Below are positions 1 to 64,000 of a stretch of 64,000 nt of DNA, one piece after another. The stretch lies in the sequence record OQ790161.1; one strand, given 5' to 3'. Every line of letters begins with the position of its first letter. Positions within the stretch are counted from its first letter, which is position 1. Both the position numbers and the translations under genes were made by a program. Under the pieces are notes generated by a model, which was given only the letters and a program-made list of their open reading frames with translations, did not search any database and was not told where the DNA came from.

Positions 1-3000
1 CGGAGCCCCCAGTGCCGCACCGCCGAAGCCCATCAGGCCACCGAACAGTTTGCCGTAGCCCTTCATGGCGCCACCGAACAATGCACCAGCGCCCTTGACC
101 ACCGAGATCGCAGCACCGCCGAGTGCACCCACCAGAGCCGCCAACGGCGTCTTCAGCGGCAAGCCCCAACGGTTACTGATACCCGGATCGTGGATCTCGT
201 TTTCGTGCAGCACCGTCTTGTCATCGGCAGAGGCCTTATCGCTACCTTGCGGCAGCTCCTTGATCTCGCCGTAGATGTCAGCGTAGGTGGTGACTACCTT
301 ACCTGTCTTCTTCGGACCGGCATTGTAGTAACGCCCGGTCTTCATCTTGCTGGCCAACAGACGCGGGGACGATTCGCCCTTGACGTACACGTCCACTTGC
401 TTGTTGGTGGCCCACTTGAAGGTAGCGCCAACCGCCTTGACACCCAGTGCGGCCGCCTTGAACGGCAGCGCAGCTGCATTGCCATAGAAGGACACCACAG
501 CACTGCCGAAGGTCTTGAGCGACTTGGTCGCCAGACGCACCATGCCTGCTGGGCCCTTGACGTAGATACCCTGGTCGAAGCCTTCCTGATCCAAGATGGT
601 CTCGCCCGTGGTGACATCAATCACCGGACCGGTGACATCGCCCCAACGGGTGATCTTCTTCTTGGTGTTGACATCGCGGTAGTGACCCATCTTGATCCGC
701 TCGGCGGTCATGATCGGCTTGCGCTCGCCTTGGACGTAGATGTCCTTGACGCCACGGACCATATTGCCAATCCGGTGAGCACCGCCCGAAGCGACTGCCC
801 CCACACCACGACCAGCCAGACCCGCCGCACCACCGATACCACCGAAGACCTTCTTGGTCCACCACCAGGTTGCCTTACCGGTTCCCTTGGCAGCACCCCA
901 CACGCCCTTAGCACCGCCGATAGCCAGCGAGTCCAAGAAGCCGCGACGCGGACCGCCACCACCATCACCGCCGGAGCCTTGGCTCGCCAGTACTTCAGCG
1001 ATGACCTTGAGCACTTCCAGCTGTTCAGAGTTCAGGCGCACCAATTCACTGGTGTCACCCAGCGAACCTGCTTCCTGTGGCGCAAAGGCATTGGTGGATT
1101 GCGAAGACGTACCCGCACCCAAACCGCTCTCGACATTGCGAGCTGCACGTTCGGAGTTGGAGCGCATCTTCTCCACAGCGCCGTTGAGTTCTTCACCGGT
1201 GCCAGCCACCTTCAGCACTTCTGCCACATCGGCAGCGGTAACGACGGTGTTACCGTTTTCGTCGATCACCGGACCTTGGATGTCTTGCGGACGACGCAGG
1301 ACCTTACCGGTCAGGGCGTCACGGTACTTACCCAGACGCAGGCGCAGGCCGGAGATCAGGGTCTCACCACGACGGTTCACCACGTCACGTACTTCAGTGA
1401 CGGTGGAGTTGTTGTTGACCGCATCACGCGCGGAGTTGAACGCGTTGGAAACGCTGTTGGCTGCTGCCGTGGTGGCAGAGCGCAGGTTGAAGTTGAATTC
1501 CTTACCCGAGGAGTCTTGCAGACCACCGGCCAAGGTTTCGGTATCGATCGTGGAGCCGTTGGACATGTCCTCGACCGGACCCTTGATCTCTTCCCACTTA
1601 CGCAGGATTTGACCGGTGGCCTTATCGCGGTACATGCCGCCCTTGAGCTTGAACTCCATCAGTACCGCTTTGCTGCCGCCCTTGGCGTACAGGTCCTTGG
1701 CCTTGCCGAGCTTCTCGTTAACCTTGGCCTTGGCCTCGTCGCGGAACATCTCAGCGGCCGACTTCTTCTTGACGTTGATGTCGCGGTAGTCTGCACCGGA
1801 GATCATCTCCAGTACGCGCTCCATGTTCAACACGTCATTGCCGCTCTTGTCGCGGGAGATCAGGTTCTCGTGGGTGAGCAGTTCACGCTGGCCGACCGAG
1901 CGATACACGCCCGCAGCACCAACCGGAATCTTCGCACCGATGTTGAACTCGTTGAACTCCTTCTCACGCTTACCCAACCACTGCTGGTTGGAAGCGTTAC
2001 CGCTGAACAGTGCGGTCAGTTCCATCTTGGCCGTACCCGACAGCTCGGTGGTAGCCGAACCGGGGTCAGTCAAACGCGAAGGATCAAACAGCTCACCGTT
2101 GACCGAGTCGAGCACCAGCTGGCGGAACAGCGCCTTGCGGGTAGCGTCGCTGATCGGCTTGTCGCCGACGATGTCATCAATGAAGCGTTCGATGTTCTGC
2201 TTGTCCACAGCGCGGTTGGAGGCACTGTAGACCTTACCCATCATGTCCTTGGCAGCAGAGTCGACCGAGCCGAACTCACGCTTGTCATGGTTGTACACCA
2301 TGCGCTGCGCCTTGGGATCCAACATGCGGGCAGTGTTGTTCTCGATGCGCGAGAGCAAACCGGGAATGATCTCAACCAGCGTGCGCTGGGAGAGCTTGTT
2401 CCACGATGCCGGCTTGTCCAGATTACCTACGCCATCACGACCCACGGTGGGATCGAACTTGTAGCTACCGAGCACGCTCTTGAGCAGGTCCTCACCACGA
2501 CCAGCCAATCCCGTACGGGACGTGGCCGACTTGGAGTAACGACCCAGGTACTGCGCAGGGGAGGCAAAGAAGCGTTCGAGCTGGCCGCCTTGCTTGTCCA
2601 TGCCGGGGATGGCCTTGGCCAACATCTTACCCAGCGGACCCGACAGCAGCGTAGCACCCTTACCGACGGCAGCGCCGCCGGCCATCTGTGCGATCATTTC
2701 CAGCAAGGGCAAGTCTTCGCCCATGCCGCCCATGTCCATCATGCCGATGCCGGAGTTGGCGCGACCGGCCATGTCCTTGACGCTGGACTTGAGACGATCC
2801 ATGATCTGCTTGCCGTAGTTACCAGCAAACTTACCTGCCGAATCCTGCAACGTCCCCAGCATCCGGTTACGGAAGCTTTGGGTAGCGGTGTGCCTCAGAT
2901 CTTGCTTGGCAATGTCAGGCATTGCCGTGTTGGTGACCAACGCTTCCAAGTTCGCCGTAACGCGCTTGGCCGTTTCTGCTTGCAGGCGCAGACTGTCACG

Positions 3001-3672
3001 TGCCAGGAAATAATGGCGGGTCTGCAATTCCAACGAGCGACGATGATACTTGTTGGTGATGTCGTCTTGGTAATTGACCAAGCGCATCACGCCTTGCTGG
3101 ATGATGTTCAGCTCGTGGAGCTGACTGCGCGCGTTTTGCATGGACTGTGCATGCTGAACACCGCGCTCGATTCGAGCCTCGGCATTCTGACGGGCATTGC
3201 CTTCTTCGATGGTGCCGAAGACTTCACCCATCGCCCGCTTCATCTCTGCTTCGCGCAGTTCTTCCGGACTGGCGTTACGCGGTGGTGGCTTGGCCCACTC
3301 CTCCACGCGGTCGGCAACACCCTTGGGCAGATACTTCTTGGCCTTGGGCAAATTGCGCTGCGTGATCCGACGCATGGTCGGCATGGAGGGCTCCAGCTCC
3401 TTCATGGCGATATTATGTAGCTCTTCGCCTCCGCGGTAGATCTTTTCGCCAAATTCCATGGCGTCGCCGTATCCCTTCGGGAGCGCTTTCTTCATCGCTT
3501 CCCGGAAGGTGGCCGGCGTCTTCATGGCGTCCTTGGCGCCTTGTGCAAAGCTGGTAGCAACGCGGGTAATCACACCGCGCTTCTTTTGCTGCTGTGAAGG
3601 TTTGAATGGGTCCTCGAACTCAAAATCGAGACTGCGGTCCCAATCGAGTTCCCCCAAGTCTTTCTTTGCCAT
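1..3672 (-). CDS. Giant tail protein (phiKZ gp181-like tape-measure/tail-associated protein); N-terminal >=1224 aa, continues beyond window start
   Basis: ATG at 3672 (MAKKDLGELDWDRSLDFEFEDPF...). The frame appears open to position 1, so the ORF track misses it and shows only its antisense shadow (190..3420 +). It is Gly/Lys/Ala-rich with internal D(V/I)YxxG..GxYxD..GPVxD repeats and lies divergent from the vRNAP beta' gene, matching gp181/gp180 synteny. Confidence 0.75.
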   Translation of the reverse strand, partial: MAKKDLGELDWDRSLDFEFEDPFKPSQQQKKRGVITRVATSFAQGAKDAMKTPATFREAMKKALPKGYGDAMEFGEKIYRGGEELHNIAMKELEPSMPTMRRITQRNLPKAKKYLPKGVADRVEEWAKPPPRNASPEELREAEMKRAMGEVFGTIEEGNARQNAEARIERGVQHAQSMQNARSQLHELNIIQQGVMRLVNYQDDITNKYHRRSLELQTRHYFLARDSLRLQAETAKRVTANLEALVTNTAMPDIAKQDLRHTATQSFRNRMLGTLQDSAGKFAGNYGKQIMDRLKSSVKDMAGRANSGIGMMDMGGMGEDLPLLEMIAQMAGGAAVGKGATLLSGPLGKMLAKAIPGMDKQGGQLERFFASPAQYLGRYSKSATSRTGLAGRGEDLLKSVLGSYKFDPTVGRDGVGNLDKPASWNKLSQRTLVEIIPGLLSRIENNTARMLDPKAQRMVYNHDKREFGSVDSAAKDMMGKVYSASNRAVDKQNIERFIDDIVGDKPISDATRKALFRQLVLDSVNGELFDPSRLTDPGSATTELSGTAKMELTALFSGNASNQQWLGKREKEFNEFNIGAKIPVGAAGVYRSVGQRELLTHENLISRDKSGNDVLNMERVLEMISGADYRDINVKKKSAAEMFRDEAKAKVNEKLGKAKDLYAKGGSKAVLMEFKLKGGMYRDKATGQILRKWEEIKGPVEDMSNGSTIDTETLAGGLQDSSGKEFNFNLRSATTAAANSVSNAFNSARDAVNNNSTVTEVRDVVNRRGETLISGLRLRLGKYRDALTGKVLRRPQDIQGPVIDENGNTVVTAADVAEVLKVAGTGEELNGAVEKMRSNSERAARNVESGLGAGTSSQSTNAFAPQEAGSLGDTSELVRLNSEQLEVLKVIAEVLASQGSGGDGGGGPRRGFLDSLAIGGAKGVWGAAKGTGKATWWWTKKVFGGIGGAAGLAGRGVGAVASGGAHRIGNMVRGVKDIYVQGERKPIMTAERIKMGHYRDVNTKKKITRWGDVTGPVIDVTTGETILDQEGFDQGIYVKGPAGMVRLATKSLKTFGSAVVSFYGNAAALPFKAAALGVKAVGATFKWATNKQVDVYVKGESSPRLLASKMKTGRYYNAGPKKTGKVVTTYADIYGEIKELPQGSDKASADDKTVLHENEIHDPGISNRWGLPLKTPLAALVGALGGAAISVVKGAGALFGGAMKGYGKLFGGLMGFGGAALGAP

Positions 3673-3740
3673 TGTTATCTCCGGGCCTGTACTTTAATAG
3701 TCAGGCCATAGGCCCTCATTCATAGATTAAGGATCCCCTG

Positions 3741-5204
3741 ATGTCTGCTTTGGAACTACCGTTCAATGTAGAGATCTTTCAGCCCGCCGAAGAACAGCTG
3801 CGTTTGCTCAAGCCTGTCACCAGCACAGACTACTACGAGAACTCCAAGGGCGATCTCCACGAGGAGGGCCTGTTCTCCATCAGCATCTTCGGGCGCATCG
3901 GCGATGAAGCACGAGATCGTCGTTTCTCCTACATTGACATCAAAACTGAAGTCTTCCACCCCATCCTCTACAACCGTCTTATCCGGTTGAAGAAACTCTA
4001 CGGCGGCATCCTCAACGGGGAGTCGTACGCAGTGTGGGATGAGGTGCGCAAGGACTTCTTCCCCGCCAACGAGCTGACCGGTCAGACCGGGTTTGCGTTC
4101 TTCTGCGAACACTGGCGCAAGATCGAGTTCAGCCGGAACAAGTCGGACGTGCGCGACCTGCGTGCCAAGCTGATCGAGAAGTATCGCAACCAGAGCATGT
4201 CCAGCAAGATCCTGGTGATCCCCGCTGGCCTGCGCGACATCGAGGTCGATGAGAACGGACGGACCAACGTCCATGAGATCAACGCCCTGTACCTGAAGTT
4301 GCTGGCGCGCGCAGCGGTGCTGCCGGACCACGACAACATCAAGAACGATCCCTCGCACAACCTGGCTCGCAAGTTGCTGCAAGCGTGCTTCAACGACATC
4401 TACGAATTGCTGGAAGCCATGCTCTCGGGCAAGAAGGGTTTCTTCCAAGACAAGTGGTCGGCACGTAACATCACCAACTCCACCCGAAACGTGATCACCG
4501 CCATGGACACCTCCGTGGCTACGCTGGGCGCTGTCAATGCCCCACGCTTCACCGATACGGTTGTGGGTTTGTGGCAGCTGTCCAAAGCCGTGCTGCCGGT
4601 GACCATTCACCACCTGATGAAGAACTACCTCTCGCAGGTGTTCGCCTACGGCAACCGTACGGCACGTCTGGTGGATCCGACCACGTTGGATGCAGAAGTC
4701 GTGGAAGTGTCTTCGGATGCCTACGATCGCTGGAACACCGTGGAAGGGCTGGAGAAGGTCATCACCAGCTACAAGGAACTGTCACTGCGCAACAAGCCAG
4801 TGATGATCGACGGGCGCTACTTGGCCCTCATTTATGCCCCCAAGAACCGACCAGTGTTCAAGGTCTTCCACGACATCAATGATCTGCCCGAAGGGGCTGA
4901 CCGTGCTGACGTGCGCCCCATCAACCTGATGGAGCTTCTGTACCTGTCTGGGTACAAGATCTGGAACGACCAAGTCGGTACCGTCACCCGTTACCCCATC
5001 GCAGGTGTGGGTAGCTGCTATCCAACCACGGTCTATGCCAAGACCACGGTGGTGGGTGAAGTGCGCGGTGAGCTGGATGAGAACTGGCAAGTACCGACCG
5101 AAGGGACCAGTCATCTGGCGCCCGAGTTCCCCACTTACGAGCCGCTGGCTTATCAAGACAGCCTCGTGATTCCCAGTACCCGCCTTGCGGGACTGACAGC
5201 CGAT
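3741..5204 (+). CDS. Virion RNA polymerase beta'-like subunit (phiKZ gp180-like), exon 1
   Basis: Contains GLFSISIFGR, KKGFFQDKW..R, R.PIAG motifs of beta'. The ORF ends ...RLAGLTAD, where the catalytic NADFDGD-type motif is interrupted. Exon 1 is 488 codons and ends in GAT. Confidence 0.9.
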
Positions 5205-5609
5205 AACCCGTAGCACGAACTACGGGTAAGTCCCGTACTGCTGTGAAGCAGTACGTGCATTTCCCTTAATTGCTGGGAACTCCTGTTAAACTCAATGGCT
5301 ACAACGTGGGACGAAAGTCCGAGCGTGAATGCTGAAAACATTGAGGTAGGGACAATCAGCAGCTGAACCCTTCTGTGACCCGGCTTTTTAGCACGAGGAG
5401 CGTGGGGAGAGTTCAACGACTATCCGGTGGTGCGGAGTACATTGCAATTGGGCAATGGAAATAGGGAAACATCTTCGAATCTGCGTCTGGGCAAAACGCT
5501 GCGAAGATGAAGATATAGTCTGGCCTGCATGGAGACATGCAGCAGTGGATCTGTAGTTGCGGCAGACACCACGCGCTTGAGGGAATACGACCACAAGCGG
5601 AACAAAGCG
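5205..5609 (+). ncRNA. Group I self-splicing intron (IA2-like), ORF-less, 405 nt
   Basis: The 5' exon ends in U, which can pair with G5230 in P1, and the intron ends in G5609. Core elements: P AATTGCTGGGAA (5268), Q AATCAGCAG (5354), R GTTCAACGACTA (5411), S AAGATATAGTCT (5510). Pairings: P3 TTTCCCT/AGGGAAA, P7 GACTA/TAGTC, P8 ATCTTCG/CGAAGAT; P2 and P9 carry GNRA loops. Removal restores TAD-FDGD in frame. Confidence 0.92.
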
Positions 5610-5786
5610 TTCGACGGCGATACCGCCAGCTTCATCGCATACTACACCGATGCCAAGTTCGACATCGTGGATTATCTCAACACCAAGCAAGCCTTCGTGG
5701 ATCCAGTGGGTGGCATCCGGACCAGTGCAGCGGTTGATACCGTTGTGTTGTTCCTGCGCAGCTTCACGGGCAACCCCGAGGATTGA
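5610..5786 (+). CDS. Virion RNA polymerase beta'-like subunit, exon 2 (FDGDTASF...; 58 aa)
   Basis: Starts TTC GAC GGC GAT right after the intron-terminal G. The spliced product is 546 aa with an intact ADFDGD metal-binding motif. Confidence 0.88.
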   Translation, partial: FDGDTASFIAYYTDAKFDIVDYLNTKQAFVDPVGGIRTSAAVDTVVLFLRSFTGNPED

Positions 5787-5802
5787 TCTCAAGGACCTGG
5801 AC

Positions 5803-7104
5803 ATGCAAGACAAAATCGAACAGGAACTCGAGTCGACCTTGGCGTCGCTCGAGGCACTGGAGGACTATACCGAGGAACTGGTCAATGACCAGGTGAGCTT
5901 GGAGTCCTTCGGTGAGAAGGTGGACTACTTGCAAGTGCGCAGGTTGCAAGAACTCGAGCTCAGCTTGGGAATGGAAGCGTTGGACATGAACGATGTCCGC
6001 GACGTCTTTGCTGCTGCCGGTCGTGCTTCCATTGCCACCGGCCGTGGCTTCATGAAGATGGTAGACACCGTTCACCGCTGGGTGGATCAAACCCATCTGG
6101 TGCGGTTGCAGCAAACCCGTGCCAAGATCAAGGCGCTGCCGGAAGCTGATGCCAAGATCAACAAGGGTCGGATGGAGCGTAACAAGCTCGCTGTGGCCCT
6201 GTCGGTGGGTGGTGAGTTCCCGACCAACTTCGATGCCTACGCTGAAGGGTTGGTGGACTTCTCCCGTCGCACCGGTAACACGGTCCTGCCAGATCTGGCC
6301 TCGCTCAGTCGCGCCATCGGTGCACGTCTGGAAGCCAAGCGTTGGATGGGCAACGATGCCTTCAACGCCGAAGTGCTGGAGATTACCAAGATCATCGGCC
6401 AGTACAAGCTGCCCATGCAGCGTTACCCCGACACCGACTACCGTCGTCTGTTCCCCGGCAACCGCTCGATCTTCTCCACGATCAAGCCGCGTCGTCCCCG
6501 TCGTGAACCCAAGGAACAAAGCGGTGCTGTGCGCAAGGTCATCGATGGTCTGACCAGTACCACCGTGGGCGTCATTAAGCGTTCGGACTACACCCGTGGT
6601 AAAGCCGATTCGATTCTGCCCATCCTCAACGGTGAGCAGATGTTGGACATGCTCAACGCTGCTGAACAACTGCTGCGCGAAGCGGTGCGCATTGGCCAGC
6701 TGGCCAAGGGCTATTCCAAGGATCGACTGCCCTCCACCTTCTCGATGATGATCTCCGGCTTCTATCATGGCGTCAAGCGCCAGTTCGATGATGTCTGGAC
6801 CGCGCAAGACGATGGCTTTGATGTCATCGAAACCCGCGGTGGTCAATCCCAGCGGCACAAGCCCGGCAAGCGCAACCCCTTGGGTGGCGCCACCGGCGGC
6901 CTGGTGCGTGGGGGTATCGGGATGGAGAAGGATCAACGGGATGAAGACGAACAGCGCTCGCAAATGGCGGTGTGGGTCACCCGTTACCTGAAGCTGTCCT
7001 TGCTGGATCACCAGCGTACGGCGCAGTCGCTGATCCTGCTGTTGCTCGGCGTTGCCAAGACGTACATGGAGTACGTCGATGAAAGTCTCGACTACTACAC
7101 CTGA
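5803..7104 (+). CDS. Putative virion head/ejection protein with acidic cleavable N-terminal propeptide
   Basis: ATG 5803, 433 aa. The acidic N-terminus has clustered SLE/ALE/SLE/GME motifs that fit the gp175-type protease consensus. It lies between the vRNAP subunit genes. Confidence 0.6.
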   Translation: MQDKIEQELESTLASLEALEDYTEELVNDQVSLESFGEKVDYLQVRRLQELELSLGMEALDMNDVRDVFAAAGRASIATGRGFMKMVDTVHRWVDQTHLVRLQQTRAKIKALPEADAKINKGRMERNKLAVALSVGGEFPTNFDAYAEGLVDFSRRTGNTVLPDLASLSRAIGARLEAKRWMGNDAFNAEVLEITKIIGQYKLPMQRYPDTDYRRLFPGNRSIFSTIKPRRPRREPKEQSGAVRKVIDGLTSTTVGVIKRSDYTRGKADSILPILNGEQMLDMLNAAEQLLREAVRIGQLAKGYSKDRLPSTFSMMISGFYHGVKRQFDDVWTAQDDGFDVIETRGGQSQRHKPGKRNPLGGATGGLVRGGIGMEKDQRDEDEQRSQMAVWVTRYLKLSLLDHQRTAQSLILLLLGVAKTYMEYVDESLDYYT

Positions 7105-7119
7105 TCCAAAGCCCTTTTG

Positions 7120-7148
7120 ACTGGACGGAGGGCTTTCCTCCGTCCAGT
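7120..7148 (+). terminator. Intergenic 12-bp hairpin
   Basis: ACTGGACGGAGG-gcttt-CCTCCGTCCAGT just after a stop codon; no U tract. Confidence 0.45.
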
Positions 7149-7338
7149 TATCCTGTCTACAAAGGCCTCCGGAATGCACAATCCACTTGCCTATTTCACC
7201 TTGATGCCGTCGACCTTCGAGCCGACCGGGCATCATCTGAACGAGAACGGTGAAGTACCGCTGCTGACCTTCAATGGTCCGGCGCTGGAATCACTGCTCG
7301 ACACTGTGCCCCCGGACTTCAACGTGAGTCTGGAGGCC

Positions 7339-10300
7339 ATGCCCTTTACACGCCTTACTTCCGCAAGTACGGCGTGCTGCGTGCAGTGCAGTTGGCTGCA
7401 CCGCTGCTCAACAAGCTTGCTGTGTTGGAGCTGCCCAAGGAAACCGTCCTGCATTACATGCCCGAGGACGAAACCGAAATCGGCCTGCCGCAAGACCATG
7501 CGATCTTGATCAACAACACCCGTGTGATCATGACCGAACACGTCACCCAGTTGGGTGATGACAAGGGCAACCCGCGGACCCTGCCGATCCCCTCGGCCCA
7601 GATGAAGCGCGAGTACCATCGGCAGAACCGTCGTACCCGTGAGATGCTGCGACCGGAAACGGTCATGCGCGATGTCAACACCATCGTGGTGGAGAACTAC
7701 GCGCTGCTCAGCCATCTGTATCGCTACCCCACCAACTACTTCCGCGCTTACTTCAAGTGGTGGAACATCCAAGCTGCCCTGTGGCAGCGTGTGGGTGAGA
7801 TCTCCCAGAACTACCCGCTGCGCAACCAATTCCTTCAGTGCCGCCTGCCCACCTTGCTGCCGACCATCGGTCAGCTGCGTCGTGGCGAAGGTGAGATGAC
7901 CCGCAACCTGCTCGGTAGCTTCGTGCAGCCGGAGTCGCTGCTGATCCTGGAGATCTGGAAGTGGCTGGGTGAGCGTCGTGAGAACTCGGTGCTGTCCAAG
8001 TGCCCGCCTGAAGCCCTGACCAAGATGAACCTGATCTTCATTGAACAGGATCGCTGGTTGATGCTGAATCTAGGTCTGCTGGACAAGTGGCGCAAGCGCA
8101 CGCTGGAAGAAGGTGGCAACGATACCCACAAGGGCATCTTGGATCCGATCATGATCCAAAAGCGTTTCCTGCGTCTGTTGATGACGTTGATGGAAGTGCG
8201 CACGGGCGGTGAGATCAACGAAGCACCGGCTGGTGAGATCGACACGGCGGTTGTCAATGTGGATGCACAAACGGCGCCGGGCTCGAAAGAGGATCCGGAC
8301 ACCAGTATGACGGTGGCTCGCTCCGAGCCGGTCAAGCTGTCGGTGCCCACCGAAGATGGTCGCACGGCCAAGATCAAACTGACGGCCAACTTGAATCTGG
8401 ATCGTCTACCCGATGAACTGATCGAGGAAACCCCGGAGAACCAGCTCGCCATCGATGAGGCCATCACCAAGGACCTCGAAGCACTCGATGCAATCATGGC
8501 CCGGTTCCAGGAAAGCCAAGTCGAAGGTGAGGAAGACTCTCCGATCGATACCTCCACCGGCGAAGTCAGCACCATGCTCAAGTACGTGCCCAACGAGCGT
8601 TCGCTCTCGGGTAGCGTGATGGCCAAGATGGACCAGCTGGCTGATGCCGGTCTGTGTTCGGGTGCCGAGTACCGTCGCATGACGGCGCTGTCTACCGCCT
8701 ACCAGCGACTGCCCAGTCCCTTCGGCGAAGGCACCTTGGAAGACATGTCCACGATCGCACACGAAGATCTGGTCCTGTCCACCGAGTCGCAGATTCCGGA
8801 CATGCTCACCGTGCCGGACAAGACGATGCTCAAGAGCTCGATCTTGGAATACGACAAGCAGTACCTGAACAAGATCTACCGCAAGGATCTGGTTCGTTCG
8901 GTGCTGGGCGTCCAGCATGCAGGTATCGCCGTGACCGGCTTCCAGATGGATGAGTACAAAGACGTGCTCAACCACTACGAGAAGTTTGCCATCCAGCTCA
9001 CCCCTGTGGTGGGTAAGGTCTCCACGGTTTACGCCAAGCTGCCCAAGATCAATGCCGACGGTACCTACGTCGACAACGGTTCGCGTTACCGCATGCGCAA
9101 GCAGCGTGGTGACGTGCCGATCCGTAAGCTCTCGCCTTCGCGTGTGGCGCTGACCTCGTACTACAACAAGGTCTTCATCTCGCGTTCGGAAAAGCAGATC
9201 AGCAACTATCCGGGTTGGCTCACCAACCAGATCGCTGCGATGGCCATGGACGAGGACAACGGCACGATCGACCACGCCATGTTGGCCGATGTGTCTGACA
9301 CCGAAATCCGCACCCCGCGTATCTACTCGATCTTGGCTTCGCGCTTCCGCTCGTTCCATCTGTACGAAGGCGACAACGCCTACGTCTACGAGTTCTTCTT
9401 GGACTACCATGCGCGCAAAGCGCAGTTCGGTGCCGAGCGCGTGGAGGCGATCGAGAAGGACGGTCTGTTGGTCATCGGTAAGGCACAGGCCTCCGGTAAC
9501 CTGCTGGTGGTGGACAACACCAACACGATCTACGAAGCACAGGGTCTGGAACTGAAGACCTTGGGCTCGATCGAAACGATGATCGGTACGCTCTCCGGCA
9601 AGCCGCCGGCAGAGACGGCAGAGATTCGCATCTTCGGCAAGCAAGTGCCGGTGGGCCTGTTCTTGGCTTACCACTTGGGTATCACCAAGTTGTTCGAACT
9701 GCTGGGCGTGACGCCGCGTAAGGTACCCACCGGTACCCGTGCGTACATGAACGGGGACGAGCTGGCCATTCGCTTCGAAGATGAGATGTGGATCTTCCCG
9801 CAAGACCAAGGCATGCGTACGCTGATCCTGGCCGGTCTGGCCAGCTACGACAAGATCACCCGCAACTACTCCTCGCATCTGTTTGATCGCAAGGACATCT
9901 ATCTGCCGGTGCTGGAGCAATCCCGCGTTGGCGTGCGCTACTTGCGCGAGATGGATCTGCTGGTGGAACTGTTCGTGGATCCGATCACTGAGGACATCCT
10001 CAAGGAAATGGGTGAGCCTACGGACTTCATCAGTCTGGTACTGCGGGCCTGTCAGTTGCTGGAGACCGATTGGTCGCCGGCTGAGACCGACATGGCTTAC
10101 ATGCGCATCAAGGGTTACGAACGCTTTGCCGGTGCGCTCTATGCGGAACTGGTCAAGGCCATTCGTCAGCAGCGCGCTCGTGGTTCGATTGCCAATGCCA
10201 AGATCGACATGCATCCCGATGCGGTATGGATCGGTGTGTCTCTGGATCCGGTCAAGAAGGCAGTGGAAGAATCCAACCCCGTGCACAACGCACGTGAGCG

Positions 10301-11693
10301 TGAGGAAGTCACCTACTCCGGTGTGGGTGGTCGTTCGGAACGTTCGATGGTCGGTCGTACCCGTGTGTATCATCCCAATGACTTGGGCGTGATCTCCGAG
10401 TCCACCAAGGATTCGGCGCAGGTGGCCATCACCACGTTCATGCCGGCAGATCCCACGCTGTTGAATGTGCGCGGTATGGCACGTCGCTTCGATCCGGAAA
10501 AGGACGGGATCACTTCGGTGATGTCGACCCCGGCTCTGTTGTCGCCGGCTGCCGATCGTGACGATCCCAAGCGCGTGAACTTCATCCCGATTCAGCACTC
10601 CTCCGGTACGTTCGCCAAGGGCTACCGTCAGACTCCGTTGCGTACGGGCTATGAGCGTGTGCTGGCACATCGCAATGACGACATGTTTGCTGCATCGGCT
10701 GACCAAGACGGTGTGGTGACCTCGTTGGACGCAACTCGTGGCATGGTCGTGACCTACGCTGACGGTTCCACCCAATCCATCAAGGTGGGGCGTCGCTTCG
10801 GTAAGGCCGCCGGTCTGGTGTTCCCCCATCAGCTGACGGCGATGTACCAAAAGGGTCAGTCCTTCAAGAAGGGCGACATCTTGGTGTACAACGAACGCTA
10901 CTACGAACCGGACAGGCTCACCCCCGGACAGGTGGTGTGGAAGGCCGGCCTGTTGGTCAACACGGCCATCATGGAAAACCCCGATACCCTGGAAGACTCC
11001 TCGGTGATTTCAGCCCGTGTGGCTGCGGATCTGGAAACCGAAATTACCTACGTCCGCGACATCGTCGTGGCCTTTGATCAGTCCATTCATGGGCTGGTGG
11101 AAGAGGGTAGCGAGGTGGAGATCGAGAGTATCCTATGTACGATCGAGGACGCTGTGACGGCCGAGAACAGTTTGTTTGACGAGAACTCGTTGGACATGCT
11201 GCGACTGCTGGCCGCCAACACGCCGCGTGCCAAGTACAAGGGCGTCGTGGAAAAGGTGGAGGTGTTCTACCACGGCGAGATCGACGACATGTCGACTTCG
11301 TTGATGGAGATTGCAGCTGAAAGTGACCGTGACCGCAAGCGTCAAGCACGGTCGCTGCAAGAGCAGGCCATGAATGGTAAGGTGGATTCGTCCACTCGTA
11401 TCCAGTCCAAGCCCCTGCCGGCTGACCATCTGCTGATCCGCGTGTATATCACCGGCGCCGCTTCGGCGGGTGTGGGTGATAAGGCTGTCTTCGCCAGCCA
11501 GTTGAAGACGGTGGTCGGTCGCGTCTTGAATGGCGTGAACGAAACCAAGTCGGGTCTGCCGGTGGATGCAATCTTCAGCTACGCATCGATCTCCAATCGC
11601 GTCGTTCGTAGCCCTGAAATCATGGGCATCACCAACGTCCTCCTCAAACTCATCAGTAAACGCATGGTAAGTGCGTACAAGAAGGGAAAGTAA
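7339..11693 (+). CDS. Virion RNA polymerase beta-like subunit (phiKZ gp178-like); apparent 1-nt frameshift near 7342-7347
   Basis: 1439-aa ORF from 7374 with beta motifs (GRSERSM, ISESTKDS..V, D.PKRVNF..IQ, EDS.VIS, GVGDK..F..Q.K.V). The open frame extends upstream as LYTPYFRKYGV but the nearest ATG (7339) is out of frame by one base at CCC-TTT. Corrected length would be about 1451 aa. Confidence 0.88.
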
Positions 11694-11696
11694 GTC

Positions 11697-11912
11697 ATGT
11701 CCAACCAAGTCCTGCAGAAAGCCCTGCAGCGCTCCAACGTGCCGTTGCTCGCCAACGCCATCGAACTGGGCGCACAAGGCATCCTCGAGGTCGCCGGTAA
11801 TGCCATCACCGATTCGGTGGATGGTGAACCGATGACCGCAGCGTTCCTGCACTCGGCCCTTGCGGCCCGGATGCAGTCGCTGATCGTCAACGACACCAAG
11901 ACCGGGAGCTAA
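11697..11912 (+). CDS. Small hypothetical protein (71 aa) in vRNAP operon
   Basis: Tightly packed between neighbours, with host-like codon bias. Confidence 0.7.
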   Translation: MSNQVLQKALQRSNVPLLANAIELGAQGILEVAGNAITDSVDGEPMTAAFLHSALAARMQSLIVNDTKTGS

Positions 11913-11917
11913 GCACC

Positions 11918-13354
11918 ATGTCCCTGAGCAAAACTTCCGTGGGCATGGCCCAGATCGTCAGCCAGTCCTTGCAGAACAAGGGCATCGAGCTGAGCGCGGT
12001 CAACGACACCCCGGTGCAGGTCCTGACCGACCTGTCCACCCAGCAGCTGATCATCGACGAAGGCGTCAAGGCCGCCGCCGGTGGTTTCGAACGTCCCGAG
12101 CTCAGCGTCTCGCTGCTCTCCGGTGCTGATGAACCCCTGCCGGGTCAGGTCGACTCGGCCCACACCCAACAGCTGGCCGAATCCAGTGCCCTGCTCTCGC
12201 GCGTCCTCAACGGCGCGCTGGACCTGGCCCAGAACACGGTCAACCCGATGATCGATCGTGTCGTCAAGAAGATCGGCGAAACCATCAGCCAGACCCTGGA
12301 AGCCACCGCCTCGCCGCTGGAGATCGTTCAGCAGCGTCCGGACCCGATCTTCGATTCGGTCTACCTCCAGGAATCGTCCGCGCGTTACCGCACGCAGGGT
12401 CGTGACATCAACCTGCGTTCGCTGGGCCTGAACAGCTCCTACATCGCCGGCAACGTCAAGGCACTGATGGCCACCGGTCATTCGGGCATGGATGCACAAG
12501 TCAGCGACTTCGTGGATCGTGTCGGCGATGACTTCATCATCAGCGTGTGGGACCAGATCTTCGGTGCTGCCAACAGCAACTCGATGCAGGTCTACGGTCG
12601 TCCGTCGCAGGCTCGTGAAGCCGTGGCTGCCTACTTCCTGGCCGCCTACGCACTCCAGAACGTTCCCTCGGGCCTGAACATCGACCTGAGCGAATACCGT
12701 GACTACTGCTCGCAAGTGCTGGCCTCGGCCGGCGCAGCGATCTGCGGCAGCTACGAAGACCGTGCGCAGCAGCGCAAGCATGGTCGCCTGGTGCTGACCT
12801 ACCCGATGGACACCACCCCGGTCGGTGCCGTCGTGGTGGACGGTGACAAGTACGTGGAATGGCTGGCTCAAGGCGGTTCGCCCGAAGCCCTGTTCGCCAC
12901 CGTCTACGGTGACCGCAACTTCGACAGCGCTCGCATGATCGAGCGCAAGGCATCGCTGGAACAGGACTGGGCACGCGTGATGATGTCCTACCAGTCCGTG
13001 GTTTCCACCAAGCGCTTCGATGCGGCCGTTGCCGGCCTGCGTGCGCAGATGACCTCCGAGATCAATGCGATCCCGGATGACCAGCTGATCGGTGACCGTG
13101 GTGCTTACCACGATCGTCTGCGTGAGCGTCTGCGTCATGCCAAGCTGCGCGACCTGGATCACCAGTGGCATTGGGCCCGCAAGGCCGTCTGCCGCGTCAT
13201 CTTCCCGCACACCGACGCCGAGTCGTTGCTGCTGGGCATCGATGAGCAGAGCAAGGTGCACCCGGACAAGCAGCCGCGTGAACTGGCCCTGTACGCCACG
13301 ATCGACCTGGTCGCGCGTTGGCTGGTCAACCAGCTCGCCCGTCAATACCACTGA
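11918..13354 (+). CDS. Putative virion structural protein (478 aa)
   Basis: Strong GC3 bias; located between vRNAP beta and the gp176-like gene, a position occupied by head proteins in phiKZ-like phages. Confidence 0.6.
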   Translation: MSLSKTSVGMAQIVSQSLQNKGIELSAVNDTPVQVLTDLSTQQLIIDEGVKAAAGGFERPELSVSLLSGADEPLPGQVDSAHTQQLAESSALLSRVLNGALDLAQNTVNPMIDRVVKKIGETISQTLEATASPLEIVQQRPDPIFDSVYLQESSARYRTQGRDINLRSLGLNSSYIAGNVKALMATGHSGMDAQVSDFVDRVGDDFIISVWDQIFGAANSNSMQVYGRPSQAREAVAAYFLAAYALQNVPSGLNIDLSEYRDYCSQVLASAGAAICGSYEDRAQQRKHGRLVLTYPMDTTPVGAVVVDGDKYVEWLAQGGSPEALFATVYGDRNFDSARMIERKASLEQDWARVMMSYQSVVSTKRFDAAVAGLRAQMTSEINAIPDDQLIGDRGAYHDRLRERLRHAKLRDLDHQWHWARKAVCRVIFPHTDAESLLLGIDEQSKVHPDKQPRELALYATIDLVARWLVNQLARQYH

Positions 13355-13362
13355 GGTGATCC

Positions 13363-14088
13363 ATGGATCCTTCAGTGTTGAAACGCGATGCCAGTAAGGT
13401 TCGTCCTGTCCTGGTGAAGCAAGCTGATGGATCGGTGCTCACTTCGAAGCCGCTCAAGATCTACGTGCCGGAACGGTACACGGAAAAGGGGCTGGCTGAG
13501 ATCGGGTCGGAGACATACATCGTGGGTATCTTCGCGATGGTGGTGGAGGATAAGTATTACGCGGTGAGTAAAATCAACGCCATGATGCGCATCAAGCCCA
13601 CCACCATCTCCACGGTGAAGTTCGAAGGAACCTCCTACTTGGAGTTCTACTTCGAACCGGGGAGCGTGGTCTTTGCGACCACCTCCCTGATCATGTCCGA
13701 CACGCTGGTGTACAACATCTTCTACAACTTCATTTCCAACGGCACCGTGCCGTGGTTCTTGTCGTATGAGGATGTTGCCACCTTGTTTGCAAGCGCCGAC
13801 CGACACGCTGGCGTTGATTTGACCCGGAGTCACACGATCCTGGAGATGTTCGCAGCAGCCATTGCTCGCGATCCGAATCAGCGCACCAAGTACTATCGGC
13901 ATACCCTCGACGATACCGATAAGACCCCCACCGAACCGGTGGCGTACATCGCCCTGCGAAATATCTCGCTGGGTGCGACCAACACCACTGCCCGTTTGGG
14001 TGGTTCGTATTGGAACGATGGTCTGACTTCGGCTTTGGCCAACCCCAGCACCCGTCTGGAGAAGGTCGAACAACTTCTGCGCAGTTAA
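13363..14088 (+). CDS. phiKZ gp176-like protein (putative fifth virion RNAP subunit)
   Basis: LKRD..KV...KIYVPERY...LAEIG.ETYI.GIFA..V...YY.VS pattern; directly upstream of the prohead protease. Confidence 0.7.
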   Translation: MDPSVLKRDASKVRPVLVKQADGSVLTSKPLKIYVPERYTEKGLAEIGSETYIVGIFAMVVEDKYYAVSKINAMMRIKPTTISTVKFEGTSYLEFYFEPGSVVFATTSLIMSDTLVYNIFYNFISNGTVPWFLSYEDVATLFASADRHAGVDLTRSHTILEMFAAAIARDPNQRTKYYRHTLDDTDKTPTEPVAYIALRNISLGATNTTARLGGSYWNDGLTSALANPSTRLEKVEQLLRS

Positions 14089-14098
14089 AGGAAACGGT

Positions 14099-14890
14099 AT
14101 GAACGGCTTCTCCCTTTCCTGCACCGCGCTCTTGGGTACCAACAAAGCCGGAACCCTCAAGCCCGATGCAGACGGCTACTACACCGTGGTGCTGGGCGCT
14201 CTGGACGTGTTCAACTCGTCCGGCGCTTACTACCCGGAGGCTTCGGCCAAACACCTGTTCCAACAGTCCGCCTCGCTGATGCGTCGTATTGCCTCGGGCA
14301 ATCTGCGCGGTGAGTATGGTCACCCCCGGCCTCAGCCGGGTATGACTCCGGATGATTGGGTCAACCGGGTGCGCGACATCTACGAACCGAATGTGTGCAT
14401 GCACATTCGCAAGGTGACGGTCGACTACACCTCCTTCCGCAATGAGCAAGGCCAACCGGTGATCACGATCGTCGGTGAAGTCAAGCCCTCCGGTCCGAAT
14501 GGTCCGGCGCTGAAGGAGCAGTTTGACAACCGTCACGAGGACGTGTGCTTCTCGATTCGTTCGCTGACCAACGATGACTTCCGCATGGGTCGTGTTACCA
14601 AACACATCAAGCTGATCGTCACCTGGGACTACGTGAACGAGCCGGGTCTGGCACAGGCCCACAAGTGGAACTCTCCGTCGCTGGAATCCCACAGCGAAGC
14701 AGTGATGGGCGGCGATGCGTATGCACTGGCAGAACAGATGATCCTTCCGGGTCAGCTGCTGGCCATGAGCAAGCGCATGGGCCACTCGGCTGTCTCGATG
14801 GAATCCAATGGCGGTGTTTCGATGGAATCGCTCATCGAAGCTGTCACCCTGGAACCGGAAGCCACCCGGCCGGCCTCGGCCCGCTGGTAA
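14099..14890 (+). CDS. Prohead (head maturation) serine protease, phiKZ gp175-like
   Basis: LRGEYGHP (His), CFSIRS (Ser) and TWDYVNEPG (Asp) motifs; C-terminal SLE/SME sites are candidate autocleavage sites. Confidence 0.88.
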   Translation: MNGFSLSCTALLGTNKAGTLKPDADGYYTVVLGALDVFNSSGAYYPEASAKHLFQQSASLMRRIASGNLRGEYGHPRPQPGMTPDDWVNRVRDIYEPNVCMHIRKVTVDYTSFRNEQGQPVITIVGEVKPSGPNGPALKEQFDNRHEDVCFSIRSLTNDDFRMGRVTKHIKLIVTWDYVNEPGLAQAHKWNSPSLESHSEAVMGGDAYALAEQMILPGQLLAMSKRMGHSAVSMESNGGVSMESLIEAVTLEPEATRPASARW

Positions 14891-14892
14891 CC

Positions 14893-14929
14893 GACATAAC
14901 GCCCCCGCCTTCGGGCGGGGGCTTATGCT
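14893..14929 (+). repeat. CATA-hairpin(cUUCGg)-TATGC intergenic element
   Basis: GACATA-ac-GCCCCCGCC-ttcg-GGCGGGGGC-t-TATGC. Confidence 0.7.
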
Positions 14930-15022
14930 GCCGTAGTCAAAAAAGAAATACACCTGTACTATTCATGTGCAGACGCCCATCATGAGCGCCTTATCTGCTA
15001 ACCCTGAAGAGGAGTATTGCCA

Positions 15023-15133
15023 ATGCAGGACACCACCAGCTTCGTCTCGCAGACGACTGGCGATTGGATTGACGGTTTCGGCGAAGGACTGCGCAACGGC
15101 TTCGGCTGTGGTGAAGTCGTCGGCGGCTTCTGA
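15023..15133 (+). CDS. 36-aa Gly-rich peptide (MQDTTSFVSQTTGDWIDGFGEGLRNGFGCGEVVGGF)
   Basis: GAGGAG RBS 8 nt before the ATG; TGA at 15131-15133 followed by a UUCG hairpin; AT-rich TACTAT-containing leader. Below the ORF-track size cutoff. Confidence 0.55.
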   Translation: MQDTTSFVSQTTGDWIDGFGEGLRNGFGCGEVVGGF

Positions 15134-15147
15134 TTCAACTGCCTGGT

Positions 15148-15176
15148 GCCCCACCCTTCGGGGTGGGGCTTTATGC
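15148..15176 (+). terminator. cUUCGg hairpin followed by TTTATGC
   Basis: GCCCCACCC-ttcg-GGGTGGGGC-tt-TATGC. Confidence 0.6.
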
Positions 15177-15245
15177 TCGTGTGAAGAAAACGTGTAAACT
15201 TTGACAGAGCCGCAGGGTCTTGTAGACTTTCTCCAGCTCATCGCC

Positions 15246-16529
15246 ATGAACGAACTCTTCGCAGCCTATTCGGAGCTGCTCAAAACCAATCCGGTTGCAG
15301 CATCGATTCTGCCGTTGTATCTGGCAGGTGTCGCTACCTTCTTCTTCCGCAACCTTCCGATGAAGTTGTGGGGAATGATCAAAGGTCAATCCACCACCAC
15401 GCTGAATCTGCTCTCCTCGGGCGCCGGTTCTGCGGACATGCAGTACTTCAGCTTTCTCAAGTGGTTCGTCGATCGTGGCTTCATGAAGTGGTCCCGCTCG
15501 TTGGCGGTTGAATCCTCTTGGAGTGGTGACAACGCTGACGGCCAAGTTCTGCCGGGCAACGGCACCCATTACTTCCTCTGGAAAGGTCGCCTGTGTTGGC
15601 TGACCAAATCCCGAGTGGAGACCAGCGGTACGATGTACCAGATCACGCACTCCATCACCGTGGGTATGGTCGGTCGCGATCAGCAGCGCCTGAAAGACAT
15701 GGTGGACGAATTCCGCTGGAGACCCAGTAAGGATCGAGGTCATCTGTTCACTGCCGATCTGGCGGCAGCAAGCTGGTCGACCCAGCACAAGATCTCCCCG
15801 CGTAAGCTCAACACCATCGTGCTCAACGCAGGGGTGATGGAGAGCCTCGTAGAACGCATCCAGTGGTTCATCGACAACCGCGAGTGGTACATGTCCCGCG
15901 GATTGCCGTATCGCCTTGTGGTGCTGCTGGAGGGCCCTCCGGGCACCGGCAAGACTAGTTTGCTGCGCGCACTGACCACGCACTTCAAGCGCAACCTGTG
16001 CCCGTTGAATCTGGCCACGGTGAGCGAAGAGAAGTTGCCGGTCTTGCTGCGCAACGCACCGGAAGATTCCTTCATCGTGATGGAAGACTTCGACGCCTGT
16101 CCGGCAGTGCTCAAGGCTGACGCCAAACCCAAGGGCGATAACGCCACCGCCGCAATGGCCGACCTGTTCGGTCGCTCGGGTAAGTCGGCGCTGCTGCAAG
16201 CCCTCGACGGTGTGGACGTGTTGGATGGTCAGGTCATCTTCCTGACGACCAACTACATCGAACGCATCGAACCGGCGATGATCCGCGATGAGCGTGTCAA
16301 TGAGATGGTCCACCTCGGACTGCTCAACGACGAAGCCATCCATCGCTATATCGCCAACGTGTTCCCCGAACACACCAACGAACCACCGTTGGTCTACGCA
16401 CCGGTTGCCGGTGCGACGCTTCAGAAGTTGTACGTGCGTAACCACGAATCCTACCGGGCGTTTATCGATTCGATCCCGGTAGTCAATCCCGACATGTCGT
16501 CGGTCCATCAGGAACAGGAGGTTGTGTAA
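15246..16529 (+). CDS. AAA+ ATPase, BCS1-like, with N-terminal membrane anchor
   Basis: Walker A GPPGTGKT, Walker B FIVMEDFD, LLQALDGV, VIFLTTN and an SRH-like IEPAMIRDERV; hydrophobic N-terminal helix (ASILPLYLAGVATFFF). Confidence 0.8.
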   Translation: MNELFAAYSELLKTNPVAASILPLYLAGVATFFFRNLPMKLWGMIKGQSTTTLNLLSSGAGSADMQYFSFLKWFVDRGFMKWSRSLAVESSWSGDNADGQVLPGNGTHYFLWKGRLCWLTKSRVETSGTMYQITHSITVGMVGRDQQRLKDMVDEFRWRPSKDRGHLFTADLAAASWSTQHKISPRKLNTIVLNAGVMESLVERIQWFIDNREWYMSRGLPYRLVVLLEGPPGTGKTSLLRALTTHFKRNLCPLNLATVSEEKLPVLLRNAPEDSFIVMEDFDACPAVLKADAKPKGDNATAAMADLFGRSGKSALLQALDGVDVLDGQVIFLTTNYIERIEPAMIRDERVNEMVHLGLLNDEAIHRYIANVFPEHTNEPPLVYAPVAGATLQKLYVRNHESYRAFIDSIPVVNPDMSSVHQEQEVV

Positions 16530-16939
16530 TGGGTCATGTTACCCGTCATGAAGTTGGCGAGTTGATCGAGAAGTTCAAGAACCGTGTGATGCCGAAGAGC
16601 ATGGCGCTGGGAATGCCCGGCCTGCTCTACGCTGGCATCAATGCGGTGGAGTACGAACTGAAGAAAACGACAGGGGCTCCCGAGCCGCTGTTGCGCAACT
16701 ACGCACGGGTGCTGAAGCATTACATCGAAGCGCCGGTGGATCCGAAGAACATCAACTACGCCAACACGGCCATCCATCTGGTGGGCCAAGGCGCTGATGC
16801 AACGGCGGCCATCAAGAAGGCCCGCAAGACCTACGAAGCCATGCACGACCCCAAGCGCATCCAGAAGGAAGCCAAGGCGGCCATGCAGCGCATCGTGGCG
16901 GAAGAGCAGCGCCAGCAGGCGCCGCAGCCCACGGCCTAA
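16529..16939 (+). CDS. Hypothetical protein (136 aa)
   Basis: TAATG coupling to the AAA gene; host-like codon bias. Confidence 0.7.
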   Translation: MGHVTRHEVGELIEKFKNRVMPKSMALGMPGLLYAGINAVEYELKKTTGAPEPLLRNYARVLKHYIEAPVDPKNINYANTAIHLVGQGADATAAIKKARKTYEAMHDPKRIQKEAKAAMQRIVAEEQRQQAPQPTA

Positions 16940-16944
16940 GCAAC

Positions 16945-16980
16945 GGCATACGGCGGGAGGGTGACCTCCCGCTTTATGCC
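16945..16980 (+). repeat. GGCATA-hairpin-TATGCC intergenic element
   Basis: GGCATA-c-GGCGGGAGG-gtga-CCTCCCGCT-t-TATGCC (GNRA loop variant). Confidence 0.7.
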
Positions 16981-16995
16981 CCCAACGAGGTAATC

Positions 16996-17922
16996 ATGGA
17001 AAAGGACAACAAGGTCGTCCACTTCAACCACCGGCTCATCAACAAGAGCGCTGGGGATCTGGTCGATTATCTCAAGTACCTTGGTGCGCCGGGTCCTTTG
17101 CAGACCCTGGTGTTCGAAGCGGCCAAAGACCATTTCGAGATGAACAAGGCCAACGGTGAGATCACCTTCAAGATCAACACCCGAATGATGCGTGGGGCCT
17201 GCGAACTGCGTATGGGCACCGACGTGTTCGAGGGTAAGGAATCTGAAGATGAAGTACTGCCGTTGGTGTTCATCTCCAGCAGCATGATGCACATGGGCCA
17301 CTACTCCGCCGTGGCCGGGCTGGAACCCCATGACATTGATGACTGGGAGAAGACCGACCAGTTCTTCAAGGATCATCTGCATTGGTTGCTGGACGCTGCT
17401 GGTGCGCACGCACCGGGCACTGGCATGAATGAAGCCTTTGCCTTTGCATCGTGCTTCTTGATGAATCTGATGCGCAATTCCAGTCAGGTCTACATGGTGG
17501 AAGAGAAGACCGGTACCTCGGCCGGTACTCGCCACTACTTCGGACTGGCGGACCATCCAGAGTCGGAGGAAGATCTGGAGTTCATCAGCATCACCTTCAC
17601 CGCGATGGGTATCGAGCATGACAAGAAGCGCAATCTGAGGATCGCGCGTGCAAAGATGCCCAGCTATGCACCAATGTGGACCAACGAGGAAGAAGGCACG
17701 ATCAAGGCCACCTTGACCATGCATAAGGAATCCTCGCCCTTGTTCAAGGGGCAGAAGCCGCATGTGTGGGAGGAGATCATCGGTACGGACCGCAAGGCCA
17801 TGGAGGCGCATATCCGTTCCTCGTTGAAGTGGTTGGCCCACTACGGACTGTACTTCAACACCGAAGGGTGGGAGTACAATGTCAAGTGGGGTACCCACAA
17901 ACCCAAGAAGAAACGGGAATAA
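16996..17922 (+). CDS. Hypothetical protein (308 aa)
   Basis: GAGG RBS and clean ORF; no recognisable motif. Confidence 0.7.
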   Translation: MEKDNKVVHFNHRLINKSAGDLVDYLKYLGAPGPLQTLVFEAAKDHFEMNKANGEITFKINTRMMRGACELRMGTDVFEGKESEDEVLPLVFISSSMMHMGHYSAVAGLEPHDIDDWEKTDQFFKDHLHWLLDAAGAHAPGTGMNEAFAFASCFLMNLMRNSSQVYMVEEKTGTSAGTRHYFGLADHPESEEDLEFISITFTAMGIEHDKKRNLRIARAKMPSYAPMWTNEEEGTIKATLTMHKESSPLFKGQKPHVWEEIIGTDRKAMEAHIRSSLKWLAHYGLYFNTEGWEYNVKWGTHKPKKKRE

Positions 17923-18085
17923 ACGGGAATCAAACCCATACCATCCCTTTGTAACGGTCCCGCCTAAGACTGTTGCGAGCTCGCAAGTCCAGCTTGACCC
18001 CTGTATTTTGTTACCTAACTGTGGGTAGCATGTGCAGGATGCTAGTTTCATCCCATACCCAGAAACCTGAACAAGGATAATCGCA

Positions 18086-18583
18086 ATGACCGCAGCAACC
18101 GCAACCAAGAAGAACGATTCGGCCACCGCCCAGCCGGAAATCAAGATCTCCGAAACCGTCAAGTCCCTGTCGGACGTGTTCGCCAAGTCGATGAAGGTCG
18201 AGAAGGACGGCACCGTCGTCATCGAAGGCGACCTGGTCAACGACAACCTGCCGACCGACCTGGACGCCGCCACCATCAAGCGCGTGCAGAAGCACCGCGG
18301 TGAAGTCGTGGCCGCCGCCACCCTGGCCCTGGCCCAGCACGGCATGAAGCACCTGGGCAAGAACAAGGACGCCGACAAGGTGTCGGTCCAGTTCAAGATC
18401 GGCCAAGACAAGGTCGACCTGGCCTTCGAGCGTTCGCGCGAGTTCAACGACGGCAAGGGTGGCAAGGTCACCAAGCACGGCTACGTGAGCCTGGGCTACA
18501 CCGCCGCCGGCGCCACCAACACCGGTGACTTCAAGAAGGCCCGCGAGCAGATCAGTCGCGAAGCCGCCGAAATCTTCGGCTAA
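18086..18583 (+). CDS. Lys/Ala-rich hypothetical protein, probably highly expressed (165 aa)
   Basis: AAGGA RBS and extreme GC3 bias; flanked by an AT-rich leader and a downstream hairpin, suggesting a monocistronic unit. Confidence 0.75.
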   Translation: MTAATATKKNDSATAQPEIKISETVKSLSDVFAKSMKVEKDGTVVIEGDLVNDNLPTDLDAATIKRVQKHRGEVVAAATLALAQHGMKHLGKNKDADKVSVQFKIGQDKVDLAFERSREFNDGKGGKVTKHGYVSLGYTAAGATNTGDFKKAREQISREAAEIFG

Positions 18584-18614
18584 GCATCGGCCGCGCCGAT
18601 TAGGCGCACTAGAG

Positions 18615-18648
18615 CAGCGGGGTCCTTCGGGACCCCGCTGTCCTATGC
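18615..18648 (+). terminator. cUUCGg hairpin with TATGC tail
   Basis: CAGCGGGGTCC-ttcg-GGACCCCGCTG-tcc-TATGC. Confidence 0.65.
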
Positions 18649-18678
18649 AGTTCTCTTTTTCAAAGCAAAGGAAGTAGT

Positions 18679-18852
18679 GTGTCAATAGTAAAGGAACGAG
18701 TGAGCGTATCGGAGATGGTCCGCACCCTGCAGAATCGGCAGTACACCGCAGAGGCCATCGCCAATGCGACCAGCCTGCCTATCAAACAAATCAAGCAGAT
18801 CATGTCCGATGAGACTCCCTCGATGTTCCCCGAGGGTTTCAAGAAGTCCTGA
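18679..18852 (+). CDS. Small putative helix-turn-helix protein (57 aa)
   Basis: GTG start after AAGGAAG; translation includes YTAEAIANATSLPIKQIKQIM; TGA at 18850-18852. Not in the ORF track. Confidence 0.5.
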   Translation: MSIVKERVSVSEMVRTLQNRQYTAEAIANATSLPIKQIKQIMSDETPSMFPEGFKKS

Positions 18853-18865
18853 GTAGGAGAGCGTC

Positions 18866-19390
18866 ATGCCGAAAGTTTTTACCATCCAAGTCGGCAAATG
18901 GCGACTGGCTAAAGACCGTGACATCAAGGTCATGGACACCACCGTCAAGTCCGGCTATTCGATCTTCGCCCCCACATGGGACATGGTTCTGGGGATTAAG
19001 AACGGCTCGATGGATGAGGACACTTACAGTCAGCTCTATCGCGATATGCTGGTTCAGTCGTGGAAGGGCAACCGACAGAAGTGGATGGACTTTCTCAACG
19101 ATGATGATCAGTATGCACTGGCCTGCTATTGCAAGGCTGGTGTGTTCTGTCACCGTCACCTGCTGGTCAAGTTTTTGCAACAGCTGTGTAAGCAGCTGAA
19201 CATTCCTTTCGAATACTACGGCGAGCTTACCAATGATCCACAGCTTGAAAATCCCCACCCCGTTACGCAACTGGTTCTCCCCTCCTCCGGTGGTGAGCGA
19301 ACCGACACCTCCGGCAGTACCGACCAGCCCGCCGCTGGTAGCAGCAGCGCCGATCCTGGACAACGCGATGGTGATCCTGGCTCTTCTTGA
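18866..19390 (+). CDS. DUF488-like protein; true stop probably near 19235
   Basis: FAPTWDMV...Y...L....LACYC....FCHRHLL pattern. The low-complexity tail overlaps the next gene by 158 nt; ACC AAT GA could be ACC AAA TGA missing one A. Confidence 0.55.
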   Translation: MPKVFTIQVGKWRLAKDRDIKVMDTTVKSGYSIFAPTWDMVLGIKNGSMDEDTYSQLYRDMLVQSWKGNRQKWMDFLNDDDQYALACYCKAGVFCHRHLLVKFLQQLCKQLNIPFEYYGELTNDPQLENPHPVTQLVLPSSGGERTDTSGSTDQPAAGSSSADPGQRDGDPGSS

Positions 19391-19736
19391 AGAAGCCTGC
19401 GACATCTTGCAGCTCAACCCCTACGAAACCCAGACCTACAAGGACTACGTCAGTGTCACCAATCCCGGCACGGGACTGGCGCTGATGTTCCGTCTGGCCA
19501 ACACCCGCCCCGTCATCAACGAAGGCTATCTCCTTGACAGTGCGGGTAAGATCGTTTCGAACTCGCTGGATGTCGAGCAGATCTGGCTGTGGGTGACGGC
19601 CGACGAACTGCCCAAGGACTTCCGTACTGACCTGATGCGTTACCTGTGCCACCGCGACGAGTTGCAAGAGCATCTCGCCGAGTTGAGCCAAGTGCGCTAC
19701 GAACGCCTTCGCCAATGGACCAATTACCATGTCTGA
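19233..19736 (+). CDS. Hypothetical protein with Pro-rich N-terminus (167 aa)
   Basis: Coding-like codon usage; overlaps the next start. Confidence 0.6.
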   Translation: MIHSLKIPTPLRNWFSPPPVVSEPTPPAVPTSPPLVAAAPILDNAMVILALLEEACDILQLNPYETQTYKDYVSVTNPGTGLALMFRLANTRPVINEGYLLDSAGKIVSNSLDVEQIWLWVTADELPKDFRTDLMRYLCHRDELQEHLAELSQVRYERLRQWTNYHV

Positions 19737-20418
19737 CATCCCCGCACTGCCGCAGGAAGAAGAAGTGGGCCTGATTGCCCTGGACCTCAACGATCAGTTG
19801 GTCAAGGCCGACCATCTGCCTGACCTCACCGCCCCGGAGGCGATGGCGACGTACCGCATGATGATGTCTGGGATCGTCAGCAGGCTCTTCCTGTACTTGT
19901 ACGGGGAGATCGACCGGGAGAAGGCCGAACGGGCCGTAGCGATCATTGACGAGCGTCTGACGGTGTATCGTGAGATCGTGGCTCTGAAGGTGGCCCCGAT
20001 GCGGGCCGTCTACGAGTACCTGATCAAGCAGCGCGTGATCGAGCGTGAGGAACTGGGCGATGAGGCCAATGCGCACCTGGACCTCAAGGACCGGTTGCAG
20101 GATCGGATCATCGAAGAAGAGCTGGTCAACCGTGATGTGGTCGAGGTGATCGAGCCGCCGACCTACTCGGTGCCGAGTGTGGTGAATCTTCCGCACGTCG
20201 GGCCGCCTGCGGAGATCCGCCCGCTGGGTCCGTGCGATCCGAACAATCTCACTTTCTGGGGAGGCAAGACCGTGGCATCTGAAGACAGTGTACTGACGCA
20301 GGTGTCCGATCGACGTCTCCTGGACTGGGCCAAGATCCAACTCAACGGCGACATCAAGCCGGGCGCAGCTTCCCGCTACACCCTATTGTATAAACCCACA
20401 TCTAAGCTCGGTGAGTGA
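19729..20418 (+). CDS. Hypothetical protein (229 aa)
   Basis: Clean ORF coupled to its neighbours. Confidence 0.65.
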   Translation: MSDIPALPQEEEVGLIALDLNDQLVKADHLPDLTAPEAMATYRMMMSGIVSRLFLYLYGEIDREKAERAVAIIDERLTVYREIVALKVAPMRAVYEYLIKQRVIEREELGDEANAHLDLKDRLQDRIIEEELVNRDVVEVIEPPTYSVPSVVNLPHVGPPAEIRPLGPCDPNNLTFWGGKTVASEDSVLTQVSDRRLLDWAKIQLNGDIKPGAASRYTLLYKPTSKLGE

Positions 20419-20419
20419 G

Positions 20420-21061
20420 ATGACCGCAGTGTGTTACGACGGGGAAGTGATCGCAGCTGATCGCATGTCCCGGTTGACGGCCAAGGATGGGACCAAGCAA
20501 GTGAAATCGATGACGCAGGAAAAGATCGCCATCGATTTCAGTAGTGTCACCTTTGATGGTGATCCCATTCGTGCAGTGGGGCGAGCCGGTGTTTTGAAGG
20601 TATCATTGGAACTGCTGCGGATGCTGCGCGAGAGCGCAGACCTGTACCAGCAGATCGATGAGATCCCTGATCGACTCCGCGCGGCCTTGGGCGAGAACCA
20701 CAGGAATGCATCGCTGCTGATCCTGACGCTCAAGCATTCGTATATCCTCAAGGTCGACAGACACGGCACTTGCCGTGTCAGCAAGCACCCTCGTTCGAAA
20801 AAACTCGCCATCGGCTCCGGTTGCAGCATCGCTCTGTTCTTGATGGAGCAAACCGGACTGAACGCGGTTGATGCAGTGGCTGCAATGGAACTGGCGCACG
20901 ATTGCTGCGGAGGTGGTGTCACCTACACCTCCCGCTTGATCGCCGGTTTTGATGAACCCCTGCGCGTTCGAGAACACAGCGATAAAGGCGTGGTCAGTCA
21001 GCGCATGCTTCGCTCTCTCATTTCTGCCAGCGCGACCAAGCTGTCTGGCGCCTCTGCATAA
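20420..21061 (+). CDS. HslV/proteasome-beta-like Ntn hydrolase (Thr protease fold)
   Basis: M-T-A-V-C-YDG..IAADR start (Thr1 after Met removal), AIGSG, and C-terminal D..CGGGV pattern. Confidence 0.65.
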   Translation: MTAVCYDGEVIAADRMSRLTAKDGTKQVKSMTQEKIAIDFSSVTFDGDPIRAVGRAGVLKVSLELLRMLRESADLYQQIDEIPDRLRAALGENHRNASLLILTLKHSYILKVDRHGTCRVSKHPRSKKLAIGSGCSIALFLMEQTGLNAVDAVAAMELAHDCCGGGVTYTSRLIAGFDEPLRVREHSDKGVVSQRMLRSLISASATKLSGASA

Positions 21062-21090
21062 CAGCTCCCGGCTTCGGCCGGGATCTATGC
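21056..21090 (+). repeat. GCATA-hairpin(cUUCGg)-TATGC element
   Basis: GCATA...TCCCGGC-ttcg-GCCGGGA-tc-TATGC, overlapping the stop codon. Confidence 0.65.
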
Positions 21091-21123
21091 CCTTCATCGA
21101 ATTATCTGCGGCCAGGAGCTTAC

Positions 21124-21432
21124 ATGTCCCGCCCCAATCTTGAGATCGTCTCGATCCTCAACAGTAAGACGATCCCGTTCATTGCACCGAATTACTGCGT
21201 GGCTACCTGTACCTTCCAACCAGAGACGTACGCGGCCATTGTGTTCAAGGTCTTTGATGCTGAACGCGATCCGTACACGCTCTGCGATGAAATCGCTGAG
21301 CAGTTCATCCATCTGATGACGCTGGACGATCAGAAGGCACGCGGGATCTTCGACGTTCATCCGGATGCGCCGTTGTTCTTTGAAGATGTGCACATCATCC
21401 AAATCATCGAAGGAATCCCCCGTGTCGGCTAA
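21124..21432 (+). CDS. Hypothetical protein (102 aa)
   Basis: GGAG RBS, clean ORF. Confidence 0.65.
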   Translation: MSRPNLEIVSILNSKTIPFIAPNYCVATCTFQPETYAAIVFKVFDAERDPYTLCDEIAEQFIHLMTLDDQKARGIFDVHPDAPLFFEDVHIIQIIEGIPRVG

Positions 21433-21856
21433 CCAACGTAACTACACTGCCATCTTACTGATTCCCGAGGGCGGTAATCCCAGCGAGCACTACCCAATCG
21501 AATTCAAGGGCTGTGCTCACGGGCTGGGCGGTGTGGAGATCGATGTCAACAAGAGTCATCCCACCGCCAAGATCCTCCAAGTCATGTGGGAGGACAACTG
21601 GCAGTATCTGCCGACCGTGATCCCACACGATGATCGCTTCCACCCGCATCGCTATCGTCCGGAGCAACTGCGCAAAGCGCTGGAGTCCTGCGGTAATCTA
21701 CTGGATGATTACCTGCGCGGCGAACGTCGGGGTGGGTCGATGGCGTGGGATGATCTGGACTCCACCCACTCGATCCTGCAAATCGACCTCCCGGAATTCG
21801 TCCGGGCCAACGAAGAAAGCTTCAAGATTGAATACCCGGAGAATGAAGATGTCTGA
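21422..21856 (+). CDS. Hypothetical protein (~144 aa)
   Basis: GTG at 21422 after AAGGAA; part of a coupled operon. Confidence 0.55.
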   Translation: MSANQRNYTAILLIPEGGNPSEHYPIEFKGCAHGLGGVEIDVNKSHPTAKILQVMWEDNWQYLPTVIPHDDRFHPHRYRPEQLRKALESCGNLLDDYLRGERRGGSMAWDDLDSTHSILQIDLPEFVRANEESFKIEYPENEDV

Positions 21857-22175
21857 GAACAAGTTGAAGGTTCGTGCCCTGATTCCGCAGGGCCGTGGTA
21901 TTTGGTTGCCGTCGGGTGAGATGGCAGCCGTGGTCGGCGTGCCCACCCAAGTGGACAAGGGTGACCGGCGATTGATCGCACTGATCGTGCTCTTCGATGA
22001 TCCGGGCAATCTCAACCAAGGTGCGGTGGAGGTCTTCAGTAAGGAGCTGATCGAGCTGGTTCGCATCGAGCTGGCCAAAGACGTTGTCGAGACCCGGAAG
22101 TTGTTGTTCGTTTCCGATCACGCCAAGATTCACTTGGACGCCATCGAGTACGACTCGCTGCATCGCGAAGTCTAA
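21849..22175 (+). CDS. Hypothetical protein (~108 aa)
   Basis: ATG 21849 after GGAG; overlaps the previous stop. Confidence 0.55.
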   Translation: MSENKLKVRALIPQGRGIWLPSGEMAAVVGVPTQVDKGDRRLIALIVLFDDPGNLNQGAVEVFSKELIELVRIELAKDVVETRKLLFVSDHAKIHLDAIEYDSLHREV

Positions 22176-22186
22176 GGCGACTAACG

Positions 22187-22420
22187 ATGAAAGAGATACC
22201 CGACCCTTTCAAGAACGGGTTGACGTTCACCGTTGGTAAGTACGTGGTGGTGGCTCGAGAAGGCAAGTGGTTGAACAAACTGCTTGACACCTACAAGGTC
22301 GATCATGCTGACGCTACGTTGGAGGACGCCTTGAAGTTCTTGGTCGAGGAAGGACAGATCAAGTTGCTGGATGAACATCCGGGATTTGCCTTCGGTCTGA
22401 GTAACCCCTTCACCGGCTAA
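22187..22420 (+). CDS. Hypothetical protein (77 aa)
   Basis: Last gene before the hairpin cluster. Confidence 0.6.
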   Translation: MKEIPDPFKNGLTFTVGKYVVVAREGKWLNKLLDTYKVDHADATLEDALKFLVEEGQIKLLDEHPGFAFGLSNPFTG

Positions 22421-22443
22421 GTCCACACCTGTCTAATAGCGAA

Positions 22444-22475
22444 CCCTCCACCCTTCGGGGTGGAGGGCATATGCC
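22444..22475 (+). repeat. cUUCGg hairpin-TATGCC element
   Basis: CCCTCCACCC-ttcg-GGGTGGAGGG-ca-TATGCC. Confidence 0.65.
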
Positions 22476-22647
22476 GTCGGTTTGTTTTTTTGTATTCGAC
22501 AGCATAAAACCCCACCGCCTTTCTTAAGGGCGGTGGGGCACAGCGGTCCAAGGGGTAGCGAATCCCTTGATCGGGCTGGTCGAAGAGGGAGAGAGGTACC
22601 CCACGACCGGTCAGATGCTTTTGAGACTAGTGTCTCACATACCATAC

Positions 22648-22688
22648 GGCATAAAAGCGGGAGGTTTCCCTCCCGCTTTTACTATGCC
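22648..22688. repeat. GGCATA-hairpin-TATGCC element between convergent genes
   Basis: GGCATA-AAAGCGGGAGG-tttc-CCTCCCGCTTT-tac-TATGCC. Confidence 0.7.
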
Positions 22689-22702
22689 TTGAAAGGTACC
22701 AC

Positions 22703-23576
22703 TTACGGCATGGTGTTGCCGCTGGTGGCGACCTTGCGCAGCTGCTCGGCGTAACCGTTGTCCGTGTCACGCACGTACGGGTCGATTGCCGACACGAAGG
22801 CGTTCTGGAAGTTCGGGTTCATGCCGTTCAGCGACATCGCGTTCAGGCGAGCCTGTGCGAACTCGTCCACGCGACGGCCGACCTGGGTCAGTGCGGTGAA
22901 CTCGACCGAATAGTCGACGCTCTCGCCACCCTGGGTCAGGTCACGACGGCCGGTGTTCTCGGCGACCTGGTTGTTCGGACGCATGTTGGTGCAGAGCCAG
23001 GCCTTGGTGACCTTGGTGAAGGTCGGGTCGGGCTCGAAGAACAGCATGGTCGCGCCGGTGTAATCCGGCAGCAGGTCGGACGGACGCTTGCCCGTGGCGA
23101 TGATGCCCGGTGCCTTGGTGATGGGATCCATCATCAGCATCAGGACCCAGCCTTCCAGGAAGTTGCGCACCGGCTGACCGTACTTCTCGGTCCACACGAA
23201 GGTGGGGGGTCGAGCGAGCACGGGTCACGTTGCTCAGGTCTTGCTGCATTTCGCCAGCACCGCCCACGGCGTTTTCGACGTGTTCGACGGTGAGGGTCGA
23301 CTGCAGACCTTCGATGGACTTCGGGTGAAGTTCGACGAGCGACTTGAGCGTCTGCTCCCAGATCTCCGGGTTGTCCAGGTCGCGGAAGCCGCGCGGGGCG
23401 GCAACCAGCTGGCAGATGATGTTGCGGCGGACGTAGGCAGCATTGGCGACGTAACCGGTGAAGTCGGTCATCGCACCCATCTGCCCACCGACCTGCAGAT
23501 TCACCATCGGGGCCTGGGAGCCCTGTCCAAAGGCACGGTTGCCCAGGATGGTGTTTTGCATGCGAGTGTTGCTCAT
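22703..23576 (-). CDS. Tail tube protein (phiKZ gp30-like); one apparent frameshift at G6 23204-23209
   Basis: Two ORF halves (..VTRARS|TPTFVWTEKYGQP..) join into 290 aa if one base of the 6-base run is removed; lies directly downstream of the sheath gene. Confidence 0.8.
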
Positions 23577-23621
23577 TGTAGATTCCTCGAGTAACGTGTT
23601 GAGTCTGGCGAGAAGCTGGCG

Positions 23622-25736
23622 TTAGGACGCCAGCTCCAAGTCGCTCGACCGATGGGCCACGACGGTGTAGGTACCCACAGTACGCATGTTCTCGCCGTAC
23701 ATGTGGATGTCCGTACGCCAGCTGTAACCACGCTGCTCGTCGGCCGCCGTGAAGTAGGTGTCCGGACGGATGGTGACGCGTCCGTCGTAACGACCTTCCG
23801 TGCGGTCCAGAATCAGCTGGTTGGAGCGCTGGATGAACTGGGCCTGCGTCAGCTTACCGCTGATGCCGGTCAGGTCACGGTACGCCCGCTGTGCCACCTT
23901 CTCCAGGTCCACGGCGATGGCCATGTTGAAGAAGCTGTTCAGCACCGAGGTGTCGTCGTCGTACACGGTCTGCAGACCGGGCCAGAAGATCGAACGCATG
24001 TCGTAGGACTGCGCCCAGATCAGGCCATTGCGCCAGTCCTGCTGACGGACGTTGGCGTTCTTGAACACGACGTTCAGGTTCTTGAACTTCTGGATCTGGT
24101 TGTTCGGGGGCATGTCGAATGCCGCCGCAGCGTTCCAGATGCCAGTGCCGGCGCCCATGTACGCCGCAGCCTTGGCTGCGAATTCCACGGTGAGCGGCAG
24201 GTGCTTCTGGCCGTTCGGGCCCTTGTACTTCGAACCGATCAGTTCACCGGCATGGCCGACGATCAGCGCACGGCACACCGGGGTGCCATGGATGGTCGAT
24301 TCCGGGTACAGGCGAGCTGCGTTCTTCAGGGTGATCGCGATCGAGGACTCGGCCGAGGGCGAGTTCATCGGTGCCGAAGCGTCCTGGGTACCCAGGATGA
24401 CCGCGATGTCCTTGCGCAGGCCCAGCGGGGTCAGCATGGCCAGCTTGGTGTCCAGCGGGTAGCCCGAGTCGTAGTAGAACGCCATCGGGTAACGCGCATC
24501 GTCCAGCAGGTCCGCTTCCAGTTGACCGTAGTTGCGCATCTCGTTCTCGACGAGTTCCGCATGGCTGGCGAAGGTCATGGTGCCGTCGGAACCACCAGCA
24601 GCCCACACAGCGGTCGAGTCGGTGAAACGCAGACCGCCGGTGGCGGCGCCTTCCAGCTCGTAGCTGTAGTACGGGGTGCCTTCCGGGCTGGTACCATTGA
24701 CCAGGTTGACCAGGTGCAGGAATTCGAGTCTTCATCGATCTCCAGTTCCGGCAGCAGGCCCAGCGGGGCTTCGGTCGAAGCGACCAGCGCCAGCAGAGCT
24801 TCCAGGTTGCTGTGGTAGACCTTGATCTTGCCGAAGTCGCCGTAGATCGGGGACATACCCGAGGCCGGGTCAGCCGACTGGTAGGCATCCATGAAGATGT
24901 CTTCCAGCGAGATTTCCTGGTCGTTGACGGCATTGATCGCGCCGGCCTTGAACGCGAAGTCCAGGCTCTGCTCGCCGCTCAGGGTTTCGGTGACGTTCAC
25001 CGTCGACTCGGCGTCCAGGCGGTTGACCAGGGTCAGGCGATACACGTAGGCCTTGACGGCCGAGACGAGGTCACCATTCAGCGGGTTGCCGGACTGGAGG
25101 GAGGGGGGCGGTCAGGCGCACGCCGATGTTGTTGCCGTAGGAACCGAAGAAGTTCGCTTCCAGCTCCAGCACCGGGTACACGGTCGACTGCACGTCGGCC
25201 GAGGAGGTGATCGAACCGGCCTTGGTCGAGACAGCGCCGAACTCTTCGACGGTCTGGCCAGCGGTCCAGTCATTGACGACCCACTTGGCACGGTAGCCGG
25301 CGATCTTGCCAGCCGAACCGGTCAGCGGGATCTTGGCGCCCTGGGCGTCGAGCTTGAAGCTCTTGTCGGCGTTGCGCTCGTACTGCTGGATCTGGTCCGC
25401 GACGATGTCGAGGCTCAGCAGCACACGGGCGTTCGGGCCGGCATCGGCCGGCTTCAGACGCTGCACGAAGCAGAAGTTGCCGGCGCCGAGAACTTCGGCG
25501 AGCAACGCGCTCTGGTGGTTGAAGTACGGGTAACGCGGATCCAGGCTCTTGGCGCCGTAGATGGTGTTGAACGACTCGCCCGTCAGTTGCGGCAAGGTCG
25601 GACCCCATTCGGCGAAGATGTGGGAGTGCGGCAGGTGGGTGGGAATCTGTTCGGCTTCGCGGACGGGAGCGCGGCGACTCACGTCCTTCTTGCCGGTCGA
25701 GATGAACATGGGAGCGGCGCTGATGACGTTGCTCAT
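23622..25736 (-). CDS. Tail sheath protein (phiKZ gp29-like); two apparent frameshifts (25103-25108 and ~24721)
   Basis: Three ORF pieces give 704 aa when corrected. Motifs IPTHLP..IFAE.GP, GG.DG, YDSGYPL.TK, WPGLQTVY.DDTSVL, GRYDGR are typical of phiKZ-type sheath. Confidence 0.85.
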
Positions 25737-25947
25737 ATTGAAAAAGCTCCTGAAAACTGGGACCAGTTCGAACCTGAATCAACACAATTCCCGGAACGCG
25801 ACTCCGGAAATAAAGCAGGTTGACACAGGCAGTGCTGACTAATGCTATAGCAGTGGAGTGATGTCGCGCATCATAGTAATACACGCACAACATCTACTCA
25901 GAACCCGCTATAGGTTTTTCGATTAAATTTCACAGCAGGAGTGCGAC

Positions 25948-26854
25948 ATGTTCCTCACCCCGTACCAAACAACTGCGTGCTCTGCGACCGCTGGATTGCC
26001 TGCGATCGCCAGCGCGCTTCAGCGTGCCGCTGTGCATGAGGATCTGCCCCCGGCGGTGACGCTGAAAGAGAACGTCCTTGAAGGGGTGTTCTTGGTACCC
26101 CCATACCTTAAGGAAATCAAACCCTTTAGTTTGCCCATCGACTTTGACGGACCCAACGGTCTGGCCGTAGCGGTGGACGTGCGAGGGATCACCAAGCAGG
26201 TCGGCGAGCGTCAGCTCAAGATCGTGGCCGGCGGGGGAGTACGAAGGCGCTGTCCTGCGCGCCGCGCTCACCAAGGCGTGGATCCAGGGCGGCTCCAAAG
26301 AGATGCGTCGCTGGAATGACATCAGTGCTCGCGTCTTCATCCGACTGCTGAGCGAAGCGCTGGTGCGCCGCCTGAGTCTGGGCCCGGCAGAACAACAAGC
26401 CATCGCCGCCGTGTGCGGCCTGTTCTATTTCTCCAACTTCGTCCAAGGCGAAGTCGATGCCGAGGAGAAGGAACGAATCGCTGTGGCTGTCTCGCGCATC
26501 ACGCGCATCAGTCCCCAGTCGGTCATGCGCTTTTACGAAGGCGATGTCCCGCAGGCTGATTCGCTCGATGGCTTCTGCAATGCCCTGCGTCATGTCGTGC
26601 AGAACCCGCGACTGGAGCGAGTGGATGCAGCCTTCATCATCACCTTGATGGGTGGTGTGTGGTTCGGCGGTCAAGCTCGTATGGTAGTGGCTGTGGCTCT
26701 GGAATATCCGCCGGTCTGGTTGGCCCTGATCTATCAGGCCCTGACCGATCGCAGCTTCCATGGTGCCAGCCTGACCAAGATGGTCGAGACCGAAAACCGT
26801 GGCAACGCTGGCGCGCAGTTCATTCGCGACGTTGGCTCCTACCTGGACCTCTAA
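25948..26854 (+). CDS. Virion structural protein (phiKZ gp28-like position); apparent frameshift at G5 26233-26237
   Basis: ORFs 25948..26319 and 26303..26854 fuse to 301 aa (..IVAGG|EYEGAVLRAALTKAW..); divergent from the sheath gene. Confidence 0.65.
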
Positions 26855-26858
26855 GGCA

Positions 26859-29444
26859 ATGAGTGATTACCTGATCAATCATGCGGTCACCAATGTCTGG
26901 TGCACGCCCAATCAGGATCTGCAGGTCACTTATCGTCCCCAGCGCATCTCCAACCCGCGCGGTGTTCGTGAACGGATGTCCCACATGTGGGGCTCCGTTT
27001 TCATGCCAACGGCAACGGATGTGTATCACGTCTATCAGATCGGTCAGTACCAGCCCTTCCTCATCGGACTCAGTCCGGTGCGTGGTAAGTGGCGTTCGCT
27101 GGCAGATCTGATGAACGAGGAATCGCTCTTCTCGGACCTGTACACCGTCGATGGTATTCACCTGAGCCGGTTCCACACCTTCGTGATGGTGACCCCCGAA
27201 CAGAACGTGCTGGTGGCGGTGCGTGATCAAGCCAAGATCGTCAACCTCAAGACGGCTGTGCTTTACCTGCGCCTGTATTCCAACTCCTTCTTCAACTCGC
27301 CCCGTTCGGACGACTACGCCCATGGCATCGTCTGTCGCGGTGCCCGTGTGATGACCTCGGCCCAAGCGCTGAACGTCCAACGCGATTACTTGGAGATGAA
27401 GGCCCGTCCCCGTGGTTACACCTGGCTCTACGTCAACGGTGTGTATCGCGACGACTACCGGCCTGCCGATTTCCAAGCCGGCGATTACGTCGAGTTCGTC
27501 CATGACAGCTCGGTCAAAGCAGTCAAGGAATTCAACATCCGCGACCTGCCGACTTTTGATAGCATCAAGGACAGCAAGCGTAAGTATCTGCTCCATTATG
27601 CCGGCAACCAAGTCGGCGGTGTGGGCATCGATTACCGCGACGACATCGACCTGTACCTGATCAAGCCTGCGGCCAACAACCGCTACACCGGTGTGTACTA
27701 CCACAAGAACAACGACGACGCTTTCCGACAGGTCACTCACCGTGACTACTCGATGGTGGTTGATTACGTGGTGGCCCATCAGCAAGCCATGCTCCCGCGG
27801 GGCTGGACGAACATCAACGACCTCAAGGTGCAGATGTTCATCCGTCACGGTGGCTACTCCCGACCGCTGGTGTTTGAACACCATCGTATCCAGGAACTGT
27901 ACAAGCTGCCCGACGCGAATATCCGTCAGGCGCTGTTGGGTCTGGACTCGGTCGTGGATGTCTGGCGCGCTGATCAACTGGAGAACTCGGAGTACATCGA
28001 GATCATGGACGCACGCAAGCGTCAGATCACGATCGAGCGAGTCAAGGAAGCCTACGGTTACAACGCCATTGCCAAGCTCATCGGCGACACCCCGAGCAAG
28101 GTGCAGAACATGTCCGGTCGTCGGGCCGTCTCCTTGCCGTATGGCACGCAGGTGGATTCCACGGCCTATGAGATCGACAGTGCTGGTAAGCTGATCGCCT
28201 CGTACATCCATACCTCCGGTGTGGAGTACACCCCCTTCAATGCCAACTGCGCAATGGTCGAGATGATCATCGGTCGTGGCGGGCAGAAGTTGGACATGGT
28301 CTTCAACACCCAGGACGTGCCGGTCAATCCGAAGTACTCCTACCGCTTCTACATCGCTCCGATCGCCCATGGCGAACTGCGCAATGATCAGTGGGCCGAT
28401 GTCACCGGTGACAACACCAAGTACGAGATCATCAACGGCAAGGTGCATTGGTTGGTGGACCTGCAATACAACGCAGTGTGCGTCAAGTCCGATGCGTTCT
28501 TCTTGAACTACGAGCTGAACCTGCCGGCCGACAACGGTCTGCTGCGGTTCACGGTCACAGCGACCAACACGTGGCAAGGTGGGCAGGCCCTGTCCAATCC
28601 GTTGTATATCCCGCCCGGTCGTGTGGATGTGTGGATCAACGATGAGGTGCTGGTCGAAGGACTGGACTACCTTGTGAAGTGGCCGCAGATCGTGGTGACC
28701 AACAAGCAGTTCCTGCGTGATGGCCAGACCCAGAAGATCCGTGTGCGTGGCACCGGCTTCTGCAACGCAGACCTGTCCCGTGTTCCGCCCAAGGAAGTCG
28801 GGTTCGTGCGCTGGGGTAAGCTCTCGCGCAACACCCGTTACGACCTGCGCGATGATCGCGTGGTGCGTCTGGTGGTCAATGGTCGCACGTTCCATCGTGA
28901 CGATGTGTACTTCACCGAAGGTGATCCGTCCTTGTGGATGAACAACGTACCCAACGGTGCGCCGTACATCCTGGAGGACTTGGTCGTGCCGTTGCGTCAG
29001 GTGATCAGTGATGACACCTACGACTTCCGCGCCAAGTCGCTGGAGGTGGATCAGAAGGTCTCTGACTACCTGACCATGAAGATGCCCGAGCCGATTCCGG
29101 CCAACCCGGATCCGATCTTGGAGCGCTACGCGGTCTACAGTCCCTTTGCAGCTTCGGTCATGTACGACCTGCTCACCGAGCGGTTGTCCACCGAGAAGTT
29201 CCGGGGCCAGTACAGCGATCAGGAAGTGCGCACGTTCTTGAGCAGTTACGAATGGTTGCTCGACTTCGAGCCGACGCGGACTCAGCTGGATCTGTCCCAT
29301 GTGGCCGTGCACCCGCACGATCGCACCACGGTGATCGAACTGGACGCCTACCAGTACATGCTGCTCAACCGCGCCATCAAGATCTTCCTGGAAGACAAGG
29401 TGGACATCACGCGCTTCGTGCGTATCAAAGCTTCCTTCATCTGA
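26859..29444 (+). CDS. Large virion structural protein (gp27-like position, 861 aa)
   Basis: MSDYLINHA...VWC.P.QD start; located between sheath and terminase as in phiKZ-like phages. Confidence 0.7.
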   Translation: MSDYLINHAVTNVWCTPNQDLQVTYRPQRISNPRGVRERMSHMWGSVFMPTATDVYHVYQIGQYQPFLIGLSPVRGKWRSLADLMNEESLFSDLYTVDGIHLSRFHTFVMVTPEQNVLVAVRDQAKIVNLKTAVLYLRLYSNSFFNSPRSDDYAHGIVCRGARVMTSAQALNVQRDYLEMKARPRGYTWLYVNGVYRDDYRPADFQAGDYVEFVHDSSVKAVKEFNIRDLPTFDSIKDSKRKYLLHYAGNQVGGVGIDYRDDIDLYLIKPAANNRYTGVYYHKNNDDAFRQVTHRDYSMVVDYVVAHQQAMLPRGWTNINDLKVQMFIRHGGYSRPLVFEHHRIQELYKLPDANIRQALLGLDSVVDVWRADQLENSEYIEIMDARKRQITIERVKEAYGYNAIAKLIGDTPSKVQNMSGRRAVSLPYGTQVDSTAYEIDSAGKLIASYIHTSGVEYTPFNANCAMVEMIIGRGGQKLDMVFNTQDVPVNPKYSYRFYIAPIAHGELRNDQWADVTGDNTKYEIINGKVHWLVDLQYNAVCVKSDAFFLNYELNLPADNGLLRFTVTATNTWQGGQALSNPLYIPPGRVDVWINDEVLVEGLDYLVKWPQIVVTNKQFLRDGQTQKIRVRGTGFCNADLSRVPPKEVGFVRWGKLSRNTRYDLRDDRVVRLVVNGRTFHRDDVYFTEGDPSLWMNNVPNGAPYILEDLVVPLRQVISDDTYDFRAKSLEVDQKVSDYLTMKMPEPIPANPDPILERYAVYSPFAASVMYDLLTERLSTEKFRGQYSDQEVRTFLSSYEWLLDFEPTRTQLDLSHVAVHPHDRTTVIELDAYQYMLLNRAIKIFLEDKVDITRFVRIKASFI

Positions 29445-29549
29445 CCTTTGACTTTGCAACAGGCGGCGCTGACCCTTGCGGGTTAAGGCTACTACTTACT
29501 AGTGGTTGGCGCCGCCGCTTTGCAAGTCCGCCCTTAGGACACTGCAACC

Positions 29550-31259
29550 ATGTCGAACACCGTGCTTCCCGCGACGGTCATCGTGGACCCCAACCGGGGC
29601 TACCGCGAATGGCTGATCAGCGAAATCTACGCACCGGGTAATGCCTCCAGCCAAGGCCAGTACGTCCCCAACAAGGACGACTCGGTACGCGACTGGACTC
29701 TGGGCATCCTGCGTGTGGTCTCGGTGGATTACACCACCGGCATCTCCATCCTTCAGAAGTGGTCCGAACCCCGCGATCCGGGTGTGGTCACTGACGAAGA
29801 CATCCTGCTGGGCGCAGGACCGGGCACCCAGTCCGAGTCCTACCGCACCTACCTGGATCAGTCGGTCTTCCCCCATACCCTGGCCTGCGATGCGCGCCTG
29901 CGCTTCTATGGCACCACCACCCATTCGATCAAGATCTTCCGCGGCGTTGACATCTCCAACAACGGCGAAGTGATCTCCCAGTACTATGACTCGGCCGGCA
30001 ACTTGCTGGGCGAGAACATTCCGCTGGAGCTGGTCAAGGAGTTCCGCGACGGGGTGGTCGTTCCGGGTGAAGCCATCACGCTGGCCAACAAGGCGATCAA
30101 GTCGCCGATGGTCGGTCACACCACGGCCAAGCTCACCGATTACGAAGTGGTCACCATCGTGGCCTACGACGTGGCCGGTCAGCCGGTCAGCCAAGCCAAG
30201 ACCCTGATCAAGAACACCGCCTTCGTGCGCCAGACCGATGCCTCGCTCAAGTACGTGGCCCACATCTCCGTGGAAACCCCGTTCCTGCTGGCCTCCGATC
30301 CGCACGTGATCGAATACCCGATCAACATGCCGGTGGACAACCTGAACCTGATGGGCCGGGTGACGTACTCGGACGGCTCCAGCTTGCTGATGCCGGTCGA
30401 TAGCACCAAGTTCACCATGGCCGGGCTGCGCAACTTCGTGGCGACGATCCAAGGCCAGACCGTGGACCTGATGCTGTCCTATCAGCTCAGCGACGGTGAG
30501 TCGGCCTACCTGCATTCGCCTTCGCCCAACGGCAAGATCAATGTGGCCTACCAGGCACGCACCAAGGAATCCGATGGCGCCTACTCCGTCAAGCTGTTTG
30601 CCTACCCGATCTGGGTGGACCAGCTCAACGGCTACCGCCTGGAGTACCTGCTGTACAACCTGGATCGCAAGCAGGTCTACCGCGTCACCAACCTGATCAC
30701 TCAGGCTGCCAACTCCGCCCCGTTCGATCCGTTGCTGTACAACGTCAAGCAGCGCATCAACGTCGGTGTGAACATGAATCAGGTCGATCCGCTGTTCGAC
30801 AACTGGCGTCACACCCAGCTGTTCGAGATCACCCTGATCCGTCCGGGCAACCAGAACGTGGGCGACAACTGGACTGTGGGTTACACCGCAGGTCAGGATC
30901 CGGCCTACGGCATCAAGGTCAAGGCGCTGTCCACCTTCATCAACGTTGGCAACGCTACGCTGGACATCAGCTGCGGTGCCGAGACGCTGGAAGAGTGGCT
31001 CAACACGGTGTACTACCCGACCCAGCCGCTGTACGACGCCCGCACCGAAACCGGTCCGCTGGTGCCGAACTTCTTCGTGCTGGTCTCGGAGAACAACCGC
31101 ATCGAGCTGCCGATCGGCGACTGGAACAAGACCATCACGGTCGAGCGTACTCCGGCAGAAGGCAAGCTGGTGTACATCGAGTTCCTGCGCAAGATGGCAG
31201 ACAACGATCTGCAGTTGGCCGTGGCGGGTTTGATCACCCACCAAGTGCCGGCAACATAA
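29550..31259 (+). CDS. Virion structural protein (gp26-like position, 569 aa; baseplate candidate)
   Basis: Beta-rich; same synteny upstream of terminase. Confidence 0.65.
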   Translation: MSNTVLPATVIVDPNRGYREWLISEIYAPGNASSQGQYVPNKDDSVRDWTLGILRVVSVDYTTGISILQKWSEPRDPGVVTDEDILLGAGPGTQSESYRTYLDQSVFPHTLACDARLRFYGTTTHSIKIFRGVDISNNGEVISQYYDSAGNLLGENIPLELVKEFRDGVVVPGEAITLANKAIKSPMVGHTTAKLTDYEVVTIVAYDVAGQPVSQAKTLIKNTAFVRQTDASLKYVAHISVETPFLLASDPHVIEYPINMPVDNLNLMGRVTYSDGSSLLMPVDSTKFTMAGLRNFVATIQGQTVDLMLSYQLSDGESAYLHSPSPNGKINVAYQARTKESDGAYSVKLFAYPIWVDQLNGYRLEYLLYNLDRKQVYRVTNLITQAANSAPFDPLLYNVKQRINVGVNMNQVDPLFDNWRHTQLFEITLIRPGNQNVGDNWTVGYTAGQDPAYGIKVKALSTFINVGNATLDISCGAETLEEWLNTVYYPTQPLYDARTETGPLVPNFFVLVSENNRIELPIGDWNKTITVERTPAEGKLVYIEFLRKMADNDLQLAVAGLITHQVPAT

Positions 31260-31266
31260 GCACCCG

Positions 31267-31298
31267 CCCAGTAGAGGAGCTTCGGCTTCTCTACTGGG
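31267..31298 (+). terminator. cUUCGg hairpin
   Basis: CCCAGTAGAGGAGC-ttcg-GCTTCTCTACTGGG. Confidence 0.6.
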
Positions 31299-31384
31299 TC
31301 TTATGGTGTCGATGTCTTTTAGTGATACTGTTCTGCTATGAGCCATGCTGCTGCTACTATATGTGAAGCCCTATTGGACCTATT

Positions 31385-32173
31385 ATGCAGTCAACCAAAT
31401 TGGAATGGCGCGAGATCCCTGGAGTAGACAAAGCGTTTGTGGTAAGCAATGAAGGACGCGTCTACAACCGGGTGCGCCATCGGTTGATTCGCACTTACTT
31501 CAATCACAAAGAGTACGTCATGGTCAGTGTCAGGTCTGAGGATGGACGTCCTCTCACCTGCGCACTCCACCGACTGGTTGCCTTGGCGTTCTTGGAACGA
31601 CCTGAGCGCCATCGTGACAAGGACTACTCCGAACTTCAGGTCAGTCACCGAAACGGCAACAAGGTCGTTAACAGTGTCGACAACCTTGAGTGGGTCACGC
31701 CCACTGAGAACATGGCACTGGCTAGAGCATCGGGGTTCTTTGATAACGAACTGCCCGTACTGGCCAAACCCAACCGGGGGAAAATCAAACACTACCCCAG
31801 CGTTGCCGAATGTGCCCGTCAACACAACCTGCAACCCGTAGACCTGTGGCGACATCTCACCTCTCCCTACGCAGGGATGATCGAGGCTGACGATTGCCGC
31901 TACAAACTTGACAATCAATCCCCATGGCCCAGTCAATGGACCGTACCTGATCCGTCCATTCGAATCGGTATGGCCTGTGACTGCGTGGGTGAGAACGTTG
32001 AGACCGGTCTCAAACTGATCTTCGTCTCGTTGGCACAAGCTGCCAACTATCTGTCCCTCCCACTGACGCCGCTTCGTCTATCTCGTTCGAGAAAAGGCTT
32101 TGACGTGCCCTTTAAGGGATGGATCTTCTACTCGCTGAGCGGACGACCGCTCAGCCGCAAACTCAAAGGGTGA
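31385..32173 (+). mobile_element. Free-standing NUMOD4-HNH homing endonuclease
   Basis: W..IPG...VSN.GRV (NUMOD4), HRLVALAF, VSHRNGNK..N...NLEWVT..EN (HNH); visibly lower GC and weaker codon bias than its neighbours. Confidence 0.85.
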
Positions 32174-34431
32174 CCGTCATTATCCTCTACCTATCGGACT
32201 GGGACAATTTCCCCACTGCGATTGCCGATTTCAAAACGACCAACAAGTCGTTCCTTCGGCTGGCGCAGGTGTACGAGAAGATGGGCGTTCGTAACAACGC
32301 ATTCCATCTTTCCCTCCTCAACCCTGACCTGCAAGGTGTCAACCCCTTCGCAGATGACCTGACGATCGAGCAGAAGATCGCCATTGGTTTTGAGTGTGCT
32401 CAGAACCCGTGGTACTTCTTCCGTGAAGTGGTCCGTGTGCCGCCGCAGTCCGGTCCCAACCCGGTACAGCTGCGTGCCAACCGTGGTAACATCGCGTTGT
32501 TCTGGTCCTTCTTCAACCACATCGACGTTGCGTTGATCCAACCCCGTCAGACGGGCAAGTCCGTGTCAACCGACTGCTTGATGACCAACATCACCTACAT
32601 GTCCACGGACAATACCACGGTGACGATGATCACCAAGGATAACGATCTGCGGCGTAAGAACGTGGAACGTCTGAAGAAGATCCGTGACCTGTTGCCGAAC
32701 TACCTGATCTCCATCAGCTCGGACGATGCCGACAACCAGATCGAGCTGACGTACAAGATTCGTAAGAACTCGTACATGACGGCAGTGGCGCAGAACAACG
32801 AAGCCGGTGCAAACAACGTCGGTCGTGGTCTGACCTCGCCCATCCTGCATTCGGACGAAGGCCCGTTCACCAGCTGGATCCAAGTCATTCTGCCGGCAGC
32901 ACTGGCAGCAGGTACCGCAGCTCGTAACGAAGCCCGTGCCAACGGACGCCCCTACGGTAACATCTTCACCACCACGGCGGGAAAGAAGGACACCAAGGAA
33001 GGCAAGTTCATGTACGACATGATCTTCGGCGGTGCCACCTGGGATGAGCGTCTGGCCTTTGACAGCGCCAACGAAAAGGAACTGCGTGAGCGCGTGCTGG
33101 CCAACTGCATGGGCGTGCCCGGACAGAAGGGTGCCAAGCGTGCACTGTTCAACATCACCCTGTCGCACAAGCAGCTGGGTGAAACCGACGAATGGTTGAT
33201 GGACGCGATCTCCAACGTGGCCGGTGCTACCCCGGACATGATCGAGCGCGACTTCTTGAATCGTTGGACGGCCGGTTCGCTGCGCTCGCCGCTGTCGACC
33301 GAACTGAACGAACGCATCAAGGGCTCGGAGCGTAACGCCAACTACATGGAGTTCTCCACCGACAACTACTGCCTGAACTGGTACATCCCGGAACATGAAG
33401 TAGCTCGGCGCATGGCCGAAGGTCGCTTCGTGGCTGGACTGGATACCTCTGAAGCAGTGGGTCGCGATACCATCGCACTAGTGGTGGTGGACGTTGAAGA
33501 TCTCTCGGTGGTAGCCACCGGTACCTACAACGAAACCAACCTGATCCGCTTCTCCCATTACTTGGGCAGTCTGCTGATCAAGTACCCCACCATCACCTTG
33601 ATCCCCGAGCGCAAGTCCACCGGCGGTATGATCGTGGACTACCTGATCCTCCAGCTGATCAAGGCCGGACAGGATCCGTTCAAGCGTATCTTCAACCGCA
33701 TCGTGGAAGAGGCGCAGATCAAGAAGGAAGACTACCAGGAACTGCAACGCCCCTTGGCGGTGCGTACGGATAACTTCTACGACACGCGTAAGGCCAGCTT
33801 CGGCTTTGTCACCAATGCCGACAACCGGACCTTGCTGTACACCACCATTCTCCAGCAGGCTGCCAAGAACGGCGGTGCGGTGGTGCATAGTGAACGCCTG
33901 TCGACGGAGATCCGTAGTCTGGTCGTCAAGAACGATCGTATCGATCACTCCAGCTCCGGACACGATGACCACGTCATTGCCTGGCTGCTGGCACACTGGA
34001 TGCTGACCCAAGGTCGTAACCTGTCCCATTACGGTATCGACCACAGTCGCGTGATGTCCGGTGTGGCCCACTTCGCAGAACGTGAGGAAACCCCCGGTGA
34101 GGTCTACGCTCGTGAGCAGCAGAACCGTCTGTTGCGTGAGGCCAGTGACTTGCTTGATGGCCTGAGCCGTGAGCGGGATCCGTGGGTGTTGGCCAAGTTG
34201 GAAGGTCGCCTGCGGTCGCTGTCTGGTCGTCTGGTCGATGACGGGGATACCTCCTACGTACAGACCATCGATGCAGCGATCAACGAATCGCGCGATAACC
34301 GCGAGAAGCTCAAGCGTCTGCAATCGCGTGGGGGTTCGCAAGTGGGTGGGTACCGTCCGATGGATCGTGCTGTCACCTACGGCAACTACGCTCCGCAAGG
34401 TGGACCGGGTCATCTGTTCAGTTGGGCCTAA
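32170..34431 (+). CDS. terL: Terminase large subunit (phiKZ gp25-like)
   Basis: Walker A PRQTGKS, Walker B ILHSDEG, nuclease GLDTSEA..RD and HDDHVIAW. Probable start is the GTG overlapping the HNH stop; an alternative ATG lies at 32119. Confidence 0.92.
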   Translation: MTVIILYLSDWDNFPTAIADFKTTNKSFLRLAQVYEKMGVRNNAFHLSLLNPDLQGVNPFADDLTIEQKIAIGFECAQNPWYFFREVVRVPPQSGPNPVQLRANRGNIALFWSFFNHIDVALIQPRQTGKSVSTDCLMTNITYMSTDNTTVTMITKDNDLRRKNVERLKKIRDLLPNYLISISSDDADNQIELTYKIRKNSYMTAVAQNNEAGANNVGRGLTSPILHSDEGPFTSWIQVILPAALAAGTAARNEARANGRPYGNIFTTTAGKKDTKEGKFMYDMIFGGATWDERLAFDSANEKELRERVLANCMGVPGQKGAKRALFNITLSHKQLGETDEWLMDAISNVAGATPDMIERDFLNRWTAGSLRSPLSTELNERIKGSERNANYMEFSTDNYCLNWYIPEHEVARRMAEGRFVAGLDTSEAVGRDTIALVVVDVEDLSVVATGTYNETNLIRFSHYLGSLLIKYPTITLIPERKSTGGMIVDYLILQLIKAGQDPFKRIFNRIVEEAQIKKEDYQELQRPLAVRTDNFYDTRKASFGFVTNADNRTLLYTTILQQAAKNGGAVVHSERLSTEIRSLVVKNDRIDHSSSGHDDHVIAWLLAHWMLTQGRNLSHYGIDHSRVMSGVAHFAEREETPGEVYAREQQNRLLREASDLLDGLSRERDPWVLAKLEGRLRSLSGRLVDDGDTSYVQTIDAAINESRDNREKLKRLQSRGGSQVGGYRPMDRAVTYGNYAPQGGPGHLFSWA

Positions 34432-34443
34432 AAGCAATAGGCA

Positions 34444-34480
34444 GCATAGACCCCCGCCCTTCGGGGCGGGGGCTTATGTC
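34444..34480. repeat. GCATA-hairpin(cUUCGg)-TATGTC element between convergent genes
   Basis: GCATA-ga-CCCCCGCCC-ttcg-GGGCGGGGG-ct-TATGTC. Confidence 0.7.
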
Positions 34481-34482
34481 GG

Positions 34483-34833
34483 TTACAGAGCTGCGGCGAA
34501 CTGAACCTGCTTCAACTTCTCCATCGTGGCCATACGTGCCACTTCCAGAGAGACCATCTCCATCGAATGCTCCAGCGACAGGCGCAGGATCTTGGAGGTG
34601 GTGTACTTGCGACCGCCCTTGAGCTGCAAGGTCGCAGTCACGTCCCAACCTTCCACCACCTGGTCTTTCAGCCAGGGATAGAGGAACTTGCGACGGATGG
34701 TCACCGGGGCAACCGTCACGCGCACCTTCCGGAACTCCGGAGCGGTATTCTTGACCAACCGAATCACTTCGGTGGCTGCACCAAAGCTGGTGCGTACGCG
34801 GGAGGGACCTTCGAGAAGTTGATTGAGGTTCAT
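34483..34833 (-). CDS. Hypothetical protein (~116 aa)
   Basis: ATGA coupling with the upstream gene. Confidence 0.55.
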   Translation of the reverse strand: MNLNQLLEGPSRVRTSFGAATEVIRLVKNTAPEFRKVRVTVAPVTIRRKFLYPWLKDQVVEGWDVTATLQLKGGRKYTTSKILRLSLEHSMEMVSLEVARMATMEKLKQVQFAAAL

Positions 34834-35231
34834 AGCTCGCACTTGATGGTCGGATAGAAAGGACCCATGCGATCCAAGAACGCATGCAATGCATACGTGT
34901 GTGGATGCTGGGTGTCACGAAGAAGGGAATTGCAGAGCAGCGGATAAACCACCGGCTCAAAGAGCCGTTGATCCAAAGTCACCCGAACATCCTCGGGTGC
35001 GAACGCCAAGACGCGATAGACCGTATGGGTGGTGGGCAACAGCCACCACCGACGGTAGTGAGTAGCGTAGGTGATCTGGGTCACCGTCACGCCAATCTCC
35101 ACATCTGCATCTGCGAGGGACGGTCGCAACGTCAGTTGACGATGCGCCACTTGTCCCAAGTATTCCACCGTGGTCCGATCTCCTACGATCCAATCTGCCA
35201 GCTCCCCGATTTTTTCCAGCAACCAGTCCAT
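34830..35231 (-). CDS. Hypothetical protein (~133 aa)
   Basis: ATG 35231; same operon. Confidence 0.55.
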   Translation of the reverse strand: MDWLLEKIGELADWIVGDRTTVEYLGQVAHRQLTLRPSLADADVEIGVTVTQITYATHYRRWWLLPTTHTVYRVLAFAPEDVRVTLDQRLFEPVVYPLLCNSLLRDTQHPHTYALHAFLDRMGPFYPTIKCEL

Positions 35232-35260
35232 GACAGGTCTCCGGTTAAGGGGAAGGAAGA

Positions 35261-36496
35261 TCACGTCGCTGCCGAGCCGCCGCCTTGGTAATACTGCATG
35301 GCCATGGCCCGCAGCACCAAGTACAACTGCACACCGGTGCGAACCGAGGCGATGACCGAATCGTTCTTGGTCTTGATCGCCTGGGTAACCACACGCTCAG
35401 ACAACTCTTTTGTCTTGAGCAGTGATTCATTGGACATGCGCGAAGCCATGTACATCGAGCGCAGCTTGGCGATCAGTGGAGTCAATCCACCGCGGGCGTT
35501 GTACAGCGATCGATCCGAGGAAATCAGATCGAAGGCGTAGATCAACGACTCATCAGCCAACTCGGTGATGTATTCATGGCGAGGGACCATCCGATTCCGG
35601 CTCATCCATTCCAGTGTTTCCACCAGGTGGCGAGGGTTCATCGTGTGCATGCCATCGGCGATCACATCCACCAGCTCATCGCGGATAAACGACTTGGGGT
35701 CGTCCATCACGCCATGCAGGTAGCGGATAAAGGTCGAGAACTGCTTGGTCCGGTCCTGAAGGACAACGGTACCATCAATCTCTCGCACACTCTTTTCGCT
35801 GTTGACACGCACGCCCTTGGCATGCAGATCATAGAAGACTTTGCTGATCGACTTGATCAGCTCCTTCAAGCGGTTCTGGATGTCGTTGATCATCTTGATC
35901 ACATCGTCATCCGAGCGCATCTCCATATACGCTCGCCGGTGCACGCTCCGAGTGGAGACCATGTCCTTGGCGCGCTTTTCGAGCAGGTCATACCAGCTCT
36001 TGGATGTCTTGATCAGGTACTTACGCGACATGGCTGCCAGCGTGGCCTGAGCGGTGCCCTGATCGGCAGGGTATTGCCAGAAGTTGTGCAGCAACGAGCC
36101 CATGAGCTTGTACTGCATGATCTGGATCGTCAACGTGGCCCCTTCCTCTTTCAAGGCAGGTGACAAGTTGGAAGTCATGATCCGGTGGGTGAGCCAGATG
36201 CAGGACTGGTTGAAGGCGTCGTTGGCGCGGACCCAGGTTTGGTCGTGCGGCAACCGCTTGATCCCTTCTTCGATGAGCAGGTCATCGATTTCCAGAACTT
36301 CGGCGAACCACCTGTCTCGATCGGTGGGTCGGAAACGCATCGGATGCACGCCGGTGAGCTGACCGCCGAAGAAGGCGATGTGATCCTCGTTGCGATTGAC
36401 GATAGCGCGCTCGAACTCCCGGAGACGTTGGATCAACTTCACATCGACGACGAAGTCCGGAGACGCGTCGTTGAAGATAGACTTGAACGTTTCCAC
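35261..36496 (-). CDS. Conserved phiKZ-like virion protein (gp32-like, 411 aa)
   Basis: GTG start with GGAG RBS; NEDHIAFFGG.LTGV...RF...DRDRWF pattern, recalled from phiKZ-like structural proteins. Confidence 0.6.
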   Translation of the reverse strand: METFKSIFNDASPDFVVDVKLIQRLREFERAIVNRNEDHIAFFGGQLTGVHPMRFRPTDRDRWFAEVLEIDDLLIEEGIKRLPHDQTWVRANDAFNQSCIWLTHRIMTSNLSPALKEEGATLTIQIMQYKLMGSLLHNFWQYPADQGTAQATLAAMSRKYLIKTSKSWYDLLEKRAKDMVSTRSVHRRAYMEMRSDDDVIKMINDIQNRLKELIKSISKVFYDLHAKGVRVNSEKSVREIDGTVVLQDRTKQFSTFIRYLHGVMDDPKSFIRDELVDVIADGMHTMNPRHLVETLEWMSRNRMVPRHEYITELADESLIYAFDLISSDRSLYNARGGLTPLIAKLRSMYMASRMSNESLLKTKELSERVVTQAIKTKNDSVIASVRTGVQLYLVLRAMAMQYYQGGGSAAT

Positions 36497-36499
36497 GTG

Positions 36500-36850
36500 T
36501 AGCTCCAGTGGGGCTTGTATGTGTGACTATACAATGGAGCGGCAGGTGAGGTTTGAACATAAGGTCATGTCAACGAAGTATGAAATTACTGTGAAGATGA
36601 AGTTAAGTATTTCCTTACATCAAAGACTCTAAGTGTAGGACCCATTTTTACAGTAGTACTTTAGTACTACTATGTATTACTAATAGGGGAGGTCCATTTT
36701 GAGACGGCAGTCGAAAAATGAAACAGGGGTGGGAATTGAACACTCAGCCTTGGGGGCTGAGTTTTATGCCCTGTGTGAAATTAGCTGCGTGGGTTTTTGA
36801 GAACCCACTCCGCACTACCCTATGACTGAACTTCCTTCGGAGTCTTACCC
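36500..36850. promoter_or_regulatory. AT-rich divergent promoter region
   Basis: 350 bp non-coding and strongly AT-rich against a GC-rich background; ACTATA (36526), TACTATGTATTAC (36668) and a hairpin at 36742-36762. Confidence 0.55.
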
Positions 36851-37786
36851 ATGAGTCAGAACGCTAACCCGTCCACCATGCGGGTGGACGTGATCTGCAC
36901 CCCTTCGCAACAGGTCGCGCTCGAAGCGCTCCTGGATACGGCAATCTTCCGTTTCCCCCATTCCAGCGTTTCGCTGGAAACCCAACAACTCGATGAAGTC
37001 CAGAAGCAGCGTGATCTGGCCGATCACCACGAGAACATCCGCAAACTGCTGAAGGCTGAAAAGCCCACCGGCGTTCCGCACCTGTTCGTTCTGGATCCCA
37101 ACCGTCTGGCCGACGGTGACCTGGAATCCCAAGCCACGCTGCAAGCGCTGGCCAATGCGCACTTCTCCAACTCCGAACGCGCAGCCGTTGCACTGCTGCC
37201 GCCTGCCATGGGTCTGACGACTGCCGGCGCTGGCGCGGTGAGCCTGCTCAAGGACGGCATCTTGGCCGACACCGGCGTGACCACGCTCGAGTCGATCGAA
37301 GCGATCCGCCTGCACTTCCTGGGACCGAATGGGTTGATCCCTTCGATGGAAGCGCACGTGGATCAGAAGTTCCTCGATACCCTGTTCTCCGAAAAGGGAA
37401 TTTCCCACAAGCCCTTCGATGAGCAAGACATCGAATTCATCGAGACGCACATGGGCCGGCAGCTTCCCTCGGCCCTGCGCAAGTTCTACGCCGACATCGG
37501 CAGCTTCCGCGCTGACAGCACCACGGTGTTTGCTGCGACCCCGGCCATGGAAGAAACCTCGAAGATGGCCCGCTCCAATCACCACCTGCCGCACACCTAC
37601 TTCGTGTTCGGCCGTAAGGTGTTCAAGCAGGACATCGGACAGATCAAGGCCGGCGATGAGTTCATGCTCATCTGCGACCTGAAGACGGGCAAAGCCGGAT
37701 ACCTGTCCTACAAGGTACCCTTCGTCACCACGCCCAGTAGCGCCCTGCTGGAGTTCATTGCCAGCCTGGTGCATTACAACGATTGA
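36851..37786 (+). CDS. Two-domain protein with C-terminal SMI1/KNR4 (SUKH) domain
   Basis: P(F)DEQDIEFIETHMGRQLPSALRKFY..IG motif. Confidence 0.65.
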   Translation: MSQNANPSTMRVDVICTPSQQVALEALLDTAIFRFPHSSVSLETQQLDEVQKQRDLADHHENIRKLLKAEKPTGVPHLFVLDPNRLADGDLESQATLQALANAHFSNSERAAVALLPPAMGLTTAGAGAVSLLKDGILADTGVTTLESIEAIRLHFLGPNGLIPSMEAHVDQKFLDTLFSEKGISHKPFDEQDIEFIETHMGRQLPSALRKFYADIGSFRADSTTVFAATPAMEETSKMARSNHHLPHTYFVFGRKVFKQDIGQIKAGDEFMLICDLKTGKAGYLSYKVPFVTTPSSALLEFIASLVHYND

Positions 37787-37790
37787 CCCC

Positions 37791-37826
37791 CATAAAGCCC
37801 CTGCCTTCGGGCAGGGGTCTTATGCC
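37791..37826 (+). repeat. CATA-hairpin(cUUCGg)-TATGCC element
   Basis: CATA-aa-GCCCCTGCC-ttcg-GGCAGGGGT-ct-TATGCC. Confidence 0.7.
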
Positions 37827-38035
37827 GCCTTAAAAGTCGATTCAAAAGAACTTCAGTTACATACTACAACTACGACAGAGTACCTGTACTCGCTATCCTA
37901 CCGCTTCTATGGCGGGGGTCGGTAGTGCTCGTAAACGGATGCCCCTCCTGATACGAGGTGCGGACTACCCAAACCCCCGCCACCTTTTCCCATCGCACCG
38001 AAACGAATCGGTGTCTACTTCAAGGAGCTTCACCC

Positions 38036-38509
38036 ATGACTTACCACTCGCCACAGCAGATCGTTCTGAAAGATTCCAACAATCGTCCGGTCCTGTCGAT
38101 CGAGGCCCGCATCAACGTCGTGTTCGGTGCCGCCCAGATCTCGGATGTGGATCGGCAGCATCTGTGGCGGTTTGTGGACTTGGCCTACCCGGACGCCCAC
38201 TTCACCTTCCTGCCCGAACCGACGTTGGATGGTCGCGTCCAGATCTCCCTGCACTACGAGCTGGTCAAGAACAGCCAGTGGACTCGTCCGGATGATCGCA
38301 ATACCGGCGGTCAAGGTCTGCGCGTGCAGGTGAGCAACTACTCCGGTGAGTTCATGGACATCAAGGACGCCATCGCAGACTACCGCGGTCAAGGTCACTC
38401 GGGCACCTTCGAACGCTTCGAGAAACTGCTGGCACTGCTCGACCTGCCCAAGGGTCATGAGAACTTTGCGCTGGAACACTTCAGCAGCTACCTCTTCGGC
38501 ACCAACTGA
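38036..38509 (+). CDS. Hypothetical protein (157 aa)
   Basis: AAGGAG RBS before ATG 38036. Confidence 0.7.
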   Translation: MTYHSPQQIVLKDSNNRPVLSIEARINVVFGAAQISDVDRQHLWRFVDLAYPDAHFTFLPEPTLDGRVQISLHYELVKNSQWTRPDDRNTGGQGLRVQVSNYSGEFMDIKDAIADYRGQGHSGTFERFEKLLALLDLPKGHENFALEHFSSYLFGTN

Positions 38510-38574
38510 TCCAAGTTTTACTCAACCGCCTTTCCCGTATACCACATCCCATCACTTTCAGAGGTAAACCTCCA

Positions 38575-39111
38575 ATGCAGACCCAGACCTTCAAGCAGAC
38601 CGTCCGTCGTCATGTCCGTGGCTTCATCGGTTCGCTGTTCCGCAACAACTCCAATCCGGCCTGGCAGGGTCGTAACCACAACCACCTGGAAAGCGAGTAC
38701 CGTCGCAAGCTGTCCTCGCCGCTGGCCGCTGCTTCCTTGCTGATCAGCTGGATCATGGCCGATGAGGATGCAGTCAAGATCCTGCAACAGAATCCGGCCG
38801 ACCAGCCGCAGCTGATGCGAGTGGCCGTGGTTGGCGATGAGATCCGCATCAACCTGTACCGCCTGGAGCTTTTCCCCGGCGGTCCGCTGACCCGTCCCTT
38901 CAACGACAACTGGGCCAAGGACGGGATCATCGACTTCACGATGGTGCTGCGCGATGGCAAGCAGCACTACCAGCATCTGCTCCATGACTTGCGTGCTGAC
39001 CTGAGCTACGACGCCTTCGAACCTTACGCCTCCCTGACGCTGCCGCTGGTGGCCGAAGAGATGGATTCGATCAACGCAGTGACCACCCCGGCCTGGCGTC
39101 AGCTCTCCTAA
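38575..39111 (+). CDS. Hypothetical protein (178 aa)
   Basis: GAGG RBS; host-like codon bias. Confidence 0.7.
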   Translation: MQTQTFKQTVRRHVRGFIGSLFRNNSNPAWQGRNHNHLESEYRRKLSSPLAAASLLISWIMADEDAVKILQQNPADQPQLMRVAVVGDEIRINLYRLELFPGGPLTRPFNDNWAKDGIIDFTMVLRDGKQHYQHLLHDLRADLSYDAFEPYASLTLPLVAEEMDSINAVTTPAWRQLS

Positions 39112-39172
39112 TCGGAGGGCAACGCCAATGCCACGTGCACCACCCCTTCTCAACTTCCCAATAGGTATTCTC

Positions 39173-39781
39173 ATGAACAGCAACTTCAAGCGTTACGCCC
39201 TGCTCGCCGTCCTGCTGGCCGTTGTGCCGGCCTGCCATTCCAAGAGTGGCACGGTGGACACCCATCCGATCCAGAAGGGCATCAACGATGCCACCGTCCA
39301 GAAGGCCCTGGAAGCGGAAAACCCGAACATGGCGTTCGTGGCACCGGCTGCCAAGCAGGTTGCCATGGCCACCACCCCCGCCGGCCTGGCCCAGGCCACC
39401 AACCAGCAGGCCGTGCCGGCTGATGGTACCGAGTACCAAGTCGACCTGGTGGAAATGAAGCAAGCCCTGACCACCAAGGATCCGGGCCGCTTCGTCAGCC
39501 TGCCGACCAGCTTCAAGCTGGGCTACCCGGTCTTCGCCGCTACCTGCATCTTCAATCCGGGCGAAGCCGAGTGCACCCTGGCTGATGGTGAGGTGGTCGA
39601 TGAAGCCTACTTGGCTGCCCATACCACCGTGATCCGTAATATCGACGTGCTGGGCCTGACCTGTGGTCAGATCTGCGTGGACGAAGAAGGCAACGTGCTG
39701 GGCCATGTCTCCAAGGAGATGATGGCATGGCGCGACCGCAACTGCACCTGGGTGGATTACGGCACCCCCAAGTGTAAGTAA
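39173..39781 (+). CDS. Putative lipoprotein with Cys-rich C-terminal domain (202 aa)
   Basis: MNSNFKR-YALLAVLLAVVPA-C: basic n-region, hydrophobic h-region and lipobox-like Cys; six Cys in the C-terminal half. Confidence 0.65.
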   Translation: MNSNFKRYALLAVLLAVVPACHSKSGTVDTHPIQKGINDATVQKALEAENPNMAFVAPAAKQVAMATTPAGLAQATNQQAVPADGTEYQVDLVEMKQALTTKDPGRFVSLPTSFKLGYPVFAATCIFNPGEAECTLADGEVVDEAYLAAHTTVIRNIDVLGLTCGQICVDEEGNVLGHVSKEMMAWRDRNCTWVDYGTPKCK

Positions 39782-39824
39782 GCAACACCCCGCCGCACAC
39801 ACCTCAGGAAAATAAGAAAAGACC

Positions 39825-40277
39825 ATGAACGAAACCATCACCATCCAACACAACGCTTTCGCCGATGCAGCAGCTGTGGCTGCCTTCCGTGAAATCCTGC
39901 TCGAAGTCTTGGCAGATGAAGGCTCCACCCCGACCGTCGTTGTCCAGAAGGTCGGCCCGTTCCAGCTCGACGGCAATCAGTTCCGCGTTGTCTGGATGGG
40001 CGGCTACAGCTTCGCCTCGCCGGACGGCTTCTACACCTTCTCCGAACAGGACCTGCGTGTGGAAGTGGAAAGCATCGAGCTGGACTTCGATGCCTACACC
40101 AAGCTCGTGGCCGGCCGTAGTCGTGCTGTGGTGCGTGGCTACCGCAACGCACTGCGTGGCATCTTCAACATGGCTACCGCACTGAACAACGGTGCACACG
40201 TGCCGTCCACCCCGGTCAACGAGTACGTCCAGCTGACGTTGGAGGCGGCGGTCAACGCCTTCCCCAACAGCAACTGA
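39825..40277 (+). CDS. Hypothetical protein (150 aa)
   Basis: Clean ORF with strong codon bias. Confidence 0.7.
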   Translation: MNETITIQHNAFADAAAVAAFREILLEVLADEGSTPTVVVQKVGPFQLDGNQFRVVWMGGYSFASPDGFYTFSEQDLRVEVESIELDFDAYTKLVAGRSRAVVRGYRNALRGIFNMATALNNGAHVPSTPVNEYVQLTLEAAVNAFPNSN

Positions 40278-40278
40278 C

Positions 40279-40322
40279 GGCATAACCAGAGGGCTCCTTC
40301 GGGAGCCCTCTGGCGTTGTGCT
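40279..40322. repeat. GGCATA-hairpin(cUUCGg)-TGTGC element between convergent genes
   Basis: GGCATA-a-CCAGAGGGCTCC-ttcg-GGAGCCCTCTGG-cgt-TGTGC. Confidence 0.7.
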
Positions 40323-40335
40323 GTTTTCTTTTGGC

Positions 40336-41136
40336 TTAGTTGTTGCCGCCAACCAGCGTGCGGAGCATGCGCTCCTTGGACTTGACATCGTCCATGACCA
40401 TGACCTTGGTCCAGACTTCCTTGATGTAATCCCGGTAGAGCTGGTTGGAATCGGCGTAACCATCCACGATCTCGCGGAAGACACCCAGTTCCATACCGCC
40501 CACCAACTGACCCATGCCCATCTTGACCTTGAGCTTGTTGTAGACGTAAGCCTTGACGGCCAACAGCACCAACTGCACAAAGTGGGGATAAGTCATCGGG
40601 TTCAGGCTGGAGAACTCATCGTCCTGCTCCAGATAGCAGCGCAGGAAAGCGGTCCGGGGCAGGGACATGTAGTCACTGACCAGCACGGTGTTCTCGGCGA
40701 TCAGTCGGATGTAGGCGGTGGAGACGATCGGAATACCCGCTTGGGAATTCATCATGCCTTGGGCCGCTTCCAGAATCTGGGAGTAGCCCTCTACGCCCAT
40801 GTACGAGCTGTTCATCATCGTCGACTGGGAGATGGTCAACGACAAGACCTTGGAGATGCGCCGGTTTTGGGTCAGCGACATCGGGATACGGTAAATGATC
40901 TTGTGGGTATCCACCCAGTCCGGCGTTACCGACGCCAAGGGCAGCTCCACTTGGGTACCGCCAAGCAAACGACAGTCCACCATCACGCGCGGGTCGATGA
41001 CCTTCTCACGGATCATCGTGTCCAGCGAAACCGGCAGGGGAGTTTGGCCGAACTCCCGACGCAAGAAGACTTCCCGGAGAATCTCTTCAGGGATGTCCCA
41101 CTTGACTTCTTCAATGGCCTTTTGGATTGCGCCCAC
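40336..41136 (-). CDS. Conserved phiKZ-like virion structural protein (266 aa)
   Basis: MGAIQKAI..VK..IP.EIL, LAVKAY.YN and G.ELG.F...V..Y.D pattern, recalled from phiKZ-like proteins near PhuZ. Confidence 0.6.
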   Translation of the reverse strand: MGAIQKAIEEVKWDIPEEILREVFLRREFGQTPLPVSLDTMIREKVIDPRVMVDCRLLGGTQVELPLASVTPDWVDTHKIIYRIPMSLTQNRRISKVLSLTISQSTMMNSSYMGVEGYSQILEAAQGMMNSQAGIPIVSTAYIRLIAENTVLVSDYMSLPRTAFLRCYLEQDDEFSSLNPMTYPHFVQLVLLAVKAYVYNKLKVKMGMGQLVGGMELGVFREIVDGYADSNQLYRDYIKEVWTKVMVMDDVKSKERMLRTLVGGNN

Positions 41137-41304
41137 GATAGGCTCCTGTGTAGTTCTTCATAGAGATACCCCACCTACGGACTCTATTCAACAAACTTTC
41201 AAATATAGAATATCTATTAGAGCACCTGTCAAAGAGCTTCTGTATTTTTTCTCTGAGACAGTCTCATGGTTTGATGTATTCCCCTTAACGGCCTGGAGCC
41301 ACTC

Positions 41305-41844
41305 ATGTCCAACTCACCGCTGGGCAACAACACCTCATGGGTGGTCAACTCCGACCGCCAGTACGTCTCGCGTGAACTGGATCAACCCACGCACGATGCA
41401 TTGGCCCTGGCCGCCGTCTTCTTGGACCCCGAACTGGTCTTGCTGGAACGGCAACTCAAGCATCGTGTCATTATCGGTCTGAAGATCGGTAAGCGCACCT
41501 TGCACATCCGTGTGTACAACCGCATGGAAGTGGAGCAACGCCCGGATCGCATGGCCTCCCGGATGGCCCATCGTGACACCTACACCTACGTAGGATTCGA
41601 CGTCGATGGACATTTGGTACCCATCGAAGGGGACCTGCGCGAAGCAGCTCAAGGACACAGCCCGCACTTCTACGGCGACCGGCGGCTGACGCCGGAACGA
41701 ATTGCCGAGTTGGACGTGCTTCAGGAAACCTTCCAAGTCAAGAAGGTCCACTCCCCGTCGTTCGTCTTGTTGCAAGCCATGGCCCTGTCGTTGACGGGAA
41801 AACCCAAACCGCCGCACCACACTCACGAAACTGAACCCGCTTAA
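41305..41844 (+). CDS. Hypothetical protein (179 aa)
   Basis: GGAG RBS; directly upstream of PhuZ. Confidence 0.65.
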   Translation: MSNSPLGNNTSWVVNSDRQYVSRELDQPTHDALALAAVFLDPELVLLERQLKHRVIIGLKIGKRTLHIRVYNRMEVEQRPDRMASRMAHRDTYTYVGFDVDGHLVPIEGDLREAAQGHSPHFYGDRRLTPERIAELDVLQETFQVKKVHSPSFVLLQAMALSLTGKPKPPHHTHETEPA

Positions 41845-41856
41845 TCGAGGCCTCAA

Positions 41857-42852
41857 ATGTCGCAGAATCAGAACGAACTCCCGCCGAAGGGCGTACTCAA
41901 GCTGTACGGTGCAGGTGGCGCGGGCATCAACCTGGCCGGCAGCTGGAAGGGCATGCATGGCACCTCCGACGTGGGGACCGCGCTCTGCCAGCTGGTCTAC
42001 GCCGATACCTCCCGCTCCAACCTGCCCGATGGCATCGATCCGGAAACGGTCTTCATCATCGATGGCGTGGACGGCTCGGGCAAGGTCCGTGCTGAAAACC
42101 ACATCGAGATCTCCCGCTCCGTGCGCAGCCTGCTGCAGAAGCATGCACCGGGTGACCTGAACGTGGTGCTGTTCTCGGCCTCCGGCGGTTCCGGTTCGGT
42201 GTTCGGTCCGCTGATCATGGCTGAACTGCTGGAAGCCAAGCAGCCGGTGGTGGCACTGGTGGTCGGTTCGGAAGAATCGAACATCACCTGCAAGAACACC
42301 ATGAACACGCTCAAGTCGCTGGAAGCGATCGCCAAGAAGAAGGGCGTGCCGGTGGTGATCAACTACCAGCACAACTCGCGCACCGGCAAGCGTTCGGAAG
42401 TGGATGTCCACGTGCGTTGGACGCTGTCGGCCCTGGCCATGCTGGCCAGCCGTCGCAACCGCGAACTGGACACGATGGACCTGGCCAACTTCTTCAACTT
42501 CTCCAAGGTCACCTCGGTCGAGCCGCAGCTCTCGCTGCTGCACGTCTACGACAAGGACGAAGAAGTCGAAGCGGCAACCCTGCCGATCGCCATCGCCTCC
42601 CTGCTCAAGGACGCCGACCAGCCCACCCACTCGGTCATCCCCGAGTACAGCACCGTGGGCTACCCGCGCGAAGCCATCGACAGCTTCGATCGTCTGCACT
42701 ACGTCATCACCGTGGACGGTGTGCAGGTCATCGCCAAGATGATGGGTGATCGCCTGGACGAAGTGACCAAGGTCGCCGCCTCGCGCGTCAAGCACGACTC
42801 GATCGTGTCGGCCAACGACGCCGTCACCGACGACGGTCTGCTGATCCTGTAA
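41857..42852 (+). CDS. phuZ: PhuZ phage tubulin
   Basis: YGAGGAGIN, DTS, GSGK.RAEN, tubulin signature SGGSGSVFGP, acidic-hydrophobic C-terminus DDGLLIL. Confidence 0.93.
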   Translation: MSQNQNELPPKGVLKLYGAGGAGINLAGSWKGMHGTSDVGTALCQLVYADTSRSNLPDGIDPETVFIIDGVDGSGKVRAENHIEISRSVRSLLQKHAPGDLNVVLFSASGGSGSVFGPLIMAELLEAKQPVVALVVGSEESNITCKNTMNTLKSLEAIAKKKGVPVVINYQHNSRTGKRSEVDVHVRWTLSALAMLASRRNRELDTMDLANFFNFSKVTSVEPQLSLLHVYDKDEEVEAATLPIAIASLLKDADQPTHSVIPEYSTVGYPREAIDSFDRLHYVITVDGVQVIAKMMGDRLDEVTKVAASRVKHDSIVSANDAVTDDGLLIL

Positions 42853-42854
42853 TC

Positions 42855-42901
42855 GGCATATCGCCTCTCCCCTACTTCGGTGGGGGAGAGGGTGTTTGTG
42901 C
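42855..42901 (+). repeat. GGCATA-hairpin(cUUCGg)-TGTGC element
   Basis: GGCATA...CTCTCCCCTAC-ttcg-GTGGGGGAGAG...TGTGC. Confidence 0.65.
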
Positions 42902-42922
42902 TTTTCTCTTCGAGGTTGCCCC

Positions 42923-43123
42923 ATGAACGACCTGTTCGTATGCGACACCTGCAATAACATCGATGCGCTGGACTTTGCGTATCCCGATGGCTACATCCCC
43001 GGTACCCCCTACGAGTGCACCCAATGTCAAACTGGTCAATGGCACGGCCTGCTGACCCAACGGGCGTACGACCCGAGCAAGGACGTGGTGGTCAACCGCC
43101 CATCCGGCGTCGGCCTGAGCTGA
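42923..43123 (+). CDS. Small zinc-ribbon protein (66 aa)
   Basis: CDTC ... CTQC; GAGG RBS. Confidence 0.65.
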   Translation: MNDLFVCDTCNNIDALDFAYPDGYIPGTPYECTQCQTGQWHGLLTQRAYDPSKDVVVNRPSGVGLS

Positions 43124-43599
43124 GTCTGGTTGTTAACCTCAATCCCGAATCGTCGATCAACCAGCGTGAACAAACCATCCTCCACACCTTCGGGGTGGAC
43201 GGACATTGGTTCTTCACTTTCATCGTCGATGTCCTCATCAAAGGGATTGTGGATCCGTTGGCACCGCGCTATCTGCGCGATGTCCAACTGAGTTCGGTTG
43301 CGCTGTACATGGAAGACCAACTCCATCAGCGACTACTCAGTTGTGTTGAAGCAGAAGGCTACGACGACGACCGCATGACGTGGTTTGATGCCGTGGCTAC
43401 GGAAGAGATCCCCAGCCTACTCGGTGTTGCCGAAAAGGTCTTGGGGGAAATGCTCGATGTCTTGAGCAACATGGAGGCTCCGGCCTATTGTGTCCATCGG
43501 CGACTGGATAAGTACCTGATGGGTTACTCCACCTTCGGCAATCACGCCGGCTACCTCCACTTCTACTTTAGCGAAAATGCAGATAACCATTCACTATGA
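43120..43599 (+). CDS. Hypothetical protein (start uncertain)
   Basis: Acidic ORF heading a tightly coupled array. Confidence 0.45.
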   Translation: MSLVVNLNPESSINQREQTILHTFGVDGHWFFTFIVDVLIKGIVDPLAPRYLRDVQLSSVALYMEDQLHQRLLSCVEAEGYDDDRMTWFDAVATEEIPSLLGVAEKVLGEMLDVLSNMEAPAYCVHRRLDKYLMGYSTFGNHAGYLHFYFSENADNHSL

Positions 43600-44011
43600 C
43601 GTGGCTGAGATCTACACGCCTGACGACCTTAAGTTGTTATCGCAACTGTCGTTGGACATGAAAGACCTCACCGATCACGTTCTCACCCACTGGGTCATCT
43701 ACCGTCATGGCGACATCACGGAGATGTATGAAACCCTGATCGATGCTGCCTACGAACACATTCACCACAAGTTCGGCGACACCGATGCAGGAATTCACGC
43801 CCATCAGGTACTGGCCAATGGCGCAGACCAGTTGGTGCAGATGACGGACATGCTCGCCCAGTACTTGGCAAGGATGCTCGTGAACATGCCCGATGAGATC
43901 AGTCGGGGCCGGATGAGCGAAGATCACTACCATTTTCTCAGAGTGGATAGGATCAGCCTCACCGGACGCTTTGCCGTCTTGCGAACGGACACCATCGACC
44001 TCTACGGCTGA
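43577..44011 (+). CDS. Hypothetical protein, array member (144 aa)
   Basis: Overlapping start; acidic helical body with a C-terminal beta segment. Confidence 0.65.
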   Translation: MQITIHYDVAEIYTPDDLKLLSQLSLDMKDLTDHVLTHWVIYRHGDITEMYETLIDAAYEHIHHKFGDTDAGIHAHQVLANGADQLVQMTDMLAQYLARMLVNMPDEISRGRMSEDHYHFLRVDRISLTGRFAVLRTDTIDLYG

Positions 44012-44153
44012 CCTCGCGTCAGCCGGTATGTGCCGTCAAACCGCGTAGATCGCTCACAGAGCGCCTTACGTTTAAACCTACATAACTCGGTAATCTAGTG
44101 AGGGAAACGGGCCTGTGGCGCCGCTGAGGCCCTTTCTGATTGAGTGACATTCC

Positions 44154-44543
44154 ATGACCCCCAAAGCAAAAACGTTCTACAGCCAGTTTGTGTTTTCCCT
44201 TGCACCGATCTTGCCGGACCTCGAAGCCGATGTGAGAAGATTGCAGCGGGAGCTGGCGGAACAGGGACACTCATTCTCACATGAGGACCTGATCGCCACG
44301 TGGGTGATGTTTCAGTTGGAGCGCCATCTGCACCTGACGTTGGAGTTCTCCGACCAAAGGTCGATGGCTCAACGATTGGCCTGGGCACTCGATGAACCCT
44401 TCTTCCACAATCACGCCGTCCCCCGCGATCTGCTCATCAGTCAGATCTTGCCGCTGCTAACGCATCGGGAGACCGTACCTTACACCGATCGCATTTGTAG
44501 AGTCAGCACCCGCCTGCCGGATCTGCATGTGCGTTTTCTCTGA
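44154..44543 (+). CDS. Hypothetical protein, array member (129 aa)
   Basis: Ends RICRVSTRLPDLHVRFL. Confidence 0.6.
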   Translation: MTPKAKTFYSQFVFSLAPILPDLEADVRRLQRELAEQGHSFSHEDLIATWVMFQLERHLHLTLEFSDQRSMAQRLAWALDEPFFHNHAVPRDLLISQILPLLTHRETVPYTDRICRVSTRLPDLHVRFL

Positions 44544-44557
44544 GAGCTGAAGTCGAA

Positions 44558-45295
44558 ATGAAAAACATTTCCGTGGGCACCGTGGTAGTACTACCCGCAC
44601 ATGTCATGGTGTTGGAAATCATCGAACGCATGAACGAGTTTGCCCAACTCCCCGGTAACGAGATCTTCGCCGAGGCGTTGGCTTACCGTTACATGCCCGG
44701 TCGAACCCATACTGGCATCAGTCGCCTGCCCGTGGCCGATCTGGTGGTGGCCATGTACCTGGACATGCTGTGCAACTACTGCCAGTGGAACATCTCTGGT
44801 CCAAACGATCAGTACACCGAAGAGCAGTGGCGCAAGATGGTTCCGCGTTGGAAGGACGTCACGCGTGAGCAGGAGATCGCCATGTTCAACGCAGTGGTTC
44901 AGCCGGCGTATGAAGTCATCGGCGATTGGGCAGAGCAGTTCAAGACCACGGCCGATGGTTGGCATGTGTGGGGTGCCCGCCGTGTGGGTCTGGATGTCAT
45001 CATCGAAAAGGGTGAGGACTACCGGATCTTGGATTGGAACCGTCGCATGGAACTGGCCAAGGAATACGTCGACGCCGAGTCCAAGGACGAACCCCTGCCA
45101 CCCGAAGCGTGGGTCCCCGATCACGAAGCCCGTCGCTTCGTCGAGCTGCTGCGTCAGCAGATGCGCGAACCCAGTCCGCTGGGTAAGATGGCCATCGAGA
45201 ACCACGACAAGGAACTGGCCCGCCGCAAGGCGCAGGCCAAGCCCAACCGCAAGCAGCGCGGCCGGCAGTACAGCAACAATAGCGGCACGCTGTGA
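44558..45295 (+). CDS. Hypothetical protein, array member (245 aa)
   Basis: Contains WGARRVGLDVIIEKGED. Confidence 0.7.
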   Translation: MKNISVGTVVVLPAHVMVLEIIERMNEFAQLPGNEIFAEALAYRYMPGRTHTGISRLPVADLVVAMYLDMLCNYCQWNISGPNDQYTEEQWRKMVPRWKDVTREQEIAMFNAVVQPAYEVIGDWAEQFKTTADGWHVWGARRVGLDVIIEKGEDYRILDWNRRMELAKEYVDAESKDEPLPPEAWVPDHEARRFVELLRQQMREPSPLGKMAIENHDKELARRKAQAKPNRKQRGRQYSNNSGTL

Positions 45296-45690
45296 GTAGG
45301 GCCGCCCCGAGCTCACGTGTGGTGTTCATTGGCGGCCGTACATTGACGGAGCTCATCCGTGGAACGCTGGAAAAGCACATCGGTCATGTAGCTGACATTA
45401 TCGATGCGCAGAAGATCGTGGAGTCATTACTGGAAGAGTTCTTCTACGGAGGGAGCTTGCAAGATGACTTCTACGAACAGCTGGCTGCTTATCGAGCCAC
45501 CACCCACGAGATTGAATACGCACGCAAGGAGATCCTCGCTTCGATCTCCCAGCAGGTCCAGAGTGCCATCGGCATTATCTGGCCATCCAACCACTACTCT
45601 TTCGAGTTCATTGCCGGTGGTGATCTGCGGATCACCGAAACCCGTCCGACGCCGGTGTTCAAACCGAGTCGTCTACAACTGGTAGGCTAA
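45292..45690 (+). CDS. Hypothetical protein, array member (132 aa)
   Basis: GTGA overlap; ends YSFEFIAGGDLRI... Confidence 0.6.
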   Translation: MSRAAPSSRVVFIGGRTLTELIRGTLEKHIGHVADIIDAQKIVESLLEEFFYGGSLQDDFYEQLAAYRATTHEIEYARKEILASISQQVQSAIGIIWPSNHYSFEFIAGGDLRITETRPTPVFKPSRLQLVG

Positions 45691-45692
45691 CC

Positions 45693-46148
45693 ATGCTCAT
45701 CGTCATCGCCATCCAAGACATTTGGAAGCGCTTTGGTGAAGATAGCCAGGCATTGCAGAACATCGGGTTGCAGGTCGAGGACGTTGTCAAGCTGGCCTAC
45801 GGGTACGCTTGTCTGACCAATCGACCCTACGCCCATGAAGCGATGATCCCGGTCAGTGCCAACATCTTTACTGCCGTGCGTGACTTACTTGTCGACCGAT
45901 TGCCCTTTGACGACCGGCTGCCGTTCACCCGGCAGTCGGGTTATGGCGTCAATGACCAAGTCGTTCATCGGGTGGTTGACATAGTAGGTGAAATTTCACA
46001 GATGCTGTCCGATGCTGTAATCAGGCAAGTAGGTCACTTCCCCGCCGGGTTGATCTTGCAACGTCTGATGGGTCCAGATCTGGTACTTTACTACAACACT
46101 GAGGATTCACGTGTACCTCATCCTTTCGCCGAAAGTCGAACCAGCTGA
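45693..46148 (+). CDS. Hypothetical protein, array member (151 aa)
   Basis: Contains LQRLMGPDLVLYY. Confidence 0.6.
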   Translation: MLIVIAIQDIWKRFGEDSQALQNIGLQVEDVVKLAYGYACLTNRPYAHEAMIPVSANIFTAVRDLLVDRLPFDDRLPFTRQSGYGVNDQVVHRVVDIVGEISQMLSDAVIRQVGHFPAGLILQRLMGPDLVLYYNTEDSRVPHPFAESRTS

Positions 46149-46506
46149 CCTGCGCAGCGGGGACGATACGCTGGAAGACCTGCCAGTCGACTACACCGAC
46201 CTGTTGCAGTTTACCCTCCAGCACTGGCCATTGCTGGATGGAGGGGTCCTCTCCATGGAAGAACTCAGGGCCGCTGCTGAAGCCCACCTGAGCCAGCCCT
46301 ATTTCCTCACCAAGCTCCATGACTACCACCACATGCAGGAAGTAGTCAATGCGGTGGTGAACGCCGTACAAGTGTTCTACGACAGTCTCAGCGGACAGCT
46401 CACCCCTTTGATTGAACCCTTCGGTCTGGACGTCACGATCCGACTGACCCGCTACATGCACAAAGACCTGGTGATTCGGGTGGAGAAACCTTACTATGGA
46501 CCATAA
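46111..46506 (+). CDS. Hypothetical protein, array member (131 aa)
   Basis: Ends IRLTRYMHKDLVIRVEKP. Confidence 0.65.
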   Translation: MYLILSPKVEPADLRSGDDTLEDLPVDYTDLLQFTLQHWPLLDGGVLSMEELRAAAEAHLSQPYFLTKLHDYHHMQEVVNAVVNAVQVFYDSLSGQLTPLIEPFGLDVTIRLTRYMHKDLVIRVEKPYYGP

Positions 46507-47146
46507 AGGCTACATCAATCTGGTCCTCCCCGGTCATGGATTGATCTTGGACTACGGCCCGACGGATAATCTCCTGCGCACCATGGGTACCTCAGTCAAA
46601 GAGATGATTGAGATGTTCATCGCCGCGTGGGCAGAGTACAAGTCCGTTGACATGCATTACACCTGCAACAACGGCCCCCTCAATCTGGACGAAGACTGGG
46701 GTCCTGGCTTTACGCAGTTGCGCACCCATGCCCATTGGATGGTCATGGACATTGTGTTCGAGAACGCGTTCATGCGTTTTGAGCGCGGTGAGATTGAGAA
46801 GATGAGCAAGCAGGACATGCGCGATGCTGAATCGATCATGCTCTCGCTGTGGGATTCGCTGAGTTCCTACATCTTCGAACTGCTCATCGAAATGGGTGCA
46901 CACGAAGGACAGATCTCCCTCCTGCGCTTTGTGCGCTGGATCGGCGATGACTTCATCATCAGTCTGCCCCGACGCACCACCGCCATCGCTCTCAAGCAAC
47001 AGATCGAGTTCGATAAGCGCCAGAAGGAATTCCAAGCATCGCTGGATGAGTCCCGCCAAGAGGAGAAACAGTTTGTCCAGAATCTACGTGACCGGTCCCC
47101 GCTTTGTTACTACCGCAGTGATCGGGTCAACGACCTGTCTGAATGA
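46496..47146 (+). CDS. Hypothetical protein, array member (216 aa)
   Basis: Contains LRFVRWIGDDFIISL. Confidence 0.65.
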   Translation: MDHKGYINLVLPGHGLILDYGPTDNLLRTMGTSVKEMIEMFIAAWAEYKSVDMHYTCNNGPLNLDEDWGPGFTQLRTHAHWMVMDIVFENAFMRFERGEIEKMSKQDMRDAESIMLSLWDSLSSYIFELLIEMGAHEGQISLLRFVRWIGDDFIISLPRRTTAIALKQQIEFDKRQKEFQASLDESRQEEKQFVQNLRDRSPLCYYRSDRVNDLSE

Positions 47147-47546
47147 CTACCCCGGACTGAAGGCCGAAGAGTTCTTCGGCCGTACGTACTCGCTGACCAT
47201 CGTGGGCAACATCTTGTTTGAGTTGATGATGTCCTCCAATGGCGAGACGTTCTCCGGTCGTGAGTTGGTTCAGCACGTGGAGGCGGAGATCCTGTCCACC
47301 TACAAGGTGGCCACCGTCTACAACCCCAAGACCGACTGCCATGAGCTGGTCACCGAGCCCAATGCGTACTTCCAGTCCGAAGCGGGCGAAGCGCTGCTGA
47401 CGGCCCTGTACCAAGCCATGCTGGATCAGTTCTGGCCTCTGCTGGCCACCAACCTTGTTGCCCGCAGGTCGGCCATGCTCAGGCGCATCAATTACCACCA
47501 GATGGAAATCAGCATGAACCGCTTGGAGTACAGCGATGGCAGCTAA
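47143..47546 (+). CDS. Hypothetical protein, array member; apparent frameshift at C4 47150-47153
   Basis: The ATGA-coupled start reads MTTP; the coding frame continues GLKAEEFF only if one C is added. Confidence 0.5.
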
Positions 47547-47907
47547 GGTTGTCGTACTGCACGGAGGCCCCTCGTTCGAAAGAGCGCGGGGCCTCCTCAA
47601 TGGGATGGTTAATTTTCCGGATCTCGACAGCTTTGGCCAAGTCATGGTCGAGTTGATGATCAATGGCGTTGGCCTGTCCCCTCAGCAACAAGAGCAACAT
47701 CTGGAACGCTACCTTCAGCGGTTTGAGTTGCCCGGTGAAACCGAAGATGATCGCGGCTTTGATCGGCGCGTCATGCTGGAAGCTCTCCACTTCGCCGCCC
47801 GGCAATTCCGGGTCGCCTGGGACACCCAAGTCCCGCCGGATCTGAGGATCGAAGATTACCAGTTCAGCCGTTGGCTGAATATGGATCTGATGTTGCAAAG
47901 ACGCTAG
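47536..47907 (+). CDS. Hypothetical protein, array member (123 aa)
   Basis: Ends YQFSRWLNMDLMLQRR. Confidence 0.6.
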   Translation: MAAKVVVLHGGPSFERARGLLNGMVNFPDLDSFGQVMVELMINGVGLSPQQQEQHLERYLQRFELPGETEDDRGFDRRVMLEALHFAARQFRVAWDTQVPPDLRIEDYQFSRWLNMDLMLQRR

Positions 47908-47940
47908 TCTATGACCCTTCTTTTTTTGTAGGCTTCCGTC

Positions 47941-48351
47941 ATGCTCAATACCAGTTCGATCGTGATCGACAGCACCGTCTCGTTCGATCTCTACCCGGCA
48001 GCGTACTTGCAGTCCAAGGTAACCAATGCCAAGGTCGTGGGTATCGTCAGTGCCCGTATGGCCATGCAGTTGGGTTTCGATGCCCCGGCCATGCACGTCA
48101 CCGTGTACCCCACCCTGCCGCCGGGTACTCCCAACGGCTACGACAAGTACCAGTACATCTACGTCAAGCTGCCCTCCGGTGAACACACCTTCTACGGCGT
48201 GCCGTGGATCAAGGAGTCCACCTTCAAGGAGGAGATGGTTCGCACCGTCGCCTTGTACTTGGAGAACATCTCGCCCGAACAACAGAACCGTGCGATCCAA
48301 GCCCTGTCGGCCATCGGTCTGACCGTGGCCAAGGTCGAAGAGCAGTCCTAA
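47941..48351 (+). CDS. Conserved phiKZ-like hypothetical protein upstream of DNA polymerase (136 aa)
   Basis: VSFDLYP.......NAKV.GI, H..VYPTLP.GTP, GVPWI pattern. Confidence 0.7.
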   Translation: MLNTSSIVIDSTVSFDLYPAAYLQSKVTNAKVVGIVSARMAMQLGFDAPAMHVTVYPTLPPGTPNGYDKYQYIYVKLPSGEHTFYGVPWIKESTFKEEMVRTVALYLENISPEQQNRAIQALSAIGLTVAKVEEQS

Positions 48352-48396
48352 AAGAGCACTCGGTCTTCACGTCCTAGTTTTTTCTTATCAGACTGC

Positions 48397-48627
48397 TACT
48401 ATGTTGTAGACGACACCGGCGGATGGCGTCTAACACCCCTAACGACAGCCCGATGCACTGTTATGGTTCTCGATTTCCCAGACAGTGTTAAGGGATTCAG
48501 CCTGTAGGTAGGGATAGTGACACCAATTGGTGTCACCACGGCCAGCGAGCGCTCGCTTGCTTTGGACTAGCAAGCTTGATGCGCTTCGGAAGTGGAAGAG
48601 GGGCTCCATGAGGAGCCCCTTCTTTTT
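48397..48627 (+). ncRNA. Candidate structured small RNA or regulatory leader
   Basis: No ORF. Begins at TACTATG, contains 20-bp and 14-bp perfect palindromes and a 7-bp hairpin, and ends in an intrinsic terminator (48599-48627). Confidence 0.3.
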
Positions 48628-48694
48628 ATGCCGTCAAGTGGGTGTGGGTTTTTATGCAACCGCCCCAGCATATGCACGGTAGAAGAGAAACCAC

Positions 48695-50899
48695 ATGCAC
48701 CATTTCGTAAATCCTCCGGAGACCTACGTCCGGAAAGTTGATGTACAGAAAACCTACTTGGACGATGCCGCCCTCTTCGTTTCCAAGATGCGCAGGATCT
48801 CGTTGGAGCAAGCCCGGCAGTTCGTGCTGAACACGACCGCCCCCTCCGGCAGCTTGCCGATGAAAGACCCCAACACCATGGTTCTGGTCCGTCAGCCCAA
48901 TGGCGACCGGGAACAGCGACAGATGCGGTTCTCCGAATTCCTTCGTTCGGTTTACGATGGTCGGCAGATGCTCTCGCCTTCGATGACAGCGTATATCCAT
49001 CCGGACGACAAGAAGTCGCTGCTGGCGATCTACATTGACAAGAACTTGGATCGACGCAAGAAAGCCAAGGCTGAGATGTTTGCAGCCAAGATGGCCGGCG
49101 ACGAGGCGATGGCCAACATCGGCAACTCCAAGCAGACCACGTTCAAGATCAAGAACAACTCCCTGTCCGGTGCGCACAGCTCGCCGTACACGATCCTGTG
49201 GAACAAGTCCAGCCACTCCACGCTGACCTCGACCTGTCGTGTGGCCACCTCGTATGGCAACACCAACAACGAGAAGTTCCTGTACGGCAACCGGCATTAC
49301 TGGTGCCCGGACATCGCCCGCAACAACATCATCTCGATCATCAACCACACCGACCTGGAGAACATGGCGCGTGTGATGGCCAAGTTCGAACTGCAACCAC
49401 CCACGGTCGCTGATACGATGGAGATGCTGCACCGGTGCTGTGACAACTACTGGCGCGATGCAGATGAAACCGAGAACCTGCACCAGTTGGTGCTGTCGCT
49501 GACGGACGTGGAACGTGCCGCTGTGATGTTCACCTCGGACCTGTATCACCTGTCCAAGTCCAACGATGCATTCGTGCGTGAATTCCTGCGTCGCCTGTCC
49601 CACCATCCGGCCCAACCACAATCGGTTGAAGAAGCCAAGGGTTGGATCAAGCGCATGGACGGTAACCTCGAAGCGTTCGTGTTCATGCTCTGCTCCAAAG
49701 AACTGGCCGGCGGTACGCTTAAGGACGCCAACGGCGACAAGACCAACATCCCGCTGGATGTGGCCCGTCCGGAAGACTACGGTCGTCTGGGTGCTGCTGC
49801 CAAGAGCGTGATCGATACGCTGGACCATTACGAAGAGTTCATTCGCTGCTTCTGGGTGAGCAACAACCTGCCCGCCTCGATCTTCCATGCGCCGGGTATC
49901 CTGCGCCGATCGGCTGTGACCTCTGATACCGACTCGACCATCTTCACCGTCCAGCATTGGACGATTTGGTACCGTGGCCAATTGGACTTCACCAAGGAGT
50001 CTGAAGACATCGCCTCGACCACTGTGTATTTGGCCGGTCAGCTGATTCGCCACATCCTGGCCACCACCTCCGGTGCCATGGGCGTTGCCAAGCAGTACGT
50101 CAACAAGCTTTCGATGAAGAACGAATACTACTTCCCGGTATTCAGCCTGACCTCGAGAGCCAAGCACTATTACGCCTACCAAGCCGCGCAGGAAGGCAAC
50201 GTGCTCAAAGAGCTGGAACTGGAGATCAAGGGCGTGGCCCTGCGTAACTCCAACATTCCACCTGACATTACCGGTAAGGCCCATGCACTGATTCGTCATG
50301 TCATGGACACCGTGATGGCCGGTAAGAAGCTCAATGCGTCCCAAGTCCTGCGTTATGTAGCCAAGGTCGAAGATGACATTCGACAGGGCGTGCTGAGCGG
50401 CTCCTACAGCCTGCTGGGCAAGATGCAGATCAAGGGCCGGGATGCATACAAGAATCCGGAGTCTTCCAACTTCCTCCACTACGACATGTGGGAATCGGTC
50501 TTTGCCGACACCTACGGTCATGCACCGCCTCCACCGTACGTGGCCGTCAAGGTCCCGGTCGATCTGGAGCGCAAGCAAGACATGGAGAAGTGGCTCAAGG
50601 GCATGGAGAACCAAGCCATTGCCGATCGTCTGCGTACGTGGCTGGAAGCCAACAACAAGACGACCATGGCCATCATGATGTTGCCTGAGCAGGTACTGGC
50701 ATTGACGGGTATCCCCAAGGAGATCGTCGCCGCTGTGGACATTCGCCCGCTGATCATTCAGACGGTCGAAGCGTTCTACCTGATCTTGGAGTCGCTGGGC
50801 ATCTTCATGAAGAACAAGGACCAAACCCGTCTGGTATCGGATGAGGAATGGTTACTGGCCGAAGATTGGCCGTTGGGTGAATTGCTGATTGCAAGCTAA
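48695..50899 (+). CDS. Family B DNA polymerase, polymerase-domain subunit (phiKZ gp50-like)
   Basis: KIKNNSLSGA (PolB motif B-like), TSDTDSTIF (YGDTDS-like), KHYYAY and KGVALRNS; upstream of the chimallin block as in phiKZ. Confidence 0.85.
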   Translation: MHHFVNPPETYVRKVDVQKTYLDDAALFVSKMRRISLEQARQFVLNTTAPSGSLPMKDPNTMVLVRQPNGDREQRQMRFSEFLRSVYDGRQMLSPSMTAYIHPDDKKSLLAIYIDKNLDRRKKAKAEMFAAKMAGDEAMANIGNSKQTTFKIKNNSLSGAHSSPYTILWNKSSHSTLTSTCRVATSYGNTNNEKFLYGNRHYWCPDIARNNIISIINHTDLENMARVMAKFELQPPTVADTMEMLHRCCDNYWRDADETENLHQLVLSLTDVERAAVMFTSDLYHLSKSNDAFVREFLRRLSHHPAQPQSVEEAKGWIKRMDGNLEAFVFMLCSKELAGGTLKDANGDKTNIPLDVARPEDYGRLGAAAKSVIDTLDHYEEFIRCFWVSNNLPASIFHAPGILRRSAVTSDTDSTIFTVQHWTIWYRGQLDFTKESEDIASTTVYLAGQLIRHILATTSGAMGVAKQYVNKLSMKNEYYFPVFSLTSRAKHYYAYQAAQEGNVLKELELEIKGVALRNSNIPPDITGKAHALIRHVMDTVMAGKKLNASQVLRYVAKVEDDIRQGVLSGSYSLLGKMQIKGRDAYKNPESSNFLHYDMWESVFADTYGHAPPPPYVAVKVPVDLERKQDMEKWLKGMENQAIADRLRTWLEANNKTTMAIMMLPEQVLALTGIPKEIVAAVDIRPLIIQTVEAFYLILESLGIFMKNKDQTRLVSDEEWLLAEDWPLGELLIAS

Positions 50900-50912
50900 A
50901 CATCGACTATCG

Positions 50913-50960
50913 GGCATAAGCCCTCCACCACTTCCTTAACCGGAGGTGGTGGAGGGTGCT
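50913..50960. repeat. GGCATA-hairpin element between convergent genes
   Basis: GGCATA-ag-CCCTCCACCACTTCC-ttaacc-GGAGGTGGTGGAGGG. Confidence 0.6.
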
Positions 50961-50962
50961 GC

Positions 50963-52051
50963 TCAATCCAGATAGGGTCGAATGGCGTAATCGATGAGAA
51001 TGGTCAGGTCCTCATACAGATCAGAAGGCATCGAAGAACGCAAGACACTACTGCCTTCCATGTACTTCAGCCAACGCTTGATGTAGTTCAGGTATTGCTG
51101 ATTGCGTGAATTGTCCGTACTGCGATTGAACTGGACCAAGAAGGCCACCAGATTCACACGTGCCAACACGACACTCCATTGCAGCTGGGTGGAGAAGGGC
51201 ATCTCCGGGAGCCTTAGGACGTCGTGTAAATTCTCAGAGGAAACCGTAGGTATGTGAGACACCAACGTGTCAAAGTCCCACCGCTTGGGACCGGCTTGCT
51301 CCAGGAACTTATCAAGCACACGATCTACCTCCGCCGACCAGTCGGTCAGGTAGAACGGATGACGATAGGGATCCACAACCGGTCGGGTGCCGAAGTAACG
51401 GCCCATCAAGCGATTGAGGATGGCGATGTCGATTTGGCTGTCAAGCATGTTGGGCAGCGGATACGCTTGCAGGAAGTGACCGGGGGTCCGCACGGACTCA
51501 TCCAGACCACCGTACTTCAAGCGCCACATCCGGTACTGACTGGCCAGCATGGGAACATTGATCGAAATCACTGTCACACCGGGGGTAGCAGACGCGAACT
51601 GCCCATCGGCCACCGGCAGCTTGAGGGTACTCATGGGATGCCAGAGATAACGAATCGGGGCCAGCTCCTCCCAATTCTTAATCCCAGCTTCCACGTCCCA
51701 CGTATCGGTGTTGGCGACGTAGACCTCCGTTGACTGCTTGCCCAAGAAGTCACCGGGGCGAAACACCCGCCCTTTAGAAAGAGCAGAGTTCATTCCCAGG
51801 CTTTGCGTGAACAGTAGCGCGATGTCAGCGATCTTGTCATTGTAGGTAACCGCATCGAGCTTTTGGCTCACGGGGATGCTGCCCAACAGGCGCAGCAAGA
51901 AATGCCCACCCTTGAGCATTCGAGGATTGATGCGGCGGTACTGCTTGATTCGGTCGATCGACAGCTGCAGTCCATCTCGGATCCTGCGGAAGTCGGGGAA
52001 GATCAATCCCCCACCGTAATGGAGGGGAGACTCCTGCAACAGATGATACAT
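50963..52051 (-). CDS. Conserved Chimalliviridae protein between DNA polymerase and chimallin (362 aa)
   Basis: ATG 52051 with GGAGG RBS; divergent from chmA, matching the gp52/53 position. Confidence 0.65.
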   Translation of the reverse strand: MYHLLQESPLHYGGGLIFPDFRRIRDGLQLSIDRIKQYRRINPRMLKGGHFLLRLLGSIPVSQKLDAVTYNDKIADIALLFTQSLGMNSALSKGRVFRPGDFLGKQSTEVYVANTDTWDVEAGIKNWEELAPIRYLWHPMSTLKLPVADGQFASATPGVTVISINVPMLASQYRMWRLKYGGLDESVRTPGHFLQAYPLPNMLDSQIDIAILNRLMGRYFGTRPVVDPYRHPFYLTDWSAEVDRVLDKFLEQAGPKRWDFDTLVSHIPTVSSENLHDVLRLPEMPFSTQLQWSVVLARVNLVAFLVQFNRSTDNSRNQQYLNYIKRWLKYMEGSSVLRSSMPSDLYEDLTILIDYAIRPYLD

Positions 52052-52356
52052 GTCGCCTCCGGGCGGTGGTGTTATCGGTGCGGGGTAAAAGGGCCATATA
52101 ATTCGGGTCTTAGAGGAGCTTACGTTTTTCTTTACCGAAAAGTGCTCTATCATGTAGGGAATACGCTTCCCAGACATCCACCGCAACTGGATGTCGAAAA
52201 CGTCGAGGTATATTATCGACGGGCGTAAATAGAATAGGATTCAAAGAAATTTGGAAACTAAACTATACCCTTGACATTAGTAACGAGCCATCGATACTGG
52301 TGTTCGCGCGAACTACCCATAGAAAAATCCGTCCAATCGAAACAGAGGAATACGCA

Positions 52357-54297
52357 ATGTCCATGTCCCGTCCCGGCGACAACAACGGCAATGACAAGAA
52401 CCAGCAGGGCACCCCGAAGAGCGGCGTGTTCAGCGATTCGTTCAACCAGACCGGCAACTCGCAGAACGCCGGCGCTGCCCAGGGCAGCTCCAACACCAAC
52501 CGCACCGGTGGCTCGCCGCGTGGCGTGAACCGCATCCTGTCCCAGCGCACCGGCATGGGCCGCAAGCGTCCGGCCGCCGACATCAAGGCGATGCAGGAAG
52601 CCCTGAGCCTGGAACTGGACGCGTTCAACAACAACGCCGCCCTGCCCGAAGCGCAGGACTTCAAGCTGATCATGGCGGACCGCAACCGCCTGAACAAGAA
52701 GGTCGACGCGCTGATCTGCGTGCTGCCGGTCAACCACGAAGGCTCCATCCACGCCGTCATCCACACCCTGCTGCTGGAAGACGCCAACGACGCCTACGAG
52801 CCGACCACCCTGCAGGTCGCCGGCAAGCAGTACCGCTACACCACCGCGGTGGGCGACGTCTACACCCCGGAGTTCTGGGCAACCATCGTGGACGTGGTCA
52901 CCGAGCAGAGCGGCCTGAAGGTCATCCCGTACGACGCCGGTCACCAGACCATCCCGGCTGAAGCGGACATCAAGGACAAGGACGCGATCCACAAGTTCGC
53001 CTTCTTCGCCAGCGAAGCGCTGACCCGCAACGCGCTGAGCCAGATCCTGAAGACCACCGCCGACGTGATCTCCCTGACCGACCTGGGCGACAGCGTCAAC
53101 ACCACCGCCGTGATCGACTTCCGTACCGTCGACGACCAGACCGCCTCCGGCCTGCCGCTCGCCAGCGATTACGAAGTGAAGCTGCGTTACAGCGACGTGG
53201 CCGGCGGCCAGGGCACCAACCAGAGCGGCAAGGCGTTCGAGCTCGGCAGCCAGATCCCGCTGGGTGGCGCGACCGGCATCATCGACCTGTCCTACTCGCC
53301 GCCGCCGCAGGCCGGCTTCGGTCAGCAGCAGCAGACCCAGCACTACTGGGCCCGTACCGTGCTGACCCGCCTGGACACCGACCAGGACGTGATCACGCCG
53401 GAACTGCAGGGCCTGTCCCTGCTGGCTGCCACCCTGATCGGCCGCAACCTGAACTGGGCGCGCACCTGGTCGCCGCAGTTCCGCAGCCAGGACGATGTGC
53501 TCAACGACATCGGCGCCATCGGCTACGAACTGCCGGGTCCGGACGGCCAGCCGTACGGTCGCATCCCGACCAACACGGCGTCCTTCGACGACGCGGCGCT
53601 GGCGAAGCTGGTCATGACGGCCATCCACGACCGTCCGATCATCTCGCTGGACATCGAAGAGTCGGGTGAGCTGACCTGGCTGAACCGCGTGCTGCTGGAC
53701 GCAGCCAACGGTTCGCAGGAAGCCGAGCAGGCCATCATCGACACGTTCGACAACCTGACCGGCGGCAACTTCAGCAAGCTGTGGACCGGCGGCCGTCTGG
53801 TCGAAGACGACAACAACCGCATCCACCTGGGTTACTTCATCGCCGATGACCTGGGCACCCGTCGTGACATCCGCAACCTGCGCTACCTGCAGGTGCTGAA
53901 CCGTTACGCCGAGCAGGATCCGCAGATGATCGTCAAGTGGCAGGACACCTTCGACAACCAGGACCTGGACCCGGAAGTCCGCCTGGCCGAGCGTGAAGAC
54001 CTGATCCGCAAGATCCTGGGCCCGACCGTCCGCATCACCGGCTACGCCCGTCGCGTGTCGTTCAACCCGGACTTCCTGAACTGCGCGCTGGAAGCGGCAG
54101 CGATGGCCGGTCTGCGCATCCGTCCGGAAAACACCCTGATCGGCTTCGGCCAGACCGTCTCGCGCGGTCGCGCCGACATGTCCTCGCTGGCCTTCGGTGG
54201 CCAGGGTGGTCGTGGTGTGTTCGTGCACGGCGGCAACAACAACGCCGGCCGCTCGTTCGCACGTCCGTTCACCGGCCGTGGTCCGTTCCTGCGCTAA
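52357..54297 (+). CDS. chmA: Chimallin, phage nuclear shell protein
   Basis: 646 aa with a low-complexity N-terminus. WAR..P, DIGA.G, SFDD, NL.GGNF, LG......RD.R.L and LG.TV..TG.A.R..FN.DF recall 201phi2-1 gp105. Extreme codon bias; directly before the nvRNAP beta' gene. Confidence 0.9.
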   Translation: MSMSRPGDNNGNDKNQQGTPKSGVFSDSFNQTGNSQNAGAAQGSSNTNRTGGSPRGVNRILSQRTGMGRKRPAADIKAMQEALSLELDAFNNNAALPEAQDFKLIMADRNRLNKKVDALICVLPVNHEGSIHAVIHTLLLEDANDAYEPTTLQVAGKQYRYTTAVGDVYTPEFWATIVDVVTEQSGLKVIPYDAGHQTIPAEADIKDKDAIHKFAFFASEALTRNALSQILKTTADVISLTDLGDSVNTTAVIDFRTVDDQTASGLPLASDYEVKLRYSDVAGGQGTNQSGKAFELGSQIPLGGATGIIDLSYSPPPQAGFGQQQQTQHYWARTVLTRLDTDQDVITPELQGLSLLAATLIGRNLNWARTWSPQFRSQDDVLNDIGAIGYELPGPDGQPYGRIPTNTASFDDAALAKLVMTAIHDRPIISLDIEESGELTWLNRVLLDAANGSQEAEQAIIDTFDNLTGGNFSKLWTGGRLVEDDNNRIHLGYFIADDLGTRRDIRNLRYLQVLNRYAEQDPQMIVKWQDTFDNQDLDPEVRLAEREDLIRKILGPTVRITGYARRVSFNPDFLNCALEAAAMAGLRIRPENTLIGFGQTVSRGRADMSSLAFGGQGGRGVFVHGGNNNAGRSFARPFTGRGPFLR

Positions 54298-54338
54298 GCC
54301 ATCGACGTGAGTCGATAGCTGCAGGATAGCAACTGTGA

Positions 54339-54371
54339 GAAAGGCCGCCCTTCGGGGCGGCCTTTCTTTTT
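54339..54371 (+). terminator. Intrinsic terminator after chmA
   Basis: GAAAGGCCGCCC-ttcg-GGGCGGCCTTTC-TTTTT. Confidence 0.8.
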
Positions 54372-54584
54372 GCCGTCTACGTGTAAAAAGCAACACAGAA
54401 CAGCTATGAAATGATCCGGTGTTTTGCTGAGCTGCCACCGGAGAGAACGAATCGAAGGCTCAGTGCAGAAAGGGGATGAACTATCAACGCACTACTTTCA
54501 TTTGACCCCGAGTCGATTGATCCCCCGTTGCGTGCTCGCAAGCGCGACGGGATTGACAAGTGTCGCAAGTTCGATGGCATTGCG

Positions 54585-56012
54585 ATGCGACTGGTGGACC
54601 TGAACCGGGATTTCGAAACGGCCAGCAATCCGCCGGTGATCGTCAACTCCTTCAACGTGAACACCGTCGAAGACAAGCAGCTGCTGGATCGGATGATCTA
54701 CACCTACTACGAAGGCGATAGCCTGAATGTGGTGCCGACCTGCGACTGTGGCAAAACCAAGGGCGCTGGCAAGATCGGCAGCCGTTGTCCCAAGTGCAAC
54801 GGTGAAGTCCGTCCGGTCAGTGAGCAACCGCTGGAGCCGCTGCTGTGGCTGGCTCCGCCTGACGGTGTCAAGACCTTCATCAACCCCCAAGCGTGGACCA
54901 TGTTGTCCAAGGCTCTCTCGCATGGTGGGGTGAACGGTCTGGCCTGGCTGTGTGATCCTTACATGCCAGTGGGTAACGAACCCCATCGTGAGATCCGTCG
55001 TCTGATGGATCTGGGTATCGAACGTGGGATCAACAACTTCTACGACAATTTCGATGAGATCATCGAGATGCTGTTCAATGCCGGGGTGATCTCGGGCACC
55101 AGCCGTCGTCAACGCGAAGATCTCTACCAGTTCATCAAGCTCAACCGCGATCGCATCTTCACCCGCCACCTGCCGATCCCCTCGCGCATGGGGTTTGTGA
55201 CCGAGCGGTCGATTACCGGTTCGTTTGCTGATACCACGATGAAGACAGCGATCGAGGCCATTCGCACGATCTCGGCCACCGTCCATTCGCTGATCCCGCT
55301 GGACATCAAGCGACTGCAGTCGCGTACGGTAAAGGCCAACGAGTATCTGGCCGTTTACCATCAGGAGTACATGTCCGCAACGCTGACGTCCAAGCGTGGC
55401 TGGCTGCGTAAGAACGTCTTCGGTTCTCCGCTGTACTTCACCTTCCGTGCCGTGATCTCCTCGCTGTCGGAGCGCCACGAGTACGATGAGTTGCACCTGC
55501 CGTGGGGTGTGGCGGTCTCGACCTACGAGGTCCACCTCACTTCCAAGATGTTCCGCCTGAACAATCCGGATACCGGCCGGCCGTTTACTCCCAACGAAAT
55601 CAAGAAGCACTTGCGCGAGCACACGCTGCGTTACAGTCCGCTGATTGATCAGTTGTTCAAGGAGCTGATCGCCGAATCCCCGCACAAGGGACTGCCGGTC
55701 CTGTTCAACCGCAATCCGTCACTGGACCGCGGTTCGATCCAGGAATTCTTCGTCACCAAGATCAATCCGGATCCGAAGATCAACGCCGTGGCCATGTCGG
55801 TCCTGACGCTGAAGGCGCCCAACGCCGACTTCGATGGCGATGCACTGAACGGCACCCCGCTGTTGTCCAACCGCTTGGAGCGTGCATTCAACGTGCTTGC
55901 TCCGCACCAAGGCGTCTTGGATCTGGACCGCCCACGTTCCATGTCCAGAAACCAAGCGATGCCGCCACCGGTGGCAAGTACCATCGCCAACTGGCTGCAC
56001 GGTGGCAAGTAG
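54585..56012 (+). CDS. Non-virion RNA polymerase beta'-like subunit (phiKZ gp55-like), uninterrupted; exact start uncertain
   Basis: Zn-binding CDCG..CPKC, FTFRAVISS, FNRNPSL and catalytic NADFDGD. Confidence 0.92.
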   Translation: MRLVDLNRDFETASNPPVIVNSFNVNTVEDKQLLDRMIYTYYEGDSLNVVPTCDCGKTKGAGKIGSRCPKCNGEVRPVSEQPLEPLLWLAPPDGVKTFINPQAWTMLSKALSHGGVNGLAWLCDPYMPVGNEPHREIRRLMDLGIERGINNFYDNFDEIIEMLFNAGVISGTSRRQREDLYQFIKLNRDRIFTRHLPIPSRMGFVTERSITGSFADTTMKTAIEAIRTISATVHSLIPLDIKRLQSRTVKANEYLAVYHQEYMSATLTSKRGWLRKNVFGSPLYFTFRAVISSLSERHEYDELHLPWGVAVSTYEVHLTSKMFRLNNPDTGRPFTPNEIKKHLREHTLRYSPLIDQLFKELIAESPHKGLPVLFNRNPSLDRGSIQEFFVTKINPDPKINAVAMSVLTLKAPNADFDGDALNGTPLLSNRLERAFNVLAPHQGVLDLDRPRSMSRNQAMPPPVASTIANWLHGGK

Positions 56013-56063
56013 TGAAGGGGCCCTTCGGGGCCTCTTGTTTTCCCTTACCTCAAGAGACACCCA

Positions 56064-56384
56064 ATGTCCGAGAACAAAGACTACAGCCGCATCCTTGCGT
56101 TGGCACTGACTCAGGTCTTGCCGATTGCCAAGCGCGCGGTGGAGGCGGATAACGCCAAGGCTGAAGCCACCGAAGAAGCCATCGCGGCCATCGTTGGTGA
56201 TGATGTCGAATCGGATGCTCAGCTGATTGAAATCAGCGCCGGCTACACGGCCGTCAATCTGGATGAAGTTCGCATCCACCGGGGCGAAGAAGCCCTGCGG
56301 CAGTTCAATACCACCGACAAGTCCGTCGTTGGTCTGGGCGAAAGCGCCCTGGATGGCGAGTTCAACATCGAGTTCGAGCTCTAA
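56064..56384 (+). CDS. Paralog family member 1 (106 aa)
   Basis: LALALTQVLP.A ... LDGEFNIEFEL. Confidence 0.75.
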   Translation: MSENKDYSRILALALTQVLPIAKRAVEADNAKAEATEEAIAAIVGDDVESDAQLIEISAGYTAVNLDEVRIHRGEEALRQFNTTDKSVVGLGESALDGEFNIEFEL

Positions 56385-56447
56385 GTCCTGTTCCACGTAA
56401 GGGTTCTACGGAACCAACCCTTTTTTCTTCCGCAATCGAGAATACTG

Positions 56448-56780
56448 ATGACCCAGAAGACCGATACCGAATTCGCCCGTGCACTGGCCCTGTCGCTGAC
56501 CCAGGTCCTGCCCATCGCCAAGCGTGCCGCCCAGGCCGATGGCGTGGCCAACGCCAATGCCAACCTGACGCATCTCAATGACGTCAGCGCCAACGGCGAA
56601 TCGGATGCGTCCAACATCAAGAAGGCTCAGCTGGACAAGGACGTGGCCGCCCACCACGCCGACACCAAGCGCCTGCAGCGTGCCAGCCACCTGCTCGAGC
56701 AGTTCGACCAGACCGAGCAGCACATCCGTGAGCTGCCCGAAGACCACTTCGACGGCACCTTCGAAGTCAAGTTCGACTAA
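56448..56780 (+). CDS. Paralog family member 2 (110 aa)
   Basis: LALSLTQVLP.A ... FDGTFEVKFD. Confidence 0.75.
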   Translation: MTQKTDTEFARALALSLTQVLPIAKRAAQADGVANANANLTHLNDVSANGESDASNIKKAQLDKDVAAHHADTKRLQRASHLLEQFDQTEQHIRELPEDHFDGTFEVKFD

Positions 56781-56785
56781 GCGCC

Positions 56786-56825
56786 GGCATAAGCGGAGGG
56801 TCTTCGGACCCTCCGCTCCTGTGCC
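56786..56825 (+). repeat. GGCATA-hairpin(cUUCGg)-TGTGCC element
   Basis: GGCATA-AGCGGAGGGTC-ttcg-GACCCTCCGCT-cc-TGTGCC. Confidence 0.7.
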
Positions 56826-56844
56826 CCCAATCGGATTTTTCTTT

Positions 56845-57354
56845 ATGTCCACCAGCCCCTACCCCAAGATTCCCAGCCTGAGGCTATTGACCGGCGGTCT
56901 TCGCACCACGTTCAAGCCGATGCTCTCCAGTAACCCCGATCCTGAACTCCTCGTTAAGGTGCGAGTGGGACTGCAAGGGGACATCGTGACCCATGGCTAC
57001 CACATCGGCCTGCACGATGCGTTCGTCCAGAACAACCTGGATCTCACCGAGCAGGACTTCAATCACATCACCAAGATGTACTGGTTGCGCATCCGTACCC
57101 GTTTGGAGATGGAGGCATTTGCCAGACGTAGCAACTTGTGGTGGGTGTCGATCGGGCTGAAGTTGCGCCCGGATGCCATCAACTACGCCATGACGAATCA
57201 GATAAGCCCGTGGCAACACATGGCTAACGGGGATGTGCCTGAAGATGAACTCTATCTTGAAGTGATGCGTGGTCCGGACGAATTCGTTGCCTACGCGATG
57301 GATCATTACACCAAGCCACTTCCGCCCCTTACCTTGGTGCCGACACCCGGTTGA
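56845..57354 (+). CDS. Hypothetical protein (169 aa) interrupting the paralog array
   Basis: ATG 56845; lacks the family motif. Confidence 0.6.
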   Translation: MSTSPYPKIPSLRLLTGGLRTTFKPMLSSNPDPELLVKVRVGLQGDIVTHGYHIGLHDAFVQNNLDLTEQDFNHITKMYWLRIRTRLEMEAFARRSNLWWVSIGLKLRPDAINYAMTNQISPWQHMANGDVPEDELYLEVMRGPDEFVAYAMDHYTKPLPPLTLVPTPG

Positions 57355-57368
57355 ACTAGGAGAACAAG

Positions 57369-57941
57369 ATGGACCAGTTTCTGTTGAAAACCCCTGACCC
57401 CTATCTTCGCCAAGGTGCGCTGGCCACCACCGACACGCGCGGTGATCGGGTCAAGATCAGTTTCGAGGTGGGTGGGGATTTCGTCTTCACTCATGTCCGC
57501 CCACCTTACGCCAACATCAGTCCCGCTCAAGTGGAAGAGAAAGTGGACCACGTGATCGCCAACGGTGAATCCTTGCGTGGAGTGATGGATGATTACCAGC
57601 GCGTGGAGAACTTCTCACAGGCGGTCAAGGAAACCTTGGCACCCTTGCGCGAAGAGGTCCGCGAAGCCACTTCCCGCACTGTCGAGCTGGATAACCTCAC
57701 CCAGTTCTTGGGCGTGAGCCTACGTGGCGTGCTCCCCTTTGCCATTGAGAGCGTCGCACAGCGCCGCTATCAGGCAGAGGTGAATGAAGACCCCGATGCC
57801 ATGGTCAGTGCCGTCAAGGCCCACCAGCTCATCGACAGGGCCGAGGCGGCGCTTGTGGCGCTGCGTGAGACTGACCTCAACATCGACGACAAGTCCGATG
57901 ATGAGCTGGACGGTGAGTTCACCATCTTCTTTGAGGACTAG
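57369..57941 (+). CDS. Paralog family member 3 (190 aa)
   Basis: LTQFLGVSLRGVLP.A ... LDGEFTIFFED. Confidence 0.75.
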   Translation: MDQFLLKTPDPYLRQGALATTDTRGDRVKISFEVGGDFVFTHVRPPYANISPAQVEEKVDHVIANGESLRGVMDDYQRVENFSQAVKETLAPLREEVREATSRTVELDNLTQFLGVSLRGVLPFAIESVAQRRYQAEVNEDPDAMVSAVKAHQLIDRAEAALVALRETDLNIDDKSDDELDGEFTIFFED

Positions 57942-57945
57942 ACCC

Positions 57946-58416
57946 ATGTCCTACGATCCGCTGGAAAACTCACCCGCGTTGCAAACCTCCCACAAACAGT
58001 TCATGACCGCCACTGGACTTCAACAGAAGCTGTCTTTGGGCGATCGGATCATGGACTTGGTTTCGGCTGGGTTTGAGGACTGTGCCCCGGATCGGATGGA
58101 GGCTACCACCGGCTATGTGATGGTACCGGTGGCGCGTTTGGAGAGTCTGGGCATACAGATCCATGAAGAGCGCAAGCTGACTCAGTTCCTTGGAGTGGCC
58201 TTGCGTGAGGTCGTGCCCTGGGCGGGTAACGAACTCGGTACCCTCATTGAAGGTCAGGTCACTGAACAGGATCAGGCCTTAGTGAAGGAAGCACAGCAAG
58301 CAGTCACCCGCGCTGAAACGGCACTGGCTGCATTGCGCCAAACAACCTTGTTCATCGACAACACGCCCGCCAACGCGTTCGACGATGAGTTCCGAGTTAC
58401 TTTTGAGGAGGAGTGA
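57946..58416 (+). CDS. Paralog family member 4 (156 aa)
   Basis: LTQFLGVALREVVP.A ... FDDEFRVTFEEE. Confidence 0.75.
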   Translation: MSYDPLENSPALQTSHKQFMTATGLQQKLSLGDRIMDLVSAGFEDCAPDRMEATTGYVMVPVARLESLGIQIHEERKLTQFLGVALREVVPWAGNELGTLIEGQVTEQDQALVKEAQQAVTRAETALAALRQTTLFIDNTPANAFDDEFRVTFEEE

Positions 58417-58955
58417 TGGACATCGATAAACAAATGGCTGCCCGCGTTTGCACGCTGGTAGCTGAAGGAGTCAGTCCGGACGTGGCCGCACTGCAAGTGA
58501 TTGGCGACGTCAATCATCCGGCCGTCAACGTGATCGAACAGCTCCAACGCACCGAAGGGCTGGATTACTCCCGCACCATCTTGAAGGTTGCCGCCAAGGG
58601 ACTGGAAGGACATCGGCTTGCCCCGGAGCCGGACTACCTCGGCTTTGACTTGGATAGCGTCCAAGAAACCCTGAGCCAGGTCTCCCGTCAGCTGGACACA
58701 GAGCGTGACCTCACTTGCGCACTGGGTGTGGCCCTGCGACAGGTACTGCCTCATGCCGAGCAGGAAGTGAACTCACTCGAAGACGATGCCGACTGCGATC
58801 GCGACAGCGGTACGGCAGAAATAGCTGCTGAAGGTCGCCGCTCCCTCCAACGCGCACGCATCGTCCTGAAGAAGCTCGACCAGACCCACCTGTCGGTACG
58901 CGACTTTAAGGACGATCATTTCGATGAGTCCTTCAACATCAAGTTCGAGGACTGA
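58413..58955 (+). CDS. Paralog family member 5 (180 aa)
   Basis: LTCALGVALRQVLP.A ... FDESFNIKFED. Confidence 0.75.
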   Translation: MMDIDKQMAARVCTLVAEGVSPDVAALQVIGDVNHPAVNVIEQLQRTEGLDYSRTILKVAAKGLEGHRLAPEPDYLGFDLDSVQETLSQVSRQLDTERDLTCALGVALRQVLPHAEQEVNSLEDDADCDRDSGTAEIAAEGRRSLQRARIVLKKLDQTHLSVRDFKDDHFDESFNIKFED

Positions 58956-58957
58956 AC

Positions 58958-59485
58958 ATGGATACCAATACGCCAGAAGCCAAGAGAATCATCGAACTGG
59001 TGGCCAAGGAACTCCCGGCACACATACGGGACTATCCTTCCTTCGTAGTGGTTGAGAAGGCTCAAGGAAAAGAAATGGCCAACTTCGCCCGTGCACTCGT
59101 GGCGACTGCGCCGGCTCAGAAGCGGACATCCGGGTTTGATCGGACCGTAGCGATCGGTGAGAACGACGTCTACAAGGCTCACACGCGAATCGACCAAGCC
59201 GTTCAGAACGAGATCAATCGACTGGGCGCCACCGTGGAGGCCTACGGGATTTACACGCAGAGTCTGGCAGTGGTACTGCGCGACGTACTTCCCATGGTGG
59301 AAGAAACGGTGGAATCCACCGGTGAACTGGGCCGTGATTTTATCGAAGCCTACCAACAGGAAAAGCGTCTTCTGCAACGTGCCAAGGCGGTACTCAAGGC
59401 GGTGGATGAAGATCCCATCCTCCATGTTCGTGACGTCTACGCCCAGGACGTCGATGAGCAATTTGACATCAAGTTTGAGGAGTAA
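58958..59485 (+). CDS. Paralog family member 6 (175 aa)
   Basis: YTQSLAVVLRDVLP ... VDEQFDIKFEE. Confidence 0.75.
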   Translation: MDTNTPEAKRIIELVAKELPAHIRDYPSFVVVEKAQGKEMANFARALVATAPAQKRTSGFDRTVAIGENDVYKAHTRIDQAVQNEINRLGATVEAYGIYTQSLAVVLRDVLPMVEETVESTGELGRDFIEAYQQEKRLLQRAKAVLKAVDEDPILHVRDVYAQDVDEQFDIKFEE

Positions 59486-59603
59486 CGGGATCTCAAAACT
59501 ATACCATCCTCTTGTAACCACAAGTAAAAGGTGTAGGATGTTCCCGAAGTGAAGTGGATTTTTACAGGTCTTATTAACGGTATAGATACCCAAAGGAAAC
59601 CTG

Positions 59604-60224
59604 ATGGCACTTTTGATTGATGGCGATGCCATGTCGTTTCGTGCGGCGCTCTATGGCCGACCCGCTGAGACGACAGTCAATTTCCTGCAACAGCAGTTCA
59701 ACGACCCGTCCCGCGCGTTGAGCTTTGCCAACAACTCGTTCTTCGATCGTGCACGCAGCATGTTCGAGACCAACTTCAACGAAGAGGCCATGGCCAAGTA
59801 TGATTCGGTTCGCCGCAATCTGCACACGGTCTGGGACATGGACGACATCCGACCGTTGTTGACGTTGGATGCAATGCAGCAGGCCAAGCCTGTGATGCAG
59901 CGCTGGCTGATGGCCAATCCGTTCTTGCGCAACCTGCACAAGCAAGGACGTATCGAAGCCTTCGGCGATTCGTACGTGGACCACAAGAACCAAGGCATCG
60001 GTGTGGACCATTACGACTGGCGCCTGGCGCGCAACGGCTTTGCTACCTTCAATGACGAAACCGAGTGGGAAGCAACCACCTACGGTGATGAGTTGTTGGA
60101 AGGCGATGTTGAGCCGACGTTCTTGGAAAAGGTGGCTATCGACCAAACGTGGGCCGCAGCAGAAATCGAGATGCTGTTTGGCACGCGCGATGTGACCTCG
60201 CCCGAGAACAATGAGTGGGGATAA
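59604..60224 (+). CDS. Conserved Chimalliviridae hypothetical protein (206 aa)
   Basis: AAGGA RBS; MQRWLMANP.LR.L..QG..E.F.DSY.D and HYDWR pattern, recalled from phiKZ-like core genes. Confidence 0.65.
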   Translation: MALLIDGDAMSFRAALYGRPAETTVNFLQQQFNDPSRALSFANNSFFDRARSMFETNFNEEAMAKYDSVRRNLHTVWDMDDIRPLLTLDAMQQAKPVMQRWLMANPFLRNLHKQGRIEAFGDSYVDHKNQGIGVDHYDWRLARNGFATFNDETEWEATTYGDELLEGDVEPTFLEKVAIDQTWAAAEIEMLFGTRDVTSPENNEWG

Positions 60225-60233
60225 GTATGTGAG

Positions 60234-60255
60234 CCGGGACCCTTCGGGGTCCCGG
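60234..60255 (+). terminator. cUUCGg hairpin
   Basis: CCGGGACCC-ttcg-GGGTCCCGG. Confidence 0.55.
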
Positions 60256-60289
60256 TAATCGACCGTTCTTTTTCTTTTAGGAAGTAACC

Positions 60290-60703
60290 ATGACGGACGT
60301 CGTCCCCACCCTCAGCACGGCCGGATTCGTCTCTGACGTTCCGTCCATGATTGACCGTATGCTGGCGTATTACCTCACCAGCGATTTCTCGCAGTCCAAC
60401 GTGTTCTTCGGTCAAGTCGTCTCGCTGCAAAAGCAGATGCAACAGTACCAACACGATACCCTGACCCTTCAGACGCGCATCCGCGAAGAACTGACGGGTT
60501 ATTTCGGCGGGGCGTTCGATTCGGTCACGGTCAACGTGAGTACCGAGATCCCCAACCCCGATGATCCCAACCGTATCAACGTGACGGTTGAAGCCATCAT
60601 TGTCAAGGACGGTAAGTCCTACAGTGTCGGCAAACTGATTGAGACCCAAAACTCGATCACCCAGAAAATCATCAACCTCAACAACGAAGGCGTCTCCGCA
60701 TGA
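60290..60703 (+). CDS. Conserved Chimalliviridae protein (137 aa), possible gp25-like fold
   Basis: VPTLS..GFV....MID..LAYY..SD.SQSNVF pattern; beta-rich C-terminus. Confidence 0.55.
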   Translation: MTDVVPTLSTAGFVSDVPSMIDRMLAYYLTSDFSQSNVFFGQVVSLQKQMQQYQHDTLTLQTRIREELTGYFGGAFDSVTVNVSTEIPNPDDPNRINVTVEAIIVKDGKSYSVGKLIETQNSITQKIINLNNEGVSA

Positions 60704-61410
60704 GTTCCAAGCCCGCCAAGAAGGCAACCAAGAAGGTAGCCACCAAGACCACCGCCAAGAAAGCGCCGGTCCGCAGTGCACCGCCGAAGGGTAACACCGC
60801 ACCGAAGCCCGATCTGCTGGCCGCTGGCCTTGCCCAAGCGCAGCAGCGCCTGCAGGACCTGTCTCCCGAAGAACAGCGCAAGCAAGCCCAGGTCCTGATG
60901 GGCCGTCTGATCAGTGAAGTCTCCCGTGTCAGCGCGCAGGCTGGTTTCCTGCTCAAGACCGGCCAGACCCAGTACTCCGAAGTGACCGGTCGCCTGGACT
61001 ACCTGGACGCCTGCGTGGCCATGATCGCCGAAGCCCTGCATATCGAACTGCCCAAGCGCCTGCCGCCGCTGCTCGATGCCACCGTCGAGCTGCTGACCGA
61101 AGCCGAAGTGCCGGCAGGCGAAAACTGGGAACTGCAAGCAGTGGCCCATGCCAAGTCGCATCCGGTCTACGGCAAGATCGAAGTGGTCATCGGCGTGGGT
61201 GAAGAAGCCCGTTCCGAATCGGTGGAGCGCATGCATCCGGCCGTGGCCGCGCGCCTGAAGGAAGCCTTCGCTGCGCGCGAAGCCGCCGGCACGCTGGTGT
61301 ACGGTTACTTCTACACCGTCCGACTGCACATGGTCCATGCCGGTGCGATCGACGAGTCCAGCGTTGCGCTGGCTGACGAAGGAAACAGTGGCGATGTCCA
61401 ACAAGCCTGA
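60700..61410 (+). CDS. Hypothetical protein with Lys/Ala-rich N-terminus and coiled coil (236 aa)
   Basis: ATGA coupling; strong codon bias. Confidence 0.7.
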   Translation: MSSKPAKKATKKVATKTTAKKAPVRSAPPKGNTAPKPDLLAAGLAQAQQRLQDLSPEEQRKQAQVLMGRLISEVSRVSAQAGFLLKTGQTQYSEVTGRLDYLDACVAMIAEALHIELPKRLPPLLDATVELLTEAEVPAGENWELQAVAHAKSHPVYGKIEVVIGVGEEARSESVERMHPAVAARLKEAFAAREAAGTLVYGYFYTVRLHMVHAGAIDESSVALADEGNSGDVQQA

Positions 61411-61981
61411 TTCCCGCGCTCTCGAAGAACCGCGTCGCACCCCACCGGACGTACTGGAAGCCATGCGTGAGCTGGCTGAAGCGGACAAAGTGGAAGTGGC
61501 TCGCATGTCCGAGCCGATGTTCCGCGAACACATCCTGCCGATGCTCTCCGCACCGGCCGGTGCGCGTGTGGACCTGACGCGTTGGTTGGAAGTGGCCGGT
61601 ACGCCCCTGCGTGCCATCGATGTGGTCGATGACCATACCGGTGAGACGATCTTCCGGGTTCCGGCCCTGATGCGTACCATTCCCACGGTCGCCCAGCAGG
61701 AAGTGAACTTCAACACCATCGTAGTCGAATCGATCGCTCACGAGAACGTGCACCCGGCCGCCGCTGATCGTTACCTGTTTCAGCAGTTCTCCCGTGTCCG
61801 TACCGGTCACACCCTGCTGGACATCCCCACGGCACGTGCGTGGAATGATATTCGCAAGCGCTATGATCTGCCCCTGATTCCGATCCCTGCCGGCGACGGT
61901 ACGTTGGAAACGGGCACCACTCCCACTGCCAGTTCCGGCCACGGCCAACTGGTTGTCGAGGATGATCAAACCGACTTCTAA
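61394..61981 (+). CDS. Conserved hypothetical protein (195 aa)
   Basis: ATG 61394; operon context. Confidence 0.6.
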   Translation: MSNKPDSRALEEPRRTPPDVLEAMRELAEADKVEVARMSEPMFREHILPMLSAPAGARVDLTRWLEVAGTPLRAIDVVDDHTGETIFRVPALMRTIPTVAQQEVNFNTIVVESIAHENVHPAAADRYLFQQFSRVRTGHTLLDIPTARAWNDIRKRYDLPLIPIPAGDGTLETGTTPTASSGHGQLVVEDDQTDF

Positions 61982-61992
61982 CTGGTAGAGCA

Positions 61993-63108
61993 ATGAAGCC
62001 TGATTTGTACCTTGCCTCCACTTCGGATATTCACTGCGGTCACAAAAAGACCAATACGGAGTGGGTCATCAAAACCCTGCGCCGGGAGTTTCCGGACACT
62101 GCATCAACCCACGCGTTGGACTTGATTCTTTTCGGTGGCGATTTCTTCGATCAGCTTCTGCACTTGAACCAGTACGATGTTCCAATGATCTTGGAGTGGG
62201 GCGGGCTCTTCTTCCAGATGGCTGAAGAGCACAAGATCGAAGTTTACTTCCTCGAAGGTACGCCTTCCCACGACTGGCGCCAGCAGCGCCTGTTGGAAGT
62301 ACTGAAGCGATTGGGGCACGGTCGCAACCATGTTCACTTTGTGGATGAGTTGTCGATCGTGCACAATGAACGTCTAGGGATTGACATCTTGTTCGTGCCA
62401 GATGAATGGCGTCCCGAACCGGATGACACGTGGATGGAAGTTCGGCAGCTGCTGCTGGAGAAGGGCCTTGAGAAGGTGGACTTCACCGTCCTCCACGGGG
62501 CCTTTGATTTTCAGCTCCCTGCCCACGTCACCGTGCCTAAGCACACGGCTGAACGCTACCAGAATATCACCCGCCATCGGGTATTCGGGGCGCACATCCA
62601 CACCCCTTCCGTGCACGGCAACATCCGTGTCAACGGCTCCCTCGAGCGCTTGGCGCACAACGAGGAAGAAGACAAGGGTCACTGGCGTGTCCGTTTCAAA
62701 GACGGAGAAGTGGACCATGAGAAATTCGTGGTCAACAAGCACGCCAAGATCTACCGCACCATTGATTGCACCAAGACCGAATTGGACGATGCATTGACCC
62801 TCGTGCGCAAAGAGGTTCAGGCGATGCCCGATGACAGTCACGTGCGTATCCGTGCGAACAAAGGCGAACCGGTGCTGGCCAGTCTGGATGTGCTGCGTAA
62901 GCAGTTCCCCCAGATCCACTGGAGCACCAAAGCCATCGAGACTGAGGAGGTGCAACAAAACCTCTTGGTCGACCTGCGGGCGACTTACAGTCAAGTCCAG
63001 ATCACACCGGACAATATCCAAGAGCTCCTCCTGAACCGGCTGGAGATGATGGCAATTGATCCGGTGGTATTGGCGCGTTGCCAACAACGAATTGGAGAAC
63101 TGGGTTAA
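61993..63108 (+). CDS. SbcD/Mre11-like metallophosphoesterase nuclease
   Basis: SDIH, GGDFFD, GTPSHD, VLHG, GAHIH and NGSLERL metallophosphoesterase motifs. Confidence 0.85.
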   Translation: MKPDLYLASTSDIHCGHKKTNTEWVIKTLRREFPDTASTHALDLILFGGDFFDQLLHLNQYDVPMILEWGGLFFQMAEEHKIEVYFLEGTPSHDWRQQRLLEVLKRLGHGRNHVHFVDELSIVHNERLGIDILFVPDEWRPEPDDTWMEVRQLLLEKGLEKVDFTVLHGAFDFQLPAHVTVPKHTAERYQNITRHRVFGAHIHTPSVHGNIRVNGSLERLAHNEEEDKGHWRVRFKDGEVDHEKFVVNKHAKIYRTIDCTKTELDDALTLVRKEVQAMPDDSHVRIRANKGEPVLASLDVLRKQFPQIHWSTKAIETEEVQQNLLVDLRATYSQVQITPDNIQELLLNRLEMMAIDPVVLARCQQRIGELG

Positions 63109-63950
63109 TGAACATGATCCAAGTCATTGTCGACAATCGCGACAAAGGACAGGTGCCGATTACGATCGGCACTTCACTCGCACTGGAGGCAGGAGCTGGC
63201 GTGTATCCGGACCGTCCGGAGATGCCACCCCCGTTCATGCGAGTCCGGCAACTGTGGGTGAATCTGCGCACGATTGTCCGTAATCTTTATGGATGCCTGC
63301 CCACTGACGTTAAGGAGTCTGTACTCCCGGACGATATGTGGCAAGCGGCTCTGGAAGAGCTGTCAGTGATCGAGGCGGCCGTCAAGGAAGCCTCCAAGGG
63401 GCACACCCAGGTGGTGTTCTACGTGAGCGACTACAAGCGCTTGCAGGGACGTTATCCGGGCGCCGTCTTGAAGGAAGCCAAGACACCCAAACAGATCTTC
63501 CAACAGAAACTGGAGGAGACCACACTCCAGCTGATGCTCAAGAACAACCATCAGCAGGAAGTGAAATTCTTCGAGTTTGGTATCGAAGGTCAGTATCCGG
63601 AAAGCTTCATCATCACCCACTTGCCTGTGGATCTTCTGGCCCGCTACCGGTTCACGCGACTGGAGCTGCTGGAATCGCACACCGGCAAGATCAAGGGACC
63701 GGCGGAGTGGAACACGAAACTGACCAACGGTAAAGAGCTGGCAAACATCCCGTTCAATGCTTTCACCCTGCAACTCTTCGGGGATAACGGAAACATGTTC
63801 TCGCCACAGCCCATCAGTGTTCGCAAAGCCTTCTTAGAGGCAGCCCAGCAATGGGGCCTGACCAACGTCTCGACGATGGACAAGGTGAAGAACACGGTGG
63901 CCAAGATTCAGAACGACCACCTCCGTGGCGGCCTGACGAAACTGCTGTAA
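63108..63950 (+). CDS. Conserved Chimalliviridae protein following SbcD-like gene (280 aa)
   Basis: TAATG coupling; ISIGT-like (ITIGTSLALE), N.RT..RN, LLESHTG..K...WNTKL pattern. Confidence 0.6.
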   Translation: MNMIQVIVDNRDKGQVPITIGTSLALEAGAGVYPDRPEMPPPFMRVRQLWVNLRTIVRNLYGCLPTDVKESVLPDDMWQAALEELSVIEAAVKEASKGHTQVVFYVSDYKRLQGRYPGAVLKEAKTPKQIFQQKLEETTLQLMLKNNHQQEVKFFEFGIEGQYPESFIITHLPVDLLARYRFTRLELLESHTGKIKGPAEWNTKLTNGKELANIPFNAFTLQLFGDNGNMFSPQPISVRKAFLEAAQQWGLTNVSTMDKVKNTVAKIQNDHLRGGLTKLL

Positions 63951-64000
63951 AAAGACACGCATCCAGCTAATCCCATGAGGACCACCTCCTTGGAAATGAA

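Follow-up and report, generated by a model that had tools for sequence, protein, structure and literature searches.

In phage phiKZ, gp180 ends with ...APLGAD and a stop codon, followed by gp179 (HNH_3 and NUMOD1 domains), a match to the Rfam group I intron model RF00028 (92 bits) and a resumed reading frame FDGDTVSF..., that is, FDGDTVSFNAVYSEE.... In the literature, introns are listed in gp55 and gp180 with reference to Mesyanzhinov 2002 and Ceyssens 2014 (PMC10914365, PMC11512511), and gp179 is treated as an intron-encoded homing endonuclease, predicted in 2002 (PMC10914365, PMC11512511, PMC12676376). Under the conditions of one full-length transcriptome study of phiKZ, no spliced reads were reported from the introns predicted at gp56, gp72 and gp179 (PMC10914365). 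In Goslar, a phage of E. coli, the order is gp205, gp206 (HNH), an annotated Intron_gpI ncRNA and exon 2. Another group I intron in a chimallivirus virion RNA polymerase (RNAP) gene is that of PhiPA3 gp210 (Birkholz et al. 2024, PMC11620839). It likewise lies at conserved aspartates of the catalytic region and encodes an HNH nickase that belongs broadly to the same family, but it interrupts the beta subunit gene (a gp178 homolog) at another site. Its endonuclease is active and acts as a weapon against phiKZ (PMC11620839).

We analysed the last 64 kb (the window) of the genome of Xanthomonas phage RTH11 (OQ790161.1, 312,199 bp). Position 3741 of the window is record position 251,940, with 100% identity. 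No published paper on RTH11 was found in the literature. RTH11 is a jumbo phage that resembles the chimalliviruses. A homolog of chimallin, which forms the nuclear shell in phiKZ, is encoded at 52855-54273 (26% identity, E 3e-25), one of gp55, the beta'-N subunit of the non-virion RNAP, at 54576-55835, and those of the virion RNAP subunits at 3741-5204 (gp180) and 7350-10349 (gp178). Both RTH11 and its relative LucasX are cultured, viable phages. Positions 5205-5609 very probably constitute a functional group I intron without an endonuclease in the RTH11 virion RNAP beta'-N gene. The intron is no new kind of element. Its site, AD|FDGD, is already known from phiKZ and annotated in Goslar, and the RTH11 intron is an endonuclease-free member of that lineage.

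The reading frame at 3741..5213 ends ...RLAGLTADNP*, with its last aspartate codon GAT at 5202-5204 and the stop codon TAG at 5211-5213. The codons TTC GAC GGC GAT, for FDGD, start at 5610, right after G5609 and 405 nt past T5204. An earlier note on this DNA had placed an ORF-less group I intron at 5205-5609, between the first Asp and the Phe of A-D-F-D-G-D. Both the coordinates and the insertion point are confirmed here, as ...LTAD and FDGD flank the gap at 5204/5610. The features of the interrupted gene are as follows.

3741..5204, + strand: predicted exon 1 of virion RNAP beta'-N, 488 codons, ending ...LAGLTAD; matches phrog_2986 positions 5-484, E 8e-180
5205..5609, + strand: group I intron, ORF-less, 405 nt; RF00028 68.9 bits
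5211..5213, + strand: TAG stop codon in the unspliced RNA, giving a truncated product of 490 aa, ...TADNP
5610..5786, + strand: predicted exon 2, FDGDTASF...GNPED and stop, 58 codons; matches phrog_2986 positions 485-538

The covariance-model check that the earlier note had proposed gave a match to the full RF00028 model (5219-5542, + strand, model positions 1-253, 68.9 bits, E 2.2e-15), above the gathering score of 50. It is the sole match at threshold in the 64-kb stretch and exactly one match was obtained in the whole RTH11 genome, while a permissive Rfam scan yielded further matches at chance level only, none of them credible. The ORF list shows no ORF of note inside the 405 nt. The GenBank record of RTH11 contains neither an intron nor a joined CDS; two proteins are annotated instead, WJJ55172 (‘RNA polymerase beta subunit’, 490 aa) and WJJ55173 (‘hypothetical protein’, 69 aa, 5577-5786). 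A broken automated annotation of this kind had been foreseen, and the 85-aa ORF expected with it exists in the ORF list at 5529..5786. In the records of RTH11 and LucasX, and likewise in the RefSeq record of phiKZ, an essential subunit is listed as truncated, together with a stray small ORF or nothing; for RTH11, the annotation would be fixed by a joined 546-aa CDS.

Three lines of evidence fix the intron boundaries: the profile join, the gap-free alignment of the flanks, and the rule of an exon U and an intron G described below. Because the join 484|485 in phrog_2986 is consecutive, no residue is lost or gained at the junction. When the flanks were joined by script, one 546-codon ORF resulted, which is identical to an uninterrupted homolog of 546 aa (P0016) at 392/546 residues without any gap at the junction. 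Intron removal restores the host reading frame in this alignment, and removal of the intron, and only that, yields full-length beta'-N with an intact catalytic loop. The predicted tryptic junction peptide of the joined product is LAGLTADFDGDTASFIAYYTDAK.

Several comparisons support that the host gene is the phiKZ gp180 orthologue and would encode the beta'-N subunit of the virion RNAP, as had been proposed earlier. The protein encoded by exon 1 shows 40% identity to gp180 in a full-length alignment (gp180 residues 1-490), and its homologs carry the annotation ‘vRNAP beta' subunit 1’ or ‘virion-associated’. The gene neighbourhood matches phiKZ gp181 / gp180 / gp179 / gp178, with the gp178 homolog downstream, and a divergently oriented neighbour of 2553 aa occupies the position that gp181 has in phiKZ. 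In related contigs, the gene at the gp181 position has SLT or Glyco_hydro_19 domains. By orthology to gp180, which is annotated ‘structural head protein’, the RTH11 subunit would also be packaged in the virion.

Neither exon product matched a Pfam family, nor did the gp178 homolog, and where Pfam gave nothing, PHROGs and a profile search against the PDB were used. Single-sequence PDB searches returned no match, and no solved vRNAP beta'-N structure was found in the PDB searches. A profile of 37 uninterrupted homologs, on the other hand, matches beta' chains of solved RNAP structures, both of AR9 (7S00/7S01) and of bacteria, and its gaDfDGD is aligned opposite DYDGD of AR9 beta'. Within this profile, D488, D490, G491 and D492 are invariant. 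The catalytic Mg is bound by the DxDGD aspartates of the beta' DPBB domain (PMC7598289), and the intron therefore parts the first aspartate from the other two. Exon 2 of RTH11 differs from that of LucasX at 8, 7 and 31 first, second and third codon positions, respectively. Because differences in exon 2 fall mainly on third codon positions in the RTH11 clade, it is translated in this frame. Exon 2 in the FDGD frame is evidently under purifying selection.

The RNA fold was examined with nine ORF-less inserts, those of RTH11, LucasX and seven further relatives with host proteins 76-82% identical to that of RTH11, which were aligned with MAFFT on sequence alone. In LucasX (MW825358) the insert likewise measures 405 nt and occupies the equivalent position, with 87% identity over the aligned region. 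RNAalifold on the nine-sequence alignment recovered P1, P2, P3, P4, P5, P5a/b, P6, P7.1, P7.2, P9, P9.1 and P9.2, with 46 compensatory pairs in its consensus. It mis-pairs the P7/P8 region owing to the pseudoknot and to alignment gaps, and P7 was added by hand. The hand-written structure accordingly consists of this fold, the exon part of P1 and the P3/P7 pseudoknot. Its elements, all on the + strand, are listed by position.

5202-5213 / 5220-5232, + strand: P1, 11 pairs, 100% paired, 5 compensatory
G5202-A5203-U5204 with G5230-U5231-C5232, + strand: exon part of P1, with the U5204.G5230 wobble at the 5' splice site
5206-5213 / 5220-5227, + strand: intron extension of P1, an 8-bp hairpin with a 6-nt loop (5214-5219)
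5235..5254, + strand: P2 hairpin, 8 bp, GUGA (GNRA) loop 5243-5246; 8/8 pairs compensatory
5260-5266 (UUUCCCU) / 5463-5469 (AGGGAAA), + strand: P3, 96% paired
5270-5276 / 5356-5362, + strand: P4, invariant
5281-5284 / 5349-5352, + strand: P5, covarying
5291-5297 / 5339-5345, + strand: P5a, covarying
5309-5320, + strand: GGAC-GAAA-GUCC hairpin in the distal three-way extension of P5a; this distal hairpin covaries
5363..5412, + strand: P6/P6a region, with 5368-5370 / 5405-5407 and an inner hairpin at 5383-5392
5418-5422 (GACUA) / 5516-5520 (UAGUC), + strand: P7, the guanosine-binding helix; both strands invariant in 9/9
5423-5426 / 5433-5436, + strand: P7.1, 100% paired, 2/4 pairs compensatory
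5440-5445 / 5452-5457, + strand: P7.2, 100% paired, 5/6 pairs compensatory
5470-5477 / 5502-5509 (5470..5509), + strand: P8, inner stem with an invariant 11-nt loop, UCUGGGCAAAA
directly before 5516-5520 (P7 3' strand), + strand: J8/7, GAAGAUA
5525..5542, + strand: P9 hairpin, 7 bp, GAGA (GNRA) loop 5532-5535; 3 pairs compensatory
5545-5548 / 5569-5572 and 5550-5554 / 5562-5566, + strand: P9.1, 100% paired, 2 compensatory; past the Rfam model
5574-5578 / 5595-5599, + strand: P9.2, 100% paired, 3 compensatory; past the Rfam model
5609, + strand: omega G at the 3' splice site, in the conserved tail GAACA..(C/G)G

In this structure, 98.5% of 850 cells are paired and 42/96 pairs are compensatory, and none of 500 shuffles reached values as high. 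When the structure was slid by 1-3 columns, pairing fell to 34-42% with at most 11 compensatory pairs. Only the invariant inner pairs of P8 entered the count, because MAFFT gaps shift the register of the outer ones; read off the alignment, CAUCUUCG/CGAAGAUG in RTH11 versus CUUCUCG/CGAGAAG in LucasX is a compensatory change in P8. P4 and P7 never vary, and their backing therefore comes from conservation and the Rfam model, not from covariation. The position of U5204.G5230 is U.G in 9/9 sequences. All the helices named in the earlier note (P1 with U5204-G5230, P2 and P9 with GNRA loops, P3, P4, P7 and P8) are present, and the two extra helices it placed at 5423-5457 between P7 and P3' each show compensatory changes and are 100% paired. 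In structure, the element is an intact group I ribozyme, and its fold is under selection.

P10 would comprise at most 2 bp, A5229-U5610 and A5228-U5611. A longer P10 between CGAA in the P1 loop and UUCG in the 3' exon is present in RTH11 but was dropped, as it is not conserved in relatives. Separately, a loop-loop contact of L8 (GCAA) with L9.1 (UUGC) is possible in the clade, where both loops are invariant; it is lost in one of the other loci (L092).

The intron could conceivably be a splicing-dead relic, with the gene a pseudogene or rescued otherwise. Such an end would suit an intron in which the homing endonuclease was lost or never present, which is the stage of the homing cycle before decay. 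However, the core helices are all intact, compensatory changes are spread over the whole fold, and J8/7-P7 and P4 are invariant. Exon 2 is moreover under purifying selection, the genome has no second copy of the gene (the only other beta'-N is the non-virion paralog at 54576-55835), and the phages are viable. A dead intron is thus very improbable, and a functional one remains the reading that we follow.

P7.1 and P7.2 are reportedly typical of subgroup IA, as Michel and Westhof are said to have described in 1990. The classical phage group I introns of subgroup IA2 are those of T-even td, nrdD (sunY) and nrdB. Like the RTH11 intron, these T-even introns lie at conserved sites in essential phage genes, and they are self-splicing. 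In blastn comparisons, the RTH11 intron is 85-91% identical to T6 td and nrdD over J8/7-P7 (intron positions about 300-346), whereas no similarity is detectable beyond this core, and the T-even host genes are different. By P7.1 and P7.2, the architecture of the RTH11 intron is evidently of the IA type. The narrower label IA2 would draw just on these two hairpins plus the local td/nrdD similarity, and ‘IA2’ itself has been reported to be heterogeneous (PMC11878797).

The site was then compared among relatives. A metagenome scan with exon 1 gave one short contig, without exon 2, and the relatives were obtained through exact-protein look-ups. Of the 120 protein clusters that match exon 1 best, 70 continue through (A/G)D(F/Y)DGD, and the other 50 stop within a few codons past ...L-x-(A/G)-D. 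At the DNA level, 9/80 IMG/VR loci are interrupted at the site, Goslar among the nine, by inserts of 384 to 2294 nt. Every interrupted locus scanned (LucasX, eight IMG/VR loci, phiKZ and Goslar) has an RF00028 match inside the gap. The earlier note had suggested aligning the site across gp180 homologs; the comparison finds it already occupied in phiKZ, in Goslar and in those 50 of the 120 best clusters.

Beta' homologs naturally split at this point had been named in that note as evidence against an intron, and a gene of this kind would have its 490-aa and 69-85-aa pieces translated separately and assembled without splicing. Elsewhere, jumbo-phage RNAP subunits do consist of several separate polypeptides (PMC7598289), exon 2 is preceded in frame by an ATG (5529) and a TTG (5577), and spliced phiKZ reads were not reported (PMC10914365). 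Yet 70 of the 120 best homolog clusters are uninterrupted through ADFDGD, each interruption scanned with Rfam contains a ribozyme, and the gap evolves as paired RNA, neither as a spacer nor as coding sequence. Such a break would also part the three aspartates of a single Mg-binding loop, whereas the common split site of beta'-like subunits is after the DPBB domain, outside the motif (PMC7598289). Separate translation is therefore improbable in the extreme, and this reading and that of a dead intron are both poorly supported.

The preferred reading, an intron that is spliced out, is also consistent with splice sites across the lineage. In 22/22 interrupted loci, a U precedes the intron, a G is the last intron base, and (A/G)DFDGD is restored. 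The splice point directly follows GAU in 19/22. In two others (L009 and L094), where Asp is encoded by GAC, it is shifted downstream by 1 nt and follows the initial U of the Phe codon, and in a further one (L058) the shift is of two bases. The +1 introns of L009 and L094 have GGUC as their guide sequence, the phase-0 introns GUC. The Asp wobble base, guide sequence and splice point vary together, which independently supports P1 as modelled from the sequence. A similar 3' tail, GAACA..(C/G)G, recurs throughout the lineage.

Self-splicing would follow the standard two-step, guanosine-initiated pathway. The guide G5230-U5231-C5232 would pair with the Asp codon GAU, the last exon bases, forming the U5204.G5230 wobble. 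Exogenous guanosine bound in P7 would attack after U5204. G5609 would then take over the P7 pocket, and the freed 3'-OH of exon 1 would attack after G5609. Ligation would produce GCC GAU|UUC GAC and with it the 546-codon ORF with an intact A-D-F-D-G-D magnesium-binding loop. As the unspliced RNA encodes a 490-aa fragment with one of the three catalytic aspartates, splicing would be obligatory for an active virion RNAP, as the earlier note had soundly inferred.

Splicing may also be other than autonomous and constitutive, depending on a phage or host factor, or serving to time or throttle the virion polymerase in a ribosome-free phage nucleus. Since RTH11 has a chimallin homolog, its transcription is probably separated from translation. 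In addition, the splicing of T4 introns is reported to vary with translation and with the state of growth (Sandegren and Sjoberg 2007, cited by PMC10914365), spliced phiKZ reads went unseen under one set of conditions (PMC10914365), and the ORF-less intron is kept in 15/15 of the nearest protein clusters. This retention, however, is equally explained by the difficulty of exact deletion from a catalytic motif (an argument made in PMC12908238), and the sequence has no feature indicating a regulator. Regulated splicing is unlikely on this evidence, and constitutive self-splicing is the reading retained.

By the following comparisons, the RTH11 intron evidently shares both lineage and site with the phiKZ gp179 and Goslar gp206 introns. 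The phiKZ gp180/gp179 intron is in the same host gene at the identical AD|FDGD position, GAU|...G|UUC GAC, and has an RF00028 core and the guide-sequence context AAGUCC followed by the P2 hairpin. Its 3' tail is CUGAACAUAACG, versus GGAACAAAGCG in RTH11. On the other hand, the phiKZ intron is 1443 nt long with a 357-aa HNH_3 and NUMOD1 ORF, versus 405 nt in RTH11. The phiKZ ORF, with its start 55 nt past the 5' splice site and its end in the loop of P2, thus sits in the P1 loop, where RTH11 has an 8-bp hairpin closed by a 6-nt loop. Downstream of exon 2, RTH11 has a 433-aa gene that is unrelated to gp179; this ORF (5803-7104) was considered as a displaced gp179-type endonuclease and rejected, having no similarity and no domain. 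The phiKZ gp55/gp56 intron is also related, with the tail CUGAACAAUACG, and interrupts this catalytic motif in the beta' paralog, but it and its ribozyme lie 6 nt upstream (N|ADFDGD), and the RTH11 paralog reads NADFDGD with no interruption. According to the ORF list, the RTH11 gp178 homolog (7374-11693) is uninterrupted as well.

Goslar and an IMG/VR relative (L066) have the same site, with guide-sequence/P2 and 3' ends matching between the two, and the Goslar endonuclease is of the same family; but Goslar infects E. coli, its protein is 41% identical, and extra insertions are found in P5 and P8. The 2044-nt Goslar intron has an ORF-less 510-nt twin in L066, and so the presence or absence of the endonuclease is polymorphic between close relatives. 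More generally, the long introns at this site carry mutually homologous HNH_3/NUMOD/I-HmuI-like ORFs of 329-597 aa. One of them (L022) has an HNH ORF of 597 aa, and the same intron in another locus (L019) has a 208-aa remnant without an HNH match.

Truncation at the site is seen in each of the 15 clusters closest to RTH11 (76-97% identity), and nine sequenced inserts measure 398-418 nt; the ORF-less form therefore appears fixed in the clade. Among the closest outgroups are both an allele without interruption (P0016) and one with an HNH gene (L004). Within the RTH11/LucasX clade, the intron appears to have been inherited vertically. The RTH11 intron contains no homing-endonuclease ORF, by which a mobile intron would be recognised, and it would have lost its endonuclease gene rather than never having had one.

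One intron lineage is thus found time and again in the DNA coding for the DFDGD loop of the virion polymerase in chimallivirus-like phages; its members have intact, truncated or absent HNH genes and a splice point that tracks the Asp wobble base. What is added here is the prevalence of this site among environmental relatives, the series of endonuclease decay, and the shift of the splice point with the Asp codon. The lineage offers a series in which the cyclic gain and loss of homing endonucleases can be compared, and perhaps also intron-based attack and immunity between co-infecting jumbo phages. In the latter respect, the intron may have been kept as a shield, its occupancy of AD|FDGD removing the target of the gp179-family HNH nickases that rival chimalliviruses encode at this site. 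We regard this idea as unlikely; if true, RTH11-type phages would be immune to an attack like that of PhiPA3 against phiKZ. The sole gp179-family gene in RTH11 is an unannotated, free-standing ORF of 262 aa with NUMOD4 and HNH_3 domains (31385-32173), and, more speculatively, it might mobilise the ORF-less intron in trans by ‘collaborative homing’.

In phiKZ, the gene for the β′-N subunit of the non-virion RNAP, gp55, is interrupted as well as that of its virion counterpart, gp180.

phiKZ (NC_004629) 3924-6560, interrupted gp55 locus, with gp56 (HNH) and a core matching the Rfam group I intron model RF00028 at 75.6 bits

Because exon 2 of gp55 begins ADFDGDQ, the insertion lies between N and ADFDGD, and the equivalent of the gp180 site is 6 nt farther downstream. 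Thus, the same catalytic motif holds related introns in both phiKZ β′ paralogs, whereas the non-virion paralog of RTH11 (window 54576-56010) is uninterrupted.

At the site between AD and FDGD, introns of three related loci are off the common phase.

L009, 4956-5354, intron
L094, 4456-4820, intron
L058, 4943-6731, intron

The predicted splice points of L009 and L094 are 1 nt downstream, with GAC as the Asp codon and GGUC as the guide sequence, and that of L058 is 2 nt downstream. Such phase differences could have arisen from independent insertions or from boundary sliding. One IMG/VR contig has another group I match, which is probably within the adjacent gp178-like gene.

L019, 7888-8309, second RF00028 match (55 bits), about 1.8 kb downstream of exon 2

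Within the RTH11 intron, the L8 and L9.1 loops (window 5507-5509 and 5566-5572) contain the complementary tetranucleotides GCAA and UUGC, respectively, and both loops are invariant across the clade of RTH11 and its close relatives. As judged from this complementarity, L8 could contact L9.1 by pairing of GCAA with UUGC. The more distantly related L092 does not show this pattern.

At the location of phiKZ gp179, the HNH endonuclease gene, RTH11 has an unrelated gene, which separates exon 2 from the gp178 homolog.

5803-7104, + strand, 433-aa ORF

Pfam and PHROG searches gave no match for this ORF. Close relatives (L086-L091) have a gene of 432-442 aa at the same position, and in L092 and L094 exon 2 and the gp178 homolog have no called gene between them.

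The RTH11 genome has a single gp179-family gene. It lies elsewhere, free-standing, with a virion structural gene on one side and a 770-aa ORF on the other, and no group I signal was found near it.

31385-32173, + strand, 262-aa ORF with NUMOD4 and HNH_3 domains, unannotated in GenBank

It is 26% identical to gp179 (E 4e-16), and its further homologs are phiKZ gp56 and Goslar gp206. The GenBank call at these coordinates is a minus-strand hypothetical protein. Incidentally, Rfam places 14 clustered tRNA genes at 67,282-76,918 of the RTH11 record, none of which is a feature among the GenBank rows listed.

The nuclear-shell protein of phiKZ also has a homolog encoded in the window.

52855-54273, + strand, chimallin homolog (26% identity, E 3e-25)

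This similarity suggests that RTH11 forms a phage nucleus, in which case intron folding and splicing would occur apart from ribosomes.
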